This document shows positions 1 to 36,536 of a stretch of DNA of 36,536 bases, one piece after another. Positions within the stretch are counted from its first letter, which is position 1; every line of letters begins with the position of its first letter. The position numbers and the translations under genes are program-made. Location: assembly GCA_001563915.1 (NCBI GenBank), contig LKMP01000008.1, positions 1 through 36,536 on the forward strand, in the 5' to 3' direction. The notes under the pieces were generated by a model, which ran no database searches, had not been told where the DNA came from, and was given only the letters and a program-made list of their open reading frames with translations. This DNA comes from Nanohaloarchaea archaeon B1-Br10_U2g21 (GTDB lineage Archaea > Nanohalarchaeota > Nanosalinia > Nanosalinales > Nanosalinaceae).

Positions 1-176
1 GCCAAATCTTCTATATCGAGGCCGATTATGAATGGATTTTCAGGGTTTTCGGGTATGGTGTCCCAGTAAAGCTCTATTTCAGGGTTTTCTATGACTGTTT
101 CTGCGTTGAGGCCTTGTTCAAGTGTTTCTACGTCTGTTTCTTCTCCTGTTTCTAGGAGTATTTTTATGTCTTCCAT
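1..176 (-). CDS. Hypothetical acidic protein, N-terminal part (runs off the window edge)
   Basis: Hand translation from ATG at 176: MEDIKILLETGEETDVETLEQGLNAETVIENPEIELYWDTIPENPENPFIIGLDIEDL..., open to position 1, with host-like acidic composition. Not in the ORF track because it is truncated. Confidence 0.7.
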   Translation of the reverse strand, partial: MEDIKILLETGEETDVETLEQGLNAETVIENPEIELYWDTIPENPENPFIIGLDIEDL

Positions 177-340
177 TGTGGCGCGATGTCTCTAAGTTTG
201 GATGAGGGATGCAATAATAAAAACGGATTGTTATTAAGCAGGAGTAACATCTAATAGTGGTTGTTCTCCAAATTACTTCTACAAAGTTTCCACTGATTTA
301 AGTGTTTGCTCGTCAGTAGTAATAGAGAGGGTTTTTTCTT

Positions 341-820
341 ATGGAAAGAGAAGAAATGATGAAGTTTGAGGACGTAATTTCTGATAGAAAGAAAATTTAC
401 AGTAACTTAGAGAACTCTTACGTATTCTCTAAACAAGCCCTAGAACAAGCACCAATAACGGAAGTAGCAGATTTATGGGAAAACGCAGAAGAAAAGACAG
501 AATTTTATATCCGCCTCCTCTCAACAGAAAAAATTTCTGGAGACGTGAAAAGATACTCGGACCTAGCCGATCTCGGTTTTTTCGTGCTAGATTCATTTTA
601 TAGAAATGCTGAAAACTATCTTGAAGCCGAAGAGAGTTTCGATATATTTGCTGATAGAAAAGGAAAAGAATATGATTCTCTATCTGAAGAAATGGAGGAT
701 AGAAGAGGAGAAGACTACGACTTCACTGAATCTACAGAAGAACTTCTTGATTCTATAGAAGAACTTGACGAAGCCTACTGGAAGAACTGGGGTATTGAGA
801 TTTTGGGGGGATGGAATTGA
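341..820 (+). CDS. Hypothetical acidic protein
   Basis: 159-aa ORF, very D/E-rich like the rest of the proteome; overlaps the next ORF by 10 nt; no recognisable motif. Confidence 0.75.
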   Translation: MEREEMMKFEDVISDRKKIYSNLENSYVFSKQALEQAPITEVADLWENAEEKTEFYIRLLSTEKISGDVKRYSDLADLGFFVLDSFYRNAENYLEAEESFDIFADRKGKEYDSLSEEMEDRRGEDYDFTESTEELLDSIEELDEAYWKNWGIEILGGWN

Positions 821-1803
821 CATGGGTAGATGTTGTAAGCAGAGCTAATGAAGAACTAGACGAGATAGGACTGGATTCGTTTTCAGGAGAGGTTATAGAG
901 GCAGATAGGGGTAGAATGGATAGGCCTTTCCTTGTTAAGGATAATTCAGTCTTGGTAAGAGACATGGAGCAAGACTTTGGAATTGCTCTAAGAGATTTAG
1001 CAGCTCACGAAATGACGGCAGACATAATGTCAGACAGAGCAGGATTACCTAGTCCAGATACTCGTACCTCTGCAGACGCTACAGAATTTGTAGAGCTATA
1101 TGGGAAGCTTGATGAGGGAGAATCTTCAGCTTATGCGCCGGGAGATGAATCGCGTAAAAAAGAGAATGTTTGTCTTCTAATGAGGGAAAAAGGAGAAGAG
1201 ATGCGGAGAATACAGGCTATCGCCGATGACGCGTTCAATCAACTTGATTTTGAGTCAAGTAAGATTCTAAGAGAGTATGTTGATGATGATTTTACGGAAG
1301 ATTATTTTGACACTGTACCTGACTTCTGGGGATACTTTGTAGCCGATTTCACAGGAGCCCAGACTAGAAGAAGACATTATGAAGAACATTTAGATGATAT
1401 TGGTAGGTTAATCGAATATGAGGGTACTAATGAGAAGGGTAGAAAAAACTTTTTGGAGCTAAAAGGGAAGATGCCTGAGCTTAGAGAGATTGACATGACT
1501 CGTTTCTATGCTTATGAACTTGCTAAAAAATCTATAGAGATTGAATTCGCTAATATGGTGGATGCAGCAGATTCCGAACTCTTAGCTGCATCAATTTTTT
1601 ACAGAGATGCAGGTCATGCAGGTTTAAATCCTATTTACAATCCTGATGAATACTGTGAAGAAGTTGAAAGTATCGAATACGTTAATGAAGAAGTCTATAA
1701 GCATATTGAGCAAATGGTGTCTGATGCAGTAAGAAATAAACTAGGGGATTCGCGGGACTTAGAAGAGGCCTATAAGGAAACAGTTAGAACACATCTAAAT
1801 TAG
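811..1803 (+). CDS. Hypothetical acidic, probably helical protein
   Basis: 330-aa ORF with host-like composition; only a partial HExx-like segment (LAAHEMTA) lacking the second His. Confidence 0.8.
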   Translation: MELTWVDVVSRANEELDEIGLDSFSGEVIEADRGRMDRPFLVKDNSVLVRDMEQDFGIALRDLAAHEMTADIMSDRAGLPSPDTRTSADATEFVELYGKLDEGESSAYAPGDESRKKENVCLLMREKGEEMRRIQAIADDAFNQLDFESSKILREYVDDDFTEDYFDTVPDFWGYFVADFTGAQTRRRHYEEHLDDIGRLIEYEGTNEKGRKNFLELKGKMPELREIDMTRFYAYELAKKSIEIEFANMVDAADSELLAASIFYRDAGHAGLNPIYNPDEYCEEVESIEYVNEEVYKHIEQMVSDAVRNKLGDSRDLEEAYKETVRTHLN

Positions 1804-1831
1804 ATATTTTTAGAAAGTTGAGGTTGTGGGT

Positions 1832-1963
1832 GCGGGGAGAAAATCCTTTTTTAGGCGACTTTCGTGGTTGGATGTGGAGGTTGTGTGAAAGCCGTCCTCT
1901 TACCTCCAAGTTTTTATAGGGCACATCGGCCCGGAGGTCTTCAGATTCTTAGCTTCTCCCCGC
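1832..1963 (-). ncRNA. Candidate structured non-coding RNA (three-way junction), family unknown
   Basis: GC-rich intergenic island closed by a perfect 10-bp inverted repeat (gcggggagaa 1832-1841 / ttctccccgc 1954-1963) with two internal stems. A G-U wobble and an upstream TTTAAAAA box (2004-2011) favour the minus strand. Confidence 0.5.
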
Positions 1964-2074
1964 GGTGGTGCGGTGTGGTGTATTGTATACTTAGTTAAAT
2001 TGTTTTTTAAATTGTATGCAAGTCTTTATCTATAATTCAACAGTTTAATATTCAGGCCAGTTTAATTTTTCTGT

Positions 2075-5000
2075 GTGAACTGGAAGAAGGTTGTCTGTGG
2101 AGTTCTGCTCGTTTTAATGCTTTCTGGAAGTGTGTTCGCAGAATGGAGTGATGGAGATAAATCACAAAATATTTTCGAAGGCGTAGAAACCCAAGACTCC
2201 GAAAAAGTATACATAGATCCAATTTTAGAATCTGAATTCCACACTGGTATTTCTATTCAGACCAGAGAGACAGTGAAAGTTATCGTGAACTTTGGATCTT
2301 ACGAAGAGGCTGAAGATAGAGAAGATATGCAGGCAGAAGCCTCGAAATCTCAAGAACCTATTATGAATTTAGCAGATAATAATCCGGAAATAGAGGTCAA
2401 GAATCAGTTCTGGATCGCGAATGCGGTGCTTCTTGAAATAGAAAATGATTTTCCACTAGAAAAAATTGCTCAAGTAGGGGGAGTAGAAGAAATACAGGAG
2501 AATGCTGAGGTTTCAACTCTTGAAACTAATGAATTAGGTTCGCAAAGCTCTTCAGCGTCTAAAACGTATGGTCTTAACCAAATAAATACTAGTGAAGTCT
2601 GGGAAGAGTTTGATACAAAAGGAGAGGGTGTAAAAGTAGCAGTTTTAGATACAGGTATAGATTCTGGCCATCAAGATCTCGAACTTTATACAGAGGAAGA
2701 CTCTGATCCTACATACCCGGGAGGATGGGCAGAGTTTGATAATGGAGAGGTAGATGACTCTGAACCCTACGACTGTGGAACGCACGGAACTCACGTCAGC
2801 GGCACAGTAGCAGGGGGGAATGAGTCAGGAGAGAGTATAGGTGTAGCTCCTAATACTAAATTGCTTCATGCAGGTGTCTTAATGCAAGAGGAAGATGGAG
2901 AGTGTACAGGAGACCATTCAGATATTTTGGATGGCATGGAATGGGCGGTTGAAAACAATGCGGATATTATCAGTATGAGCCTTGGGGTCGAAGGTTACTG
3001 GGGGTCTGCTATAGATGCCGTTCGTGGAGCTGAAGAGGAAGGAGTATTAGTCATTGCTGCATCAGGTAATAATGGAGAAGGAACTAGCTTTGCTCCTGCT
3101 AATGTATATGAGTCATTTGCAATAGGCGCAGCAGACAGCGAAGATGATATAGCAAGTTTTTCGAGCGGAGAAAAAGTTGAAGATTCAAACTGGCAAGGCA
3201 CTCCTCCTGAAGATTGGCCGGACCAATATATTGTGCCGGATGTAGTAGCGCCTGGTGTTGGAGTGAAAAGTTCAGTGCCAAACGATAATTATGATTATTT
3301 TGAAGGAACTAGTATGGCTGCACCTCATGTATCAGGAGCTGCAGCGCTAATACAGTCTGCAACTTCTACTTATTTGGATCCTGATGAGTTAAAAGAGTCT
3401 TTTATTGAAACAGCGAGGAAACCTAGCGACTGGAATGAAGAGGATGCTGAAGATGAAATAGACGGCCAAGACACTCGCTACGGAGAAGGTGTAATTGATG
3501 CTCACAGCGCAGTAGAGTATGCTTTCGAAAACTTTGAAAAGCCGCGGTTCGAGATAAGTGAGTTAGAAATAAATCCTGAAGAAATCATTGAAGGAGACTC
3601 TGTTAATGTTACAGGCATTGTTAATAATACAGGAAGCGAAGATAAAGCAGATTTACGTCTTGAAGTTAATCAGGCTGAAGTAGCACAAAAAGACGTAAAA
3701 ACAGTTTTTGAAGACGCTGAAGAGTTTTATTTTGAGGAACAGTTTGATGAACCAGGTTCCTATAATATTTCGGTAAACGGTACGAAATCTGGAAACCTCA
3801 ACGTTTTGAAAGCACCAGAACTTGAAATAAATGAATTCAATTTATCAGAATCAGAAATACTTGAAAATGAGTCTACTCAGGCCACTTTAAACGCAGAAAA
3901 TATTGGCGAGGCGGAAGGAGTATTTAATGTAAATCTTTCTGTAGGAGGGACGGTAGTACAGAACAGCTCTTTGGTACTAGAAGAAGGGGAAAAAGATACA
4001 GTAGAATTTGAAGAAGGGTTCGACAAATGGGGGAGTTATAATATTTCGTCAAATCAGAAATATGAAACACTTCAAGTCTTAAAACCCGGCTCTATAGAAT
4101 TTTTGAACAGTTCTGTAGGGCAAAGAGAGATTGGAAAAGGAGATCAAGCCGAATTTTTCATAGAAGCAAAAAATCCGGGAAATGTTAGCGTAGAAGACAA
4201 TTTTCACTTCAAAATAAACGATAGCTTAGAGGATCAAAAAAATGTTGAAATAGAAAACAATTCTCGTGAAGAATTCAGATTTTCTAGTAAAGAGTTAGAA
4301 GAAAAAGGCAGATATGACTTATCTGTTAATGGTTCTAAATCTCAAGTAATTGACGTTTTGAAACCTGGAGAACTGCAGAATAACGAAATCTTTTTGTCTT
4401 CAGAAGAAGTTGTAGCAGGAGAGAAGGCAAACATAACTAGCACAGTAGAAAATATTGGCGAAGTAACAGATGAGTTCGATGTAGATCTTTTGTTAGATAG
4501 GAACGGAGAAAATCTTGCAAATGAGTCAAAAAAAGTAGAAGTGGATGCAGGTGAAGAAAAAAATGTTACTTTTGAAAAAGCTATTGAAGAACCCGGAAAA
4601 TATACTGCAGAATCTTTGAAGAAGTCAAAAAACTTCACAGTACTAAAAGACGCTGATCTTGGGGTAAAGCAGGCCTCAACAAATGCAAGCAAAATATTTA
4701 CAGGCCAATACCTAGAATTAGAGGCCTTAGTAGGTAATGAAGGGGAGGTAGCAGGAAAAGACGTTTTTAACTTTACTGTGGGCAATGATTCAGTTCTGAA
4801 TAAGTCTGAAGAATTGGATCCTGGAGAAAACATGACGGTATCTCAGAAGTTACAGTTAGAAGACAAAGGTAACTTCACGGCAGCAATAAATGATACTAGT
4901 GCCGGTGAAATCGAGGTTAGTAGGCCTTTTGTTAACATTACTTCTGCTGAGGCAGATTTTTCAGATTCTGGTCTGATAGAAATTGATGCATCTTTGAATA

Positions 5001-6520
5001 ATACTGATCCTGCTTCTACTACGACGATTCTTGAGCCAATGTTTTATGATGTGGAGCAGCCAGAATATGAGTGGACTGCTGAGGAAAGTTTTAATTTGAA
5101 TCCTGAAGAAGAGAAAGATGTTTCTATAGAGTATTATTGGAACATAACAGGAGAATATGAACACTTTTTGAACTCTACAGAACTAGGAAGCTTTGAATTA
5201 GAGCCTTTAGCAGAGTTTCGGGAAATTCGGCCTGAAACAGAAACATTTGAAGAAGGGGAAGAAATAGAGTTTTCAGGCTACGTTGATATTGTAGGAAGCT
5301 TAATAGAAGAAGATACACAGGAGGTGATAGTTGAAGTTGAAGGTGAAGAAGTTTACAGCGATGAAGAGTTGTGGGCAGGCAGAAACGAGTTTGAGTTCGC
5401 TGACTCATTCGATGCAGGAGAATATAGCTGGAAAATTATTTCTAATGTTCACAATTCTACTTTTGAGTCTTCAGAACAGTTTTTTGACATTGAAGAAGTA
5501 GAAGAACAAGACTCTGATTCAGAAAACGGAGAAGTGCCTCCAGACATGTTTGATGAAGATCCAGAATTACAAACTAGCGTTGAAGAGGATGGTGCAGAAG
5601 CCTATAATATCTATGCCTCAGAAGATGAAACAGTTAAACTCAATTTCTCAGGAGGCCCAAGTATAGATTTTGTCGAAATCACTGCAGATGAAGAGTTAGA
5701 AAACTCGAACTTCAGCTTATCTTCAGCAACCACGAATACGGACTACTTGTTAGAATCAGTCTACAATCTGCAAACAGATGCAGAAGCTTCTTTTAGACTT
5801 GAGTTTGCAGCATCAAAAGACTGGGTGGAAGAACATGAATTTGAATCAAGCGAGATATCGCTCCACAACTTAGATTCCGGCGAAGACTTAGAGGCCTCAC
5901 CTATTGGGGAATCTGCAGATAAGTACTACTACGAGGCTTTTACCGAAGAATTTTCTACTCTAGGTATTGGAGTCGATAGATCCTGTCATTCTATGGACTC
6001 TATAAACGCATCTGACGGTGAAGAGTGCCAGACTTTTGATAATGTATGTGACGTTCCGGAAGACTGGGAAGAAGTCTCTACATGCGATAAAAGCGAGGAC
6101 AGAGATTCTGAATCAGATGTTCTAGAGCATTTTGAGAGATTAAAGGAGGAAGATCCTGAGAGTGAGGAGCTAGAACAGGCGAACTATAGTATTGAACAAG
6201 GAGATTTTGATCAGGCCGCAAATGTTCTTGAACAAATGGAAGAGGATAGAGATTCGGGAGTGAGTCCATTGTATGTTGTGGGAGCTGTAATTGCGTTAGG
6301 GTTTGCAAGTGTTGCCTTGTTAATGGGTCATCGTTACTATGCTAGAAAAAAACTTGTGTCAGATTTGGAGGAGTTAACAGAAGTAGTCTCAAATCTTTCC
6401 CATACAGAAAAGCATTTAAGAGCGGCGGAGAGAGTTAGAGAGGCTAATGAGGCAGCAATGCAGGGAGAATGGGATAAAGCAAGGAAGAAGACGTTCAAGG
6501 TAAAAAAACTGTTGAAGTAA
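2075..6520 (+). CDS. Large membrane-anchored subtilisin (S8) surface protease with CARDB/Ig-like repeats
   Basis: Signal peptide, propeptide, catalytic triad motifs VAVLDTG / HGTHVSGT / GTSMAAPHV. These are followed by repeated 'V.N.G...' Ig-like modules, a PGF-pre-PGF-like segment (YYYEAFTEEFSTLGIG), a Cys-rich motif, a C-terminal TM helix and a basic tail. GTG start. Confidence 0.93.
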   Translation: MNWKKVVCGVLLVLMLSGSVFAEWSDGDKSQNIFEGVETQDSEKVYIDPILESEFHTGISIQTRETVKVIVNFGSYEEAEDREDMQAEASKSQEPIMNLADNNPEIEVKNQFWIANAVLLEIENDFPLEKIAQVGGVEEIQENAEVSTLETNELGSQSSSASKTYGLNQINTSEVWEEFDTKGEGVKVAVLDTGIDSGHQDLELYTEEDSDPTYPGGWAEFDNGEVDDSEPYDCGTHGTHVSGTVAGGNESGESIGVAPNTKLLHAGVLMQEEDGECTGDHSDILDGMEWAVENNADIISMSLGVEGYWGSAIDAVRGAEEEGVLVIAASGNNGEGTSFAPANVYESFAIGAADSEDDIASFSSGEKVEDSNWQGTPPEDWPDQYIVPDVVAPGVGVKSSVPNDNYDYFEGTSMAAPHVSGAAALIQSATSTYLDPDELKESFIETARKPSDWNEEDAEDEIDGQDTRYGEGVIDAHSAVEYAFENFEKPRFEISELEINPEEIIEGDSVNVTGIVNNTGSEDKADLRLEVNQAEVAQKDVKTVFEDAEEFYFEEQFDEPGSYNISVNGTKSGNLNVLKAPELEINEFNLSESEILENESTQATLNAENIGEAEGVFNVNLSVGGTVVQNSSLVLEEGEKDTVEFEEGFDKWGSYNISSNQKYETLQVLKPGSIEFLNSSVGQREIGKGDQAEFFIEAKNPGNVSVEDNFHFKINDSLEDQKNVEIENNSREEFRFSSKELEEKGRYDLSVNGSKSQVIDVLKPGELQNNEIFLSSEEVVAGEKANITSTVENIGEVTDEFDVDLLLDRNGENLANESKKVEVDAGEEKNVTFEKAIEEPGKYTAESLKKSKNFTVLKDADLGVKQASTNASKIFTGQYLELEALVGNEGEVAGKDVFNFTVGNDSVLNKSEELDPGENMTVSQKLQLEDKGNFTAAINDTSAGEIEVSRPFVNITSAEADFSDSGLIEIDASLNNTDPASTTTILEPMFYDVEQPEYEWTAEESFNLNPEEEKDVSIEYYWNITGEYEHFLNSTELGSFELEPLAEFREIRPETETFEEGEEIEFSGYVDIVGSLIEEDTQEVIVEVEGEEVYSDEELWAGRNEFEFADSFDAGEYSWKIISNVHNSTFESSEQFFDIEEVEEQDSDSENGEVPPDMFDEDPELQTSVEEDGAEAYNIYASEDETVKLNFSGGPSIDFVEITADEELENSNFSLSSATTNTDYLLESVYNLQTDAEASFRLEFAASKDWVEEHEFESSEISLHNLDSGEDLEASPIGESADKYYYEAFTEEFSTLGIGVDRSCHSMDSINASDGEECQTFDNVCDVPEDWEEVSTCDKSEDRDSESDVLEHFERLKEEDPESEELEQANYSIEQGDFDQAANVLEQMEEDRDSGVSPLYVVGAVIALGFASVALLMGHRYYARKKLVSDLEELTEVVSNLSHTEKHLRAAERVREANEAAMQGEWDKARKKTFKVKKLLK

Positions 6521-6563
6521 AAAAAGTTTCTGGTTTAAAAAACTTCCTTTCTATACTGAGTGT

Positions 6564-6591
6564 ACCGGTAGTCACGAAACCGTGGCGAGGT
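6564..6591 (+). promoter_or_regulatory. Structured 5' leader of the r-protein operon (hairpin next to SD-like gaggt), downstream of TATA-like tttaaaa at ~6534-6541
   Basis: gtcacg-aaac-cgtggc hairpin (6571-6586) in a short GC-rich leader amid AT-rich DNA. Confidence 0.35.
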
Positions 6592-6600
6592 CGATAATTT

Positions 6601-6951
6601 ATGGATAAGAAAGCTAACCCTACTAATCCAGTTCTGCTCGAGACAATCGAGCTACTGAAAGAACAAGACGCTGCTCTATGGAGCGACGTCGCAGAAAACC
6701 TTGGAAAAGTTAATAGACAGAGGCCTGAAGTAAACCTCTCAGATATCGAGAGAAATACTGAGGATGGAGACACTGTAGTTGTGCCTGGAAAAGTATTAGG
6801 ATCAGGTAGACTTAGTAAAGAAGTAACTGTTGCAGCATTTCAAGCATCCAACAGTGCAAAGAAACACATTAATGAAAACGGCGAATTTATGTTCATCCAA
6901 GACTTAGTAGAAGAAAATTCTGAAGCTGAAGAGGTGAAGATAGTAAAATGA
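6601..6951 (+). CDS. rpl18e: 50S ribosomal protein eL18 (L18e)
   Basis: TNP..L, W..VA..L, VNLS.I.R, VVVPGKVLGSG motifs; conserved position upstream of L13. Confidence 0.97.
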   Translation: MDKKANPTNPVLLETIELLKEQDAALWSDVAENLGKVNRQRPEVNLSDIERNTEDGDTVVVPGKVLGSGRLSKEVTVAAFQASNSAKKHINENGEFMFIQDLVEENSEAEEVKIVK

Positions 6952-7364
6952 AGGTAATTAATGCTGAAAATAAGATTCTGGGCAGACTGGCATCATACAT
7001 AGCACAGGAAGCTCGAGAAGGAGAAGAAGTAAGAGTTGTAAATTCTGAAAAAGCAGTTATTTCTGGAGACAAGGAAAAGATTTTCGCAGATTACAAACAG
7101 AAATATGAGAGAGGAAGACGAGATACAGGCCCTTACTTCCCGAAAAGAAGCGATAAGATCATGAAGAGAACAGTCAGGAACATGCTTCCATACAAGAAAT
7201 CTTCAGGACGAGAGAGTTTTGACAGAGTAAAGACCTATCTTGGGATCCCTGAAGAGTTTGAAGATCAAGTTGAAGAAGTAGATGTCAAGGAAGGGAATGA
7301 CTTGAGAGACCGGAACTATGTAAAGCTTGGCGAAGTAGCACAGTTTATAGGAGGCGACCAATAA
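6948..7364 (+). CDS. rpl13: 50S ribosomal protein uL13
   Basis: INAENKILGRLAS..A, VVNSEKAVISG, GPYFPKR.D.I.KRTVR.MLPYK. Confidence 0.97.
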   Translation: MKVINAENKILGRLASYIAQEAREGEEVRVVNSEKAVISGDKEKIFADYKQKYERGRRDTGPYFPKRSDKIMKRTVRNMLPYKKSSGRESFDRVKTYLGIPEEFEDQVEEVDVKEGNDLRDRNYVKLGEVAQFIGGDQ

Positions 7365-7366
7365 AA

Positions 7367-7768
7367 ATGGCAGTACACACATCTGGAAAGAGAAAAACAG
7401 CCAAGGCTCGTGCCACGGTAAAAGAAGGCGAAGGCACAATTAGAGTTAACTCTAAGCCTCTCAATATTCTAGAAGACAGTTTCAGGAGGAAAATTGAAGA
7501 GCCGCTAAGAATAGCGGGAGAAGAAGTATATTCTGGACTCCAAATCCACGTAGATACTAGAGGCGGAGGAACGAACGGCCAAGCAGAAGCAGCACGTATG
7601 GCTGTAGCCAGAGGATTAGTAGAGTTTGAAGATGATGAAGAACTCGAAAGAGAGTTTAGAGAATACGATAGAAACATGATGGTTGAAGACCCAAGACGTA
7701 CTGAGACACGAAAACCAAGCCAGTCGAGTAAAGGTGCTCGACACAAACAACAGAAATCTTACAGGTAG
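7367..7768 (+). CDS. rps9: 30S ribosomal protein uS9
   Basis: SGKRKTA.ARA, GGG..GQAEA.R.A.ARGL, YDR..M.EDPRR.E, C-terminal QKSYR. Confidence 0.98.
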   Translation: MAVHTSGKRKTAKARATVKEGEGTIRVNSKPLNILEDSFRRKIEEPLRIAGEEVYSGLQIHVDTRGGGTNGQAEAARMAVARGLVEFEDDEELEREFREYDRNMMVEDPRRTETRKPSQSSKGARHKQQKSYR

Positions 7769-7777
7769 GTATAAAAT

Positions 7778-7975
7778 ATGCAGTTTCCTGTTAGATGCTT
7801 CAGCTGTGGAAAGGTTATTGGAGATAATTGGGATGAGTTCCAAGAGCGTGTTGAAGAAGGAGAAGATAAAGGAGAAGTACTTGATGACTTAGGAGTCAAA
7901 AAGTATTGCTGCCGTACAATCTTCTTGACTCACGTTGAATCAATTGAGGAAATAGGAGAATACGAACTAACCTAA
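7778..7975 (+). CDS. rpoN: Archaeal RNA polymerase subunit N (Rpo10)
   Basis: PVRCFSCGKVI...VLDDLGVKKYCCR zinc motif. Confidence 0.98.
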   Translation: MQFPVRCFSCGKVIGDNWDEFQERVEEGEDKGEVLDDLGVKKYCCRTIFLTHVESIEEIGEYELT

Positions 7976-7988
7976 TTTTTCTTTCTCT

Positions 7989-9614
7989 TTATATTGCTAA
8001 AACTAGTAGGCCGATAAGGCCTACGATTGTCACTATTATTCCTGGTAGCAGGCTTCTGAATCGTACATAACTAGTGATTTCATCTGTCTCGGCTTCCATT
8101 TTTCTTAGTCCGATATGTGTTGAAACTCCTCGGAAGAACCATCCATTCAGGTTTACTTTTTGCCCTACGAGTTCAGGTACGTTTCTCACAGCGAACAATA
8201 AGTTACCTATTACAGGTATCTTGGACTGGTACTGGATAAACATTAGGCCTGTTTCATCCTTAAACATCACGTCTTTTGAGAACTTGTAGCCAGCTTGTCC
8301 TTTACCTATTAGCTCTCCATCAAGCTTAACGTTTTTACCTCTCATAGGAGAGGCATATACGTCTCCTAAGAGTTCTAAAACAGTTTTCTGCTCTGTGTCT
8401 CCTGAGGGATAACGGTAAAGGCTCTTGAAACACATTCCTATTCCTAATGCCATTATTGCTGTTGAAGCAATAGCTAGTCCGCTAATATTTAAACCAGAGA
8501 GTGAGAGGCCTCCAAGCGCTAAAACTGTGATTATTAATGCTGCTTTAGGTAGTTCAGCGACACTGAAATCCTTTACAAAATTGCTGTAGAGTCTTTTCTT
8601 ATCTACGGGATGTTCTTTCTCGATTCTTTCGAAGTCAAACATTGGGTCTTCAGATAAGGAAGATAATGCACGGATTCTTTTTCCGGTTAGAGGGTGCGTT
8701 GACTTTAGTTCAGTTATAAACGCCCAAGGATTCTTCAAATCATATAAAAAGGCCTTAACTAGTGGTGTGAAGTCGTTCAAATTTTCAGAGTTGTGATAGG
8801 CTACCCCATCCTTTTCAGCCATCTCAAAATCAGTTAGGCCTATACTTTCAGTAGCTTTGACAAGTTCTTTGTCATCAGGTTCTGCCATTATACCATAAGC
8901 AACTTTAATCAGAGCAGAAGAAAGGTGATCAGGGTTAGTATGTTCTGCTGCAAAACTATCAGCATAGTATTCTCTCACACGTGAGAGATACAAGAGCAGA
9001 TACTGTCCTAAATAGTAGAAAACAAAGGCAATAATTGCTAGGCCTATGAAGGCCTGTGCTACTCTATCGCGAGAGTTAATTCCCTGTCTGTAAAGTCTGA
9101 CTGCCGCAATGTAAAGTAATTGTACTAAAGTGTTTGCAACAGTCATAACGATAAAATCTCGGTTCGTAATATGGCCTAATTCATGGGCATAAACTGCTGC
9201 GGATTCTTCACTATCGCAGTACTTGAAAAGCCCTTTAGATACTATTATTCGGGAGTTCCACCGACCTGAACCATACGTGAACGCGTTAGGGTTGTCATCG
9301 TGAAGTATGCCTAGTTTAGGCTTACTATAACTGTACTGCGCGGTCACTCTCTCAATAACTTCTGCAGATTCAGGGCTTATCTCTCGAAGATCTTCAAGCT
9401 CTACCCAGTCCATATCATAGAAATAAGTGTAAATGAAGTCGCTAATCTTAGGAGATACTAGCCAAATCACAAAGTTGATTAAAACTACGAAAGCTACTGC
9501 TAAAGGAAGTTCTATAATCCCTGTGAGAAGCATGGCTGAGACCACGACAGTAAACAGAAAGCTGGCTAAAAGCCCTAGAGTAAACGCCGAAGCCAACCAT
9601 AACTTGAACTTCAT
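7989..9614 (-). CDS. htpX: HtpX-like M48 membrane zinc metalloprotease with C-terminal extension
   Basis: PNAFTYG, HELGH, LSRVREYYAD, STHP...RI motifs and TM helices, plus ~200 extra C-terminal residues. Confidence 0.9.
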   Translation of the reverse strand: MKFKLWLASAFTLGLLASFLFTVVVSAMLLTGIIELPLAVAFVVLINFVIWLVSPKISDFIYTYFYDMDWVELEDLREISPESAEVIERVTAQYSYSKPKLGILHDDNPNAFTYGSGRWNSRIIVSKGLFKYCDSEESAAVYAHELGHITNRDFIVMTVANTLVQLLYIAAVRLYRQGINSRDRVAQAFIGLAIIAFVFYYLGQYLLLYLSRVREYYADSFAAEHTNPDHLSSALIKVAYGIMAEPDDKELVKATESIGLTDFEMAEKDGVAYHNSENLNDFTPLVKAFLYDLKNPWAFITELKSTHPLTGKRIRALSSLSEDPMFDFERIEKEHPVDKKRLYSNFVKDFSVAELPKAALIITVLALGGLSLSGLNISGLAIASTAIMALGIGMCFKSLYRYPSGDTEQKTVLELLGDVYASPMRGKNVKLDGELIGKGQAGYKFSKDVMFKDETGLMFIQYQSKIPVIGNLLFAVRNVPELVGQKVNLNGWFFRGVSTHIGLRKMEAETDEITSYVRFRSLLPGIIVTIVGLIGLLVLAI

Positions 9615-9646
9615 ATAAAGAAATTCTTGAAACCAACTTTAAATTA

Positions 9647-10030
9647 CTACTTGAGTAGTCTTACCAGACCAGGTTTTATCATTTCAAGGTTGGGAGATAG
9701 ATTAATTTCGTTTAAATCTTGAGCGTTGAACCATTGTAAGTCTGAAAATTTTTTCTCTTGAACTTCAGGTGTTCCCTTGCTAGAAGCAAGGTATCCATGC
9801 CAGAGATATAGTTCATTATTGTGCTGAAACTCTCCGCTAAAAAATGGTTTTTCAAGCGATACATCGACTCCTATTTCTTCCTTACACTCTCTTATAGCCG
9901 CATCTGTTGGCGACTCACTATCCTTTACTTTGCCTCCAGGAACCTCCCAGTGATCTTCATCAGGCCTATAAATTAGAAGAAGACTACCCTCCTCTATTAT
10001 TAGACAACCCGATAGTTCTTTGTAATCCAT
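9647..10030 (-). CDS. NUDIX hydrolase (MutT-like)
   Basis: Nudix box WEVPGGKV...ES...AAIRECKEEIG. Confidence 0.92.
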   Translation of the reverse strand: MDYKELSGCLIIEEGSLLLIYRPDEDHWEVPGGKVKDSESPTDAAIRECKEEIGVDVSLEKPFFSGEFQHNNELYLWHGYLASSKGTPEVQEKKFSDLQWFNAQDLNEINLSPNLEMIKPGLVRLLK

Positions 10031-10428
10031 TAAAAGACCTCTCTTATCTTTGAAGCTATTTCCTCTCCTTTTTCCAGTTCTTCTCTCTTGTAGTCTACTT
10101 CTATTTCATCGCCCGTATAACGAGGAGTGATATGAAAATGCAAGTGGAAAACTTCTTGTCCAGCCACTTCACCATTATTTTGCGAAATGTTTAGTCCTTC
10201 AGCATCAAAGGCAGTCTTCACTGCATCGCTCACCTCTACTAGAGCATCCCACATATAATCCATCTCTGATGCCTCATAAATATTTTCTACGTGTCCTTTT
10301 GGAATCACGAGAGTATGGCCTTTAGAAGAAGGATTTACGTCTAGAAATGCCAGCACTTTTTCATCTTCATAAACTTTGTGTGCCGGGATTTCGCCATCTA
10401 TTATCTTACAAAAAATGCAGTTGCTCAT
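10030..10428 (-). CDS. HIT family nucleotide hydrolase (Hint/PKCI-like)
   Basis: CIFCKI, AFLD.NP...GHTLVIPK, GQ.VFHLHFHI histidine triad; TAATG-coupled to the NUDIX gene. Confidence 0.95.
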   Translation of the reverse strand: MSNCIFCKIIDGEIPAHKVYEDEKVLAFLDVNPSSKGHTLVIPKGHVENIYEASEMDYMWDALVEVSDAVKTAFDAEGLNISQNNGEVAGQEVFHLHFHITPRYTGDEIEVDYKREELEKGEEIASKIREVF

Positions 10429-10537
10429 GTTAATTCTTTAGGTTTTCAAATATTTGAATTATGTGCTGCCTAGAGTATAATTGGTTTAGAGGCGGATATG
10501 CAGATATTCTTTTTAACTAACATTTCGAAGATTAATT

Positions 10538-10978
10538 ATGGTTAAAGCGCAGTCTGCGATTGAGTATTTGATGACTTATGGTTGGATGCTTCTCGTAGTA
10601 GCAATCGTTGGAGGCCTAATTTTTACACTAGCGCAAGATCAAGATGTTGAAGAAGTGACTGGTTTTGATGGTCAGGCGGTAATAGTAAGCGATTTTGGCG
10701 TAAATACTGATGATCAACTGACTTTAGAAGTGCTCAATGCTAGAAGAGGGACTGCGGAAGTCCATAATGTTACAGTAGAAGGTGATAGAGGGCTAAGATT
10801 TAATGATACAGAAATGGAGTTGGGCTCTCAAGAATATAAGCAGGTTAAGGTTGATGGTTTCGCAACAAATGATACTGCGCAACAATACAGTGTGGTAATA
10901 GATTTTGACAGGGGAGACCTAACAGGACTAGAGTCTTCAGGAGGTTTTGCTGGAGGAGTCCGTATGATTAATGAGTGA
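10538..10978 (+). CDS. Archaeal type IV pilin-like protein (class III signal peptide)
   Basis: MVKA|QSAIEYLMTYGWMLLVVAIVGG: basic residue, A|Q cleavage site, E at +5, hydrophobic helix, then a small beta domain. Confidence 0.85.
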   Translation: MVKAQSAIEYLMTYGWMLLVVAIVGGLIFTLAQDQDVEEVTGFDGQAVIVSDFGVNTDDQLTLEVLNARRGTAEVHNVTVEGDRGLRFNDTEMELGSQEYKQVKVDGFATNDTAQQYSVVIDFDRGDLTGLESSGGFAGGVRMINE

Positions 10979-11017
10979 TTTAAAAGTATTAACTTCTGTT
11001 TCTATTTTACGGTTTGC

Positions 11018-11092
11018 GCGGCTATAGTGTAGTCCGGCCAATCATCTCGGCCTTTCGAGCCGAAGACCCGGGTTCAAATCCCGGTAGCCGCA
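11018..11092 (+). tRNA. tRNA-Glu(TTC)
   Basis: Acceptor gcggcta/tagccgc; anticodon arm tcggc-ctTTCga-gccga; T arm ccggg-ttcaaat-cccgg; no intron. Confidence 0.97.
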
Positions 11093-11319
11093 ACCACGTA
11101 TACATTATTTTTCTAGTCGTTCTTCCGTTCATAGCTGTCAGAGCAGGTTATGAAATAGAAAGAAGTATTTAGACCTTGCCGCATTTCCTAGAAACAGGTT
11201 TAAATGCTTCTAAGAGTTGCATAAATAGTACGATTGTCTTATAAATCTCTGAAATTTGATGTTCGCTTATCATCGAACAGGTCTTAGTATTTTTTAAGCT
11301 CTGAATTCAATTTTACGTC

Positions 11320-12405
11320 ATGAAACAAGTTCTGATTCTGCTGTTTTTTTTAACTGCTATGATTGGAGGCGGTCAGGCTTCTGAATATTCGGAATCGTTT
11401 AAAGTTCATTTAGGAGAAGAGGTTGAGCTTGAGGGATATGATTTTCGATATAACGATAGAACAGGTGAAAATGTTTTCACAGTTCTAGCTAGGTCTAATG
11501 GCAGCTTAGTTATACAGGATCAGGTAAGAGGTGATGATATATTCTCAGAAATGGGAGAGGTTAGAGAGATTGATGACGAAACTCATTATGAAATAGTTGA
11601 TATTGATGCTGACGACGAAGGCTTGTATTTAGATATGCAGGTTAATGCATCCGAACCAATATTTGATTCTGCAGATATAACTACGGATGATCCTTCAAAC
11701 GTCTTTGTGGCTCAAGGCGATGAGATGGAGATAACTCTAGACTTAGAAAACACTGGTGTTGTAGACCAATCCTTTGAATTGGATGCAGAAACCCATGAAG
11801 CAATAGATACTTTTTTTGTATTTGACGAGTTCGAAGTATCGGAAATCGAAGTTCCAAGAGGAGAGACTCAGCAGATAACTTTGGAAATAGAGCTATCTGA
11901 AGATGTGCCTACCGGTCCTCAAGAGATGAATATTACTGCTGAAGGTAACACTCAAGCCTCAGAAACGTTCAGTTTTGAAGTCAGAGGTCAGCAGTTGCAA
12001 GAACCATATTTGAATATGGATATTTCCGAGAGTTTCATTAGATTAAATCCTGGAGAAGAAGAAAATATTCCTATCGTATTCCGGAACGAGGGACAAGTTC
12101 CTGTGGAAGATATTGGTCTTGAGGCCGAATCTGACGGGCTGGATATTGATATTCCCGAGACTGAGATGACTCTCGAACAGTTTGATAGAGAGGAGTTAGT
12201 TGTACAAGTTTCAGCTCCTGAAGATATGGAGCCAGGAGACTATTTTGTGGAATTTGAGGCGGGGGCAGAGAATGTTGATGAGCAGTCTGAAGAAATGCGA
12301 GTAAATATTACTGAAGAAACAGTTCTAAGATATGTGGGGCTGGCAATAATGATTGGCAGTTTAGGGGCGTTGATAGCTGTTTACAGGAGATTTGGGAGGA
12401 GATAA
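11320..12405 (+). CDS. Membrane-anchored extracellular Ig-like protein (COG1470/NEW3-like), ABC-associated
   Basis: Signal peptide, two 'L.N.G...' Ig-like modules, C-terminal TM + YRRFGRR; first gene of the ABC operon. Confidence 0.8.
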   Translation: MKQVLILLFFLTAMIGGGQASEYSESFKVHLGEEVELEGYDFRYNDRTGENVFTVLARSNGSLVIQDQVRGDDIFSEMGEVREIDDETHYEIVDIDADDEGLYLDMQVNASEPIFDSADITTDDPSNVFVAQGDEMEITLDLENTGVVDQSFELDAETHEAIDTFFVFDEFEVSEIEVPRGETQQITLEIELSEDVPTGPQEMNITAEGNTQASETFSFEVRGQQLQEPYLNMDISESFIRLNPGEEENIPIVFRNEGQVPVEDIGLEAESDGLDIDIPETEMTLEQFDREELVVQVSAPEDMEPGDYFVEFEAGAENVDEQSEEMRVNITEETVLRYVGLAIMIGSLGALIAVYRRFGRR

Positions 12406-12408
12406 AAG

Positions 12409-13287
12409 GTGGTTCTTGAACTTGAGGCTGTACACAAGAGTTACGGCAATCATAGAGTTCTTAAAGGAGTAAATTTGGAGGTGTCTGAAGGCGAAATATA
12501 TGGGCTATTAGGTCCTAACGGTGCCGGTAAAACAACGCTTTTCCAGACAGTTATAGGTATGCTAAGACACGACTCAGGAACGATAAAGGTCGATGGAAAA
12601 CTAAATACGGAGGGAAAAGAAATTAAAGCCGAGATAGGTTATTTGCCTTCTGATATAAACTTCTATGAAAGCATGAACTCTATAGAAAACCTTCAATTTT
12701 TTGCTGATTTAGCAGAAACAAATCCTGATATACATAGTCTTCTGAAATTAGTAGGTTTGGAGGATGACAAACATAGGAAGGTTGGAGAGTATTCTACAGG
12801 AATGAAAAAACGGTTAGGAGTAGCTCAGGCGTTAGTAAAGGATCCTAAAATCGCTATTTTTGATGAACCGACTACAGGTCTTGATCCTGAAGGCAAGAAT
12901 AAGTTTCGACATCATGTTGAAAAAATAAATGAGGAAAAGAACATGACTATAATAATCTCGTCGCACGTGACTACGGAAATATCTTCTTTGTGCGATAGAT
13001 TCGGTATACTCTTTGAAGGCGTTATAAAGTCTTCAGGGACTAAAGAGGAGCTTTCAGGCAAAGTAGATTCGGATAATAGGAGCAGTGTGACAGTGGGTAG
13101 TCCCAGCAAGGCTGAAGAGATATTTAAGAAGAATGACATTGAGTACTCTAGGACTGGCAGAAAATTTCTGTTAGAAGCTGAGGATGAGCAAGCACTTTTA
13201 ACCAAGCTGAGCAAAGAGGCCAAAATCAAGAGCTTTGAGTCGGAAGAAGCCTCTCTTGAGGCTGCTTATCTCGAATTAACGAAGTGA
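12409..13287 (+). CDS. ABC transporter ATP-binding protein (ABC-2/CcmA-like)
   Basis: Walker A GPNGAGKTT, signature YSTGMKKR, Walker B IFDEPTTGLD, SSH switch. Confidence 0.96.
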   Translation: MVLELEAVHKSYGNHRVLKGVNLEVSEGEIYGLLGPNGAGKTTLFQTVIGMLRHDSGTIKVDGKLNTEGKEIKAEIGYLPSDINFYESMNSIENLQFFADLAETNPDIHSLLKLVGLEDDKHRKVGEYSTGMKKRLGVAQALVKDPKIAIFDEPTTGLDPEGKNKFRHHVEKINEEKNMTIIISSHVTTEISSLCDRFGILFEGVIKSSGTKEELSGKVDSDNRSSVTVGSPSKAEEIFKKNDIEYSRTGRKFLLEAEDEQALLTKLSKEAKIKSFESEEASLEAAYLELTK

Positions 13288-13293
13288 TTTTAT

Positions 13294-14304
13294 ATGGGAG
13301 ATATGTGGGATATTGCTGCAAAGCAGATGAGAGACAGTTTTTCTAAGAAGAGGTTTATGCTGGTTGTAGGCCTATTTTTTGTGTTAACTCTTGGTTCAGT
13401 TTATCTGGGTATAGATGCATATCAGACGGATATGGATAATTATTTAGATCCCGGAACAATCCATGCGGATGAACCGTCTTTTATGCAGATTTATGAGCCA
13501 TTGGTTGGATTTAGTATGGCTATGGTAGCAGGAATCTTAGGTTTGATAATTAGTTATAATTCAATTTCACGGGAACGCAGAGATGGAACGATAGAGATAC
13601 TGCTTTCTTACCCTATATATAGAGATGAGATAATAAACGGCAAAATTGTTGCTAATATCTTTATTGTGGCTTTTTCACTTCTTCTAGCATTTTTAGCTAC
13701 TTCAGGCCTGGCTATGTATTTGTTAGACGCTGTTCCAACTATGGAAGAAGTTTCAAGAATTGCTTTCCTATGGATAGGGACAACTATATACATAACCTTC
13801 TTTATAGGTCTTGGAACTCTTTTATCAACTGTTTTTAGGTCTCAATGGCGATCACTAGCCACAGGAAGTCTTTTGCTCCTATTATTCATAGGGATGCCAT
13901 TTATTGCAGGCATAGCAGCAAATTATATTTATGAAATGCCAGAGCCTGAGTATCAGCCGCAGCCGATGCATAGAGAAGTTACTGAAGAAACAGAAGTAGG
14001 AGAAGTTCAACTGGAAAATCCGGAACCAGACAATAATGATCAAGAGGATACAGAGCAGAGAAGAGAAGAGATAAGAGCTAAAAGAGAAAGATTTGTCCGT
14101 ACCTCGGAGCGTCTATCTCCTGCTACTACTTACAACCAATATACAGGCAATATGCTAGGAACAAGATTCGAGTCCGGTGAAAATGTAAGACCTACCTTCG
14201 AAGAAAGTCTTTCTGCATCAATAGATGCGTTAATTTATCTTCTAAGCCATGTTGCGATGGTCTTTACAGCAGCCTATGCAGTGTTCCTTAGACAAGATCT
14301 CTAG
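13294..14304 (+). CDS. ABC-2 type permease (NosY-like)
   Basis: ISRERRDGTIEILLSYPIYR.EI..GK motif, six TM helices, C-terminal FLRQDL. Confidence 0.92.
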   Translation: MGDMWDIAAKQMRDSFSKKRFMLVVGLFFVLTLGSVYLGIDAYQTDMDNYLDPGTIHADEPSFMQIYEPLVGFSMAMVAGILGLIISYNSISRERRDGTIEILLSYPIYRDEIINGKIVANIFIVAFSLLLAFLATSGLAMYLLDAVPTMEEVSRIAFLWIGTTIYITFFIGLGTLLSTVFRSQWRSLATGSLLLLLFIGMPFIAGIAANYIYEMPEPEYQPQPMHREVTEETEVGEVQLENPEPDNNDQEDTEQRREEIRAKRERFVRTSERLSPATTYNQYTGNMLGTRFESGENVRPTFEESLSASIDALIYLLSHVAMVFTAAYAVFLRQDL

Positions 14305-14624
14305 TTTCTTACGAACTCTGCGCCATGATTCTGTAAATATGCCTGCCACATATATCGTAGACGTGTCCAGCACTTTTCTACTGGATCATTAACTTGGAAA
14401 AATAGGAAGTGCCAGTCATTATTGTTTAACTGTACTTTGATACAGGGGTGTACAGATCCTGTCTCAAGTTTAAGCCCGGTTATATCATTGAAATGTGCCT
14501 TGTCAAGAATTTTTTCATCAGGATACTGTTCGAGTATGTTTTCCCATTCGCCTCGTTTTTTCCGCTCAAAATGTTCTGTTGTAATGTATACGTCGCCGAG
14601 TTGGGACTTGAACTTTGAAACCAT
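14301..14624 (-). CDS. Hypothetical protein
   Basis: 107-aa ATG ORF filling the gap, convergent with the permease; no recognised motif. Confidence 0.65.
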   Translation of the reverse strand: MVSKFKSQLGDVYITTEHFERKKRGEWENILEQYPDEKILDKAHFNDITGLKLETGSVHPCIKVQLNNNDWHFLFFQVNDPVEKCWTRLRYMWQAYLQNHGAEFVRN

Positions 14625-14702
14625 GTAAAAATATATTATAGTCCTAGAATTTAGAGGTTAATGGTTCTATATCGTTCCAAATTTTTTCCTTTAGTGTGTT
14701 TT

Positions 14703-15404
14703 CTAATCGCCTATATAGTCGCCATTAACTCTTCTAAAATCGGGTTGCTCCATTTCTTCTCTGACATGTGCTACTAATCCAGGAGTCCTAGCGATAATAA
14801 AAAACCCTTTACCAAGTTCTGGTTCAAAACTGAGATCGCTCATTATTCCTGCTATTGCGCCATCAACGTTTAACACTAGTCTAGTTTTTTCCTCTCCAAA
14901 AATTCTATGAATTTTCAGCATCTTTTCAGTGTATTTTCCTTTTAAATTCAGTTTCTCTGCAGTCTCTAGCATTTTCATACTTCTAGGATCTTCTTTTTCA
15001 TAGACTTTATGCCCTAAGCCCGGTATTTTTTCTCCAGCCTCTAACTTTTTTTCTACTATTTTCTCTGCCGAGGTCTCTGATTGGAGTAAGTCCATACATT
15101 CTTCGATTGCTCCGCCGTGTTTATCTCCTAGAGCCATTATACCTGCAGCTACTGAAGTGTTCATAGAATTTCCTCCGCTTTGTACTGTTCGAGAAGCAAC
15201 TGTTGAAGGATTTCCTATCCCATGATCGATACAGCTTGATAGAATTGTGTTAAATATCTCTGATTCTCTTTCTGTAGGCTTTTCGCCTTTCAGGATCAGA
15301 AATATTGCATCGCTAAATGGCATATCCATTACTGTCTCTAAATCTATGCCTCTAACTTTTGAGTTATCGCCGGAAGAAGATATTTCGGTTTCCCAGTTTG
15401 CCAT
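14703..15404 (-). CDS. Citryl-CoA lyase (stand-alone citrate-synthase-like domain)
   Basis: DHG...S, GDKHGGAIE, IPGLGHK, LNVDGAI, ARTPGL.AH motifs; 233 aa is too short for a full citrate synthase. Confidence 0.88.
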   Translation of the reverse strand: MANWETEISSSGDNSKVRGIDLETVMDMPFSDAIFLILKGEKPTERESEIFNTILSSCIDHGIGNPSTVASRTVQSGGNSMNTSVAAGIMALGDKHGGAIEECMDLLQSETSAEKIVEKKLEAGEKIPGLGHKVYEKEDPRSMKMLETAEKLNLKGKYTEKMLKIHRIFGEEKTRLVLNVDGAIAGIMSDLSFEPELGKGFFIIARTPGLVAHVREEMEQPDFRRVNGDYIGD

Positions 15405-15428
15405 GATAATAATTTTTCTAGAGAATAG

Positions 15429-15836
15429 TTAATTCTTTGGATTTTGTTTACTTTGATAATACTTTTCGGTTCTTTCCTCTAACTTAGGGAAAATATCAGA
15501 AGCTATAGAATCAGCATAGGAATCAGGAGAGCTTATATTGTTATCAACATTCAGAAATTTTCTCACAAGACCATTAAGCGAAAATTCTACGCCATAATCA
15601 ATTCTCCAGCTTGACTGTGTTGCATCTTCTTCAGAGTACGCCATCCCTGAGTAAATAGTGTACGTGATACTATCTTCGCCTACTTCTTTCACGAGCTCAC
15701 GGCTCTCGTCATTATTAGCATGGTCTATGACGGCCATAGGGTTCAGAGCGTATCGATTATTCCCCTCGACATTGACTGGTAATTCATACATCTGCCAATC
15801 ATCCGTAGATTTTGAATTCTGTTCCGTGGTACTCAC
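15429..15836 (-). CDS. Hypothetical protein inside the citrate-cleavage operon
   Basis: 135-aa acidic ORF whose GTG start overlaps the upstream stop (GTGA). Confidence 0.65.
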   Translation of the reverse strand: MSTTEQNSKSTDDWQMYELPVNVEGNNRYALNPMAVIDHANNDESRELVKEVGEDSITYTIYSGMAYSEEDATQSSWRIDYGVEFSLNGLVRKFLNVDNNISSPDSYADSIASDIFPKLEERTEKYYQSKQNPKN

Positions 15837-16720
15837 AGTATCTCCTCAAGCACATCACTTATTTCATGATGCACATCTACCACATGAGCTCCTGAATCTT
15901 TTAGAACCTTTTTTTTGTAGCTAGGGCTTTCTTCATTTTCTCTTATAATTGCTCCAGCATGACCATATTGTTGAGAGGGCAGAGATTCAGTAAACTCTCC
16001 TGCAATAAAGGCAACAACAGGTTTAGAGAACTCTTCCTCAATATATCTTGCGGCCTCTAACTCATATCGTCCGCCAAGCTCTCCAAACATTACGACTGCG
16101 TCAGTTTGACTATCTTTTTCAAACAATTTTAGACAGTCTTTAAAGTTCGTACTTGCTATACGATCGCCTCCAAGACCCAAAGCAGTTGAAATACCTAAAC
16201 CGGACTGCCCTAATACATGAGCAGTCTCTGTTGTCATGCCGCCGCTCTTAGACATTAAGCCAATGTGGCCTTGCTGATAAACTTTTTCAGTATCTTTGCC
16301 TCCTATAGGCCCGAGCTTTGATTTGCCTGGAGAGATTATACCAACTGACGTAGGCCCTACCACTCTAGCACCAGTGTTCTGGGCTTTCCTGTAAATTTGC
16401 CACGCATCCTTTACTGGCACGCGTTCAGTAACAATATTCAGAAGAGGTATTCCGGATTCTAAAGCTTCAAAAGCTGCATCCTTCGCCGCAAAGTGAGGCA
16501 CATATACTAAAGAAGCGTTTATATCAGGATAGTCTTCTAGAGCTTCTTCAACGGTATCATATACAGGCACACCTTCTACATTTTCACCGCCTTTTCCCGG
16601 AGTAACTCCTGCAAGTATTTCAGTTCCGTAATCAAGCATTTCAGGAACTTTTTCTGAAGCCTCTCGACCCGTTATTCCTTGCACAAGCACTTTTGTATTC
16701 TTATCTATTAGTATGCTCAT
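15833..16720 (-). CDS. SucD-like CoA-binding subunit (citryl-CoA synthetase small subunit / ACL N-terminal part)
   Basis: VLVQGITG, GVTPGKGG, GP..VGII.PG, SKSGGMT, GLGGD, phospho-His motif QYGHAGAII. Confidence 0.9.
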   Translation of the reverse strand: MSILIDKNTKVLVQGITGREASEKVPEMLDYGTEILAGVTPGKGGENVEGVPVYDTVEEALEDYPDINASLVYVPHFAAKDAAFEALESGIPLLNIVTERVPVKDAWQIYRKAQNTGARVVGPTSVGIISPGKSKLGPIGGKDTEKVYQQGHIGLMSKSGGMTTETAHVLGQSGLGISTALGLGGDRIASTNFKDCLKLFEKDSQTDAVVMFGELGGRYELEAARYIEEEFSKPVVAFIAGEFTESLPSQQYGHAGAIIRENEESPSYKKKVLKDSGAHVVDVHHEISDVLEEIL

Positions 16721-17346
16721 TTTAACACTCTTAGTACTGCTTTAACATCATTGTAGCTGACTTTTTTGATTTTAAGACCGCTATAATGAGTACCAAATAC
16801 ACAGTACTGAGTTACCCAGACAAAGCTCATCTCAGTTTTTTCAGCGGCAAGATCTCTGTCCACATTATTTCCAAAATATGCAAATCTTTCTCGCTCTTCA
16901 TCCCTTTGGCTTAGAAAAGCCTCGAATATTTCTTCATTAGGCTTCTTAACCCCGACTTCTTCCGAGACCACTAGGCCTTTGTAATCTAATTCAGCATCCG
17001 AGAACACTTTAGTATAGAATTTTTTGGCCTCAATTGAGTTGTCGCTGATAAATCCTATTGGCCCAAATTCAGAATCTATCTTTTTTAGCTCTGGAATTAT
17101 TTCTTCTTTCAAAAATTTTTCTGCCCAAATCTCATATTTTTCCTTAATTATTGAAGGATTAGCGTGAAGCCCTTCTGAATCTAGCCATCTTGCCACTTCT
17201 TCAGTCTTAAAAACATTGAAACTATTAATCGGCATTTTTACAGGAGTTTGGCCGTTTCTTTCTAGCTCTTTTGAAACAAATTCGTTTATTTTGCTGTTAT
17301 CAGGGATTAAAGTGTCTCCTATGTCAAATACAGGGATTTTATTCAT
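16717..17346 (-). CDS. HAD-superfamily hydrolase
   Basis: FDIGDTL motif I, ISDN motif II, KP motif III, GN...D motif IV; ATGA-coupled on both sides. Confidence 0.85.
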   Translation of the reverse strand: MNKIPVFDIGDTLIPDNSKINEFVSKELERNGQTPVKMPINSFNVFKTEEVARWLDSEGLHANPSIIKEKYEIWAEKFLKEEIIPELKKIDSEFGPIGFISDNSIEAKKFYTKVFSDAELDYKGLVVSEEVGVKKPNEEIFEAFLSQRDEERERFAYFGNNVDRDLAAEKTEMSFVWVTQYCVFGTHYSGLKIKKVSYNDVKAVLRVLK

Positions 17347-18476
17347 AGACTATCCTCACTCTTTATCATGTCCATTAATTTCTTTGATGATTCTGTCATC
17401 GGTAAGTCGTTCCGATAAAGATTCATGTTTAAATCTAGTTTTTCCCGAGTTTTTTCTAATAGTTCAAATGCTTTTTCAGCGTTAGGCCCATCTCTACGAA
17501 TTACTATTGGATATTCGGGCTCCTCTTCTTCTAGTGCTTGACAAAATCCTCTCATTGTCCTGTAAATATCAGTATTATTAGCTGTTCCTCCCACATGTAG
17601 TAATCCTTTGAGATTTGGTTTTGACATTATGACTTTACTAAGCCGGTAAACTTTTTCTGTCGGAGGATTTCCACCATACTCGGTATAATTTGCAGGTTTC
17701 CCTCCATAAGCTATCAGAGAATCCATATTTGTAAGTGAGGCGCCTCCACCAGCAAGCATCATGCCTATATCGCCCTCTAGCTCAACGTATTTGCCAGCTA
17801 CACCTCTGTGATCCTCTTCATCTATTTTTTCGGCCTCTATTTCTCTTTCAGTTTTCTCCCTTTTGAAAGCAGTTCTTTTAGGATAGCTCCAATTATGGCG
17901 GAAGGATGCGTCATTATCGAGCTCCATTTTAGCGTCGACGGCTATTAAATCCTTTTTAGAATCCAAAACTAAAGGGTTCACTTCTAGCATCATTGCGTCC
18001 TCTTCAAGAAACACGTTGAAAATTAGGTGTGTGATTATACTTAACCTGTCTGAAATATCATCTGAGAGCTCTGCGCTTCTTAGCTTCTCCGTAAACTCTT
18101 TTTTGCTGCCTTTCTCTATTTTAAATTTCGTTATTTCTCTGTTTTCTACGCCTGATCCTCCATCAGCTGAAAATAAAAACACTGGTCCTCGTGTAGAGGT
18201 ATCATAGACAAAAGAAATGTAGTATTCATGTTCTATATCCACTTTTTCTTCTATAAGTACGGACTCTACTTTTCTACCGGCTAGTTTGCCGTTTTTCATA
18301 TCTTCAGCAATTCTTTCTGCTTTTTTCCGACTTTCTGCAAATTTTATTCCTCCTTTAGATTTTCGATTCTTTTCAAGTATCTGTGCTTTCACAACGAAGG
18401 ATTCGCCGTCTTTTGAAGGAGTGGGGATGTCATGTTTCTCTAAGATTTTCTTTGTCTCGTGTTCTAATAGCTCCAC
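17343..18476 (-). CDS. ATP-grasp subunit with citrate-binding domain (ATP citrate lyase beta / citryl-CoA synthetase large subunit)
   Basis: LLEHE.K, R...GGI, EVNPL, DAK..LD; ACL-type AGGGAS, ANY.EY.GNP and GG.AN.TD motifs instead of SucC NGAGL/NFLD/NIFGGI. Confidence 0.88.
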   Translation of the reverse strand: MELLEHETKKILEKHDIPTPSKDGESFVVKAQILEKNRKSKGGIKFAESRKKAERIAEDMKNGKLAGRKVESVLIEEKVDIEHEYYISFVYDTSTRGPVFLFSADGGSGVENREITKFKIEKGSKKEFTEKLRSAELSDDISDRLSIITHLIFNVFLEEDAMMLEVNPLVLDSKKDLIAVDAKMELDNDASFRHNWSYPKRTAFKREKTEREIEAEKIDEEDHRGVAGKYVELEGDIGMMLAGGGASLTNMDSLIAYGGKPANYTEYGGNPPTEKVYRLSKVIMSKPNLKGLLHVGGTANNTDIYRTMRGFCQALEEEEPEYPIVIRRDGPNAEKAFELLEKTREKLDLNMNLYRNDLPMTESSKKLMDMIKSEDSL

Positions 18477-18530
18477 GTTAATAATCTAAGAGAGTGTTAT
18501 TAATTAAAGTTCTAAGAAATCTTGGTATAA

Positions 18531-19100
18531 TTAAGGCACTAGTGAAGGATGTTTAATATCGTATTCTGGATCGTATTCTAAATCTCCTGAGCTCGCATCA
18601 ATTACTAGACGGGTATTGTGGTCATTATTTTTTTCCCATGCGGTATCGTAATCTATGTCTTTGTCATCGAATCTTTCCTCAACTAAACCTCTTAAACCCC
18701 ATATCTTTGAAATATCTTCAATTTGATCATCTTCATCGGACCAGTATGTGGACTTACCAATGTTAGTTCCGGCGGCGAAACCATTTAATTCAGAGACATC
18801 GCTACCATAATCTTTACCCACAAGCATTAAGAAAGGATCTAGCTCGTCTTTAAGCAGTTCTTTAGGACTCTTACTTTCGATTTGCGTATGAAGCATGTAA
18901 CTCCGGTCTTCGTTGTATAATGCTACTACAAGACACTTATCGATTCCGCCAGAATCAAGCATTCCGTCTACTGCCCCCCATTGGGTCTGACCATATGACC
19001 CGTTTACTTCTTGAGTTCCGTCTTCCAGAACTCCATCTAGTCCTAGGCCCATTTCCGCTTCATATTCTGCTTCGTTTATGAGTGTGTTAGTATCTACCAT
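18531..19100 (-). CDS. Hypothetical protein with CheD-like Cys/His motif
   Basis: SGGIDKCLVVALYN...YMLH and F.AG resemble CheD LGSCV.V.LYD...H and K..GG. Confidence 0.6.
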   Translation of the reverse strand: MVDTNTLINEAEYEAEMGLGLDGVLEDGTQEVNGSYGQTQWGAVDGMLDSGGIDKCLVVALYNEDRSYMLHTQIESKSPKELLKDELDPFLMLVGKDYGSDVSELNGFAAGTNIGKSTYWSDEDDQIEDISKIWGLRGLVEERFDDKDIDYDTAWEKNNDHNTRLVIDASSGDLEYDPEYDIKHPSLVP

Positions 19101-19203
19101 TTTTTCACATCTTTTGAGAAGATAGGTTAGTATTTACAGTTTTTAAAGACATACTTTTTTATCAGTTAATCTAAAAATATAGGCAAACTTATAATGTAAT
19201 ATA

Positions 19204-19722
19204 ATGGTCTATACTAGAAGAGGGGATAAGGGCAGAACTGATTTATCATCAGGAGAAAGAGTTTCAAAGTCAAGTAACAGAGTTAAGGCCTATGGGACTA
19301 TAGATGAGCTTAACTCTTTGATAGGAATATGCAGGTTTTATGCCGAAGATAAAAGTCAGGAGTTGGAGGATATACAGAATGATTTACATATACTGCAGGC
19401 TGAGTTGGCAAACCGAGAACCTGAAATAAAGATTTCCCAAGATCATACAGAAGTCCTAGAAGATCGCTGTGATACATATCAAGAAGAATGCCCTCCTTTA
19501 ACGGATTTCGTGTTGGCTGGAGGCTGCGAATCCGCATCTCACCTACATCATGCGCGCTCTGTATGTCGAAGAGCAGAAAGAGTTGCAGTAACACTTGATC
19601 AGGATGAAGAATTAAGACCTGAGATTTTGACGTACATTAATAGACTTTCTGATTTGCTTTTCCTTATGGCAAGACACGAAAATTTTCTTGAGAACGTAGA
19701 AGAGAAAAATCCTGATTATTAG
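19204..19722 (+). CDS. pduO: PduO-type ATP:cob(I)alamin adenosyltransferase
   Basis: YTRRGDKG.T, YGTIDELNS, AR.VCRRAER, YINRLSDLLF..AR. Confidence 0.95.
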   Translation: MVYTRRGDKGRTDLSSGERVSKSSNRVKAYGTIDELNSLIGICRFYAEDKSQELEDIQNDLHILQAELANREPEIKISQDHTEVLEDRCDTYQEECPPLTDFVLAGGCESASHLHHARSVCRRAERVAVTLDQDEELRPEILTYINRLSDLLFLMARHENFLENVEEKNPDY

Positions 19723-19934
19723 TACGGTTCTTCGGTTTCAATCGTTTTTTCCAGGATATAAAAATCTTCTTCATCTTCAAGCTCGTTTAGCGCAGCATCA
19801 TGGTATTTTTGCGCTTCCAATAAAGAATCGAGGGTTTGATGGTATCTGAGCCATTCTTCCTTATCATCGGCTCTTGCTAAGATACATCTATATTTTTCTC
19901 CGTAAACTAATTCGTTTGAACCTATTATTATCAT
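19719..19934 (-). CDS. Small hypothetical protein
   Basis: 71-aa acidic ORF filling the gap, convergent with pduO. Confidence 0.55.
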   Translation of the reverse strand: MIIIGSNELVYGEKYRCILARADDKEEWLRYHQTLDSLLEAQKYHDAALNELEDEEDFYILEKTIETEEPY

Positions 19935-20033
19935 TTTAAACTCCGGGACACTGTCAAAGAAAAAACATGTTATTGAAGCTGGCCCAATAGATAGAGGGGT
20001 AGAAATTTATTTGAACATAACTCTGTCTCTTTC

Positions 20034-20507
20034 TTAAGCATTTGCTATTAGATAACCAAGGAAAAATAAAGAAATCCAGCCTATTACAGACACGACTGCA
20101 GCAAGACCTGCAACTTTTTCAAACGTTTTTACTTTTTCTGTTCTATTCTCCCACTCTGGTGCGAGTTCTTGGAATTTGGGAGTCACCCAGATATTAAGAA
20201 ATACTCCGTTAAGGAATACTATTACCACTATAAACATTTTAACTTGGAAAGATCTTTCTAGGGCCAAGTTAGGATGCATTAGAAACATTAAGAGGCCTGT
20301 AATCGAGAGTATAAGGAAACCTACCCAGATAATGAGAGAGAATATAGGAGCCATCATCGCATTGTACTTGGCATTACTTGGTTTAAGATGCATGTAACCA
20401 TTTACAGCATCAGTCATCAGTACTGCCCCAATAGCAGTTATAGCTCCGAATACGTGAAGCATATGGAGTGTAAAATGAGGATCCAATACTGGCGATAAAT
20501 CAATCAC
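20034..20507 (-). CDS. Four-TM membrane protein with His in TM1 (CopD/DUF2269-like, possibly heme or metal binding)
   Basis: Four hydrophobic helices, HMLHVFG in TM1, K and NG..LN in TM3; aligns by eye to the VKOR C-terminal domain in this window. Confidence 0.75.
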   Translation of the reverse strand: MIDLSPVLDPHFTLHMLHVFGAITAIGAVLMTDAVNGYMHLKPSNAKYNAMMAPIFSLIIWVGFLILSITGLLMFLMHPNLALERSFQVKMFIVVIVFLNGVFLNIWVTPKFQELAPEWENRTEKVKTFEKVAGLAAVVSVIGWISLFFLGYLIANA

Positions 20508-20746
20508 GATTCAACCACCTCTATTTCATTAAGCAAAGTAGTGGCTATGAAATATAGGCTAGTCAAAGCGACTGTCAGAGTCAATAATATTACAAAATAA
20601 GAAAAACTTGATACTCCTAACGCCTCAGAAACACTGAATAAGGATTCGCTTTCAGGGTCATGTGAGGCTACTTTTGTAATAAGTGCCAGAAAGGCCACTA
20701 AAAGACCTGATAATTTCTCCATATATCGGATTTTACATTCCATCAT
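20504..20746 (-). CDS. Small membrane protein (signal-like segment + TM)
   Basis: Two hydrophobic segments; stop overlaps the start of the 4-TM gene; the true start may be the internal MEKL. Confidence 0.5.
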   Translation of the reverse strand: MMECKIRYMEKLSGLLVAFLALITKVASHDPESESLFSVSEALGVSSFSYFVILLTLTVALTSLYFIATTLLNEIEVVES

Positions 20747-20802
20747 TAAAAAATCCTTCTAGCGTCCTTATCTTTTTATTCAGCTTCACAGATCTAATAT
20801 TC

Positions 20803-22137
20803 ATGGATAGAGAGTTCATTATCCCTTCAATATTTGTAGCAGCGCTAACTTTGATGCTGTTTTCTGGCCTTACTTATCTGGGATATGAACATATTACTGA
20901 GGCCTCTGTTGAAGGCGAGCCAGATGTAGTCATTGATATGTTAGCAGACGATTGGTACTTTGAGCCCGATAAAATTACTGTTAGTGAAGGAGACCATGTT
21001 AGACTTGTAATCGAGACAGAACACTCTGAAACAGGTACTTATGATCACGGTATCCACATACCTAGTTTAGGAGTAAACGAGCCTCTTGCAGCTGGAGAGA
21101 CACATGAAGTAGAGTTTATAGCTGATGAAGCCGGAGAACATCAGTTTTACTGTAATGTATACTGCGGAGAAGGACATCATAATATGGAGGGAGAAATTAT
21201 AGTAGAAGAAAACAGTCATGAGGATCATGGCGACGGAACTGAATCTGATTACGAAGATTACGATTTACCTGTTCGAGGTTCAGAAGATGCTATTGAGGAA
21301 TTATCTTATGAAACAGATAGTGAGGGTGTGAAGGTCTTTAATCTAACAGCAGAACACGTAATGTGGGACTACGGAGAAGATCATCTTGGACAGTCTCACG
21401 TGGTCGAATCATGGGGGTATAACGGTCAGCTTCCCGGCCCTGAAATCAGAGTAACCGAAGGAGATGAAGTAAGAATTAATTTTGAAAATAAGGCTCCCAT
21501 CAATACTACAGTTCACTGGCATGGTGTAGACGTTCCAATTGAGGCAGATGGCGTGCCGGGGATAACACAGGAACCAGTAGGAGAAGACGAAACCTTCACC
21601 TACGAATTTACAGCAGAACCTTCAGGAACACGATTCTATCATACTCATGGATCCGATCATACTGATGAGGCAGAACAAATGGATATGGGGCTAGCAGGCC
21701 CTCTGATCATAGAGCCTGAAGAGTTTGAAGAACCTGATGTAGACTACACAATGGTGCTATCTGAAAGAATAGGGGAAGGAATATATCCGATTCAGGGACA
21801 GATATATCCTAACGTGCCTGCTATAGAAGTTGAAGAAGGAGACTTGGTCAGAGTAAGAATGATAAATGCAGGTTCTACAACTTTCCATCCAATGCATCTA
21901 CACGGTCATCAGTTTGACGTTATAGCAAAGGATGGTAACCCTGTGCCTGAAGAAGCAGTACAGGAACGAAATGTCAAAACAGTTCATCCAGGAGAAACTA
22001 TGGATATAGAGTTTGTAGCAGATAATCCGGGAAAATGGATGTTCCACTGCCACGAATTATCTCATGCTGGAGGAGGTATGATCGCAGAAGTAGTCTATGA
22101 TGGCTATGAGGAAGATCATTCAGCTGAGCATCACTAA
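20803..22137 (+). CDS. Membrane-anchored CuA-type cupredoxin fused to a two-domain multicopper oxidase
   Basis: Start reassigned to ATG 20803 (MDREF), followed by a TM anchor. CuA motif H...CNVYCGEGHHNM; MCO motifs HWHG, YHTH, HPMHLHG, HCHELSHAGGGM. Confidence 0.9.
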   Translation: MDREFIIPSIFVAALTLMLFSGLTYLGYEHITEASVEGEPDVVIDMLADDWYFEPDKITVSEGDHVRLVIETEHSETGTYDHGIHIPSLGVNEPLAAGETHEVEFIADEAGEHQFYCNVYCGEGHHNMEGEIIVEENSHEDHGDGTESDYEDYDLPVRGSEDAIEELSYETDSEGVKVFNLTAEHVMWDYGEDHLGQSHVVESWGYNGQLPGPEIRVTEGDEVRINFENKAPINTTVHWHGVDVPIEADGVPGITQEPVGEDETFTYEFTAEPSGTRFYHTHGSDHTDEAEQMDMGLAGPLIIEPEEFEEPDVDYTMVLSERIGEGIYPIQGQIYPNVPAIEVEEGDLVRVRMINAGSTTFHPMHLHGHQFDVIAKDGNPVPEEAVQERNVKTVHPGETMDIEFVADNPGKWMFHCHELSHAGGGMIAEVVYDGYEEDHSAEHH

Positions 22138-22144
22138 TTTTTCG

Positions 22145-22891
22145 CTATAGCTTCTTGTTCCACTGGGCTGATGAAAACTTTTTTTCCGCTAATATTGATG
22201 CCTTTTCAACTTCTTCTTTCGTCAAAGTTCCTTCTTCATACTTCTTGTTCTCTGTAAATTTTTCAATTAATTTTTCTACTACTTCCTCTCGAGAATGATC
22301 AGTATGGTCGCTTATACGAGTTACTCGTTTCTCTGCTGACTCAATAGCTTTATCGCTAACTTTTTCCTTTCCTATTCTTAGTGCTTTCAGCATATTCTCA
22401 ATGTTAAGATCGTAACTTATCATGGTATGATGCAATACAGCATTGTTTTTCCGTATCTGGGCTGCACCTCCTAGCTTTCCATCTTGATGCTCTATGTCAT
22501 TAAGTGGAGCATACATGGCTTCAACTCCAAGACTGTTTAGAGCGTCTACTGCAAACTCATCTAACTCTCTATAACTTTTCTCAATATCTCTATTTACTGC
22601 TTTTTTTGGAATATAAATCGAGTAAGTTATTACGTTTCCTGGTTCTGAGAACATTGCGCCTCCACCAGTAATTCTTCTGACAACTTCGATTCCGTTTTCT
22701 TCCACATATTCATGCTCTACTTCATCTTTGTATGCCTGGAATCTGCCCATAGGGACACTAGTATTTTCACGATACCAGAATCGTAGAGTAGGTTGCATCT
22801 CGCTATTGTCCAACTTTTGTGTTAGTACTTCATCTATGGCGTGATGCATAGCTTCTGAGTAACAACCTTCATTGATTATTCTCCATTTCAT
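22145..22891 (-). CDS. lplA: Lipoate-protein ligase A, catalytic subunit
   Basis: RRITGGGAMF, NDI....KLGGAAQ, LHH motifs. Confidence 0.93.
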   Translation of the reverse strand: MKWRIINEGCYSEAMHHAIDEVLTQKLDNSEMQPTLRFWYRENTSVPMGRFQAYKDEVEHEYVEENGIEVVRRITGGGAMFSEPGNVITYSIYIPKKAVNRDIEKSYRELDEFAVDALNSLGVEAMYAPLNDIEHQDGKLGGAAQIRKNNAVLHHTMISYDLNIENMLKALRIGKEKVSDKAIESAEKRVTRISDHTDHSREEVVEKLIEKFTENKKYEEGTLTKEEVEKASILAEKKFSSAQWNKKL

Positions 22892-23169
22892 TTTGACTCA
22901 CCTATGCTCTTTTTTACAGCTTCTGCAACCGAGGCTGCAGAAAAACCTATTAAATCTGCCTCAACCTTTTTTATGGCCTCTTTAAGAGCTTCTTTTTCTG
23001 AGTCTATTTTAAGACCTGTTAACGCGTCTTCTATTTCCTTTAGGGCTTCTGGAGGCTCAATAAAGAAGTCTCCGCGAACTTTCACATTGGTGAGTTTTTC
23101 TTCGTCATAATGGGTTTCAACTTTGACTAGTTTGCCTTCTGGGACTTTCACAGAAGCCTGTCCTTTCAT
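22888..23169 (-). CDS. Lipoate-protein ligase accessory subunit (LplB / LplA C-terminal domain)
   Basis: Start reassigned to ATG 23169; KVP.GKLV.V and GDFF.EP motifs; ATGA-coupled to lplA. Confidence 0.88.
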   Translation of the reverse strand: MKGQASVKVPEGKLVKVETHYDEEKLTNVKVRGDFFIEPPEALKEIEDALTGLKIDSEKEALKEAIKKVEADLIGFSAASVAEAVKKSIGESK

Positions 23170-23221
23170 AGGTAAGAATAAACTATTGAGCTTATTATAC
23201 ATTTTTGACAACATAATAGTT

Positions 23222-23971
23222 ATGGAATCTAGAAGCGGCATTAATTATAGGAGGACTGATGGCGAAGGAAAGCCTCTCGTATTTGTGCATGGATGGTTAG
23301 GCTCAAGAAAGTCATGGAAGCTTGTGGAAGGGCATCTTAATCTCGAGAATCCAAAAATATTTCTGGATCAGCGATGTCATGGTAGTTCTCCTTGTCGAAA
23401 GTTTTCTATTAGGGATCTTGCAGAGGATTTGAAAGAGGTAGTAGATGAGTCTTGTGATGAAGACCCAATAATTGTAGGTCACTCGATGGGAGGAATGACG
23501 GCATTACAGTATGCAGCTATGCATGATGGCTATGAGTCTCTATGTCTTTTGGGAACTTGTGCATCGACTCCGGAGCCTGAGATTGAGTCTCCTCGTTTTT
23601 TCCTTGAGAAGTTAAACGAAATGGATAGAAAAGAATGGGCCAGAATGATAACCAAGAATTATCTTGGAAATACTGGGGAGAAAGAGTTGAAGAAAGCCAC
23701 AGAACTTGAGTTAAGAGATGCGGAGAAAAAACCTATTATCTATGGTTTAGAGGCTATGATAGAGTATGATATAAGAGATCAATTATCGTCTGAAACTCAC
23801 GCCATAGTTGTCGCAGGAGAAAATGATGGAGCTATCACTTTGGAAAAATCTCGAGAGGTAGCAGAACTGTTAAACGCCGATACAGTAATTATTGATTCAG
23901 GTCATTTGATGCTGCATGAACGGCCCAAAAGAATTGCACAGATAATAGAAAAATTTGTCCAAGATTTATGA
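23222..23971 (+). CDS. Alpha/beta-fold hydrolase
   Basis: Start reassigned to ATG 23222; FVHGW, GHSMGG nucleophile elbow, GEND, SGH catalytic His. Confidence 0.92.
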   Translation: MESRSGINYRRTDGEGKPLVFVHGWLGSRKSWKLVEGHLNLENPKIFLDQRCHGSSPCRKFSIRDLAEDLKEVVDESCDEDPIIVGHSMGGMTALQYAAMHDGYESLCLLGTCASTPEPEIESPRFFLEKLNEMDRKEWARMITKNYLGNTGEKELKKATELELRDAEKKPIIYGLEAMIEYDIRDQLSSETHAIVVAGENDGAITLEKSREVAELLNADTVIIDSGHLMLHERPKRIAQIIEKFVQDL

Positions 23972-24748
23972 GCTGTTTAAATCTTCTTTCATGATAGGAC
24001 AGAAACCTCTATAACGTTCTCCTCCAGAGGCTTCTATTGGGTTTTCAAGCCAATCTATTGAACTGTATTTTTCTGCGAGATTTTCAACTTGGGCATTATT
24101 TTCTTGAGAAAATTCTATATTCTGAAAGCCTGCAGAATCAAAGTTTCGTTCTAGATGTTCTACAGTTTCTTTGGTGCTTGCTCCTAAATCAGAGATTGAG
24201 GGAAGATTATCTATAACAGTTCTCTCACCAGCTCTCAGGCTAGTAATCTCATCTAAGACGTCTCCGTCCCAATCGTCACCTGAAATAAAACCAGCGTAAA
24301 GAATTCTACCATTGGCCCTTTGATTGCTAGAACCAGAAATTGGAAGATTATTGTACCTTACGCTACGATCATCTTTTCTTATACTCAGTCGATCAGAATC
24401 TAGTCCGGATTCTTCAAGAGATGCTACGATACATTCTGCTATAGATTCTTCGAAAAACTCTCCCATTCCACTTGCTGCGTTTAAAGGCACTGAAACTGCA
24501 AAATGAATGTCTTCAGGCCTACACATGAAGACTGAGCCGCCTGTTAATCTTCTGCTGTAATCAAGATTTTTAGCATCTAAAAAATCATGGTTTAATGCAT
24601 CATAAGGCTCGTTATTTCCGAGCAATACTCCAGCTTCATCGTAATTAAGGATGCTATAAAGTGTTTCTTCCTCTGGAGAATCTGTTAGATATTCCATAAA
24701 ACCAAGAGTAGTATATAGATCTTCTGAATATTCGTGGTTAGAGCCCAT
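23966..24748 (-). CDS. Divergent lipoate-ligase (BPL/LplA/LipB family) paralog
   Basis: LLG.N, RRLTGGSVF, ISGSS and KY.S.DW motifs; the usual Lys before xGxx is Pro. Confidence 0.75.
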   Translation of the reverse strand: MGSNHEYSEDLYTTLGFMEYLTDSPEEETLYSILNYDEAGVLLGNNEPYDALNHDFLDAKNLDYSRRLTGGSVFMCRPEDIHFAVSVPLNAASGMGEFFEESIAECIVASLEESGLDSDRLSIRKDDRSVRYNNLPISGSSNQRANGRILYAGFISGDDWDGDVLDEITSLRAGERTVIDNLPSISDLGASTKETVEHLERNFDSAGFQNIEFSQENNAQVENLAEKYSSIDWLENPIEASGGERYRGFCPIMKEDLNSS

Positions 24749-24845
24749 TAAGTAACTGAGAGAGCATAAAGAGTATAAAATAGATGTTAAGGTCTAGATT
24801 CAGGGTCCGGATTAAAAAGACTACTATGTGTAAACAATTCATAAC

Positions 24846-24928
24846 GCGAGGGTAGCCAAGTGGTCAAAGGCGCAGCGTTGAGGGCGCTGTCTCGTAGGAG
24901 TTCCGGGGTTCGAATCCTCGCTCTCGCA
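24846..24928 (+). tRNA. tRNA-Leu(GAG)
   Basis: Acceptor gcgaggg/ctctcgc; anticodon arm cagcg-ttGAGgg-cgctg; long variable arm; T loop ttcgaat. Confidence 0.97.
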
Positions 24929-25054
24929 CTGAGTTTTTCCTTAGGATTAACCTAGTTAAAGTAGATCTGAGCAAAAAAGCCCATAACAATGGTATAAGAG
25001 GTTCAACAGAGAAAAAGAAGGTTTTTTGAGCTTGAGTAGGCGGAGTAAGATTTT

Positions 25055-26356
25055 TTAGCATTCTTCACCCCAGTTCGGCTGTTTATCATCCTCGCCTTCA
25101 AAACCAGCTCCGCTGTCAAAATCAGAAGGTTTTTCTTCAATCTGCTCAACACACCAATCACTGATATCCTGATCAAAACTGCTTGCACCACGAAACATTC
25201 GCCACATAGACTCCACATTTGAGGTGTCCCAGTCGCTGATATCCTGATCAAAACTGCTTGCACCATCGAACATTCTCTGCATATTTGTAACACTTTCAGT
25301 TTCCCAGTCGCTGATATCCTGATCAAAATTACTGGCATCAGTAAACATTCGCCTCATAGTTGTTACTTCTGACGTGTCCCAATCCTCCATTCCCTCTCCT
25401 CTAAAATCAGTTCTTTCAAACATATCGGACATGCTATTCACGCTGCTAGTGTCCCATCCGCTTACATCGCCATCGAAACTAGATGCATCCTCAAATGCAT
25501 CGCTAAAAGAAGAAACTTCAGAAGTGTCAGGTATGTCCGAGTAGTTGTCTTCCATATTTTCCGCATCATCAAAAGCGCCATTAAAGCTTTGGTATTTTAT
25601 ATCTCCCCATTGTTCTATGGTTTTGACTTTTAGTTCGTCTCCTTCTCTTAGTCTTGGGTGGGGGTATAATCCTCTGATTCTTATTTCGTGGAGTCCTGGT
25701 TCTTTGAATTCGATTATGTGGTTGTTGGTTAGTGGGTCTATTATTTCTTCATTTCCTTCTCCGTCTAGGTTTTCCCATTCTAATTGGTATTCGAAGTTGC
25801 CGCCGCCCGTGCCTAGTTCGAATTCGTTGTCTTCTGTTTCTCCTTCTTTTGTGGAGTTTACTTGGAAAATTAGTGGTTCCATATCAAAAAATTCGGAACC
25901 TTCAATGATTTCGAAGTTTCCGGAAATTGTGCCGGTGTTTTCTAAGTTTTCTAGGTTGCCTTGATTATAGTTTAGTGTGATGTCTAAATTGTTTGCTGAG
26001 TTTCCGTCTTCTATTTGTAGGAATGTGGCTGTATTAGTGTCGGTTACGTCTAGTGTTGCTTGTTCTCCGCTTGGTTGCCATATTGCTTCTTTTTGTCCGT
26101 CTGTTACTTTTACTTTGTTCAGTTCTATTGTTTCTGCACCACCATTCCTTAGCACTAGCTGTAGTTGGTCTTCAACGTTCAAACCTACGTCATCTACTAG
26201 CACACTGTCTCCGTCGAATCCTGAAGCGCTTTGCGGGCTTTCACTCTGGGTTATAGAGAAAATGGCTCCTCCTACTACTGCTACTACGAGGAGCATCCAA
26301 CCATATGTCATTAGGTATTCGATGGCTGATTGGCCTTTGAGTCTTTCTACTTTCAC
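25055..26356 (-). CDS. Class III signal (pilin-like) protein fused to BspA-type/DUF285 repeats
   Basis: KG|QSAIEYLMTYGWMLLVVAVVGG N-terminus, IEQWG motif, 25-aa repeats MF..ASSFDQDISDWDTS.V; GTG start. Confidence 0.88.
   Translation of the reverse strand: MKVERLKGQSAIEYLMTYGWMLLVVAVVGGAIFSITQSESPQSASGFDGDSVLVDDVGLNVEDQLQLVLRNGGAETIELNKVKVTDGQKEAIWQPSGEQATLDVTDTNTATFLQIEDGNSANNLDITLNYNQGNLENLENTGTISGNFEIIEGSEFFDMEPLIFQVNSTKEGETEDNEFELGTGGGNFEYQLEWENLDGEGNEEIIDPLTNNHIIEFKEPGLHEIRIRGLYPHPRLREGDELKVKTIEQWGDIKYQSFNGAFDDAENMEDNYSDIPDTSEVSSFSDAFEDASSFDGDVSGWDTSSVNSMSDMFERTDFRGEGMEDWDTSEVTTMRRMFTDASNFDQDISDWETESVTNMQRMFDGASSFDQDISDWDTSNVESMWRMFRGASSFDQDISDWCVEQIEEKPSDFDSGAGFEGEDDKQPNWGEEC
25161..25340. 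repeat. 75-bp-period coding tandem repeat (DUF285 units)
   Basis: ctgatatcctgatcaaaa recurs at 25161, 25236 and 25311; the first two copies share 30 identical nt. Confidence 0.9.
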
Positions 26357-26702
26357 ATCTTAACTTTGTTTAGAGTGGTTTAATATTTAGGCAGCGATTA
26401 ATATTTGGGGATGGTGTAACAAAGTTTCTTGGGTGAGAGGGTGAAAACTTTATTCAGTAAAGTTTTTTGAGCGATAAAGCGGATAGAGGAATTTTGCTAA
26501 ATCAGGTATGCTGACAGGGGAAATAAGGACAGGTTAGTTAGCCTGTTGATCTTATTATACCCAAAAGCAGTTTTAATTAATAATCCGTCAAATCTATGGC
26601 AGACTTCACTATCAATTTTTTCTGCTTGTATAAATCCTACTTACAAAAAAGTTCATCTAAATTTAACCTCAATTTATCGCTCTCACATTCTAATTTCTTA
26701 AT

Positions 26703-27059
26703 CTACACAAATTCTGTCGGAAGAACTTTAACTAGTAGATAGACTGCTATCAGCCAAGAGATTAAAGAAACTGTCAGCGCTCCAAGAAGACCTATATATT
26801 TGGAGGTTAAGTACATCACGGGTAGGAGTATGAAGTATCCTGCTGCTGCGTATAAGCTTGCAGGAATGGCCGCTCTTACTGCCGATAAATCTTGAGTATA
26901 ACCAATAATAAAATAACTGGTTAAAGTAATTCCTGGAAATAAAATAGCCGCTCCTGCTAGAACTGGCTTGTCTACCTGGCTTAGATAAGTTGCTGTCAGA
27001 ACGATAATGCCACCGAGTAAGAATCTTAAGCTATAGTCTAGAAGTTCAGCCTCACTCAT
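26703..27059 (-). CDS. Small 4-TM membrane protein (GlpM/DUF3147-like)
   Basis: RF.LGG..V, AG....FP..T pattern, hydrophobic throughout. Confidence 0.7.
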   Translation of the reverse strand: MSEAELLDYSLRFLLGGIIVLTATYLSQVDKPVLAGAAILFPGITLTSYFIIGYTQDLSAVRAAIPASLYAAAGYFILLPVMYLTSKYIGLLGALTVSLISWLIAVYLLVKVLPTEFV

Positions 27060-27167
27060 ATCTAATGATTAGCCTAATAATTTTATTTAAGACGTCTAGG
27101 TATGTTAAGAGATGAGCAAGTAAACTCAATTTATCATGCTGATCAGGTTGTTAGTCTGAAAAGGCTT

Positions 27168-27407
27168 TTATTCGAATAGCGTAAATATGTTCTGAATCAG
27201 GGAGTATACTATCCCTGTTTCTTCTGATTCTTCTGCATCTTGTGATTCGCCCTCGTCTTCTGAACTTTGATTAGAACTTTCTGATTCTTGCTCGTCAGAT
27301 ACTTCATCTTCAGGCATTGGAGGCATTTCTTCTGCTGCTACTGGTGTAATAATAAACCCTAAAAATACAAGGCCAATTACTATTTTGTTCATTTTATTTT
27401 TATTCAT
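27168..27407 (-). CDS. Small secreted acidic low-complexity protein
   Basis: Signal peptide, E/S-rich linker, amphipathic C-terminus IVYSLIQNIFTLFE. Confidence 0.7.
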   Translation of the reverse strand: MNKNKMNKIVIGLVFLGFIITPVAAEEMPPMPEDEVSDEQESESSNQSSEDEGESQDAEESEETGIVYSLIQNIFTLFE

Positions 27408-27417
27408 TTTTTATCAC

Positions 27418-28392
27418 TCACTCTATTTCTGGCATTGGAGGAGCTTCAGATAGACTATCGTGTTGTACGCTGCATGACTCCTCAAAATACATGTAGTATC
27501 CTTTTTCAGGAACTTTAGTGTTGTATTCTCCTTTTAAATTCCAATCTTGCGATGAGGACTCAAAGTCCCAGATTATGCCTTCTCCGTATTGATTCGAATA
27601 TTCTCTGGGTTCACAGTCTGTCTCAAGCTCTGAGAAACTAGTTTTGTAAGGTGTTGAGACCATATTCCAGCCTTCATTGTATTCGGTTTCTTGCTGTTCT
27701 TCAGATTGTGGAAGCTCTACTTCGCAAAAACCATCTAGGTAAACCATGTGTCCTTGGTCTGAGGTTAGGTTGGAGGGGTGCTGCCAGTCATTCTGTGAAA
27801 ATGTCCATACACTTTGACCTCCAAATTCGTCTATATCACAACTTGCTTCTAAGTCAGATATACTAATATCTGAAGAAATAATATTCCATCCTGATTCCAG
27901 TTCCGAGGTGTGGTTAAAATCATCTGGTCTGTAATAGTGAGATTTTTCTATTTCTTCTTGAATAAAGAGTTCGTCACCTCTTTCGTAGTCTGATTGGGGT
28001 CGGCCTTCATCTTCTACTTGATTGGTTTCATAGACAGAAAGGGTTAAGTTATAGAATCCGTCTCCTTGATAGCCTCTAGGTCCTCTTGCGGGACCGGTTA
28101 CAACTTCTTCGCCTCCTCTTACGGAGATAATTGTTTCACTATTATACACTTCTTCTATATTTTCTCCGTCAAAATAGCTTAATTCTCTTACTACGCTGTA
28201 GTATTCTGTATCGGAGCTTTCTTTGGTGATTTGGGCTTCATATTCTACGGCTTCATTTTCCCCATCTATATCGAGGTCTATGATTCCAAAATCTACAGAA
28301 TTTGAATCTTGTGCTGAAGCTCCAAAAATAAGTGCTAGAATACTTAGAGCAATAATTAATTGCTTGCAAGACGCGCCCATATCTAAGCTCAA
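27418..28392 (-). CDS. Secreted surface protein with two Cys-containing GWN repeats
   Basis: Signal peptide; two copies of GWN..S...LE..C...W.F....W...G...Y....C.V. Confidence 0.8.
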   Translation of the reverse strand: MSLDMGASCKQLIIALSILALIFGASAQDSNSVDFGIIDLDIDGENEAVEYEAQITKESSDTEYYSVVRELSYFDGENIEEVYNSETIISVRGGEEVVTGPARGPRGYQGDGFYNLTLSVYETNQVEDEGRPQSDYERGDELFIQEEIEKSHYYRPDDFNHTSELESGWNIISSDISISDLEASCDIDEFGGQSVWTFSQNDWQHPSNLTSDQGHMVYLDGFCEVELPQSEEQQETEYNEGWNMVSTPYKTSFSELETDCEPREYSNQYGEGIIWDFESSSQDWNLKGEYNTKVPEKGYYMYFEESCSVQHDSLSEAPPMPEIE

Positions 28393-28562
28393 CTCATTTT
28401 ATTTAAATATTTTATGGGGACAGGACTCGTTTTTGAACTTTAATCGCATAAATGCGTGTTTAAATTCTGTTTTTTCAAAAATCAAGAATGGTAGGATGCA
28501 AATAGCTCATAAGGCTATGAAAAACTGGTTTTATCTTCTCTAGAATTTAGTAAGAGAGTTTT

Positions 28563-28901
28563 TTAGCGATCCTCAGAATTAATGTATCTTAAATAGAGTA
28601 TTGCTATTAAAACCGAGGCAATGTAGCCTATGACTGTTCCTGATAGAAAAATTGCTACGTTTTCGGGCAACAGAGCGGTGTTTTGACTTAACCATACAAG
28701 ACCTGAAATAAGTAAAACTGCTGATGACGCTATTAAAAGCGCTAAAAGTGATGCAAGTAGTCCTAGAGAAATTTTAATAGAAGTGTAGAGTTTTTTAGCG
28801 CTGCGTCTTTTTCTATTAAGTTCTCTAATCATTAGAGAAGTTACAGTCTCTTTTGCAGAGTCTGAAGTTTTTTCCAGCTTAGACTTTTTTTGGCTATTCA
28901 T
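28563..28901 (-). CDS. Small two-TM membrane protein
   Basis: Start reassigned to ATG 28901 (MNSQKK); basic N-terminus then two TM helices. Confidence 0.65.
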   Translation of the reverse strand: MNSQKKSKLEKTSDSAKETVTSLMIRELNRKRRSAKKLYTSIKISLGLLASLLALLIASSAVLLISGLVWLSQNTALLPENVAIFLSGTVIGYIASVLIAILYLRYINSEDR

Positions 28902-29162
28902 GCGCCACAGTTGGCAGGATAAATAATATAAAAACAAGTATTGAGCAAATTTGTTCTATCTAATTAAAAATTATGGGGTTATAGAATGTTATTTTCTTTA
29001 TAGTTTGTTTTCACACATTTATTCTTTATTTAACTGAATTAATGAGAGTAATACTTTGGTTTGCGTACGCTTCAGCCAATTTCTTTTCCGAGGCTGAAAA
29101 ATTTGTGCTTTAAGACTGAAAAACTTTGCTAACTTAACTATTCATATCTAAAAATAGTTTTT

Positions 29163-30386
29163 ATGAGAGTCATTTTTTTGCTGACAGCTATAGTAATATT
29201 ATTGGCGCCAGCCATGGCAAATATTTCGCCAGAGATTAAAGAGAAACTAGATGAGCGAGATGATGACGAAGTTATTGAAGTCTTAGTACCTTTCGACACA
29301 GAAATAAATGATTCTGAAGGTTTAACTGAATCAAATTTTTCAACATCTGGTGCAGAAATAAAGGAAGAGTATGAAAAATTTGACACATTTTTAATGAATG
29401 TTACGATATCAGAAGTTGAAAAAATTTCTGATAAAGAGTTTATAGACCGAATAGAACCAGATTATGAGATTAAAGCGTTGTTAGATCAGTCTTCTATACA
29501 AATTGGTTCAAGGATCTCGCATGAAACTGGTGTAACAGGAAAAAATGTGAGCATTGCGGTAATGGATTCAGGAATATCTGAACATGATAATCTAGAGTTA
29601 AAGGGACAGAGAGATTTCACTGGGGAAGGCATAGGCGATGAAAACGGTCATGGGACTCATGTGGCCGGAATTATAGGCTCAACACATCGAGAATATCGAG
29701 GTGTTTCTTACGAATCAGATATCTATGATGTAAAAGTCCTAAATAGTGAAGGTAAGGGAAGAGGCTCTAATATGCTTAGAGGCCTAGACTATGTTATTCG
29801 TAATGATATGGATGTTGCTGTAATGAGCTTAGGAACCACTGTGGATGAATGTGGGGGCAAGGACGTTCTCTCCAGAGCAGTGAGGGAAGCAGTAAGAAGA
29901 GGTACTACTATAACAGCTTCAGCAGGTAATTCGGGCCCACAAAATAACACTTTGACTGCTCCGGGGTGTTCTGAAAGAGTTGTAACTGTGGGGTCGATAG
30001 ACAAGTCTGATAGCATGGCTACTTACTCGAGTAGAGGCCCTACAAGTGATGGGAGAGTAAAACCTGATATTGTGGCTCCGGGATCTTCTATAATTTCTAC
30101 TGGAAAGAATAATGATTTTGTCTCAATGTCAGGCACAAGTATGGCTGCGCCACAGGCGGCAGGACAGGCGGCCCTAATACTATCTGAAAGTCCTGATAAA
30201 GATCCTGCAGAAGTAAAGAAGACGATTATTAACAGTGCTGATGATTTGGGATATCCTGAGAATGCACAAGGCGCAGGCAGAATTAATGTGCCGCACTCTT
30301 TGAATGCCACAGCAGAAGTACAGCATATTGAGGAAAGATCCAGTTTTTTGAATCGGGTATGGGCGTGGTTTACAGGATTATTCTAG
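29163..30386 (+). CDS. Secreted subtilisin-like serine protease (S8)
   Basis: Signal peptide, propeptide, IAVMDSG / HGTHVAG / GTSMAAP triad, SSRGP..DGRVKPDIVAPG. Confidence 0.95.
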   Translation: MRVIFLLTAIVILLAPAMANISPEIKEKLDERDDDEVIEVLVPFDTEINDSEGLTESNFSTSGAEIKEEYEKFDTFLMNVTISEVEKISDKEFIDRIEPDYEIKALLDQSSIQIGSRISHETGVTGKNVSIAVMDSGISEHDNLELKGQRDFTGEGIGDENGHGTHVAGIIGSTHREYRGVSYESDIYDVKVLNSEGKGRGSNMLRGLDYVIRNDMDVAVMSLGTTVDECGGKDVLSRAVREAVRRGTTITASAGNSGPQNNTLTAPGCSERVVTVGSIDKSDSMATYSSRGPTSDGRVKPDIVAPGSSIISTGKNNDFVSMSGTSMAAPQAAGQAALILSESPDKDPAEVKKTIINSADDLGYPENAQGAGRINVPHSLNATAEVQHIEERSSFLNRVWAWFTGLF

Positions 30387-30388
30387 GT

Positions 30389-31144
30389 CTAACGCCTGTA
30401 TTTCCGGAATATATAATCTATTACGCGGCTAGGCAGAAATTTTTCTGCTTTGGAAAGAAATTTAGCTTCAGAAGTGATAGTATAGCGAGGCTTTTTGCCA
30501 TATAAAATTATTTTAGCAAGCTGCTTTCCTGCTTTTTCAGGGGATAAACCCTTCACATCTTCATTTAGTTTTTCTTCATAGAGATCTAAATACTTAGAGT
30601 TATCATATTTTGTTAAATTGGATCTACCATTCTCATTAAAGCCTGTTTTAACTCTCCCTGGCTCAACTAGAACCACATCTACATCTTTCAATTCTCTGCG
30701 CAAAGAATCAGTGAAACCTTCTACAGCATATTTGGATGCGCAATATCCGCTTAGAAAAGGCAAGCCTATTCGGCCAGCAATTGAGGAAACATTCACGATT
30801 TTTCCCTTACTTTTCCTTAGTTCTGGAAGACAGGCATGGACAACGTTTATTGTGCCTATGTAATTATGGTATATGTGTTCTTCAAAATCCTCTATTCTCA
30901 TGTCTTCAACAGAACCTTGTTTCTGTACTCCTGCGCAGTTCACAACTATATCTGTTTCAAAGTCTTCAAGTTGTTCAAAAACTTTTTGACGATTTGTGAT
31001 GTCTAGAACATGTTTTTCAACGCCTTTAAGCTGATCAAGGGCGTTAGAATCTCTATCAACTACAGAGACTTTGTTATTCTTTTTCAGCCACTTTACTGCC
31101 TTGAGGCCTATTCCATTCGCTCCTCCAATAACAAGTATTTTCAT
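30389..31144 (-). CDS. Short-chain dehydrogenase/reductase (SDR)
   Basis: GGANGIG, NCAG, VSS, YCASK. Confidence 0.95.
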   Translation of the reverse strand: MKILVIGGANGIGLKAVKWLKKNNKVSVVDRDSNALDQLKGVEKHVLDITNRQKVFEQLEDFETDIVVNCAGVQKQGSVEDMRIEDFEEHIYHNYIGTINVVHACLPELRKSKGKIVNVSSIAGRIGLPFLSGYCASKYAVEGFTDSLRRELKDVDVVLVEPGRVKTGFNENGRSNLTKYDNSKYLDLYEEKLNEDVKGLSPEKAGKQLAKIILYGKKPRYTITSEAKFLSKAEKFLPSRVIDYIFRKYRR

Positions 31145-32184
31145 TAGTGTAGAGGGCTCCAGTTAGGGATGCTGTCTTTGGCTCTAAGATCATATATTTT
31201 TTCTATTGCTAGTCCTGATAGGCTTGCCACTACTAAAAGTGCTGCATAGGTAGTTAGGAAGTAAGATGGCGGAGCTATAATTTCTACAGTCTTCAAGATG
31301 AATAGTGCGATCCAGGAGACTATTGAAATACTTGCCATAACGAATGCGGCTTTTCTGTAAACTCTATTCTGTCTGCTTTTAGGCTCTTCGCTGTTTCTAG
31401 AGAATTTTATGCCGATTATTTCCTGTGAAACTTTTAGATTGTAAACCGATCCGTTAATCAGTATAATTCCGATTATTGTTAGAAGAGTTAGGCTTTCTCC
31501 CGGGTGGAAGTGTCCTGCTAGATATAATCCTAGGCTTGTTAGAACTACTCCTCCTAGTGCGGCCCATGTCAAGTTGTTTAAAGTGTCTAATACGCTGGCT
31601 TGACGCTCTAGCATTTCAAAGTCTCTTAAGAAGTTGAGAAACAGGAAATCATAGGAAAGTGCTGTTCCTAGGCCTGCTGCAGCAACTAATACTCCTATTA
31701 TGCTTATGGCCAGTCCATATTGGGCCATTAAAGCACCTATACCTACAGCAGAAGCAGGAATTGCAAGAATCATTATCAGGGCGCATAGACTTGCAGATAC
31801 TAGACACCAAGTGCACCACATTTTCAAGGTAAATCCTTGAATAAATGTCAGATAAGCTGAAAATAACACTGCTAATGCGCTTGAAGCAATAACGCCGAGT
31901 ACAAACCAAGAAGGTAGTGTCTGCGCTGTTAATAGATAAATGGAGTAGCTTACAATTACCACGGCATAATACAATAATCCTAGTACTTCAACATCCAGAC
32001 CTAAAAATTTGGAATATTTACTTGTGATGACGTCTTCACAACTTCCGTCCATCGGACATGCCATGCCCTCTACATTAGTTTTCTTTTGGTAATGCAGGTA
32101 GGTGGATACTCCAAGTCCTGCGATTCCGATTAAAATTATCAAAGCTTGGAAAACTGGTTGCGAAAGTGTTGAAAAAAGTTCCAT
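31144..32184 (-). CDS. Vitamin K epoxide reductase (VKOR) family protein with extra C-terminal multi-TM domain
   Basis: Loop Cys pair CPMDGSC, TSKYS, redox CTWC; ~190 extra residues with ~5 TM helices; likely start ATG 32184 (alternative 32202). Confidence 0.9.
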   Translation of the reverse strand: MELFSTLSQPVFQALIILIGIAGLGVSTYLHYQKKTNVEGMACPMDGSCEDVITSKYSKFLGLDVEVLGLLYYAVVIVSYSIYLLTAQTLPSWFVLGVIASSALAVLFSAYLTFIQGFTLKMWCTWCLVSASLCALIMILAIPASAVGIGALMAQYGLAISIIGVLVAAAGLGTALSYDFLFLNFLRDFEMLERQASVLDTLNNLTWAALGGVVLTSLGLYLAGHFHPGESLTLLTIIGIILINGSVYNLKVSQEIIGIKFSRNSEEPKSRQNRVYRKAAFVMASISIVSWIALFILKTVEIIAPPSYFLTTYAALLVVASLSGLAIEKIYDLRAKDSIPNWSPLH

Positions 32185-32270
32185 ATCAAGTAATAGATAC
32201 ATCTTACTTAAATAAAATTCTGGTTTGAGATGGATTGTACTTTTAATCTTCTGGATTTTAGATGTGTACT

Positions 32271-33032
32271 ATGAGTTCAGTACTGAAAATAGATTTACAT
32301 ACACATTCTGAAGGTTCTTATGATGGTAAAGAGCCTGTGGGGTTGATGGTAGAACACGTCGAAGATAAAAATATTGACTTGGACGGTTTTGTAGTCACTG
32401 ACCATGATGAGATAGAGCAGTCTTTAGAAGCGGTAAAAATGGCTGAGAAGTCAGATATAATAGTAATACCTGGTGTAGAAGTATCTACAAAAAACGGACA
32501 CTTACTTGCAATAGGAGTAGAAGAGAAGCCTGAAAAAGGCAAGGAATTCATGGAGACTGTTGAAAGTATTAGAAAGATGGGAGGTGCGGCAATAGTGCCT
32601 CATCCTTTCCAAAAAACTCGTCACGGTGTCTCAAAGAAAAAAATAAAAGATATTGATGCTGTTGAAGCCTTTAACGCATGGTTGTTTACAGGATTCCAGA
32701 ATCGCCGTGCGAAGAAGTTTGCGGAGAATCATGGGTACTCTAAAGTTGCTGGGAGCGACGCACATTCTTTAGGAATGATGGGTAGAGCCTATACGGAAAT
32801 AGAGATAGATAAGCCTCAAGAAGAAATAGTTGCTGAGGATGTAGTAGAGGCTCTGAGAAATGGAGAGACTTCGATGAGCGGCAGACGAGCACCAATGTAT
32901 CGTGCAGCATTCCATTATGTAAAGGCTTCAATTCGAAAGACAGCTTACTATTTCAGTAGGCTCCTTGAAAGAGTAAATAAGCAGATTTACAGGTATAATA
33001 GGCCTTTGAGAGAGATTTATTTACGATCTTAA
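32271..33032 (+). CDS. PHP-domain metal-dependent phosphoesterase
   Basis: DLHTHS..S.DG, TDHD, GVEVS, PHP, GSDAH; start 32271 or 32262. Confidence 0.92.
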   Translation: MSSVLKIDLHTHSEGSYDGKEPVGLMVEHVEDKNIDLDGFVVTDHDEIEQSLEAVKMAEKSDIIVIPGVEVSTKNGHLLAIGVEEKPEKGKEFMETVESIRKMGGAAIVPHPFQKTRHGVSKKKIKDIDAVEAFNAWLFTGFQNRRAKKFAENHGYSKVAGSDAHSLGMMGRAYTEIEIDKPQEEIVAEDVVEALRNGETSMSGRRAPMYRAAFHYVKASIRKTAYYFSRLLERVNKQIYRYNRPLREIYLRS

Positions 33033-33089
33033 GCCTTAAATATTTAAGACAGTTAATTGAAAGGTTTTGCTGTGTATCTAGCTAACTGG

Positions 33090-34235
33090 ATGCAAAAAGT
33101 TGACCTCTCTCAAGAGATACAGGAAGTATATCTTCATAGTTTTCTTTTCAAGCTTGCAGAAGCTCTTGTAGCCATATTTATACCTTTTTATATAATTGAT
33201 AATGGTTTCTCCATATTAGCAGTTTTCGGGTTTTATACAGTTTATTATACGGCTCATTTACTTGGTTCAATTCCTTTCGGGATTCTAGCTACGAAAATAG
33301 GCTATAAACATACATCTCTGTTATCTAGCGTGTTCATACTCGCTTTTTATCTGATGATTAGGGGGGCAGATACAGAAATTCTACTATATCTCTCGGCTCT
33401 AGTCGGTGGAACAGGATTCACTATATACTGGATGGGTATGAATCCTGAAGTCGCTACTAGTAGTGATGATGACAGGACGGAAGAGGAAACAGGTTTTTTC
33501 TTCTCTATGCCTTCTTTGGCATCGATGCTGGCTCCTTTTACAGGGGGTTTGATTTTATTGTACTTCGGATTCAATACTTTATTTCTTTTAGCAGCTTTAT
33601 TGATGTTCGTATCATTTACTCCGTTTTTACTCTCTTCTGAACATAGAGAAGGAATGAATATGGATATTAGTGAGTTATTCACAAGAGATATGGCGTATGA
33701 TATACTAACATACTTTGCTGAAGGATCTCACTCGGTAGGAGAGAAAATTCTCTGGCCATTATATCTTGCAATAGTTATCACAGGGAGTGTGAATATAGGG
33801 ACAGCGGGAACACTTCTCGCTCTCGGTAGTGCAATAACAAGTATTTTCATTGGAAAGATAGTAAATCCACAAAATCGTGCTAGAGTAATAATAATAGGAG
33901 CATTCATGGCTGCAGTAACTTTAATTCTGATGGCTCAAATTACTGCTCCTGCCACAGCATTTGTAATTTCTGCACTCCACGGTATAGTATATACTGCAGT
34001 AAATCTGCCGATATATAGTGCTGCAATCAGGAGATCAGAACAGAAAGACATAATGGAGTACTTTACGGCTAGAGAAGTATCGCTAGCGATGGGGAGATTG
34101 ACAGTTATTGGTGTTGCGGCAGGATTGTACATGCTCTATCCTGAAGATTTCTTTGTAATATCATTCGCAGTTGTGGCCGCAGGTTCTCTGCTCACAGGAT
34201 ACTTCGGCGGAAAAATCAGAACTCCTGAAACCTGA
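33090..34235 (+). CDS. MFS transporter
   Basis: About 12 hydrophobic helices, KIGYK loop motif; start reassigned to ATG 33090. Confidence 0.85.
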   Translation: MQKVDLSQEIQEVYLHSFLFKLAEALVAIFIPFYIIDNGFSILAVFGFYTVYYTAHLLGSIPFGILATKIGYKHTSLLSSVFILAFYLMIRGADTEILLYLSALVGGTGFTIYWMGMNPEVATSSDDDRTEEETGFFFSMPSLASMLAPFTGGLILLYFGFNTLFLLAALLMFVSFTPFLLSSEHREGMNMDISELFTRDMAYDILTYFAEGSHSVGEKILWPLYLAIVITGSVNIGTAGTLLALGSAITSIFIGKIVNPQNRARVIIIGAFMAAVTLILMAQITAPATAFVISALHGIVYTAVNLPIYSAAIRRSEQKDIMEYFTAREVSLAMGRLTVIGVAAGLYMLYPEDFFVISFAVVAAGSLLTGYFGGKIRTPET

Positions 34236-34269
34236 ATTTATAAAATTACTAGGCCTTTTTGATAGATGT

Positions 34270-34344
34270 GGTGAGGGTAGGTTAGCTGGTCTATACTTCG
34301 GCCCTGTGGCGGCCGAGACGCGGGTTCGAATCCCGCCCCTCGCC
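34270..34344 (+). tRNA. tRNA-His(GTG) with genomically encoded G-1
   Basis: G-1 at 34270 opposite C73; acceptor gtgaggg/ccctcgc; anticodon arm cggcc-ctGTGgc-ggccg; T arm gcggg-ttcgaat-cccgc. Confidence 0.95.
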
Positions 34345-34353
34345 CTATAGCTA

Positions 34354-35685
34354 TTAGTTAGGAGTTATTTTCGCAGCTCCATGACCATCTCCAAATAAAT
34401 ATAGGGATTCATTATGAAACTCGATATTTCTTAGCCTATGGTTAACAGCCTCATACTCTAATTCATCCTTTATGTAAAATACTTCACTATCAATTCGATC
34501 TCCTTGTCCATCAGTAAGTATTCTATAAACTATGCTCCCTCTAAGACCGGTGACGAAATAGCTGTTATACCATTCATGATCGGGATCATCTACAAAAGTA
34601 GTTCCTGAAGGAGCTAAGGTCCATTCTTCAAAACACTGTAATGGGTCTGTGGTATTCTCAACTTCTATATCTTGATACTCATAGCCGCATTTCTCACCAG
34701 GCCAGCCGTAATTTGCACCAGACTCTATAACGTTAACCTCATCATGCCTCCAAGGACCATGCATAGATACAAAGGCCTGCCCAGTCTCAGGATGAAAATC
34801 AATGCCTTGAGGATTGCGTAAGCCATAAGAATAGACGTAACTGTCTTCAAAAGCATTATCTTCTGCAGGATTTCCATCAAGATCAATTTTTAGGACCTTG
34901 CCTCCAAGAAAATCAGGATCCTGAACTCGCTCATGCAGATCTTCATTAGAGGTTTTAGCATATTCTGAGTCGCCGGTTGTAATGTGGAGATAGTTGTCAG
35001 GGCTTATGGCCAGCCTTCCTCCTGAGTGACCTCTATTAGCTTCAATGTTGTCGATTAAAACTTTTTCATCAGTAAGCTCTTGATCTCTGAACTCGAAACG
35101 AGACACACGATTGTAAATAGGATCGTTTACTTCTTCTTCAGCATCTTCGCTTACCTCACGATCATCAGAGTAGTAGAGCAGATAGATGTAATGGTTCTCT
35201 TCAAAATCTGGATCGGCTGCAATACCCAATAACCCTGAATTCCCCAGTCGTTCAACACCGTCTAGGTTAGCTCGTTTGGTCTCTTGTTCTCCATCATGCA
35301 TAACTACATTACCCTCCATCTCGGAATAGATCACACTACCGTCTTCAAGAATTTCAGAATCCCATGCAAGATTATGCCCGATATCAAATACGTCTACATC
35401 ATAGTCTTCTGCGGTTAATTCGGACGTAATATAATTCCCATCATCTGTAAAAAGAGTCACGTCTTCAATACCTTCAGACGTTCTCTCACAGTGATCTTCA
35501 TCATATTGTCCTTCACTCTCACAGTTCTCATATTCGGTTATATTTGTCCGTATACAGGTCTCATCTTCCTCAAAACTACAATCCCATACTTCATGTTTTT
35601 CAATAGCGTCTTCAGAGTAAATTATCACTAATCCTCCTAAAATAACAACTACTGATAATAGGGCCAGAATTTTTCCAGGAACCAT
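34354..35685 (-). CDS. Membrane-anchored PQQ-dependent sugar dehydrogenase (GSDH/YliI-like beta-propeller)
   Basis: GLLGIA.DPDF, H.GGRL..SPD, TGD, GLRNPQG, DEVN, NYGWP, APSG, R.R motifs; N-terminal TM and 4-Cys segment. Confidence 0.9.
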   Translation of the reverse strand: MVPGKILALLSVVVILGGLVIIYSEDAIEKHEVWDCSFEEDETCIRTNITEYENCESEGQYDEDHCERTSEGIEDVTLFTDDGNYITSELTAEDYDVDVFDIGHNLAWDSEILEDGSVIYSEMEGNVVMHDGEQETKRANLDGVERLGNSGLLGIAADPDFEENHYIYLLYYSDDREVSEDAEEEVNDPIYNRVSRFEFRDQELTDEKVLIDNIEANRGHSGGRLAISPDNYLHITTGDSEYAKTSNEDLHERVQDPDFLGGKVLKIDLDGNPAEDNAFEDSYVYSYGLRNPQGIDFHPETGQAFVSMHGPWRHDEVNVIESGANYGWPGEKCGYEYQDIEVENTTDPLQCFEEWTLAPSGTTFVDDPDHEWYNSYFVTGLRGSIVYRILTDGQGDRIDSEVFYIKDELEYEAVNHRLRNIEFHNESLYLFGDGHGAAKITPN

Positions 35686-35764
35686 GGAGACAAATCTACT
35701 TCAAATAGTTAAAAAGTATTCAAAGCTGTAGAGGTTAAATGTATCGAAGCTCCAAATATAGTGT

Positions 35765-36536
35765 ATGTCCGAATTCAAAGACGCACAAAAAAACCTGCTA
35801 CAGGCCTTAAAAACCATAGATGAAGACTCTTACTATGAACGATTAAAAGAACCTGAAAGATTTGTGGAAGTAAACTTCTCAGTTGAAATGGACTCTGGCG
35901 AAAAAAAGGTTTTCAAGGGATTCAGATCTCAACATTCAACGCTTAGAGGCCCCGCAAAAGGAGGTATAAGATTCGCACCTCATGTAAGTGAAGAAGAAGT
36001 TAAAGCCCTAAGTTTATGGATGACTTTGAAATGCGCAGTCGCAGATGTACCTTTTGGGGGTGCTAAAGGAGGAGTTATTGTAGATTCTAATAATCTATCA
36101 AGTTCAGAGGAAGAGCGTCTATCACGCAGATATATTGACTCAATTGCAGAAGTTATAGGTCCTAATAGAGACGTACCTGCTCCAGATATGAACACTACAA
36201 GTAAGCACATGGCCTGGATGATGGACGAGTACAGTAAAGAATCCGGAGATTTGACGCCGGGGATAATAACAGGTAAACCTGTAGAAGCCTTCGGTAGTAG
36301 AGGTCGCGCAGAGGCTACAGGTTATGGAGCAGCTTATATTGCAGAAAAGATAATACGCGATGAAGGAATTAAGAATCCAACTGCAGCAGTCCAAGGTTTC
36401 GGAAATGCAGCGGCGCCAGCAGTGAAAAAACTTGAGGATATTGGAGTTACAGTAGTTGCAGTATCTGATAGGGAAGGGGCTGCGTATGACGAGGACGGAC
36501 TAGATTACGAAGAATTATCTAATTTTGCAGAGAAAA
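35765..36536 (+). CDS. gdhA: Glu/Leu/Phe/Val dehydrogenase (glutamate dehydrogenase), truncated by the window end
   Basis: Hand translation from ATG 35765: RGPAKGGIRF, WMTLKCA, PFGGAKGG, DVPAPD, ITGKP, GRAEATGYG, VQGFGN. Confidence 0.93.
   Translation, partial: MSEFKDAQKNLLQALKTIDEDSYYERLKEPERFVEVNFSVEMDSGEKKVFKGFRSQHSTLRGPAKGGIRFAPHVSEEEVKALSLWMTLKCAVADVPFGGAKGGVIVDSNNLSSSEEERLSRRYIDSIAEVIGPNRDVPAPDMNTTSKHMAWMMDEYSKESGDLTPGIITGKPVEAFGSRGRAEATGYGAAYIAEKIIRDEGIKNPTAAVQGFGNAAAPAVKKLEDIGVTVVAVSDREGAAYDEDGLDYEELSNFAEK

Follow-up and report, generated by a model that had tools for sequence, protein, structure and literature searches.

Between an ORF at 811-1803 (+) and a subtilase gene at 2075-6520 (+) lies a spacer of 271 nt, and a GC-rich set of inverted repeats inside this spacer raises the question of whether it is the gene of a structured RNA, and of which kind. 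The stretch analysed here (36,536 nt; "the window") is contig C8 of a genome (G000) of 815,638 bp in 24 contigs, estimated to be 92% complete. An initial annotation, made from the letters of the sequence, had proposed an undescribed structured ncRNA on the minus strand, and all of the features it listed were recovered from the sequence position by position. Our best reading of the sequence is that the minus strand from about 1812 to 1981 is a single-copy gene of a structured RNA of about 170 nt, which belongs to no described family and would be transcribed independently. That this is a real structured ncRNA gene we hold to be highly probable.

The strand was addressed by folding the segment 1815-1985 in both directions. 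The minus-strand fold reaches -46.6 kcal/mol (z = -4.05) and is equalled by none of 200 dinucleotide shuffles, whereas the plus-strand fold has a z-score of -0.32 and is equalled by 69 of 200 shuffles, so that the proposed minus-strand placement is borne out. It had also been remarked that an A-C mismatch on the plus strand becomes a G-U pair on the minus strand. Ten cells of the structural alignment described below are indeed G-U pairs, and the strand of the RNA is fixed as minus because these ten cells would be A-C mismatches on the other strand.

Inverted repeats that flank a GC-rich island (53% G+C in the RNA element vs 39% in the genome) could also be produced without any functional RNA, by a DNA palindrome or repeat (an origin box, a MITE or a REP element) or by a spacer that is GC-rich by chance. 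We give this explanation only a slight probability, below that of any functional alternative discussed below except a housekeeping RNA. The strand-asymmetric G-U pairs and z-scores speak against it, as do the compensatory changes that keep RNA pairs, and conservation is confined to a block that has a promoter-like box at fixed spacing. The element is also single-copy in its own genome, both by BLAST (E ≤ 0.001) and by covariance model, and a regex search for paralogues with the same tail-stem-tail layout returned the RNA's own locus as the sole match. Dispersed copies, which the initial annotation had named as the mark of a MITE- or REP-like repeat, were therefore looked for and the element was found once, so it is not a repeat of this kind. 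No match to the element was obtained in phage records and plasmids by BLAST or in viral contigs by a pattern scan. The rest of the window consists of ordinary chromosomal genes, and no integrase was found in it.

On the minus strand the first reading had described a closing stem and two arms around a three-way junction. A further helix, P2 (1841-1846/1943-1948), was absent from that reading; with P2 included, the model is a GC-rich stalk of P1 and P2 that carries a three-way junction, from which P3 and P4 (arms B and A of that reading) extend. Read 5' to 3', the helices begin with the 5' strand of P1 (GCGGGGAGAA; 1954-1963), placed by the MFE fold and the alignment. The closing stem P1 spans 1832-1841/1954-1963, and 9 of its pairs are used by the MFE fold, while the tenth pair (A-U, 1841/1954) competes with the first pair of P2. 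The 5' strand of P2 follows at 1943-1948 (alignment), and then the ACCUCC strand of the lower P3 helix at 1933-1938, which pairs with 1902-1907 and is invariant in 4 of 4 sequences. The upper P3 helix GGGC/GCCC with its hexaloop CGAUGU occupies 1919-1932 (stem 1919-1922/1929-1932). It is followed by an A-rich bulge of 11 nt (1908-1918), which is conserved and predicted to be unpaired, and by the 3' strand of the lower P3 helix (GGAGGU) together with J3/4 (AAG) at 1899-1907, inside an invariant block UGGAGGUAAGAGGA. The P4 arm, called arm A in the initial annotation, covers 1853-1898, with a stem at 1853-1863/1887-1898 and a 23-nt loop that contains a spare ACCUCC. The junction strand J4/2 (AAAAAA; 1847-1852, invariant in 4 of 4) then leads to the stretch 1832-1846, in which fold and alignment place the 3' strands of P2 (1841-1846) and P1 (1832-1840/41). 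The internal loop between P1 and P2 has no 3' side in the window.

Homologues were sought first by BLAST. Among 61 related genomes, one significant match was obtained, in a genome of the same genus (G004; E = 5.1e-8). Metagenome and genome contigs were next searched with a 19-nt pattern taken from the shared block, which returned 12 metagenome and 8 genome loci. A single-sequence covariance model was applied to these loci, and the true homologues among them are only L043, L047 and L053. L053 is a genome contig, and its RNA and that of G004 align identically to the model, while L047 and L043 are metagenome contigs. The title of the L053 contig is 'Candidatus Nanohaloarchaea archaeon', which fits the earlier guess of a DPANN origin. 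Counting the window, the distinct sequences number four and fall into two deep lineages, one of them the window and the other formed by three near-identical sequences (G004/L053, L047 and L043).

Conservation of the structure was called on a model-fitted alignment of these four sequences with 36 pairs and 138 cells, and 97.8% of the 138 cells form standard pairs in this alignment, which is itself fitted to the structure. Both partners were replaced in 7 of the 36 pairs: P1, P2 and P4 contribute two such pairs each, and upper P3 one. None of 500 column shuffles reached the observed number of paired cells, the number of both-sides changes or the covariation score, and the count of further pair types was reached by 13 of 500. 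When the partners were slid by 1-3 columns, pairing dropped to 33-64%. RNAalifold on an independent MAFFT alignment gave the same helices with 6 compensated pairs. Conservation in relatives with compensatory changes, which the first reading had put forward as a check, is thus found on both alignments. The covariation comes from few events, because there are only two deep lineages and three of the sequences are near-identical.

The helices differ in how they vary. In P1, both members of each of the two outer pairs differ in the homologues (GC,CG to CG,UA), and the inner seven pairs are invariant. In P2, two of six pairs are changed on both sides and two on one side, and every cell pairs; this helix also covaries among the three close sequences. 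The lower P3 helix ACCUCC/GGAGGU is invariant in all 6 pairs, with a pairing probability of at least 0.92 in all four RNAs. One pair of upper P3 is G-C in the window and C-G in the three homologues, and the A-rich bulge is conserved but not identical (UAUAAAAACUU in the window, UAAAAAACAU in the homologues). Generally, the parts invariant across the four sequences are inner P1, lower P3, the block around J3/4, the P4 base AGG/CCU and J4/2, while the P1/P2 internal loop, P2, distal P4 and the P4 loop are variable. The P4 loop is not conserved, being 23 nt in the window and 8 nt in the homologues, in which distal P4 is a shorter replacement helix that itself covaries (CCCUC/GAGGG vs CCUUC/GAAGG). 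The shared architecture is the MFE fold in the window and in G004. In L047 and L043 the region of P2 and P4 is arranged differently in the MFE fold, and both helices are supported there by the comparative consensus.

Upstream of the RNA, the initial annotation had pointed to a TATA-like box about 25 nt before a CA-rich leader. The box (TTTAAAAA; 2004-2011, minus strand), a putative promoter of the RNA gene, is confirmed at 22 nt before the conserved block and the start of the C/A-rich leader. This 8-mer occurs only 3 times in 73,072 positions (both strands of the window), and its TTAAAAA core is kept at a fixed distance, 22-23 nt before the conserved block, in all 4 loci. In archaeal promoters such a spacing is expected between the TATA box and the start site, and because of it transcription would start near A1981, giving a 5' tail of 18 nt. 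A structured ncRNA gene is recognized by its transcript as well as by features of the sequence, and of the latter the locus shows a conserved fold with covariation, a bias to one strand and a TATA-like box kept in the homologues.

Both ends of the RNA are predicted to be exposed. The 5' tail (1964-1981, minus strand) is single-stranded and C/A-rich with an unpaired probability of about 0.9 or more, and the words CCACACC..ACC(A/U)CC in it are common to the window and the homologues. The 3' tail (ACCCACAACCUCAACUUUCU; 1812-1831, minus strand) is likewise single-stranded, and its predicted end is next to a weak T-tract; ACCCAC..AACCU is common to the homologues, and conservation ends about 17 nt past P1, near this T-tract. 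In all 4 RNAs the two tails are G-poor, C/A-rich and predicted by partition function to be unpaired. The leader, the arm A loop and the trailer had been described as C/A-only tracts: they are C/A-rich as described, with one G in the leader and a few U in the arm A loop and the trailer, so the word "only" does not hold. Inside the block AACCCACACC...CCAACCUUA, identity among the three close homologues is 94-97%, and outside it L053 and the other two close loci share 64% upstream and 53-58% downstream, with many gaps.

The next question is whether the RNA belongs to a known family. With gathering scores over the whole window, no Rfam family matches the element. In the segment 1780-2080 at E ≤ 10, Rfam gave only CRISPR-DR50, MIR7533 and SCARNA3 (E 1.7-8.9), which were treated as noise. 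This outcome supports the proposal of an undescribed structured ncRNA on the minus strand.

As another possibility, the initial annotation had named a housekeeping RNA in highly derived form, and 5S, SRP and RNase P RNA and tRNA come into question. The RNA recalls 5S rRNA in size (~120-130 nt), in a closing helix formed by the ends, in the three-way junction and in an A-containing bulge in one arm; it differs from 5S rRNA in the extra stalk helix P2 and the long single-stranded tails. This reading fails because the 5S, RNase P and SRP RNAs occur elsewhere in the genome, above the Rfam cut-offs (5S at G000:C22:18069-18184, 70.6 bits; RNase P at G000:C23:7200-7507, 115.9 bits; SRP at G000:C2:5795-6075, 98.6 bits), and we consider it extremely improbable. 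At the element itself, 5S rRNA (RF00001, gathering score 38 bits) has no match in 1780-2080 even at E ≤ 10. Archaeal SRP RNA has a length of ~300 nt and helix 8 motifs, and its family (RF01857) gives no Rfam match at the element. For archaeal RNase P RNA, which carries the CR-I-like word GAGGAAAGUCC, there is neither an Rfam match (RF00373) nor a CR-I-like word within 2 mismatches in the four RNAs. The 3 tRNAs of the window that ARAGORN and Rfam detect lie elsewhere, with intron-bearing tRNAs included in the test, and the T-loop word is present in 0 of 4 RNAs. The absence of tRNA, 5S, SRP and RNase P identity, asserted earlier from conserved motifs, is in this way upheld by Rfam, ARAGORN and word searches.

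Guide RNAs of the modification machinery were rejected as well. Box C/D sRNAs carry RUGAUGA (C box) close to their 5' end and CUGA (D box) close to the 3' end; here a C box within 1 mismatch is found in 0 of 4 RNAs, and CUGA in 1 of 4, where it is internal. In a box H/ACA sRNA the hairpin contains a pseudouridylation pocket with two sides, and an ACA box follows just 3' of the lower stem. In the window the P1/P2 internal loop is one-sided, and of the four RNAs the window's alone has an ACA shortly after P1, the conserved 3' tails of the other three having none.

What might such an RNA do? It is probably a new stand-alone small RNA that acts in trans. In the working model, the RNA would be transcribed from its own promoter-like box with a predicted start near A1981 and a predicted end in the 3' tail region, and its rigid conserved core would make it stable and probably serve proteins as a binding platform. 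The tails (~18-20 nt), which are exposed, and the spare anti-Shine-Dalgarno-like ACCUCC would pair with G-rich, SD-like mRNA sites, and this target pairing would modulate the translation or stability of the mRNAs. We put forward this trans-acting base-pairing mechanism tentatively, as somewhat short of an even chance.

Each of the 4 RNAs contains one unpaired ACCUCC beyond the P3 copy, in the P4 loop (window) or in the 5' tail (the others). The chance expectation of such a spare word is about 0.12 and 0.11 per lineage in a test that was chosen after the data had been seen, and the finding is for these reasons suggestive only. In the 16S rRNA of G004, GAUCACCUCC stands at about the 3' end and contains the word ACCUCC, and SD-like words are enriched upstream of long ORFs in the RNA's own genome (for GAGGT, 5.8% vs 1.1% background). 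The 16S rRNA gene of G004 is partial and its 23S gene was not found; in the RNA's own assembly, neither a 16S nor a 23S rRNA gene was detected (5S is present). The missing 16S and 23S genes are likely a loss in assembly or binning. The bacterial C-rich anti-Shine-Dalgarno sRNAs RsaE/RoxS expose C-rich words complementary to ribosome-binding sites, and the role proposed for the spare ACCUCC and the tails is modelled on this likeness. The differences are that RsaE/RoxS come from another domain of life and have another fold, and that here the position of the motif is not conserved and the targets are not enriched.

Target searches weigh against the trans base-pairing mechanism. Exact complements of the tails (9-12 nt) in the genome are not above those of shuffled tails, for example 20 vs 36.2 for the 5' tail at k = 9, and the 3' tail has 101 exact complements vs 124.5 for shuffled tails. 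Exact complements of the non-conserved P4 loop show a modest excess (32 vs 11.6 at k = 10), which we attribute to purine-rich coding composition. When the tails were paired with the partial 16S rRNA of G004, the duplexes were no better than shuffled, save weakly for the G004 3' tail (2 of 30 shuffles), so no clear complementarity to this rRNA is seen. The position of the spare ACCUCC differs between the lineages, which also counts against the mechanism, and the invariant helices and A-rich junction suit a protein- or ligand-binding RNA equally.

The same observations bear on a second reading, in which the RNA is the subunit or scaffold of a lineage-specific RNP, or a protein-sequestering RNA, without any target pairing, and P1, P3, the A-rich bulge, the junction and the tails are protein-binding sites. 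Seven of nine P1 pairs and six of six lower-P3 pairs never vary, unlike those of P2 and distal P4, which covary. J4/2 and the A-rich bulge are conserved too, and the lack of enriched tail complements would be expected for such an RNA. On the other side, no candidate partner protein is conserved nearby, the subtilase being the only syntenic gene, and the flanking ORFs are without a Pfam or NCBIfam family, bar a weak HisKA match in one locus. With four sequences, invariance may also just mean short divergence. We judge this RNP reading rather unlikely, at a probability that is still appreciable.

The initial annotation had further suggested a switch, in which a loop segment of arm A competes with arm B for pairing. 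The 7-nt complementarity between 1875-1881 (P4 loop) and 1902-1908 does exist. The switch itself finds no support: in the window P3 holds these bases with p ≥ 0.94 and leaves the alternative pairing at p < 0.02 (p ≤ 0.05 in the other RNAs), and the competing segment is absent from the three homologues, whose arm A loop has 8 nt.

These results also concern the idea of a ligand-sensing (riboswitch-like) or catalytic RNA, the compact junction of which would bind a small molecule or self-cleave. It is improbable in our view. Its attraction lies in the conserved junction strands and A-rich bulge, in the two arms of similar length in the homologues, and in the fact that in 3 of 4 loci a conserved sequence or a co-oriented ORF begins ~60-85 nt downstream. 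However, the downstream genes are unrelated (a weak HisKA-like ORF vs a 134-aa ORF) and the gene in the window is convergent; together with the alternative pairing at p ≤ 0.05, this led us to reject a riboswitch or cis leader. No alternative fold is populated, and loop-loop pairing is not conserved: the P3-P4 loop-loop complementarity is 6 bp in the window, with 4.7% of shuffles as good, and the kissing pairing in the homologues is 3 bp, not above chance. The purine riboswitch is a tuning-fork three-way-junction aptamer, and this RNA resembles it in the stalk, the two side-by-side arms of similar length and the conserved junction strands; it differs in not being the 5' leader of a conserved gene, in its non-conserved loop-loop pairing and in giving no Rfam match. 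The hammerhead core is CUGANGA ... GAAA around a three-way junction. Here the hammerhead-like CUGAAGA and GAAA are present in 1 of 4 RNAs (window only), and neither a ribozyme nor a riboswitch family of Rfam matches.

A different role could follow from the neighbouring gene. This gene, divergent from the RNA gene, encodes a subtilase (S8) of 1481 aa (2075-6520, plus strand; Pfam Peptidase_S8, E = 2.3e-56), and its best matches adjoin the RNA in L053, L047 and L043, that is, in 4 of 4 loci with the window included. A TATA-like sequence TTTAATAT at 2044-2051 lies before the GTG start of the subtilase (2075), and its end 23 nt upstream of this GTG suggests that the subtilase mRNA is leaderless. 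The RNA could be viewed as a cis element, a divergent promoter-associated transcript whose synthesis or fold would adjust the subtilase promoter that lies back to back with its own. In all 4 loci the subtilase and the RNA gene diverge, whereas the opposite side of the RNA gene is occupied by different genes; the two TATA-like boxes of the window (2004-2011 and 2044-2051) are separated by 32 nt. These four loci belong to one genus-level group, however, and the synteny may be plain inheritance. Moreover, transcriptional interference needs neither a conserved three-way junction nor conserved tails. The closest subtilase in another genus (G031) is a long match with 50% identity; its upstream spacer is AT-rich and has 176 nt, and the RNA element is absent from it. 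A cis role thus appears to be a long shot.

Two further observations concern the subtilase protein. Its N-terminus is signal-like (KK followed by hydrophobic residues). Residues 1239-1296 form a borderline PGF-pre-PGF domain (28.9 bits vs a cut-off of 28), on account of which the protein is probably a surface-anchored protease. On the other side of the RNA gene and convergent with it, two overlapping ORFs of 159 aa and 330 aa (341-1803, plus strand) have no Pfam or NCBIfam family, and neither was found beside the RNA in the other three loci.

In order to see how far the RNA extends, covariance models were run over wider sets of genomes. Model R1 found the RNA in 2 of 50 family genomes, and model R2 gave convincing matches in 2 of 70 order genomes; the same 70 genomes make up the phylum set, and among them R2 found nothing outside the genus. 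Applied with laxer filters to 39 genomes, R2 gave weak matches (E 0.14-6.8). Four of these (L071, L077, L072 and L074) were re-aligned and dismissed, since they are without P3 or most of the core, and L072 and L074 lie inside ORFs. A metagenome locus with an R1 match of E = 0.4 (L048, 2483-2564, plus strand) is without P1 and P2, has a different context and was judged a chance look-alike. In L048 two hairpins around the 19-nt motif mimic P3 and P4, and the region has few long ORFs. For the other three genomes of the genus (G001-G003), completeness is 68-82%, and their matches to the neighbouring subtilase are limited to shorter ones in the S8 domain; the absence of the RNA from them says little. 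The RNA appears to be restricted to one genus-level group.

Stand-alone archaeal intergenic sRNAs, as in Methanosarcina and Haloferax, have their own TATA-type promoter, a length of 100-250 nt, a lineage-restricted distribution and a presumed trans action. The RNA studied here is like them in being an apparently independent gene with a TATA-type promoter, in size, in lineage restriction and in presumed trans action, and unlike them in sharing no sequence or Rfam relation, in a three-way-junction core whose conservation is unusual, and in its pair of conserved G-poor tails. The non-coding RNAs of DPANN archaea have hardly been described, and in genomes as reduced as theirs few dispensable genes can be expected; a conserved, elaborately folded RNA with a promoter-like box and no family is therefore a concrete experimental target.

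A full-text literature search found no description of this RNA. In Ca. Nanohalococcus occultus, five highly expressed ncRNAs are reported, four of them unassigned (PMC10266531), and by eye none is like the RNA studied here. As described there, SVXNc_nc0003 to nc0005 are organism-specific RNAs of 115-155 nt from the same phylum that belong to no known family, and in a comparison by eye they bear no resemblance to this RNA; they show that unassigned ncRNAs exist and are expressed in nanohaloarchaea (PMC10266531). STRG.4577.1 is reported as a conserved 266-nt nanohaloarchaeal intergenic sRNA (PMC7002113), which may or may not be related to this RNA.

Our verdict is that the locus holds a genuine-looking, undescribed, genus-restricted structured small RNA gene, for which the working functional model is weak. 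The RNA could expose a lineage-specific regulatory or RNP function, possibly tied to the adjoining surface protease, and its value is limited by the narrow distribution, that is, one genus-level group and four sequences. We also attach a small probability to a further reading, in which the RNA would be either the founding member of a new compactly folded archaeal RNA class (a predicted core with the A-rich bulge or junction packed on homopurine/homopyrimidine helices) that binds a ligand or protein, or a symbiont effector whose G-free tails would pair with GC-rich transcripts of a haloarchaeal host after transfer.

Elsewhere in the window, some coding regions drew attention. A second, shorter subtilase of 407 aa is encoded at 29163-30386 (plus strand), and a 433-aa DUF285-repeat protein at 25055-26356 (minus strand). 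For a genome of ~0.8 Mb it is notable that the segment 14703-18476 (minus strand) contains a cluster that looks like a citryl-CoA or split ATP-citrate lyase system; its members are a citrate-synthase C-terminal-domain protein (233 aa), a CoA-binding/CoA-ligase protein (295 aa), a HAD hydrolase and an ATP-grasp + citrate-binding protein (377 aa).

What the first reader, a model, noticed from the sequence alone, without database searches (positions are those of the whole stretch)
20034..20507. 4-TM protein beside the copper oxidase is a paralog of the VKOR C-terminal domain 11 kb away
Seen by manual alignment: HVFGAITAIGAVLMTD vs GVLVAAAGLGTALSYD; exactly 27 residues from D to W in both; T at W+9 in both; NGVFLNIWV vs NGSVYNLKV; AGLAAVVSVIGWISLFFL vs AFVMASISIVSWIALFIL. 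The free-standing copy keeps a TM1 His that is Gly in the VKOR-fused copy (~31290-31720). Inference: an uncharacterised membrane redox (heme/quinone/Cu-binding) domain that partners with both a disulfide-forming enzyme and an O2-reducing oxidase.
Basis: partly seen in the sequence, partly recalled or inferred. Interest (0 to 1): 0.75.

Follow-up and report, generated by a model that had tools for sequence, protein, structure and literature searches.

The report
Half-CopD membrane bundle, VKOR-fused paralog
The small four-helix membrane protein next to the copper oxidase is a real relative of the extra domain fused to the cell's only VKOR, and both are stripped-down relatives of the bacterial copper-uptake protein CopD, an unstudied family that is often fused to VKOR in ultra-small microbes.

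Summary
Window 20034-20507(-) encodes a 157-aa four-helix membrane protein. It is homologous over about 140 residues to the C-terminal domain of the VKOR protein at 31144-32202(-). Support: profile E 2.3e-6 and 5.6e-27, and hhalign E 1.9e-10 in a non-circular test.

The domain is not wholly uncharacterised. It is a divergent, sub-threshold member of the CopD-like superfamily: 26 of 64 relatives hit Pfam CopD, all below the cut-off, and others hit DUF2214, DUF2269 or DUF4149. Its near-invariant TM1 His aligns, with weak statistics, to YebZ His154, which is needed for copper uptake.

A whole-library search found 433 relatives. Of the 33 listed hits of 300 aa or more, 25 carry an N-terminal VKOR domain. 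I found no paper describing this fusion.

All 8 Nanohaloarchaeota-type VKOR fusions have lost the His and a near-invariant Lys. The free-standing copies keep both.

Free-standing or otherwise fused copies sit beside the oxidase (2 genomes), beside a cupredoxin (2 genomes), or fused to one (1 genome). The oxidase link is not obligatory.

My best reading is a dimeric "half-CopD" copper-handling module (about 0.45). Heme or redox and purely structural roles remain open. Charge bias predicts that the fused VKOR faces the cytoplasm, which I cannot explain.

The parts
20034..20507 (-). Gene for the free-standing 157-aa CopD-like four-helix membrane protein (P0001). It starts at a GTG. Signature residues: H18, G27, D33, S57, W61, G71, F87, K90, N100, G101, P110, S140, W144.
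   Evidence: ORF and translation. Five close homologs start at the same position. AF2 pLDDT 96.6 with four long helices. Sub-threshold Pfam CopD and DUF4149 hits. SD-like GAGGTG lies upstream of the GTG.
20504..20746 (-). Small upstream ORF of up to 80 aa. Its TGA stop overlaps the GTG start of P0001 (GTGA). It has a signal-peptide-like N-terminus, a His directly after the likely cleavage site, a linker of about 20 aa and a C-terminal TM helix. No family match.
   Evidence: ORF. Overlap read. Homolog in the same position in G031 (L021 4994-5203, 43% identity, E 2.6e-9). No Pfam or NCBIfam hit. The copper-binding idea is my inference only.
20747..20802 (.). Short A+T-rich divergent intergenic region between the small-ORF/CopD-like operon and the oxidase gene.
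   Evidence: Sequence read. Promoter function was not tested.
20803..22137 (+). Membrane-anchored multicopper oxidase with an extra N-terminal cupredoxin domain that carries a CuA-type C-x3-C-G-x2-H-x2-M motif. The listed ORF starts at 20683, but the ortholog starts at the ATG at 20803.
   Evidence: Pfam Cu-oxidase_3, Cu-oxidase_2 and Cupredoxin_1. NCBIfam hits to NosZ C-terminus and CoxB over residues about 50-177. Ortholog start in G031. Motif read from the translation.
31144..32202 (-). The genome's only VKOR gene (P0002, 352 aa). It has a 4-TM VKOR core (DNA 31759-32142) with all four catalytic Cys (C49, C55, C130-x-x-C133). It also has a 5-TM CopD-like C-terminal domain (DNA about 31189-31728) that lacks the family's His and Lys.
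   Evidence: Pfam VKOR 85.6 bits. Single VKOR in the genome. Profile hits on the C-domain. AF2 pLDDT 90.4. Cys positions. Lost signature positions.
30389..31144 (-). Short-chain dehydrogenase gene directly downstream of the VKOR fusion, overlapping its end by one base. Probably co-transcribed.
   Evidence: The same VKOR-then-SDR order is seen in G003, G004 and G019 but not in G031, G052, G021 or G055.

Best explanation
P0001 is a 'half-CopD'. It is a four-helix-bundle membrane protein of the CopD-like superfamily and corresponds to the second bundle (TM5-8) of the eight-helix copper importer CopD/YebZ.

Predicted assembly and topology (inferred):
- It is predicted to form a parallel homodimer through TM1, using the conserved small-residue face G21/A25/G27. 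That gives eight helices, as in CopD.
- Its N-terminus is predicted to lie outside the cell. This places the near-invariant His18 (TM1) and Lys90 (start of TM3) at the outer membrane face.
- His18 aligns with YebZ His154, whose mutation abolishes copper uptake.

Likely function (inferred):
- The gene is translationally coupled to a small membrane-anchored peptide.
- It is divergently transcribed from a membrane-anchored oxidase that needs copper for a CuA-type site and for its multicopper centres.
- I infer that it binds or passes copper at the outer face. It may take copper up, or hand it to exported cupredoxin-fold proteins.
- The genome has no recognisable P-type ATPase, CopC or Sco.

The fused copy:
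- The 5-TM C-terminal domain of the VKOR protein is a true paralog of the same family.
- In relatives from other lineages the fused domain keeps the His and Lys. In this phylum it has lost them plus four more signature positions.
- Here it most likely serves as a structural or docking module and not as a cofactor site.

Shown: homology, family signature, superfamily placement, fusion frequency and gene context. Inferred: dimer, topology and the copper role.
For: Homology between the two copies: (E 2.3e-6, 5.6e-27, 1.9e-10).

Superfamily placement:
- Pfam CopD is hit by 26 of 64 family members (best E 5.1e-7). DUF2214 is hit by 8, DUF2269 by 5, DUF6644 by 1 and DUF4149 by 1.
- Three close homologs carry a precomputed PF05425 label.
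- There is a weak NCBIfam HemJ hit.

Register with YebZ:
- Pfam CopD maps to YebZ 185-284 and to P0001 52-141.
- Three alignments put YebZ H154 in the H18 column.
- YebZ H154A abolishes copper uptake, and YcnJ H295A in its CopD domain phenocopies the deletion (PMC11923076 and PMC13344008, passages read).

Signature conservation: H18 is present in 23/27, 86/90 and 33/33 of the three length classes, and K90 in 27/27, 88/90 and 32/33.

Copper context in the phylum, across the 18 loci of the family that are not VKOR fusions, 5 of them with a cupredoxin-fold neighbour or fusion:
- A divergent oxidase pair in G000 and G031.
- A cupredoxin lipoprotein just downstream in G001 and G004, with DUF305 and a PadR regulator nearby in G004.
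- A 668-aa fusion to a Copper-bind domain plus beta-propeller in G021.

Other copper systems: PF00122, PF04234 and PF02630 were not found in the own genome, which is 92% complete.

Dimer: score 0.77, best of 3 controls 0.00. The mark was reached by 20 of 30 proteins solved as pairs of one chain and by 1 of 23 solved as single chains. The runs agree in at least 97% of contacts, and partner pLDDT is at least 87.

N-out topology: K+R bias, and six hydrophobic segments before the cupredoxin domain in the G021 fusion.
Against: - No member reaches the Pfam CopD cut-off (best 30.5 bits against 32.1; P0001 scores 23.6).
- Direct profile comparisons with YebZ are weak: E 0.047, and E 0.073 over only 21 columns.
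- Only one His is conserved and there are no conserved Met or Cys. Lys is not a usual copper ligand.
- No CopC partner was found.
- At genome level cupredoxins are not enriched. PF00127 is present in 12 of 17 genomes that have the family and in 32 of 53 that lack it. The family is therefore not needed for cupredoxins in general.
- The oxidase ortholog of G025 has no such neighbour, and that assembly (89% complete) has no family hit.
- G028 and G073 have the gene in the same syntenic slot without an oxidase.
- The paralog on C22 of this genome has no copper neighbours.
- The copper-linked loci come from one phylum and represent about three independent arrangements.
- The same superfamily includes a heme-b protein, HemJ, so the TM1 His does not by itself point to copper.
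- No structure of a relative is solved: Foldseek found nothing at E <= 0.001, VIA-align returned generic bundles only, and the PDB sequence search returned 0.
Confidence: 0.45

Rival explanations
1. Heme-b or quinone redox module, HemJ-like. The TM1 His of two protomers (or His plus another ligand) holds a b-type heme. The bundle passes electrons between the quinone pool or VKOR and copper proteins or O2. This is closest to the first reader's idea.
For: - The superfamily includes HemJ, described as a dimeric membrane b-type hemoprotein (PMC13564367, passage read).
- There is a weak NCBIfam HemJ hit (E 0.012).
- A predicted symmetric TM1-TM1 dimer.
- Fusion to a quinone-reducing enzyme in 25 of 33 long hits.
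- Fusion or adjacency to electron-transfer cupredoxins.
- His and Lys are lost together in one clade, as expected for an axial ligand plus a propionate partner.
Against: - The own genome has no ALAD, no UbiA-type prenyltransferase and no heme-copper oxidase, so heme and quinone would both have to be acquired.
- His18 is not among the predicted dimer-interface residues.
- The HemJ score is 15.7 bits against a cut-off of 138.
- The His/Lys face is on the opposite membrane side from the VKOR CXXC face, by helix counting on the model.
- Matches to cytochrome b561 (Z 11.8) are within the noise range for helical bundles.
Confidence: 0.15
2. A cofactor-less membrane module. The bundle is a scaffold, dimerisation or partner-docking unit, or a carrier of some other small solute. 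Its copper-gene neighbours are incidental in compact genomes.
For: - The fused copy in this phylum has lost 6 of 13 signature positions yet is conserved in 8 genomes with an intact VKOR core.
- Neighbours of the commonest paralog vary: Orc1/Cdc6, DsbA-like, cupredoxin.
- There is no genome-level link to cupredoxins.
Against: Near-invariance of polar intramembrane residues (H18, D33, K90, N100, S140) across 150 diverse hits argues for a chemical role, at least in His-bearing members. Three independent cupredoxin-fold associations among 18 loci are far more than expected for genes that occur about once per genome.
Confidence: 0.25
3. The similarity is only the compositional resemblance of hydrophobic helices, and there is no common ancestry.
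For: BLASTP aligns only 56 residues at E 2e-5. Other segments are non-significant.
Against: Full-length profile matches are in register with conserved polar residues. The profile retrieves VKOR fusions at E down to 5.6e-15 against 1.84 billion proteins.
Confidence: 0.01

Closest known systems
CopD / YebZ (E. coli) and the CopD domain of YcnJ (B. subtilis), Pfam PF05425
   Same: - Same superfamily by sub-threshold HMM hits.
- The Pfam model maps to TM2-4 here and to TM6-8 of YebZ.
- The TM1 His aligns with YebZ His154, and the Lys and Pro of TM3 also align.
- The outer-face position of the His agrees with the YebZ model described in PMC11923076 (passage read).
- The link to copper enzymes parallels YcnJ, which supports copper oxidases (PMC13344008, passages read).
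   Different: - Four helices (or five), not eight.
- One conserved His, not two.
- Below the family cut-off.
- No CopC partner in the genome.
- Archaeal or CPR-type host, and often fused to VKOR.
'Truncated CopDs' (four-helix-bundle members of pfam05425) noted in PMC11923076
   Same: A single four-helix bundle with only one of the two conserved histidines (passage read).
   Different: Those are proteobacterial sequences that match the Pfam model, and the paper says they correspond to the N-terminal bundle. This family maps to the C-terminal bundle and is not captured by the model. No function was tested for either.
HemJ / PgdH2 protoporphyrinogen dehydrogenase (NCBIfam TIGR00701)
   Same: A small four-helix membrane protein, reported as a dimer with b-type heme (PMC13564367, passage read). 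Weak HMM hit over residues 50-141. The TM1 'H-x-x-G' motif of HemJ is from my recall, not from a call.
   Different: The score is far below the cut-off (15.7 against 138). The genome has no tetrapyrrole pathway marker.
VKOR fusions with a fifth TM helix and a thioredoxin-like domain (Synechococcus type; plant LTO1)
   Same: A VKOR core with all four catalytic Cys, followed by extra membrane helices in one chain. Fusion of VKOR to a functional partner is a known theme (PMC4555120 and bioRxiv 10.64898/2026.03.26.714578, passages read).
   Different: The appended part is a 5-TM CopD-like bundle with no thioredoxin fold. Charge bias predicts the catalytic face to be cytoplasmic. I found no paper describing this architecture (searches; passages).
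Pfam DUF2214, DUF2269, DUF4149 (TMEM205), DUF6644
   Same: Weak hits from family members. The Atlas lists a DUF2214 cluster among the nearest (score 0.84). That these belong to one Pfam clan with CopD and HemJ is from my recall.
   Different: All hits are below the cut-offs, and none of these families has a tested function.

Membership tests
CopD family (Pfam PF05425) | Score at or above the curated gathering cut-off (32.1 bits) | tested here: not met
   P0001 scores 23.6 bits. The best of 64 relatives scores 30.5 bits, and 26 of 64 hit at E <= 0.01. The own-genome six-frame scan gives 24.7 and 17.6 bits.
CopD family (Pfam PF05425) | Eight TM helices with two conserved His (YebZ H135 and H154) | tested here: not met
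   There are four long helices and a single conserved His. The definition is taken from PMC11923076 (passage read).
CopD family (Pfam PF05425) | TM His equivalent to YebZ H154 | tested here: inconclusive
   H18 falls in the H154 column in three alignments, and the register agrees with the Pfam mapping. The statistics are weak, though (E 0.047 and 0.073).
CopD family (Pfam PF05425) | Paired with or fused to CopC | tested here: not met
   PF04234 was not found in the own genome (92% complete) while controls rang. A small N-terminal-His peptide is encoded upstream instead.
CopD-like four-helix-bundle superfamily | Reciprocal weak similarity to several member families over the whole bundle | tested here: met
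   Hits to CopD, DUF2214, DUF2269, DUF6644, DUF4149 and HemJ. Clan membership of these families is from my recall.
HemJ (NCBIfam TIGR00701) | Score at or above the cut-off (138 bits) | tested here: not met
   15.7 bits, E 0.012.
HemJ (NCBIfam TIGR00701) | Bound b-type heme | not testable with these tools
   Needs spectroscopy of purified protein.
VKOR (Pfam PF07884), for the fused protein | Family score above the cut-off, plus the loop Cys pair and the CXXC of TM4 | tested here: met
   85.6 bits against 27.5. C49/C55 and C130-x-x-C133 are present and are conserved in all 8 fusions of the phylum.
VKOR (Pfam PF07884), for the fused protein | Catalytic face outside the cell, towards DsbA-like partners | tested here: inconclusive
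   K+R counts put the Cys loop on the positive side: 13.5 against 0.38 per protein in 8 fusions, and 16.1 against 3.0 in 32 others. The genome's two DsbA-like proteins, however, look externally anchored.

The most novel reading that the evidence does not exclude
The VKOR-half-CopD fusions of ultra-small archaea and bacteria may be inward-facing VKORs joined to an outward-facing His/Lys cofactor site. With cupredoxins or a CuA-bearing multicopper oxidase, they would form a minimal transmembrane redox relay in cells that lack a respiratory chain and make no quinone or heme. The relay would link cytoplasmic thiols or borrowed quinone to extracellular copper. It could reduce Cu(II) for uptake or loading, or dump electrons on O2. 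The free-standing copies would be the separate, still-active half of that relay. The fused copy in this phylum would be a degenerate docking half that pairs with them.
Probability: 0.1. Interest if true: 0.85.

Novelty: new variant of a known kind. Interest (0 to 1): 0.55.

Why it matters
**An unmodelled family.** Current family models leave these proteins as 'hypothetical'. The nearest Atlas clusters carry no Pfam family. The work ties them to the CopD-like superfamily and defines a clear 13-position signature with a testable His/Lys pair.

**An undescribed VKOR architecture.** VKOR plus a 5-TM CopD-like bundle is common among the family's long members (25 of 33). The nearest clusters are mostly from CPR-type bacteria, judged from few labelled members. 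How such cells, which lack quinone synthesis and respiration, run VKOR is an open question. A fused copper- or cofactor-handling bundle is a concrete lead.

**A natural experiment.** The clade-wide loss of the His/Lys pair in one phylum, beside intact free-standing paralogs, sets up a natural comparison. The predicted cytoplasmic orientation of the fused VKOR would be unusual if confirmed.

Tried and rejected
- **Structure searches.** Foldseek of the P0001 model against the PDB found nothing at E <= 0.001. VIA-align against 48,161 chains gave only generic or designed four-helix bundles at Z up to 14.8, within the stated noise range for helical bundles. A profile search of PDB sequences gave 0 hits. 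No solved relative was found.
- **Direct tie to YebZ.** Comparing A3 with a 14-sequence enterobacterial YebZ alignment gave only a 21-column match (E 0.073). It did not strengthen the single-sequence result, so the last database search bought little.
- **Genome-level co-occurrence with cupredoxins.** There is no clear enrichment: 12/17 against 32/53.
- **Cluster look-up for names and taxa.** One labelled member was found, from a Patescibacteria bacterium. The other nine had no name.
- **Earlier notes of this scan.** Nothing was found at this place or for this sequence.
- **Papers.** The HemJ heme paper (PMC6093240) is not held, so the HemJ His ligand is from my recall only. One literature search was swamped by the lung disease COPD, as was most.

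Full report
**1. The observation**

Window 20034-20507(-) is an open frame of 157 aa (P0001). Window 31144-32202(-) is one of 352 aa (P0002).

P0002 carries a Pfam VKOR domain at residues 21-148 (85.6 bits), followed by about 200 residues that match no Pfam family on their own.

BLASTP alone aligns only the last 56 residues (E 2e-5). Profiles settle the question:
- Six close free-standing homologs (alignment A1) hit window 31291-31713 over positions 12-151 of 157 at E 2.3e-6.
- A 64-sequence alignment of free-standing relatives (A3) hits 31189-31728 at E 5.6e-27.
- As a non-circular test, I compared A1 with an alignment of the C-terminal domains of the 8 VKOR orthologs of the phylum. hhalign gave probability 96.9%, E 1.9e-10, over 132 columns.
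- The E 8e-24 is partly circular, because A2 was assembled from hits of A1.

The same genome (816 kb, 24 contigs, 92% complete) holds a third copy on contig C22.

**2. What the domain is**

P0001 gives sub-threshold hits to Pfam CopD (E 7e-5, 23.6 bits against a cut-off of 32.1) and DUF4149. It also gives a weak hit to NCBIfam HemJ.

Of the 64 members of A3, 26 hit CopD (best E 5.1e-7). Another 8 hit DUF2214, 5 hit DUF2269, 1 hits DUF6644 and 1 hits DUF4149, all below the cut-offs. Three close homologs carry a precomputed PF05425 label. I place the family in the CopD-like four-helix-bundle superfamily. That these Pfam families form one clan is from my recall.

AlphaFold2 gives four long helices at pLDDT 96.6. 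The fusion scores pLDDT 90.4, with five helices after the VKOR core. No solved relative was found.

I took E. coli YebZ from NC_000913.3. Pfam CopD maps to its residues 185-284 and to P0001 52-141. The family therefore corresponds to the second bundle of CopD.

Three alignments place YebZ His154 in the column of His18. The Lys and Pro of TM3 also align. The statistics are weak, however (E 0.047 and 0.073).

In the passages I read:
- YebZ H154A abolishes copper uptake, and both histidines lie near the periplasmic side. 'Truncated' four-helix CopDs with one conserved His make up about 35% of pfam05425 (PMC11923076).
- YcnJ H295A in its CopD domain phenocopies the deletion, and YcnJ supports copper oxidases (PMC13344008).
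- HemJ is described as a dimeric b-type hemoprotein (PMC13564367).

**3. The family and its signature**

The profile search of 1.84 billion representatives found 433 proteins at E <= 0.001 and 96 at E <= 1e-10. The 150 listed fall into four groups:
- 4-TM forms of 130-169 aa (27, counting the window's protein and its five close homologs)
- 5-TM forms of 170-299 aa (90)
- proteins of 300 aa or more (33)
- fragments (5)

Thirteen positions are nearly invariant. H18 is present in 23/27, 86/90 and 33/33 of the three classes; the misses are mostly N-terminal truncations. K90 is present in 27/27, 88/90 and 32/33. N100, G101, S140 and W144 are similar.

The nearest Atlas clusters are unnamed proteins, mostly from CPR-type bacteria, judged from few labelled members. 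One cluster member is labelled as coming from a Patescibacteria bacterium.

**4. The VKOR fusion**

Of the 33 listed hits of 300 aa or more, 25 have Pfam VKOR at the N-terminus at E <= 0.001, and 24 of those are above the cut-off. Seven have the domain in the same C-terminal place but no VKOR hit. One has the domain at its N-terminus.

Searches for such a fusion in the held literature found nothing. The passages I read from the VKOR phylogeny paper mention only a fifth helix, thioredoxin-like domains and N-terminal domains.

Within the phylum (70 genomes held), 8 genomes carry the fusion. All 8 keep the four catalytic Cys. All 8 have replaced the TM1 His and the TM3 Lys.

In the three close sequences S57, G71, F87 and P110 are replaced too. 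G27, D33, W61, N100, G101, S140 and W144 remain. The fused copy here is therefore a degenerate paralog, while both free-standing copies keep the full signature.

**5. Context**

- The small ORF at 20504-20746(-) ends in a TGA that overlaps the GTG start of P0001. An SD-like GAGGTG lies upstream.
- A homolog of the small ORF sits in the same place in G031. Both have a His directly after a likely signal-peptide cleavage site and a C-terminal anchor.
- Only 56 bases separate the longest reading of this ORF from the divergent oxidase gene. That oxidase has a TM anchor, a cupredoxin domain with a CuA-type motif, and a complete two-domain multicopper oxidase.
- G031, from another genus, has the same arrangement inside a conserved block: lipoate ligase, oxidase, small ORF, CopD-like gene, adenosyltransferase, ATP-citrate-lyase-like gene. 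This counts as one evolutionary event.
- The oxidase ortholog occurs in only 3 of 70 genomes. In G025 it has other neighbours, and that assembly shows no family member.
- In G028 and G073 the CopD-like gene sits in the same slot without an oxidase.
- The commoner C22-type paralog lies just upstream of a cupredoxin lipoprotein in G001 and G004, with DUF305 and a PadR regulator nearby in G004. It lies next to a DsbA-like gene in G002, and next to unrelated genes in G000 and G003.
- G021 encodes a 668-aa fusion of the 5-TM domain (His and Lys kept) to a sixth helix, a Copper-bind domain (23.6 bits against 21.2) and a beta-propeller.

Thus 5 of 18 non-VKOR loci of the phylum are adjacent or fused to a cupredoxin-fold protein, in about three independent arrangements.

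At genome level there is no enrichment: 12/17 against 32/53.

The own genome shows no P-type ATPase, CopC, Sco, UbiA-type prenyltransferase, heme-copper oxidase or ALAD. Controls rang in each search. It has a single VKOR, one small cupredoxin and two membrane-anchored DsbA-like proteins.

**6. Assembly and topology**

Two copies of P0001 gave a score of 0.77, with the best of 3 controls at 0.00. The mark was reached by 20 of 30 proteins solved as pairs of one chain and by 1 of 23 solved as single chains. The runs agree in at least 97% of contacts, and partner pLDDT is at least 87.

The interface is a parallel TM1-TM1 contact (23:23, 27:27, 31:31) on the conserved small-residue face. His18 is not among the listed contact residues. 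This supports, but does not show, an eight-helix dimer like full-length CopD.

K+R counts put the N-terminus and the TM2-TM3 loop outside, in both free-standing and fused forms. The six hydrophobic segments before the exported-type cupredoxin of G021 agree with this. His18 and Lys90 would then lie at the outer face, as reported for YebZ.

By helix counting, that face is opposite the VKOR CXXC face. The charge bias is 13.5 against 0.38 K+R per protein in the 8 fusions, and 16.1 against 3.0 in 32 others. It therefore predicts a cytoplasm-facing VKOR.

This conflicts with the apparently external DsbA-like proteins and the single VKOR in the genome. I leave the conflict unexplained.

**7. Reading**

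The homology and superfamily placement are solid. The function is inferred.
- Copper handling is the best-supported role (about 0.45).
- A HemJ-like heme or redox role stands at about 0.15.
- A cofactor-less structural or other role stands at about 0.25. For the degenerate fused copy in this phylum it is the likeliest.

'Uncharacterised' and 'partners with the oxidase' need the corrections above.

Noticed in passing
window 20504-20746 (-); L021 4994-5203 (+): A small conserved ORF is translationally coupled to the CopD-like gene. It has a signal-like N-terminus, a His as the probable first mature residue, a short acidic linker and a C-terminal TM anchor. It could be a minimal N-terminal-His copper peptive standing in for CopC. 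It has no family match and only two examples are known.
   Followed up: partly
window 20803-22137 (+): The multicopper oxidase carries an extra N-terminal cupredoxin domain with a CuA-type C-x3-C-G-x2-H-x2-M motif. NCBIfam hits NosZ C-terminus and CoxB over this part. A CuA-like entry domain on a two-domain MCO is unusual. Orthologs occur in only 3 of 70 genomes of the phylum.
   Followed up: partly
window 31144-32202 (-) and the 7 orthologs (L041, L046-L050, L053): Extreme K+R asymmetry: there are no K or R at all in four loops of all 8 proteins. This predicts that the VKOR Cys loop and CXXC face the cytoplasm. Yet the genome's two DsbA-like proteins look externally anchored, and this is the only VKOR.
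   Followed up: partly
window 30389-31144 (-): A short-chain dehydrogenase gene overlaps the end of the VKOR fusion gene. It follows the fusion in 4 of 8 genomes of the phylum (G000, G003, G004, G019), so it may be a cytoplasmic redox partner.
   Followed up: partly
L065 1114-2573 (G000:C13) and L033 16-1035 (G002:C4): A DsbA-like protein with an N-terminal zinc-finger-like segment and a TM anchor is followed by a roughly 170-aa multi-pass membrane protein with a G-C-A/S-A/S-C motif and no Pfam match. In G002 the same pair lies next to the CopD-like paralog. This may be an unrecognised DsbA re-oxidant.
   Followed up: no
L022 3369-5375 (G021:C1): A 668-aa protein fuses the 5-TM CopD-like domain (His and Lys intact) to a sixth helix, a plastocyanin/azurin-type copper domain and a YNCE-like beta-propeller.
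   Followed up: partly
L034 1-1449 (G004:C48): A compact copper-type cluster lies next to the CopD-like paralog. It holds a DUF305 protein, a PadR regulator with a Cys-rich C-terminal tail, and a cupredoxin lipoprotein whose copper-site region has Gln where Met is usual.
   Followed up: partly
whole genome G000: No UbiA-family prenyltransferase, P-type ATPase, ALAD or heme-copper oxidase was detected in a 92%-complete 816-kb genome that still encodes VKOR, a multicopper oxidase and a cupredoxin. Quinone, and any heme, would have to come from outside, as expected for a host-dependent nano-sized archaeon.
   Followed up: partly
window 34354-35685 (-): A soluble glucose/sorbosone dehydrogenase (GSDH, PQQ-type) gene is present in a genome with no evident respiratory chain.
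   Followed up: no

Follow-up and report, generated by a model that had tools for sequence, protein, structure and literature searches.

Our analyses have identified, in a nanohaloarchaeon, a gene whose product joins in one chain a predicted CuA-type cupredoxin and a two-domain multicopper oxidase (MCO) core. The gene lies on the forward strand at 20803..22137 of the window, the whole 36,536-nucleotide stretch of DNA that was analysed, and its 444-residue product is here called P0001. The architecture, the ligand sets and their conservation are established, as is the outcome of searches for conventional oxidases and chain components, which were not found. We regard it as an even call whether P0001 is an O2 reductase that uses copper alone, without haem, faces outwards from the membrane and has a CuA relay, probably acting as an O2 or electron sink. 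The stretch was found in two DNA sequencing runs from one salt-lake sample; no RNA run was among the listed sequencing runs that contain it.

Domain layout and copper sites of P0001

Translation of P0001 begins at an ATG codon. A longer form with a GTG start at 20683 is not favoured because it would overlap the divergent small ORF. The membrane anchor proposed in the preliminary description was recovered as a helix in the AF2 model at residues 3-33 (20809..20901), which is annotated as an N-terminal signal-anchor, and inspection of the sequence revealed no twin-arginine signal. Based on the copper domains themselves and on the single-helix layout of ba3 subunit II, the anchor is predicted to place the copper domains outside the cell. 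It is followed by the CuA-type cupredoxin domain (residues 40-135; 20920..21207) and by an acidic linker (residues 136-155; 21208..21267) that is predicted to be disordered, with pLDDT below 50 at residues 138-149. MCO domain 1 (approximately residues 156-310; 21268..21732) and MCO domain 2 (approximately residues 311-435; 21733..22107) come next, and the chain ends in a short tail, DHSAEHH (22108..22134). All of these features are on the forward strand. Pfam assigned Cupredoxin_1 to residues 42-134 (4.6e-17), Cu-oxidase_3 to 201-306 (3.7e-40) and Cu-oxidase_2 to 331-432 (7.2e-35). The linker and tail had been called His-rich; they do contain histidines (two and three, respectively), but the enrichment is only modest. 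P0001 has just three cysteines, C117, C121 and the T1 residue C416, all of which are predicted copper ligands, and its 13 methionines are not clustered into a Met-rich segment. The AF2 model has a pTM of 0.67, which leaves the position of the CuA domain relative to T1 unfixed.

By homology and ligand set, the N-terminal domain is predicted to be a CuA-centre cupredoxin of the type seen in COX subunit II and the C-terminus of NosZ. The ligand set in the sequence is complete (H82, C117, C121, H125 and M128). H82 is encoded at 21046-21048, and the C117-x3-C121-x3-H125-x2-M128 loop falls exactly at 21151-21186, as previously reported. H82 precedes C117 by 34 residues, as in Thermus ba3 subunit II. 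In a six-frame translation of the whole host genome, C-x3-C-x3-H-x2-M was found once (one match in 1.63 million codons). When the domain was searched alone with phmmer, the best PDB matches were to the CuA domain of Thermus ba3 subunit II (6pty/2cua/1ehk_B, E 2.7e-11 to 4e-10), with NosZ next (E ~1e-7 to 5e-8). Every CuA ligand of P0001 aligns one-to-one with a Thermus ba3 ligand, and the loop CNVYCGEGHHNM lies opposite CNQYCGLGHQNM, with 9 of 12 residues identical. These results bear out the CuA assignment made earlier. Partial NCBIfam matches of the domain to NosZ (~1e-15) and to CoxB were also obtained. P0001 was rejected as a cytochrome c oxidase subunit II (CoxB) proper, given scores below the cut-offs (PF00116, 17.8 vs 22 bits; TIGR02866, 44.3 vs 147.7) and the lack of a subunit I (PF00115) in the 92%-complete genome. 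Thermus thermophilus ba3 subunit II (2cua/1ehk chain B) shares with P0001 one membrane helix followed by a cupredoxin with H...C-x3-C-x3-H-x2-M, but in P0001 this unit is fused to an MCO, and no subunit I was found in the nanohaloarchaeon genome.

By sequence, the core is a two-domain MCO (Cu-oxidase_3 plus Cu-oxidase_2) with the T1 site in domain 2. P0001 possesses four HxH pairs, H238-W-H240, H280-T-H282, H365-L-H367 and H415-C-H417. The T1 ligands H362, C416, H421 and M426 are confined to the second domain, which provides all of T1 and one half of the trinuclear cluster; domain 1 carries HTH and lacks the T1 cysteine. This is the pattern that had been called type B, a label that we take to denote a two-domain MCO with T1 in domain 2, and Pfam, ligands, sequence matches and Foldseek matches agree on it. 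The closest structures to the core are 2zwn, 3g5w and 3gdc (Foldseek E ~1e-26; sequence E ~1e-38), and the alignments with 3g5w and 2zwn are collinear single stretches with no middle domain. The two-domain MCOs mgLAC (2zwn), Nitrosomonas europaea 3g5w, Arthrobacter 3gdc and Streptomyces SLAC (3cg8) share two cupredoxin domains, four HxH pairs and one T1 site with P0001, with target-normalised TM-scores of 0.72-0.82 against its model, and SLAC also has T1 in domain 2. Unlike P0001, the known two-domain MCOs are soluble and lack both a CuA domain and a membrane anchor.

The top fold matches also include the three-domain NirK of Hyphomicrobium denitrificans (2dv6, 6tfo) and an MCO of Nitrosopumilus maritimus that carries a cupredoxin at its C-terminus (9cck). 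In these proteins an extra cupredoxin is attached to a two-domain copper core and acts as a built-in electron relay, as is predicted for P0001, and 2dv6 and 9cck are precedents for tethering a cupredoxin to a two-domain copper enzyme that forms trimers. The additional domain holds a mononuclear type-1 site in these proteins, whereas that of P0001 is of the CuA type, predicted to be binuclear, and is N-terminal and membrane-anchored.

The fusion family and its distribution

The CuA plus two-domain MCO architecture of P0001 defines a conserved family of 53 members. This corresponds to at least 53 clusters at 90% identity, and the family is frequent in metagenomes. Throughout the 53-member alignment the CuA copper ligands (H, C, C, H), all eight trinuclear-cluster histidines and all four T1 ligands are invariant, and H82, C117, C121, G122, G124 and H125 are each present in 53/53 members. 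The axial CuA residue is Met in only 5 of the 53; the other 48 have Gln in place of the Met of Thermus ba3 subunit II, and therefore the family as a whole departs from the textbook CuA site. In 22/53 members the chain ends in a Sco1/SenC domain with CxxxC. Sco1/SenC is a family of CuA-assembly chaperones, and this fusion hints that the CuA is a real redox site. Many members also carry His-rich C-terminal tails.

Soda-lake spirochaetes encode CuA-MCO-Sco fusions of this family that are 50-57% identical to P0001 and have the same invariant ligands. The spirochaete forms have the added Sco domain and an axial Gln. In the archaeal clade, by contrast, the axial residue is Met, no Sco was found anywhere in the genome, and the protein is highly acidic (pI 4.25). 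In a tree of 75 family and out-group rows, built by a quick search, the four sequences of archaeal type group together on a long branch (support 100), outside the bacterial CuA clade; the tree names neither a donor nor a direction of transfer. A full-length gene of this type was found in 3 of 61 related genomes (G000 included). A pattern scan of metagenomes for the Gln-type CuA loop returned two loci only. The generic MCO peptides HPMHLHGH and GTR[FI]YHTHG, searched against a genome collection, gave at least 78 listed loci, and none of these had a CuA motif in the oxidase ORF. At one of the loci surveyed (Oceanobacillus), a separate 131-aa ORF with CSIPCGEGHSEM lies ~5 kb from the MCO. There are also MCO fusions of similar appearance in which the N-terminal cupredoxin is of a different kind, with a single Cys; the sole row among them with a named source is labelled Candidatus Saccharibacteria. 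No paper describing the CuA-MCO fusion family was found in the literature searched.

Gene neighbourhood and host genome

Two genes are transcribed divergently from P0001. One encodes a 157-aa, CopD-like membrane protein (20034..20507, minus strand), the model of which is a four-helix bundle with a pLDDT of 96. The other is a small conserved membrane ORF (20504..20746, minus strand; probable start M9, nt 20722) that lies upstream of the four-helix gene with a 4-nt overlap. It belongs to no Pfam family and occurs at the same position in genome G031 (locus L091; 43% identity over 61 aa, tblastn E 1.7e-8). CopD (PF05425) is the only match of the four-helix protein (7.1e-5, 23.6 bits against a gathering score of 32.1). 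Its G031 orthologue scores 29.7 bits against the same cut-off, and 31 of the 83 members of its family match CopD at E<=0.01. Foldseek returned nothing for the model at E<=0.001. In the wider VIA search designed helical bundles ranked first (Z ~14), and cytochrome b561 (Z 11.8) was within the helical-bundle background. In the family alignment a single histidine is almost invariant, and neither a haem nor a Cys pattern is seen; since only that one histidine is conserved, a haem-based role for the protein was rejected.

A strict orthologue of the four-helix protein occurs only in G000 and G031, next to the oxidase in both, and a homologous module is directly upstream of the oxidase at the distant locus L095. 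In a relative, G028, the four-helix gene is kept at the syntenic position and the oxidase is absent, and therefore the adjacency may be partly historical. When the membrane helix and CuA domain of P0001 were modelled with the four-helix protein, the complex prediction scored 0.53 (0.00 for the best of three controls), which gives weak support. The mark used for such scores was reached by 116/157 solved complexes and 2/215 mismatched pairs, and only 18/157 solved complexes, plus both passing mismatches, lie past the mark at 0.60 or less. At least 87% of contacts agreed among runs, and the pLDDT of the partner was at least 84. The neighbour had been proposed to feed electrons to P0001. That proposal was not upheld, given the sub-cut-off CopD match, the single nearly invariant histidine, the lack of a haem or Cys pattern, the uninformative structural matches and the occurrence of the gene without the oxidase; a part in copper handling or docking is more likely for this protein. 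The module adjoins or is fused to cupredoxin-like domains in the window, G031, G004, G001 and L095, and can be likened to the CopC-CopD and YcnJ copper-uptake pairs, in which a small beta-sandwich copper protein is paired with a CopD-type membrane protein. The likeness is incomplete, however: the CopD match is sub-cut-off, there are only four helices, and a cupredoxin takes the place of CopC as partner. Elsewhere in the window, at 31144-32202, the four-helix module is fused to a VKOR domain (VKOR 4.2e-24).

One bacterial family member (L094) may have a real membrane electron feeder beside it. Its divergent neighbour is a 223-aa membrane protein that lacks a Pfam match and whose nearest Atlas clusters are ferric-reductase-like (0.95; 24/30 matches), a likeness from one locus and a feature search without an E-value. 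Four histidines of this protein are arranged in two pairs with a spacing of 14.

The host genome (0.82 Mb, 92% complete) agrees with the earlier statement that this lineage is thought to lack respiration. It belongs to a nanohaloarchaeon, and none of the seven respiratory families searched was found in it; COX1 (PF00115), cytochrome bd, Proton_antipo_M (complex I-type subunits), Cytochrome_B, Rieske and Cytochrom_C were all among those not found. Neither a Sco homologue to assemble CuA nor a P-type ATPase was found in this genome, and it encodes a single halocyanin-like blue-copper (cupredoxin) lipoprotein.

Possible functions of the fusion protein

From these observations we infer CuA formation, a trimer, an electron path, a donor and a physiological role for P0001. 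One helix would anchor the protein in the membrane. The oxidase core would trimerise, by analogy with solved two-domain MCOs, and a trinuclear cluster would form wherever domain 1 of one chain meets domain 2 of its neighbour. The tethered CuA domain, probably derived from a single-helix ba3-type subunit II, would be the site of electron entry and the relay. Electrons would then pass from a donor to CuA, to T1 and to the trinuclear cluster, where O2 would be reduced to water. Of the proteins that the genome encodes, the halocyanin-like lipoprotein is the most plausible donor, and quinols or metal ions could also serve; no quinol-oxidising or haem protein that could reduce the lipoprotein or CuA was found in the genome. 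This negative result counts against the proposed relay, as do the failure to find a Sco homologue and the axial Gln of most family members. The CopD-like protein and the small upstream ORF are predicted to be copper-supply or docking factors and not an electron wire. The preliminary description had spoken of an oxidase or O2 sink in connection with respiration. An oxidase or O2 sink is the reading that we favour, but 'respiration' overstates it. Because an outward-facing MCO takes both electrons and protons from outside the cell, energy conservation is not implied and seems unlikely. The likeliest role here would be O2 removal or an external electron sink for an aerotolerant fermenter. A cultured relative, Ca. 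Nanohalobium constans, is described as an aerotolerant anaerobe that lives by fermentation, lacks respiratory complexes and does not reproduce above 4 mg/L O2 (PMC7443923); an O2-removing ectoenzyme would therefore be useful to such a cell.

The main rival is a role in copper homeostasis, which we consider possible though rather unlikely. P0001 would then be a surface cuprous (or ferrous) oxidase like CueO/CopA; its Cys/His-rich N-terminal domain, linker and tail would capture Cu(I) for T1, and the CopD-like protein would move copper across the membrane. The CopD matches of the neighbour and of its family fit this role, even though that of the neighbour is under the Pfam gathering score. In the same-genus genome G004, a paralogue of the four-helix gene sits in a copper island with a small cupredoxin, a PadR-type regulator with a Cys-rich tail, DUF305 and a P-type ATPase; this island and the CopD-like neighbour fit copper homeostasis as well as they fit assembly. 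His-rich tails are common in the family. The patchy distribution (3/61 genomes) is typical of accessory resistance genes and counts against an O2 reductase. Since no P-type ATPase was seen in the host genome, the cell could depend chiefly on an oxidase at its surface for protection against copper. The best partial NCBIfam matches of P0001 are copper_res_A and CueO, but its scores are far below the cut-offs of these curated families (TIGR01480, 144.7 vs 478.95; NF008205, 121.5 vs 525). It also differs from the CopA/PcoA/CueO class in having two domains instead of three, no Met-rich segment and no twin-arginine signal. Further, a mere copper trap would need neither the exact CuA geometry, with G122 and G124 in 53/53 members, nor a dedicated Sco domain in 22 of them.

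A membrane-tethered laccase acting on small organic reductants (hydroquinones, or membrane quinols of the cell itself or, where the two cells touch, of its haloarchaeal host), in which CuA would be an extra relay or vestigial, is quite improbable. The core is closest to two-domain laccases, for which hydroquinones are classic substrates. VKOR enzymes reduce quinones, and the VKOR fusion encoded in the window, in a cell without terminal oxidases, would need a re-oxidiser of quinols. However, the link between VKOR and the oxidase consists only of the shared window and the shared module, and the strict conservation of the CuA ligands speaks against a vestigial site. We consider it extremely improbable that P0001 is a NirK-like copper nitrite reductase to which a domain donating electrons has been tethered. 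Its fold resembles three-domain NirK, it matches TIGR02376 weakly (4.8e-14), and an Atlas search returned only generic MCO and Copper-bind clusters (score <=0.90), the nearest auto-named nitrite reductase family. NirK has its T1 site in domain 1 and a three-His T2 site. P0001 instead has the four invariant HxH pairs of a full trinuclear cluster and T1 in domain 2, and it scores 52.4 with TIGR02376, for which the cut-off is 296.3; on these grounds the NirK assignment was rejected.

To our knowledge, the only enzymes that take up electrons through a CuA are haem-copper oxidases, N2O reductase and one NO reductase (qCuA-NOR), and CuA has no other known role. A natural CuA wired to a laccase core, if confirmed, would be a new, copper-only way to build an O2 reductase and a compact model for CuA-to-T1 electron transfer. 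It is doubtful, and on balance unlikely, that P0001 represents a copper-only terminal oxidase forming a fourth class of CuA enzyme, with which a DPANN symbiont supposed not to respire would pass electrons of its own, or even of its host, onto O2. The electrons could travel by the cell's own halocyanin-like carrier, or be taken from halocyanin or quinol of the host at cell contact, and bacterial relatives paired with a ferric-reductase-like membrane haem protein would be a new kind of quinol oxidase. If an O2 reductase is the correct reading, the picture of oxygen tolerance and redox balance would change for Nanohaloarchaeota, which are described as aerotolerant fermenters without respiratory complexes (PMC7443923). 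P0001 could let cells that lack a respiratory chain dispose of oxygen or electrons.

Architecture of the CuA-MCO and its family

The CuA-MCO gene (20803-22137, + strand) encodes a strongly acidic protein of 444 residues (pI 4.25; AF2 model with mean pLDDT 87.7 and pTM 0.67). A helix (residues 3-33 of the model) precedes a Cupredoxin_1 domain (residues 42-134; Pfam, 4.6e-17), a disordered acidic linker, a Cu-oxidase_3 domain (residues 201-306; 3.7e-40), a Cu-oxidase_2 domain (residues 331-432; 7.2e-35) and a short C-terminal tail with three histidines. The CuA motif placed at nt 21151-21186 by the preliminary description was confirmed at exactly that position, as C117-x3-C121-x3-H125-x2-M128, with H82 lying 34 residues before C117. 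It occurs only once in a six-frame translation of the whole genome, and the protein has only three cysteines (C117, C121 and C416). When the N-terminal domain alone was searched against the PDB, the best match was the CuA domain of Thermus ba3 oxidase subunit II (6pty, 2lln, 2cua and 1ehk chain B; E 2.7e-11 to 4e-10), where all ligands align and the two loops agree at 9 of 12 residues. Next in the ranking were N2O reductases (about 5e-8) and nitrosocyanin. The subunit II match bears out the CuA assignment, as do partial NCBIfam matches to NosZ C-termini (about 1e-15) and CoxB (1.4e-11), all under the family cut-offs. A single helix leading into a CuA cupredoxin is also how ba3-type subunit II is built, and the N-terminal 135 residues therefore look like an entire subunit II joined to another protein.

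The oxidase core also agrees with the earlier reading of two MCO domains, four HxH pairs (238/240, 280/282, 365/367 and 415/417) and a T1 site (H362, C416, H421 and M426) confined to the second domain, the first having HTH instead. Its best PDB sequence matches are the three-domain MCOs 6vow, 4f7k and 6vox, split into two or three pieces, whereas with the two-domain MCOs 3g5w and 2zwn it is collinear in one stretch (E about 1e-38). By fold, 2zwn, 3g5w, 3gdc and 7rab are closest. Fold matches also included copper enzymes with an extra tethered cupredoxin, namely the Hyphomicrobium three-domain nitrite reductase (2dv6, 6tfo) and the Nitrosopumilus MCO (9cck), where the extra domain is C-terminal.

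A word-indexed search returned 5164 MCO relatives, and the family was drawn from the best 120 of these. The loop C-x3-C-G-x-G-H is common to the top 54 of the 120, at least 53 of them distinct without the window's own copy. In an alignment of 53 members, H82, C117, C121, G122, G124 and H125 are invariant, along with all eight trinuclear-cluster histidines and the four T1 ligands. The search for fusions of CuA and two-domain MCO that the preliminary description proposed has yielded a conserved family with invariant ligands. The axial CuA position is Gln in 48 of the 53 and Met in five (four acidic archaeal-type sequences and the protein P0052). Twenty-two members carry a C-terminal Sco1/SenC domain with a CxxxC motif; Sco1/SenC is the chaperone family that assembles CuA. 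Named members, among the matches listed, are Spirochaetaceae MAGs. The four archaeal-type sequences group in a quick tree as a single clade on a long branch, outside the bacterial clade. The next 22 matches of the best 120 (P0055-P0076) include 20 with a different, single-cysteine N-terminal cupredoxin, for which Candidatus Saccharibacteria (1 of 20) is the sole source name among the matches listed; P0063 and P0064 have yet another N-terminal domain and fall inside the bacterial CuA clade. A full-text literature search found no paper describing such a fusion. Judged from sequence, the CuA-MCO is a two-domain MCO tethered to a cupredoxin that carries a CuA site, and belongs to a conserved, uncharacterised family.

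In Oceanobacillus bengalensis (L049), a CuA-type loop (CSIPCGEGHSEM) is encoded by its own 131-aa ORF (about nt 1211, + strand), about 5 kb from a three-domain MCO; this is possibly an unfused version of the pairing.

Among relatives, the full-length gene was found in 3 of 61 genomes searched: the window's own, G031 and G025. The latter two represent two other genera, and their copies share 74% identity with the window's protein. It was not found in any of the four other same-genus genomes, three of which are 68-82% complete. Another genome (G055) has a stand-alone 169-aa open frame with 55% identity to CuA-MCO residues 3-136.

Membrane neighbours and copper context

The product of the divergent 4-TM gene (20034-20507, - strand) is a membrane protein of 157 aa and four helices (model pLDDT 96.2), with only sub-threshold Pfam matches, to CopD (23.6 vs 32.1 bits) and DUF4149. 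A full HMMER search gave 440 representatives (E<=0.001), and 83 of these were aligned. Three residues (K90, S140 and W144) never vary in this alignment, and ten more, among them H18, D33 and N100, are nearly invariant. A weak CopD match was seen in 31 of the 83, and an N-terminal VKOR domain is fused to the module in 14. One protein of 352 aa in the window (31144-32202, - strand) likewise combines VKOR (PF07884, 4.2e-24, CTWC motif) with a C-terminal CopD-like module. Upstream of the 4-TM gene lies a small conserved membrane ORF (20504-20746, - strand), found in the same place in G031 (43% identity over 61 aa). After a signal-like hydrophobic stretch, both copies have A-[S/A]-H, as ASHD in the window's copy and AAHS in that of G031; cleavage there would, speculatively, expose an N-terminal X-X-His copper-binding motif.

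The module recurs near cupredoxins. It adjoins the CuA-MCO in the window and G031, and on a distant metagenome contig (L095) it is directly upstream of a CuA-MCO and continues, within one protein, into a linker rich in His and then a domain with weak cupredoxin likeness. Two of eight paralogue loci lie beside small T1-like cupredoxins, one being the copper island of G004 (L108, G004:C48, 5542-9630), a same-genus genome in which no CuA-MCO was found. This island holds the paralogous 4-TM gene, a lipoprotein cupredoxin of 134 aa (axial Gln), a PadR-type regulator whose tail is Cys-rich, DUF305 and a P-type ATPase of 645 aa. By tblastn, no copy of the island's P-type ATPase, DUF305 or PadR genes was found in the window's genome, and the two cupredoxins matched only the halocyanin-like gene on contig C3. 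Near generic MCO loci, the module appeared, weakly, at only 2 of the 78 listed.

Against tight coupling of module and oxidase stand the module's wider spread (14 vs 3 of 61 genomes) and a G028 locus (L099, G028:C15, 983-2967) with syntenic cobalamin adenosyltransferase, 4-TM and LplA genes and no oxidase gene. Hence the oxidase either arrived next to a 4-TM gene already in place or has been lost from G028. When the TM and CuA part was modelled together with the 4-TM protein, complex prediction weakly supported a pairing (score 0.53; best of three controls 0.00), with runs agreeing on at least 87% of contacts and partner pLDDT of at least 84. Of 157 solved complexes, 116 passed the mark, as did 2 of 215 mismatched pairs; at scores of 0.60 or less, only 18 of the 157 and both of the passing mismatches did so. 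The 4-TM protein had been proposed to feed electrons to the oxidase. We reject this role since no sign of a redox cofactor was seen in the module, and the protein is therefore read as a partner for copper handling or docking.

At one bacterial locus (L094), a Sco-type family member, incomplete at the contig end, has a divergent 223-aa membrane protein (3869-4540, - strand) as neighbour. Pfam gave no match for it, but in the Atlas it falls closest to ferric-reductase-like clusters (score 0.95; 226 of 256 features in common; 24 of 30 matches). Its four histidines form two pairs with a spacing of 14, as in MsrQ and other di-haem electron carriers of the membrane. From this single locus, a membrane electron feeder is a possible lead. 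If it is true, bacteria would supply the CuA-MCO with electrons out of the membrane, consistent with a CuA that accepts electrons.

A candidate oxygen reductase in a nanohaloarchaeon

The genome (815,638 bp, 24 contigs, 92% complete; the window is from contig C8) encodes a cysteinyl-tRNA synthetase with 82-83% identity to proteins named Candidatus Nanohaloarchaea archaeon and Nanohaloarchaea archaeon H01, and 68% to that of Ca. Nanohalococcus occultus. By these identities, the host is a nanohaloarchaeon. Profile searches of the genome did not find COX1 (PF00115), cytochrome bd (PF01654), Proton_antipo_M (PF00361), Cytochrome_B (PF00033), Rieske (PF00355), Cytochrom_C (PF00034), Sco1 (PF02630) or E1-E2 ATPase (PF00122). 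Controls were positive in the expected model genomes for every family; at 92% completeness, the negatives mean not found rather than absent. One halocyanin-like cupredoxin is encoded on contig C3 (151 aa, lipoprotein-like N-terminus, H...C...H...M set). Passages in PMC7443923 portray the cultured relative Ca. Nanohalobium constans as a fermenting anaerobe that tolerates oxygen and lacks respiratory complexes; no reproduction was seen at dissolved O2 above 4 mg/L.

Two window stretches (14703-18476, - strand, and 22145-24748) carry ATP-grasp_2 and Citrate_bind genes (ATP-citrate-lyase or succinyl-CoA-synthetase-like), two lipoate-protein-ligase-like genes and an LplA C-terminal domain gene, which is surprising, as the lineage reportedly lacks the TCA cycle. 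Large surface proteins (window 25055-26356 and L107:8646-10094, both - strand) start with an archaeal pilin-type signal (QSAIEYLMTYGW) and have repeated DxSxW(D/C/E) units in the C-terminal half.

The proposed route from CuA through T1 to O2 is the likeliest reading, and we give it about an even chance. The CuA-MCO would sit on the outer membrane face and trimerise as other two-domain MCOs do, with O2 reduced to water at trinuclear clusters between subunits and CuA acting as a built-in relay into T1. Going by known redox potentials, transfer from halocyanin through CuA to T1 would be downhill. The enzyme would take up protons as well as electrons on the outside of the cell, so it would serve as an O2 or electron sink rather than in energy-conserving respiration. 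A sink of this kind could be useful to an O2-sensitive fermenter.

A cuprous or ferrous oxidase for copper homeostasis is the main alternative, though less probable: in its favour are the CopD-like neighbour, tails rich in His and a patchy distribution, while the exactly conserved CuA geometry and the Sco fusions argue against it. Oxidation of quinols or phenols seems unlikely. Both of these alternatives are compatible with a functional CuA. That the protein is a NirK is very improbable; it scores far under the cut-offs of the CopA, CueO and NirK family models. The CuA-MCO family is present here in a lineage without respiratory complexes.
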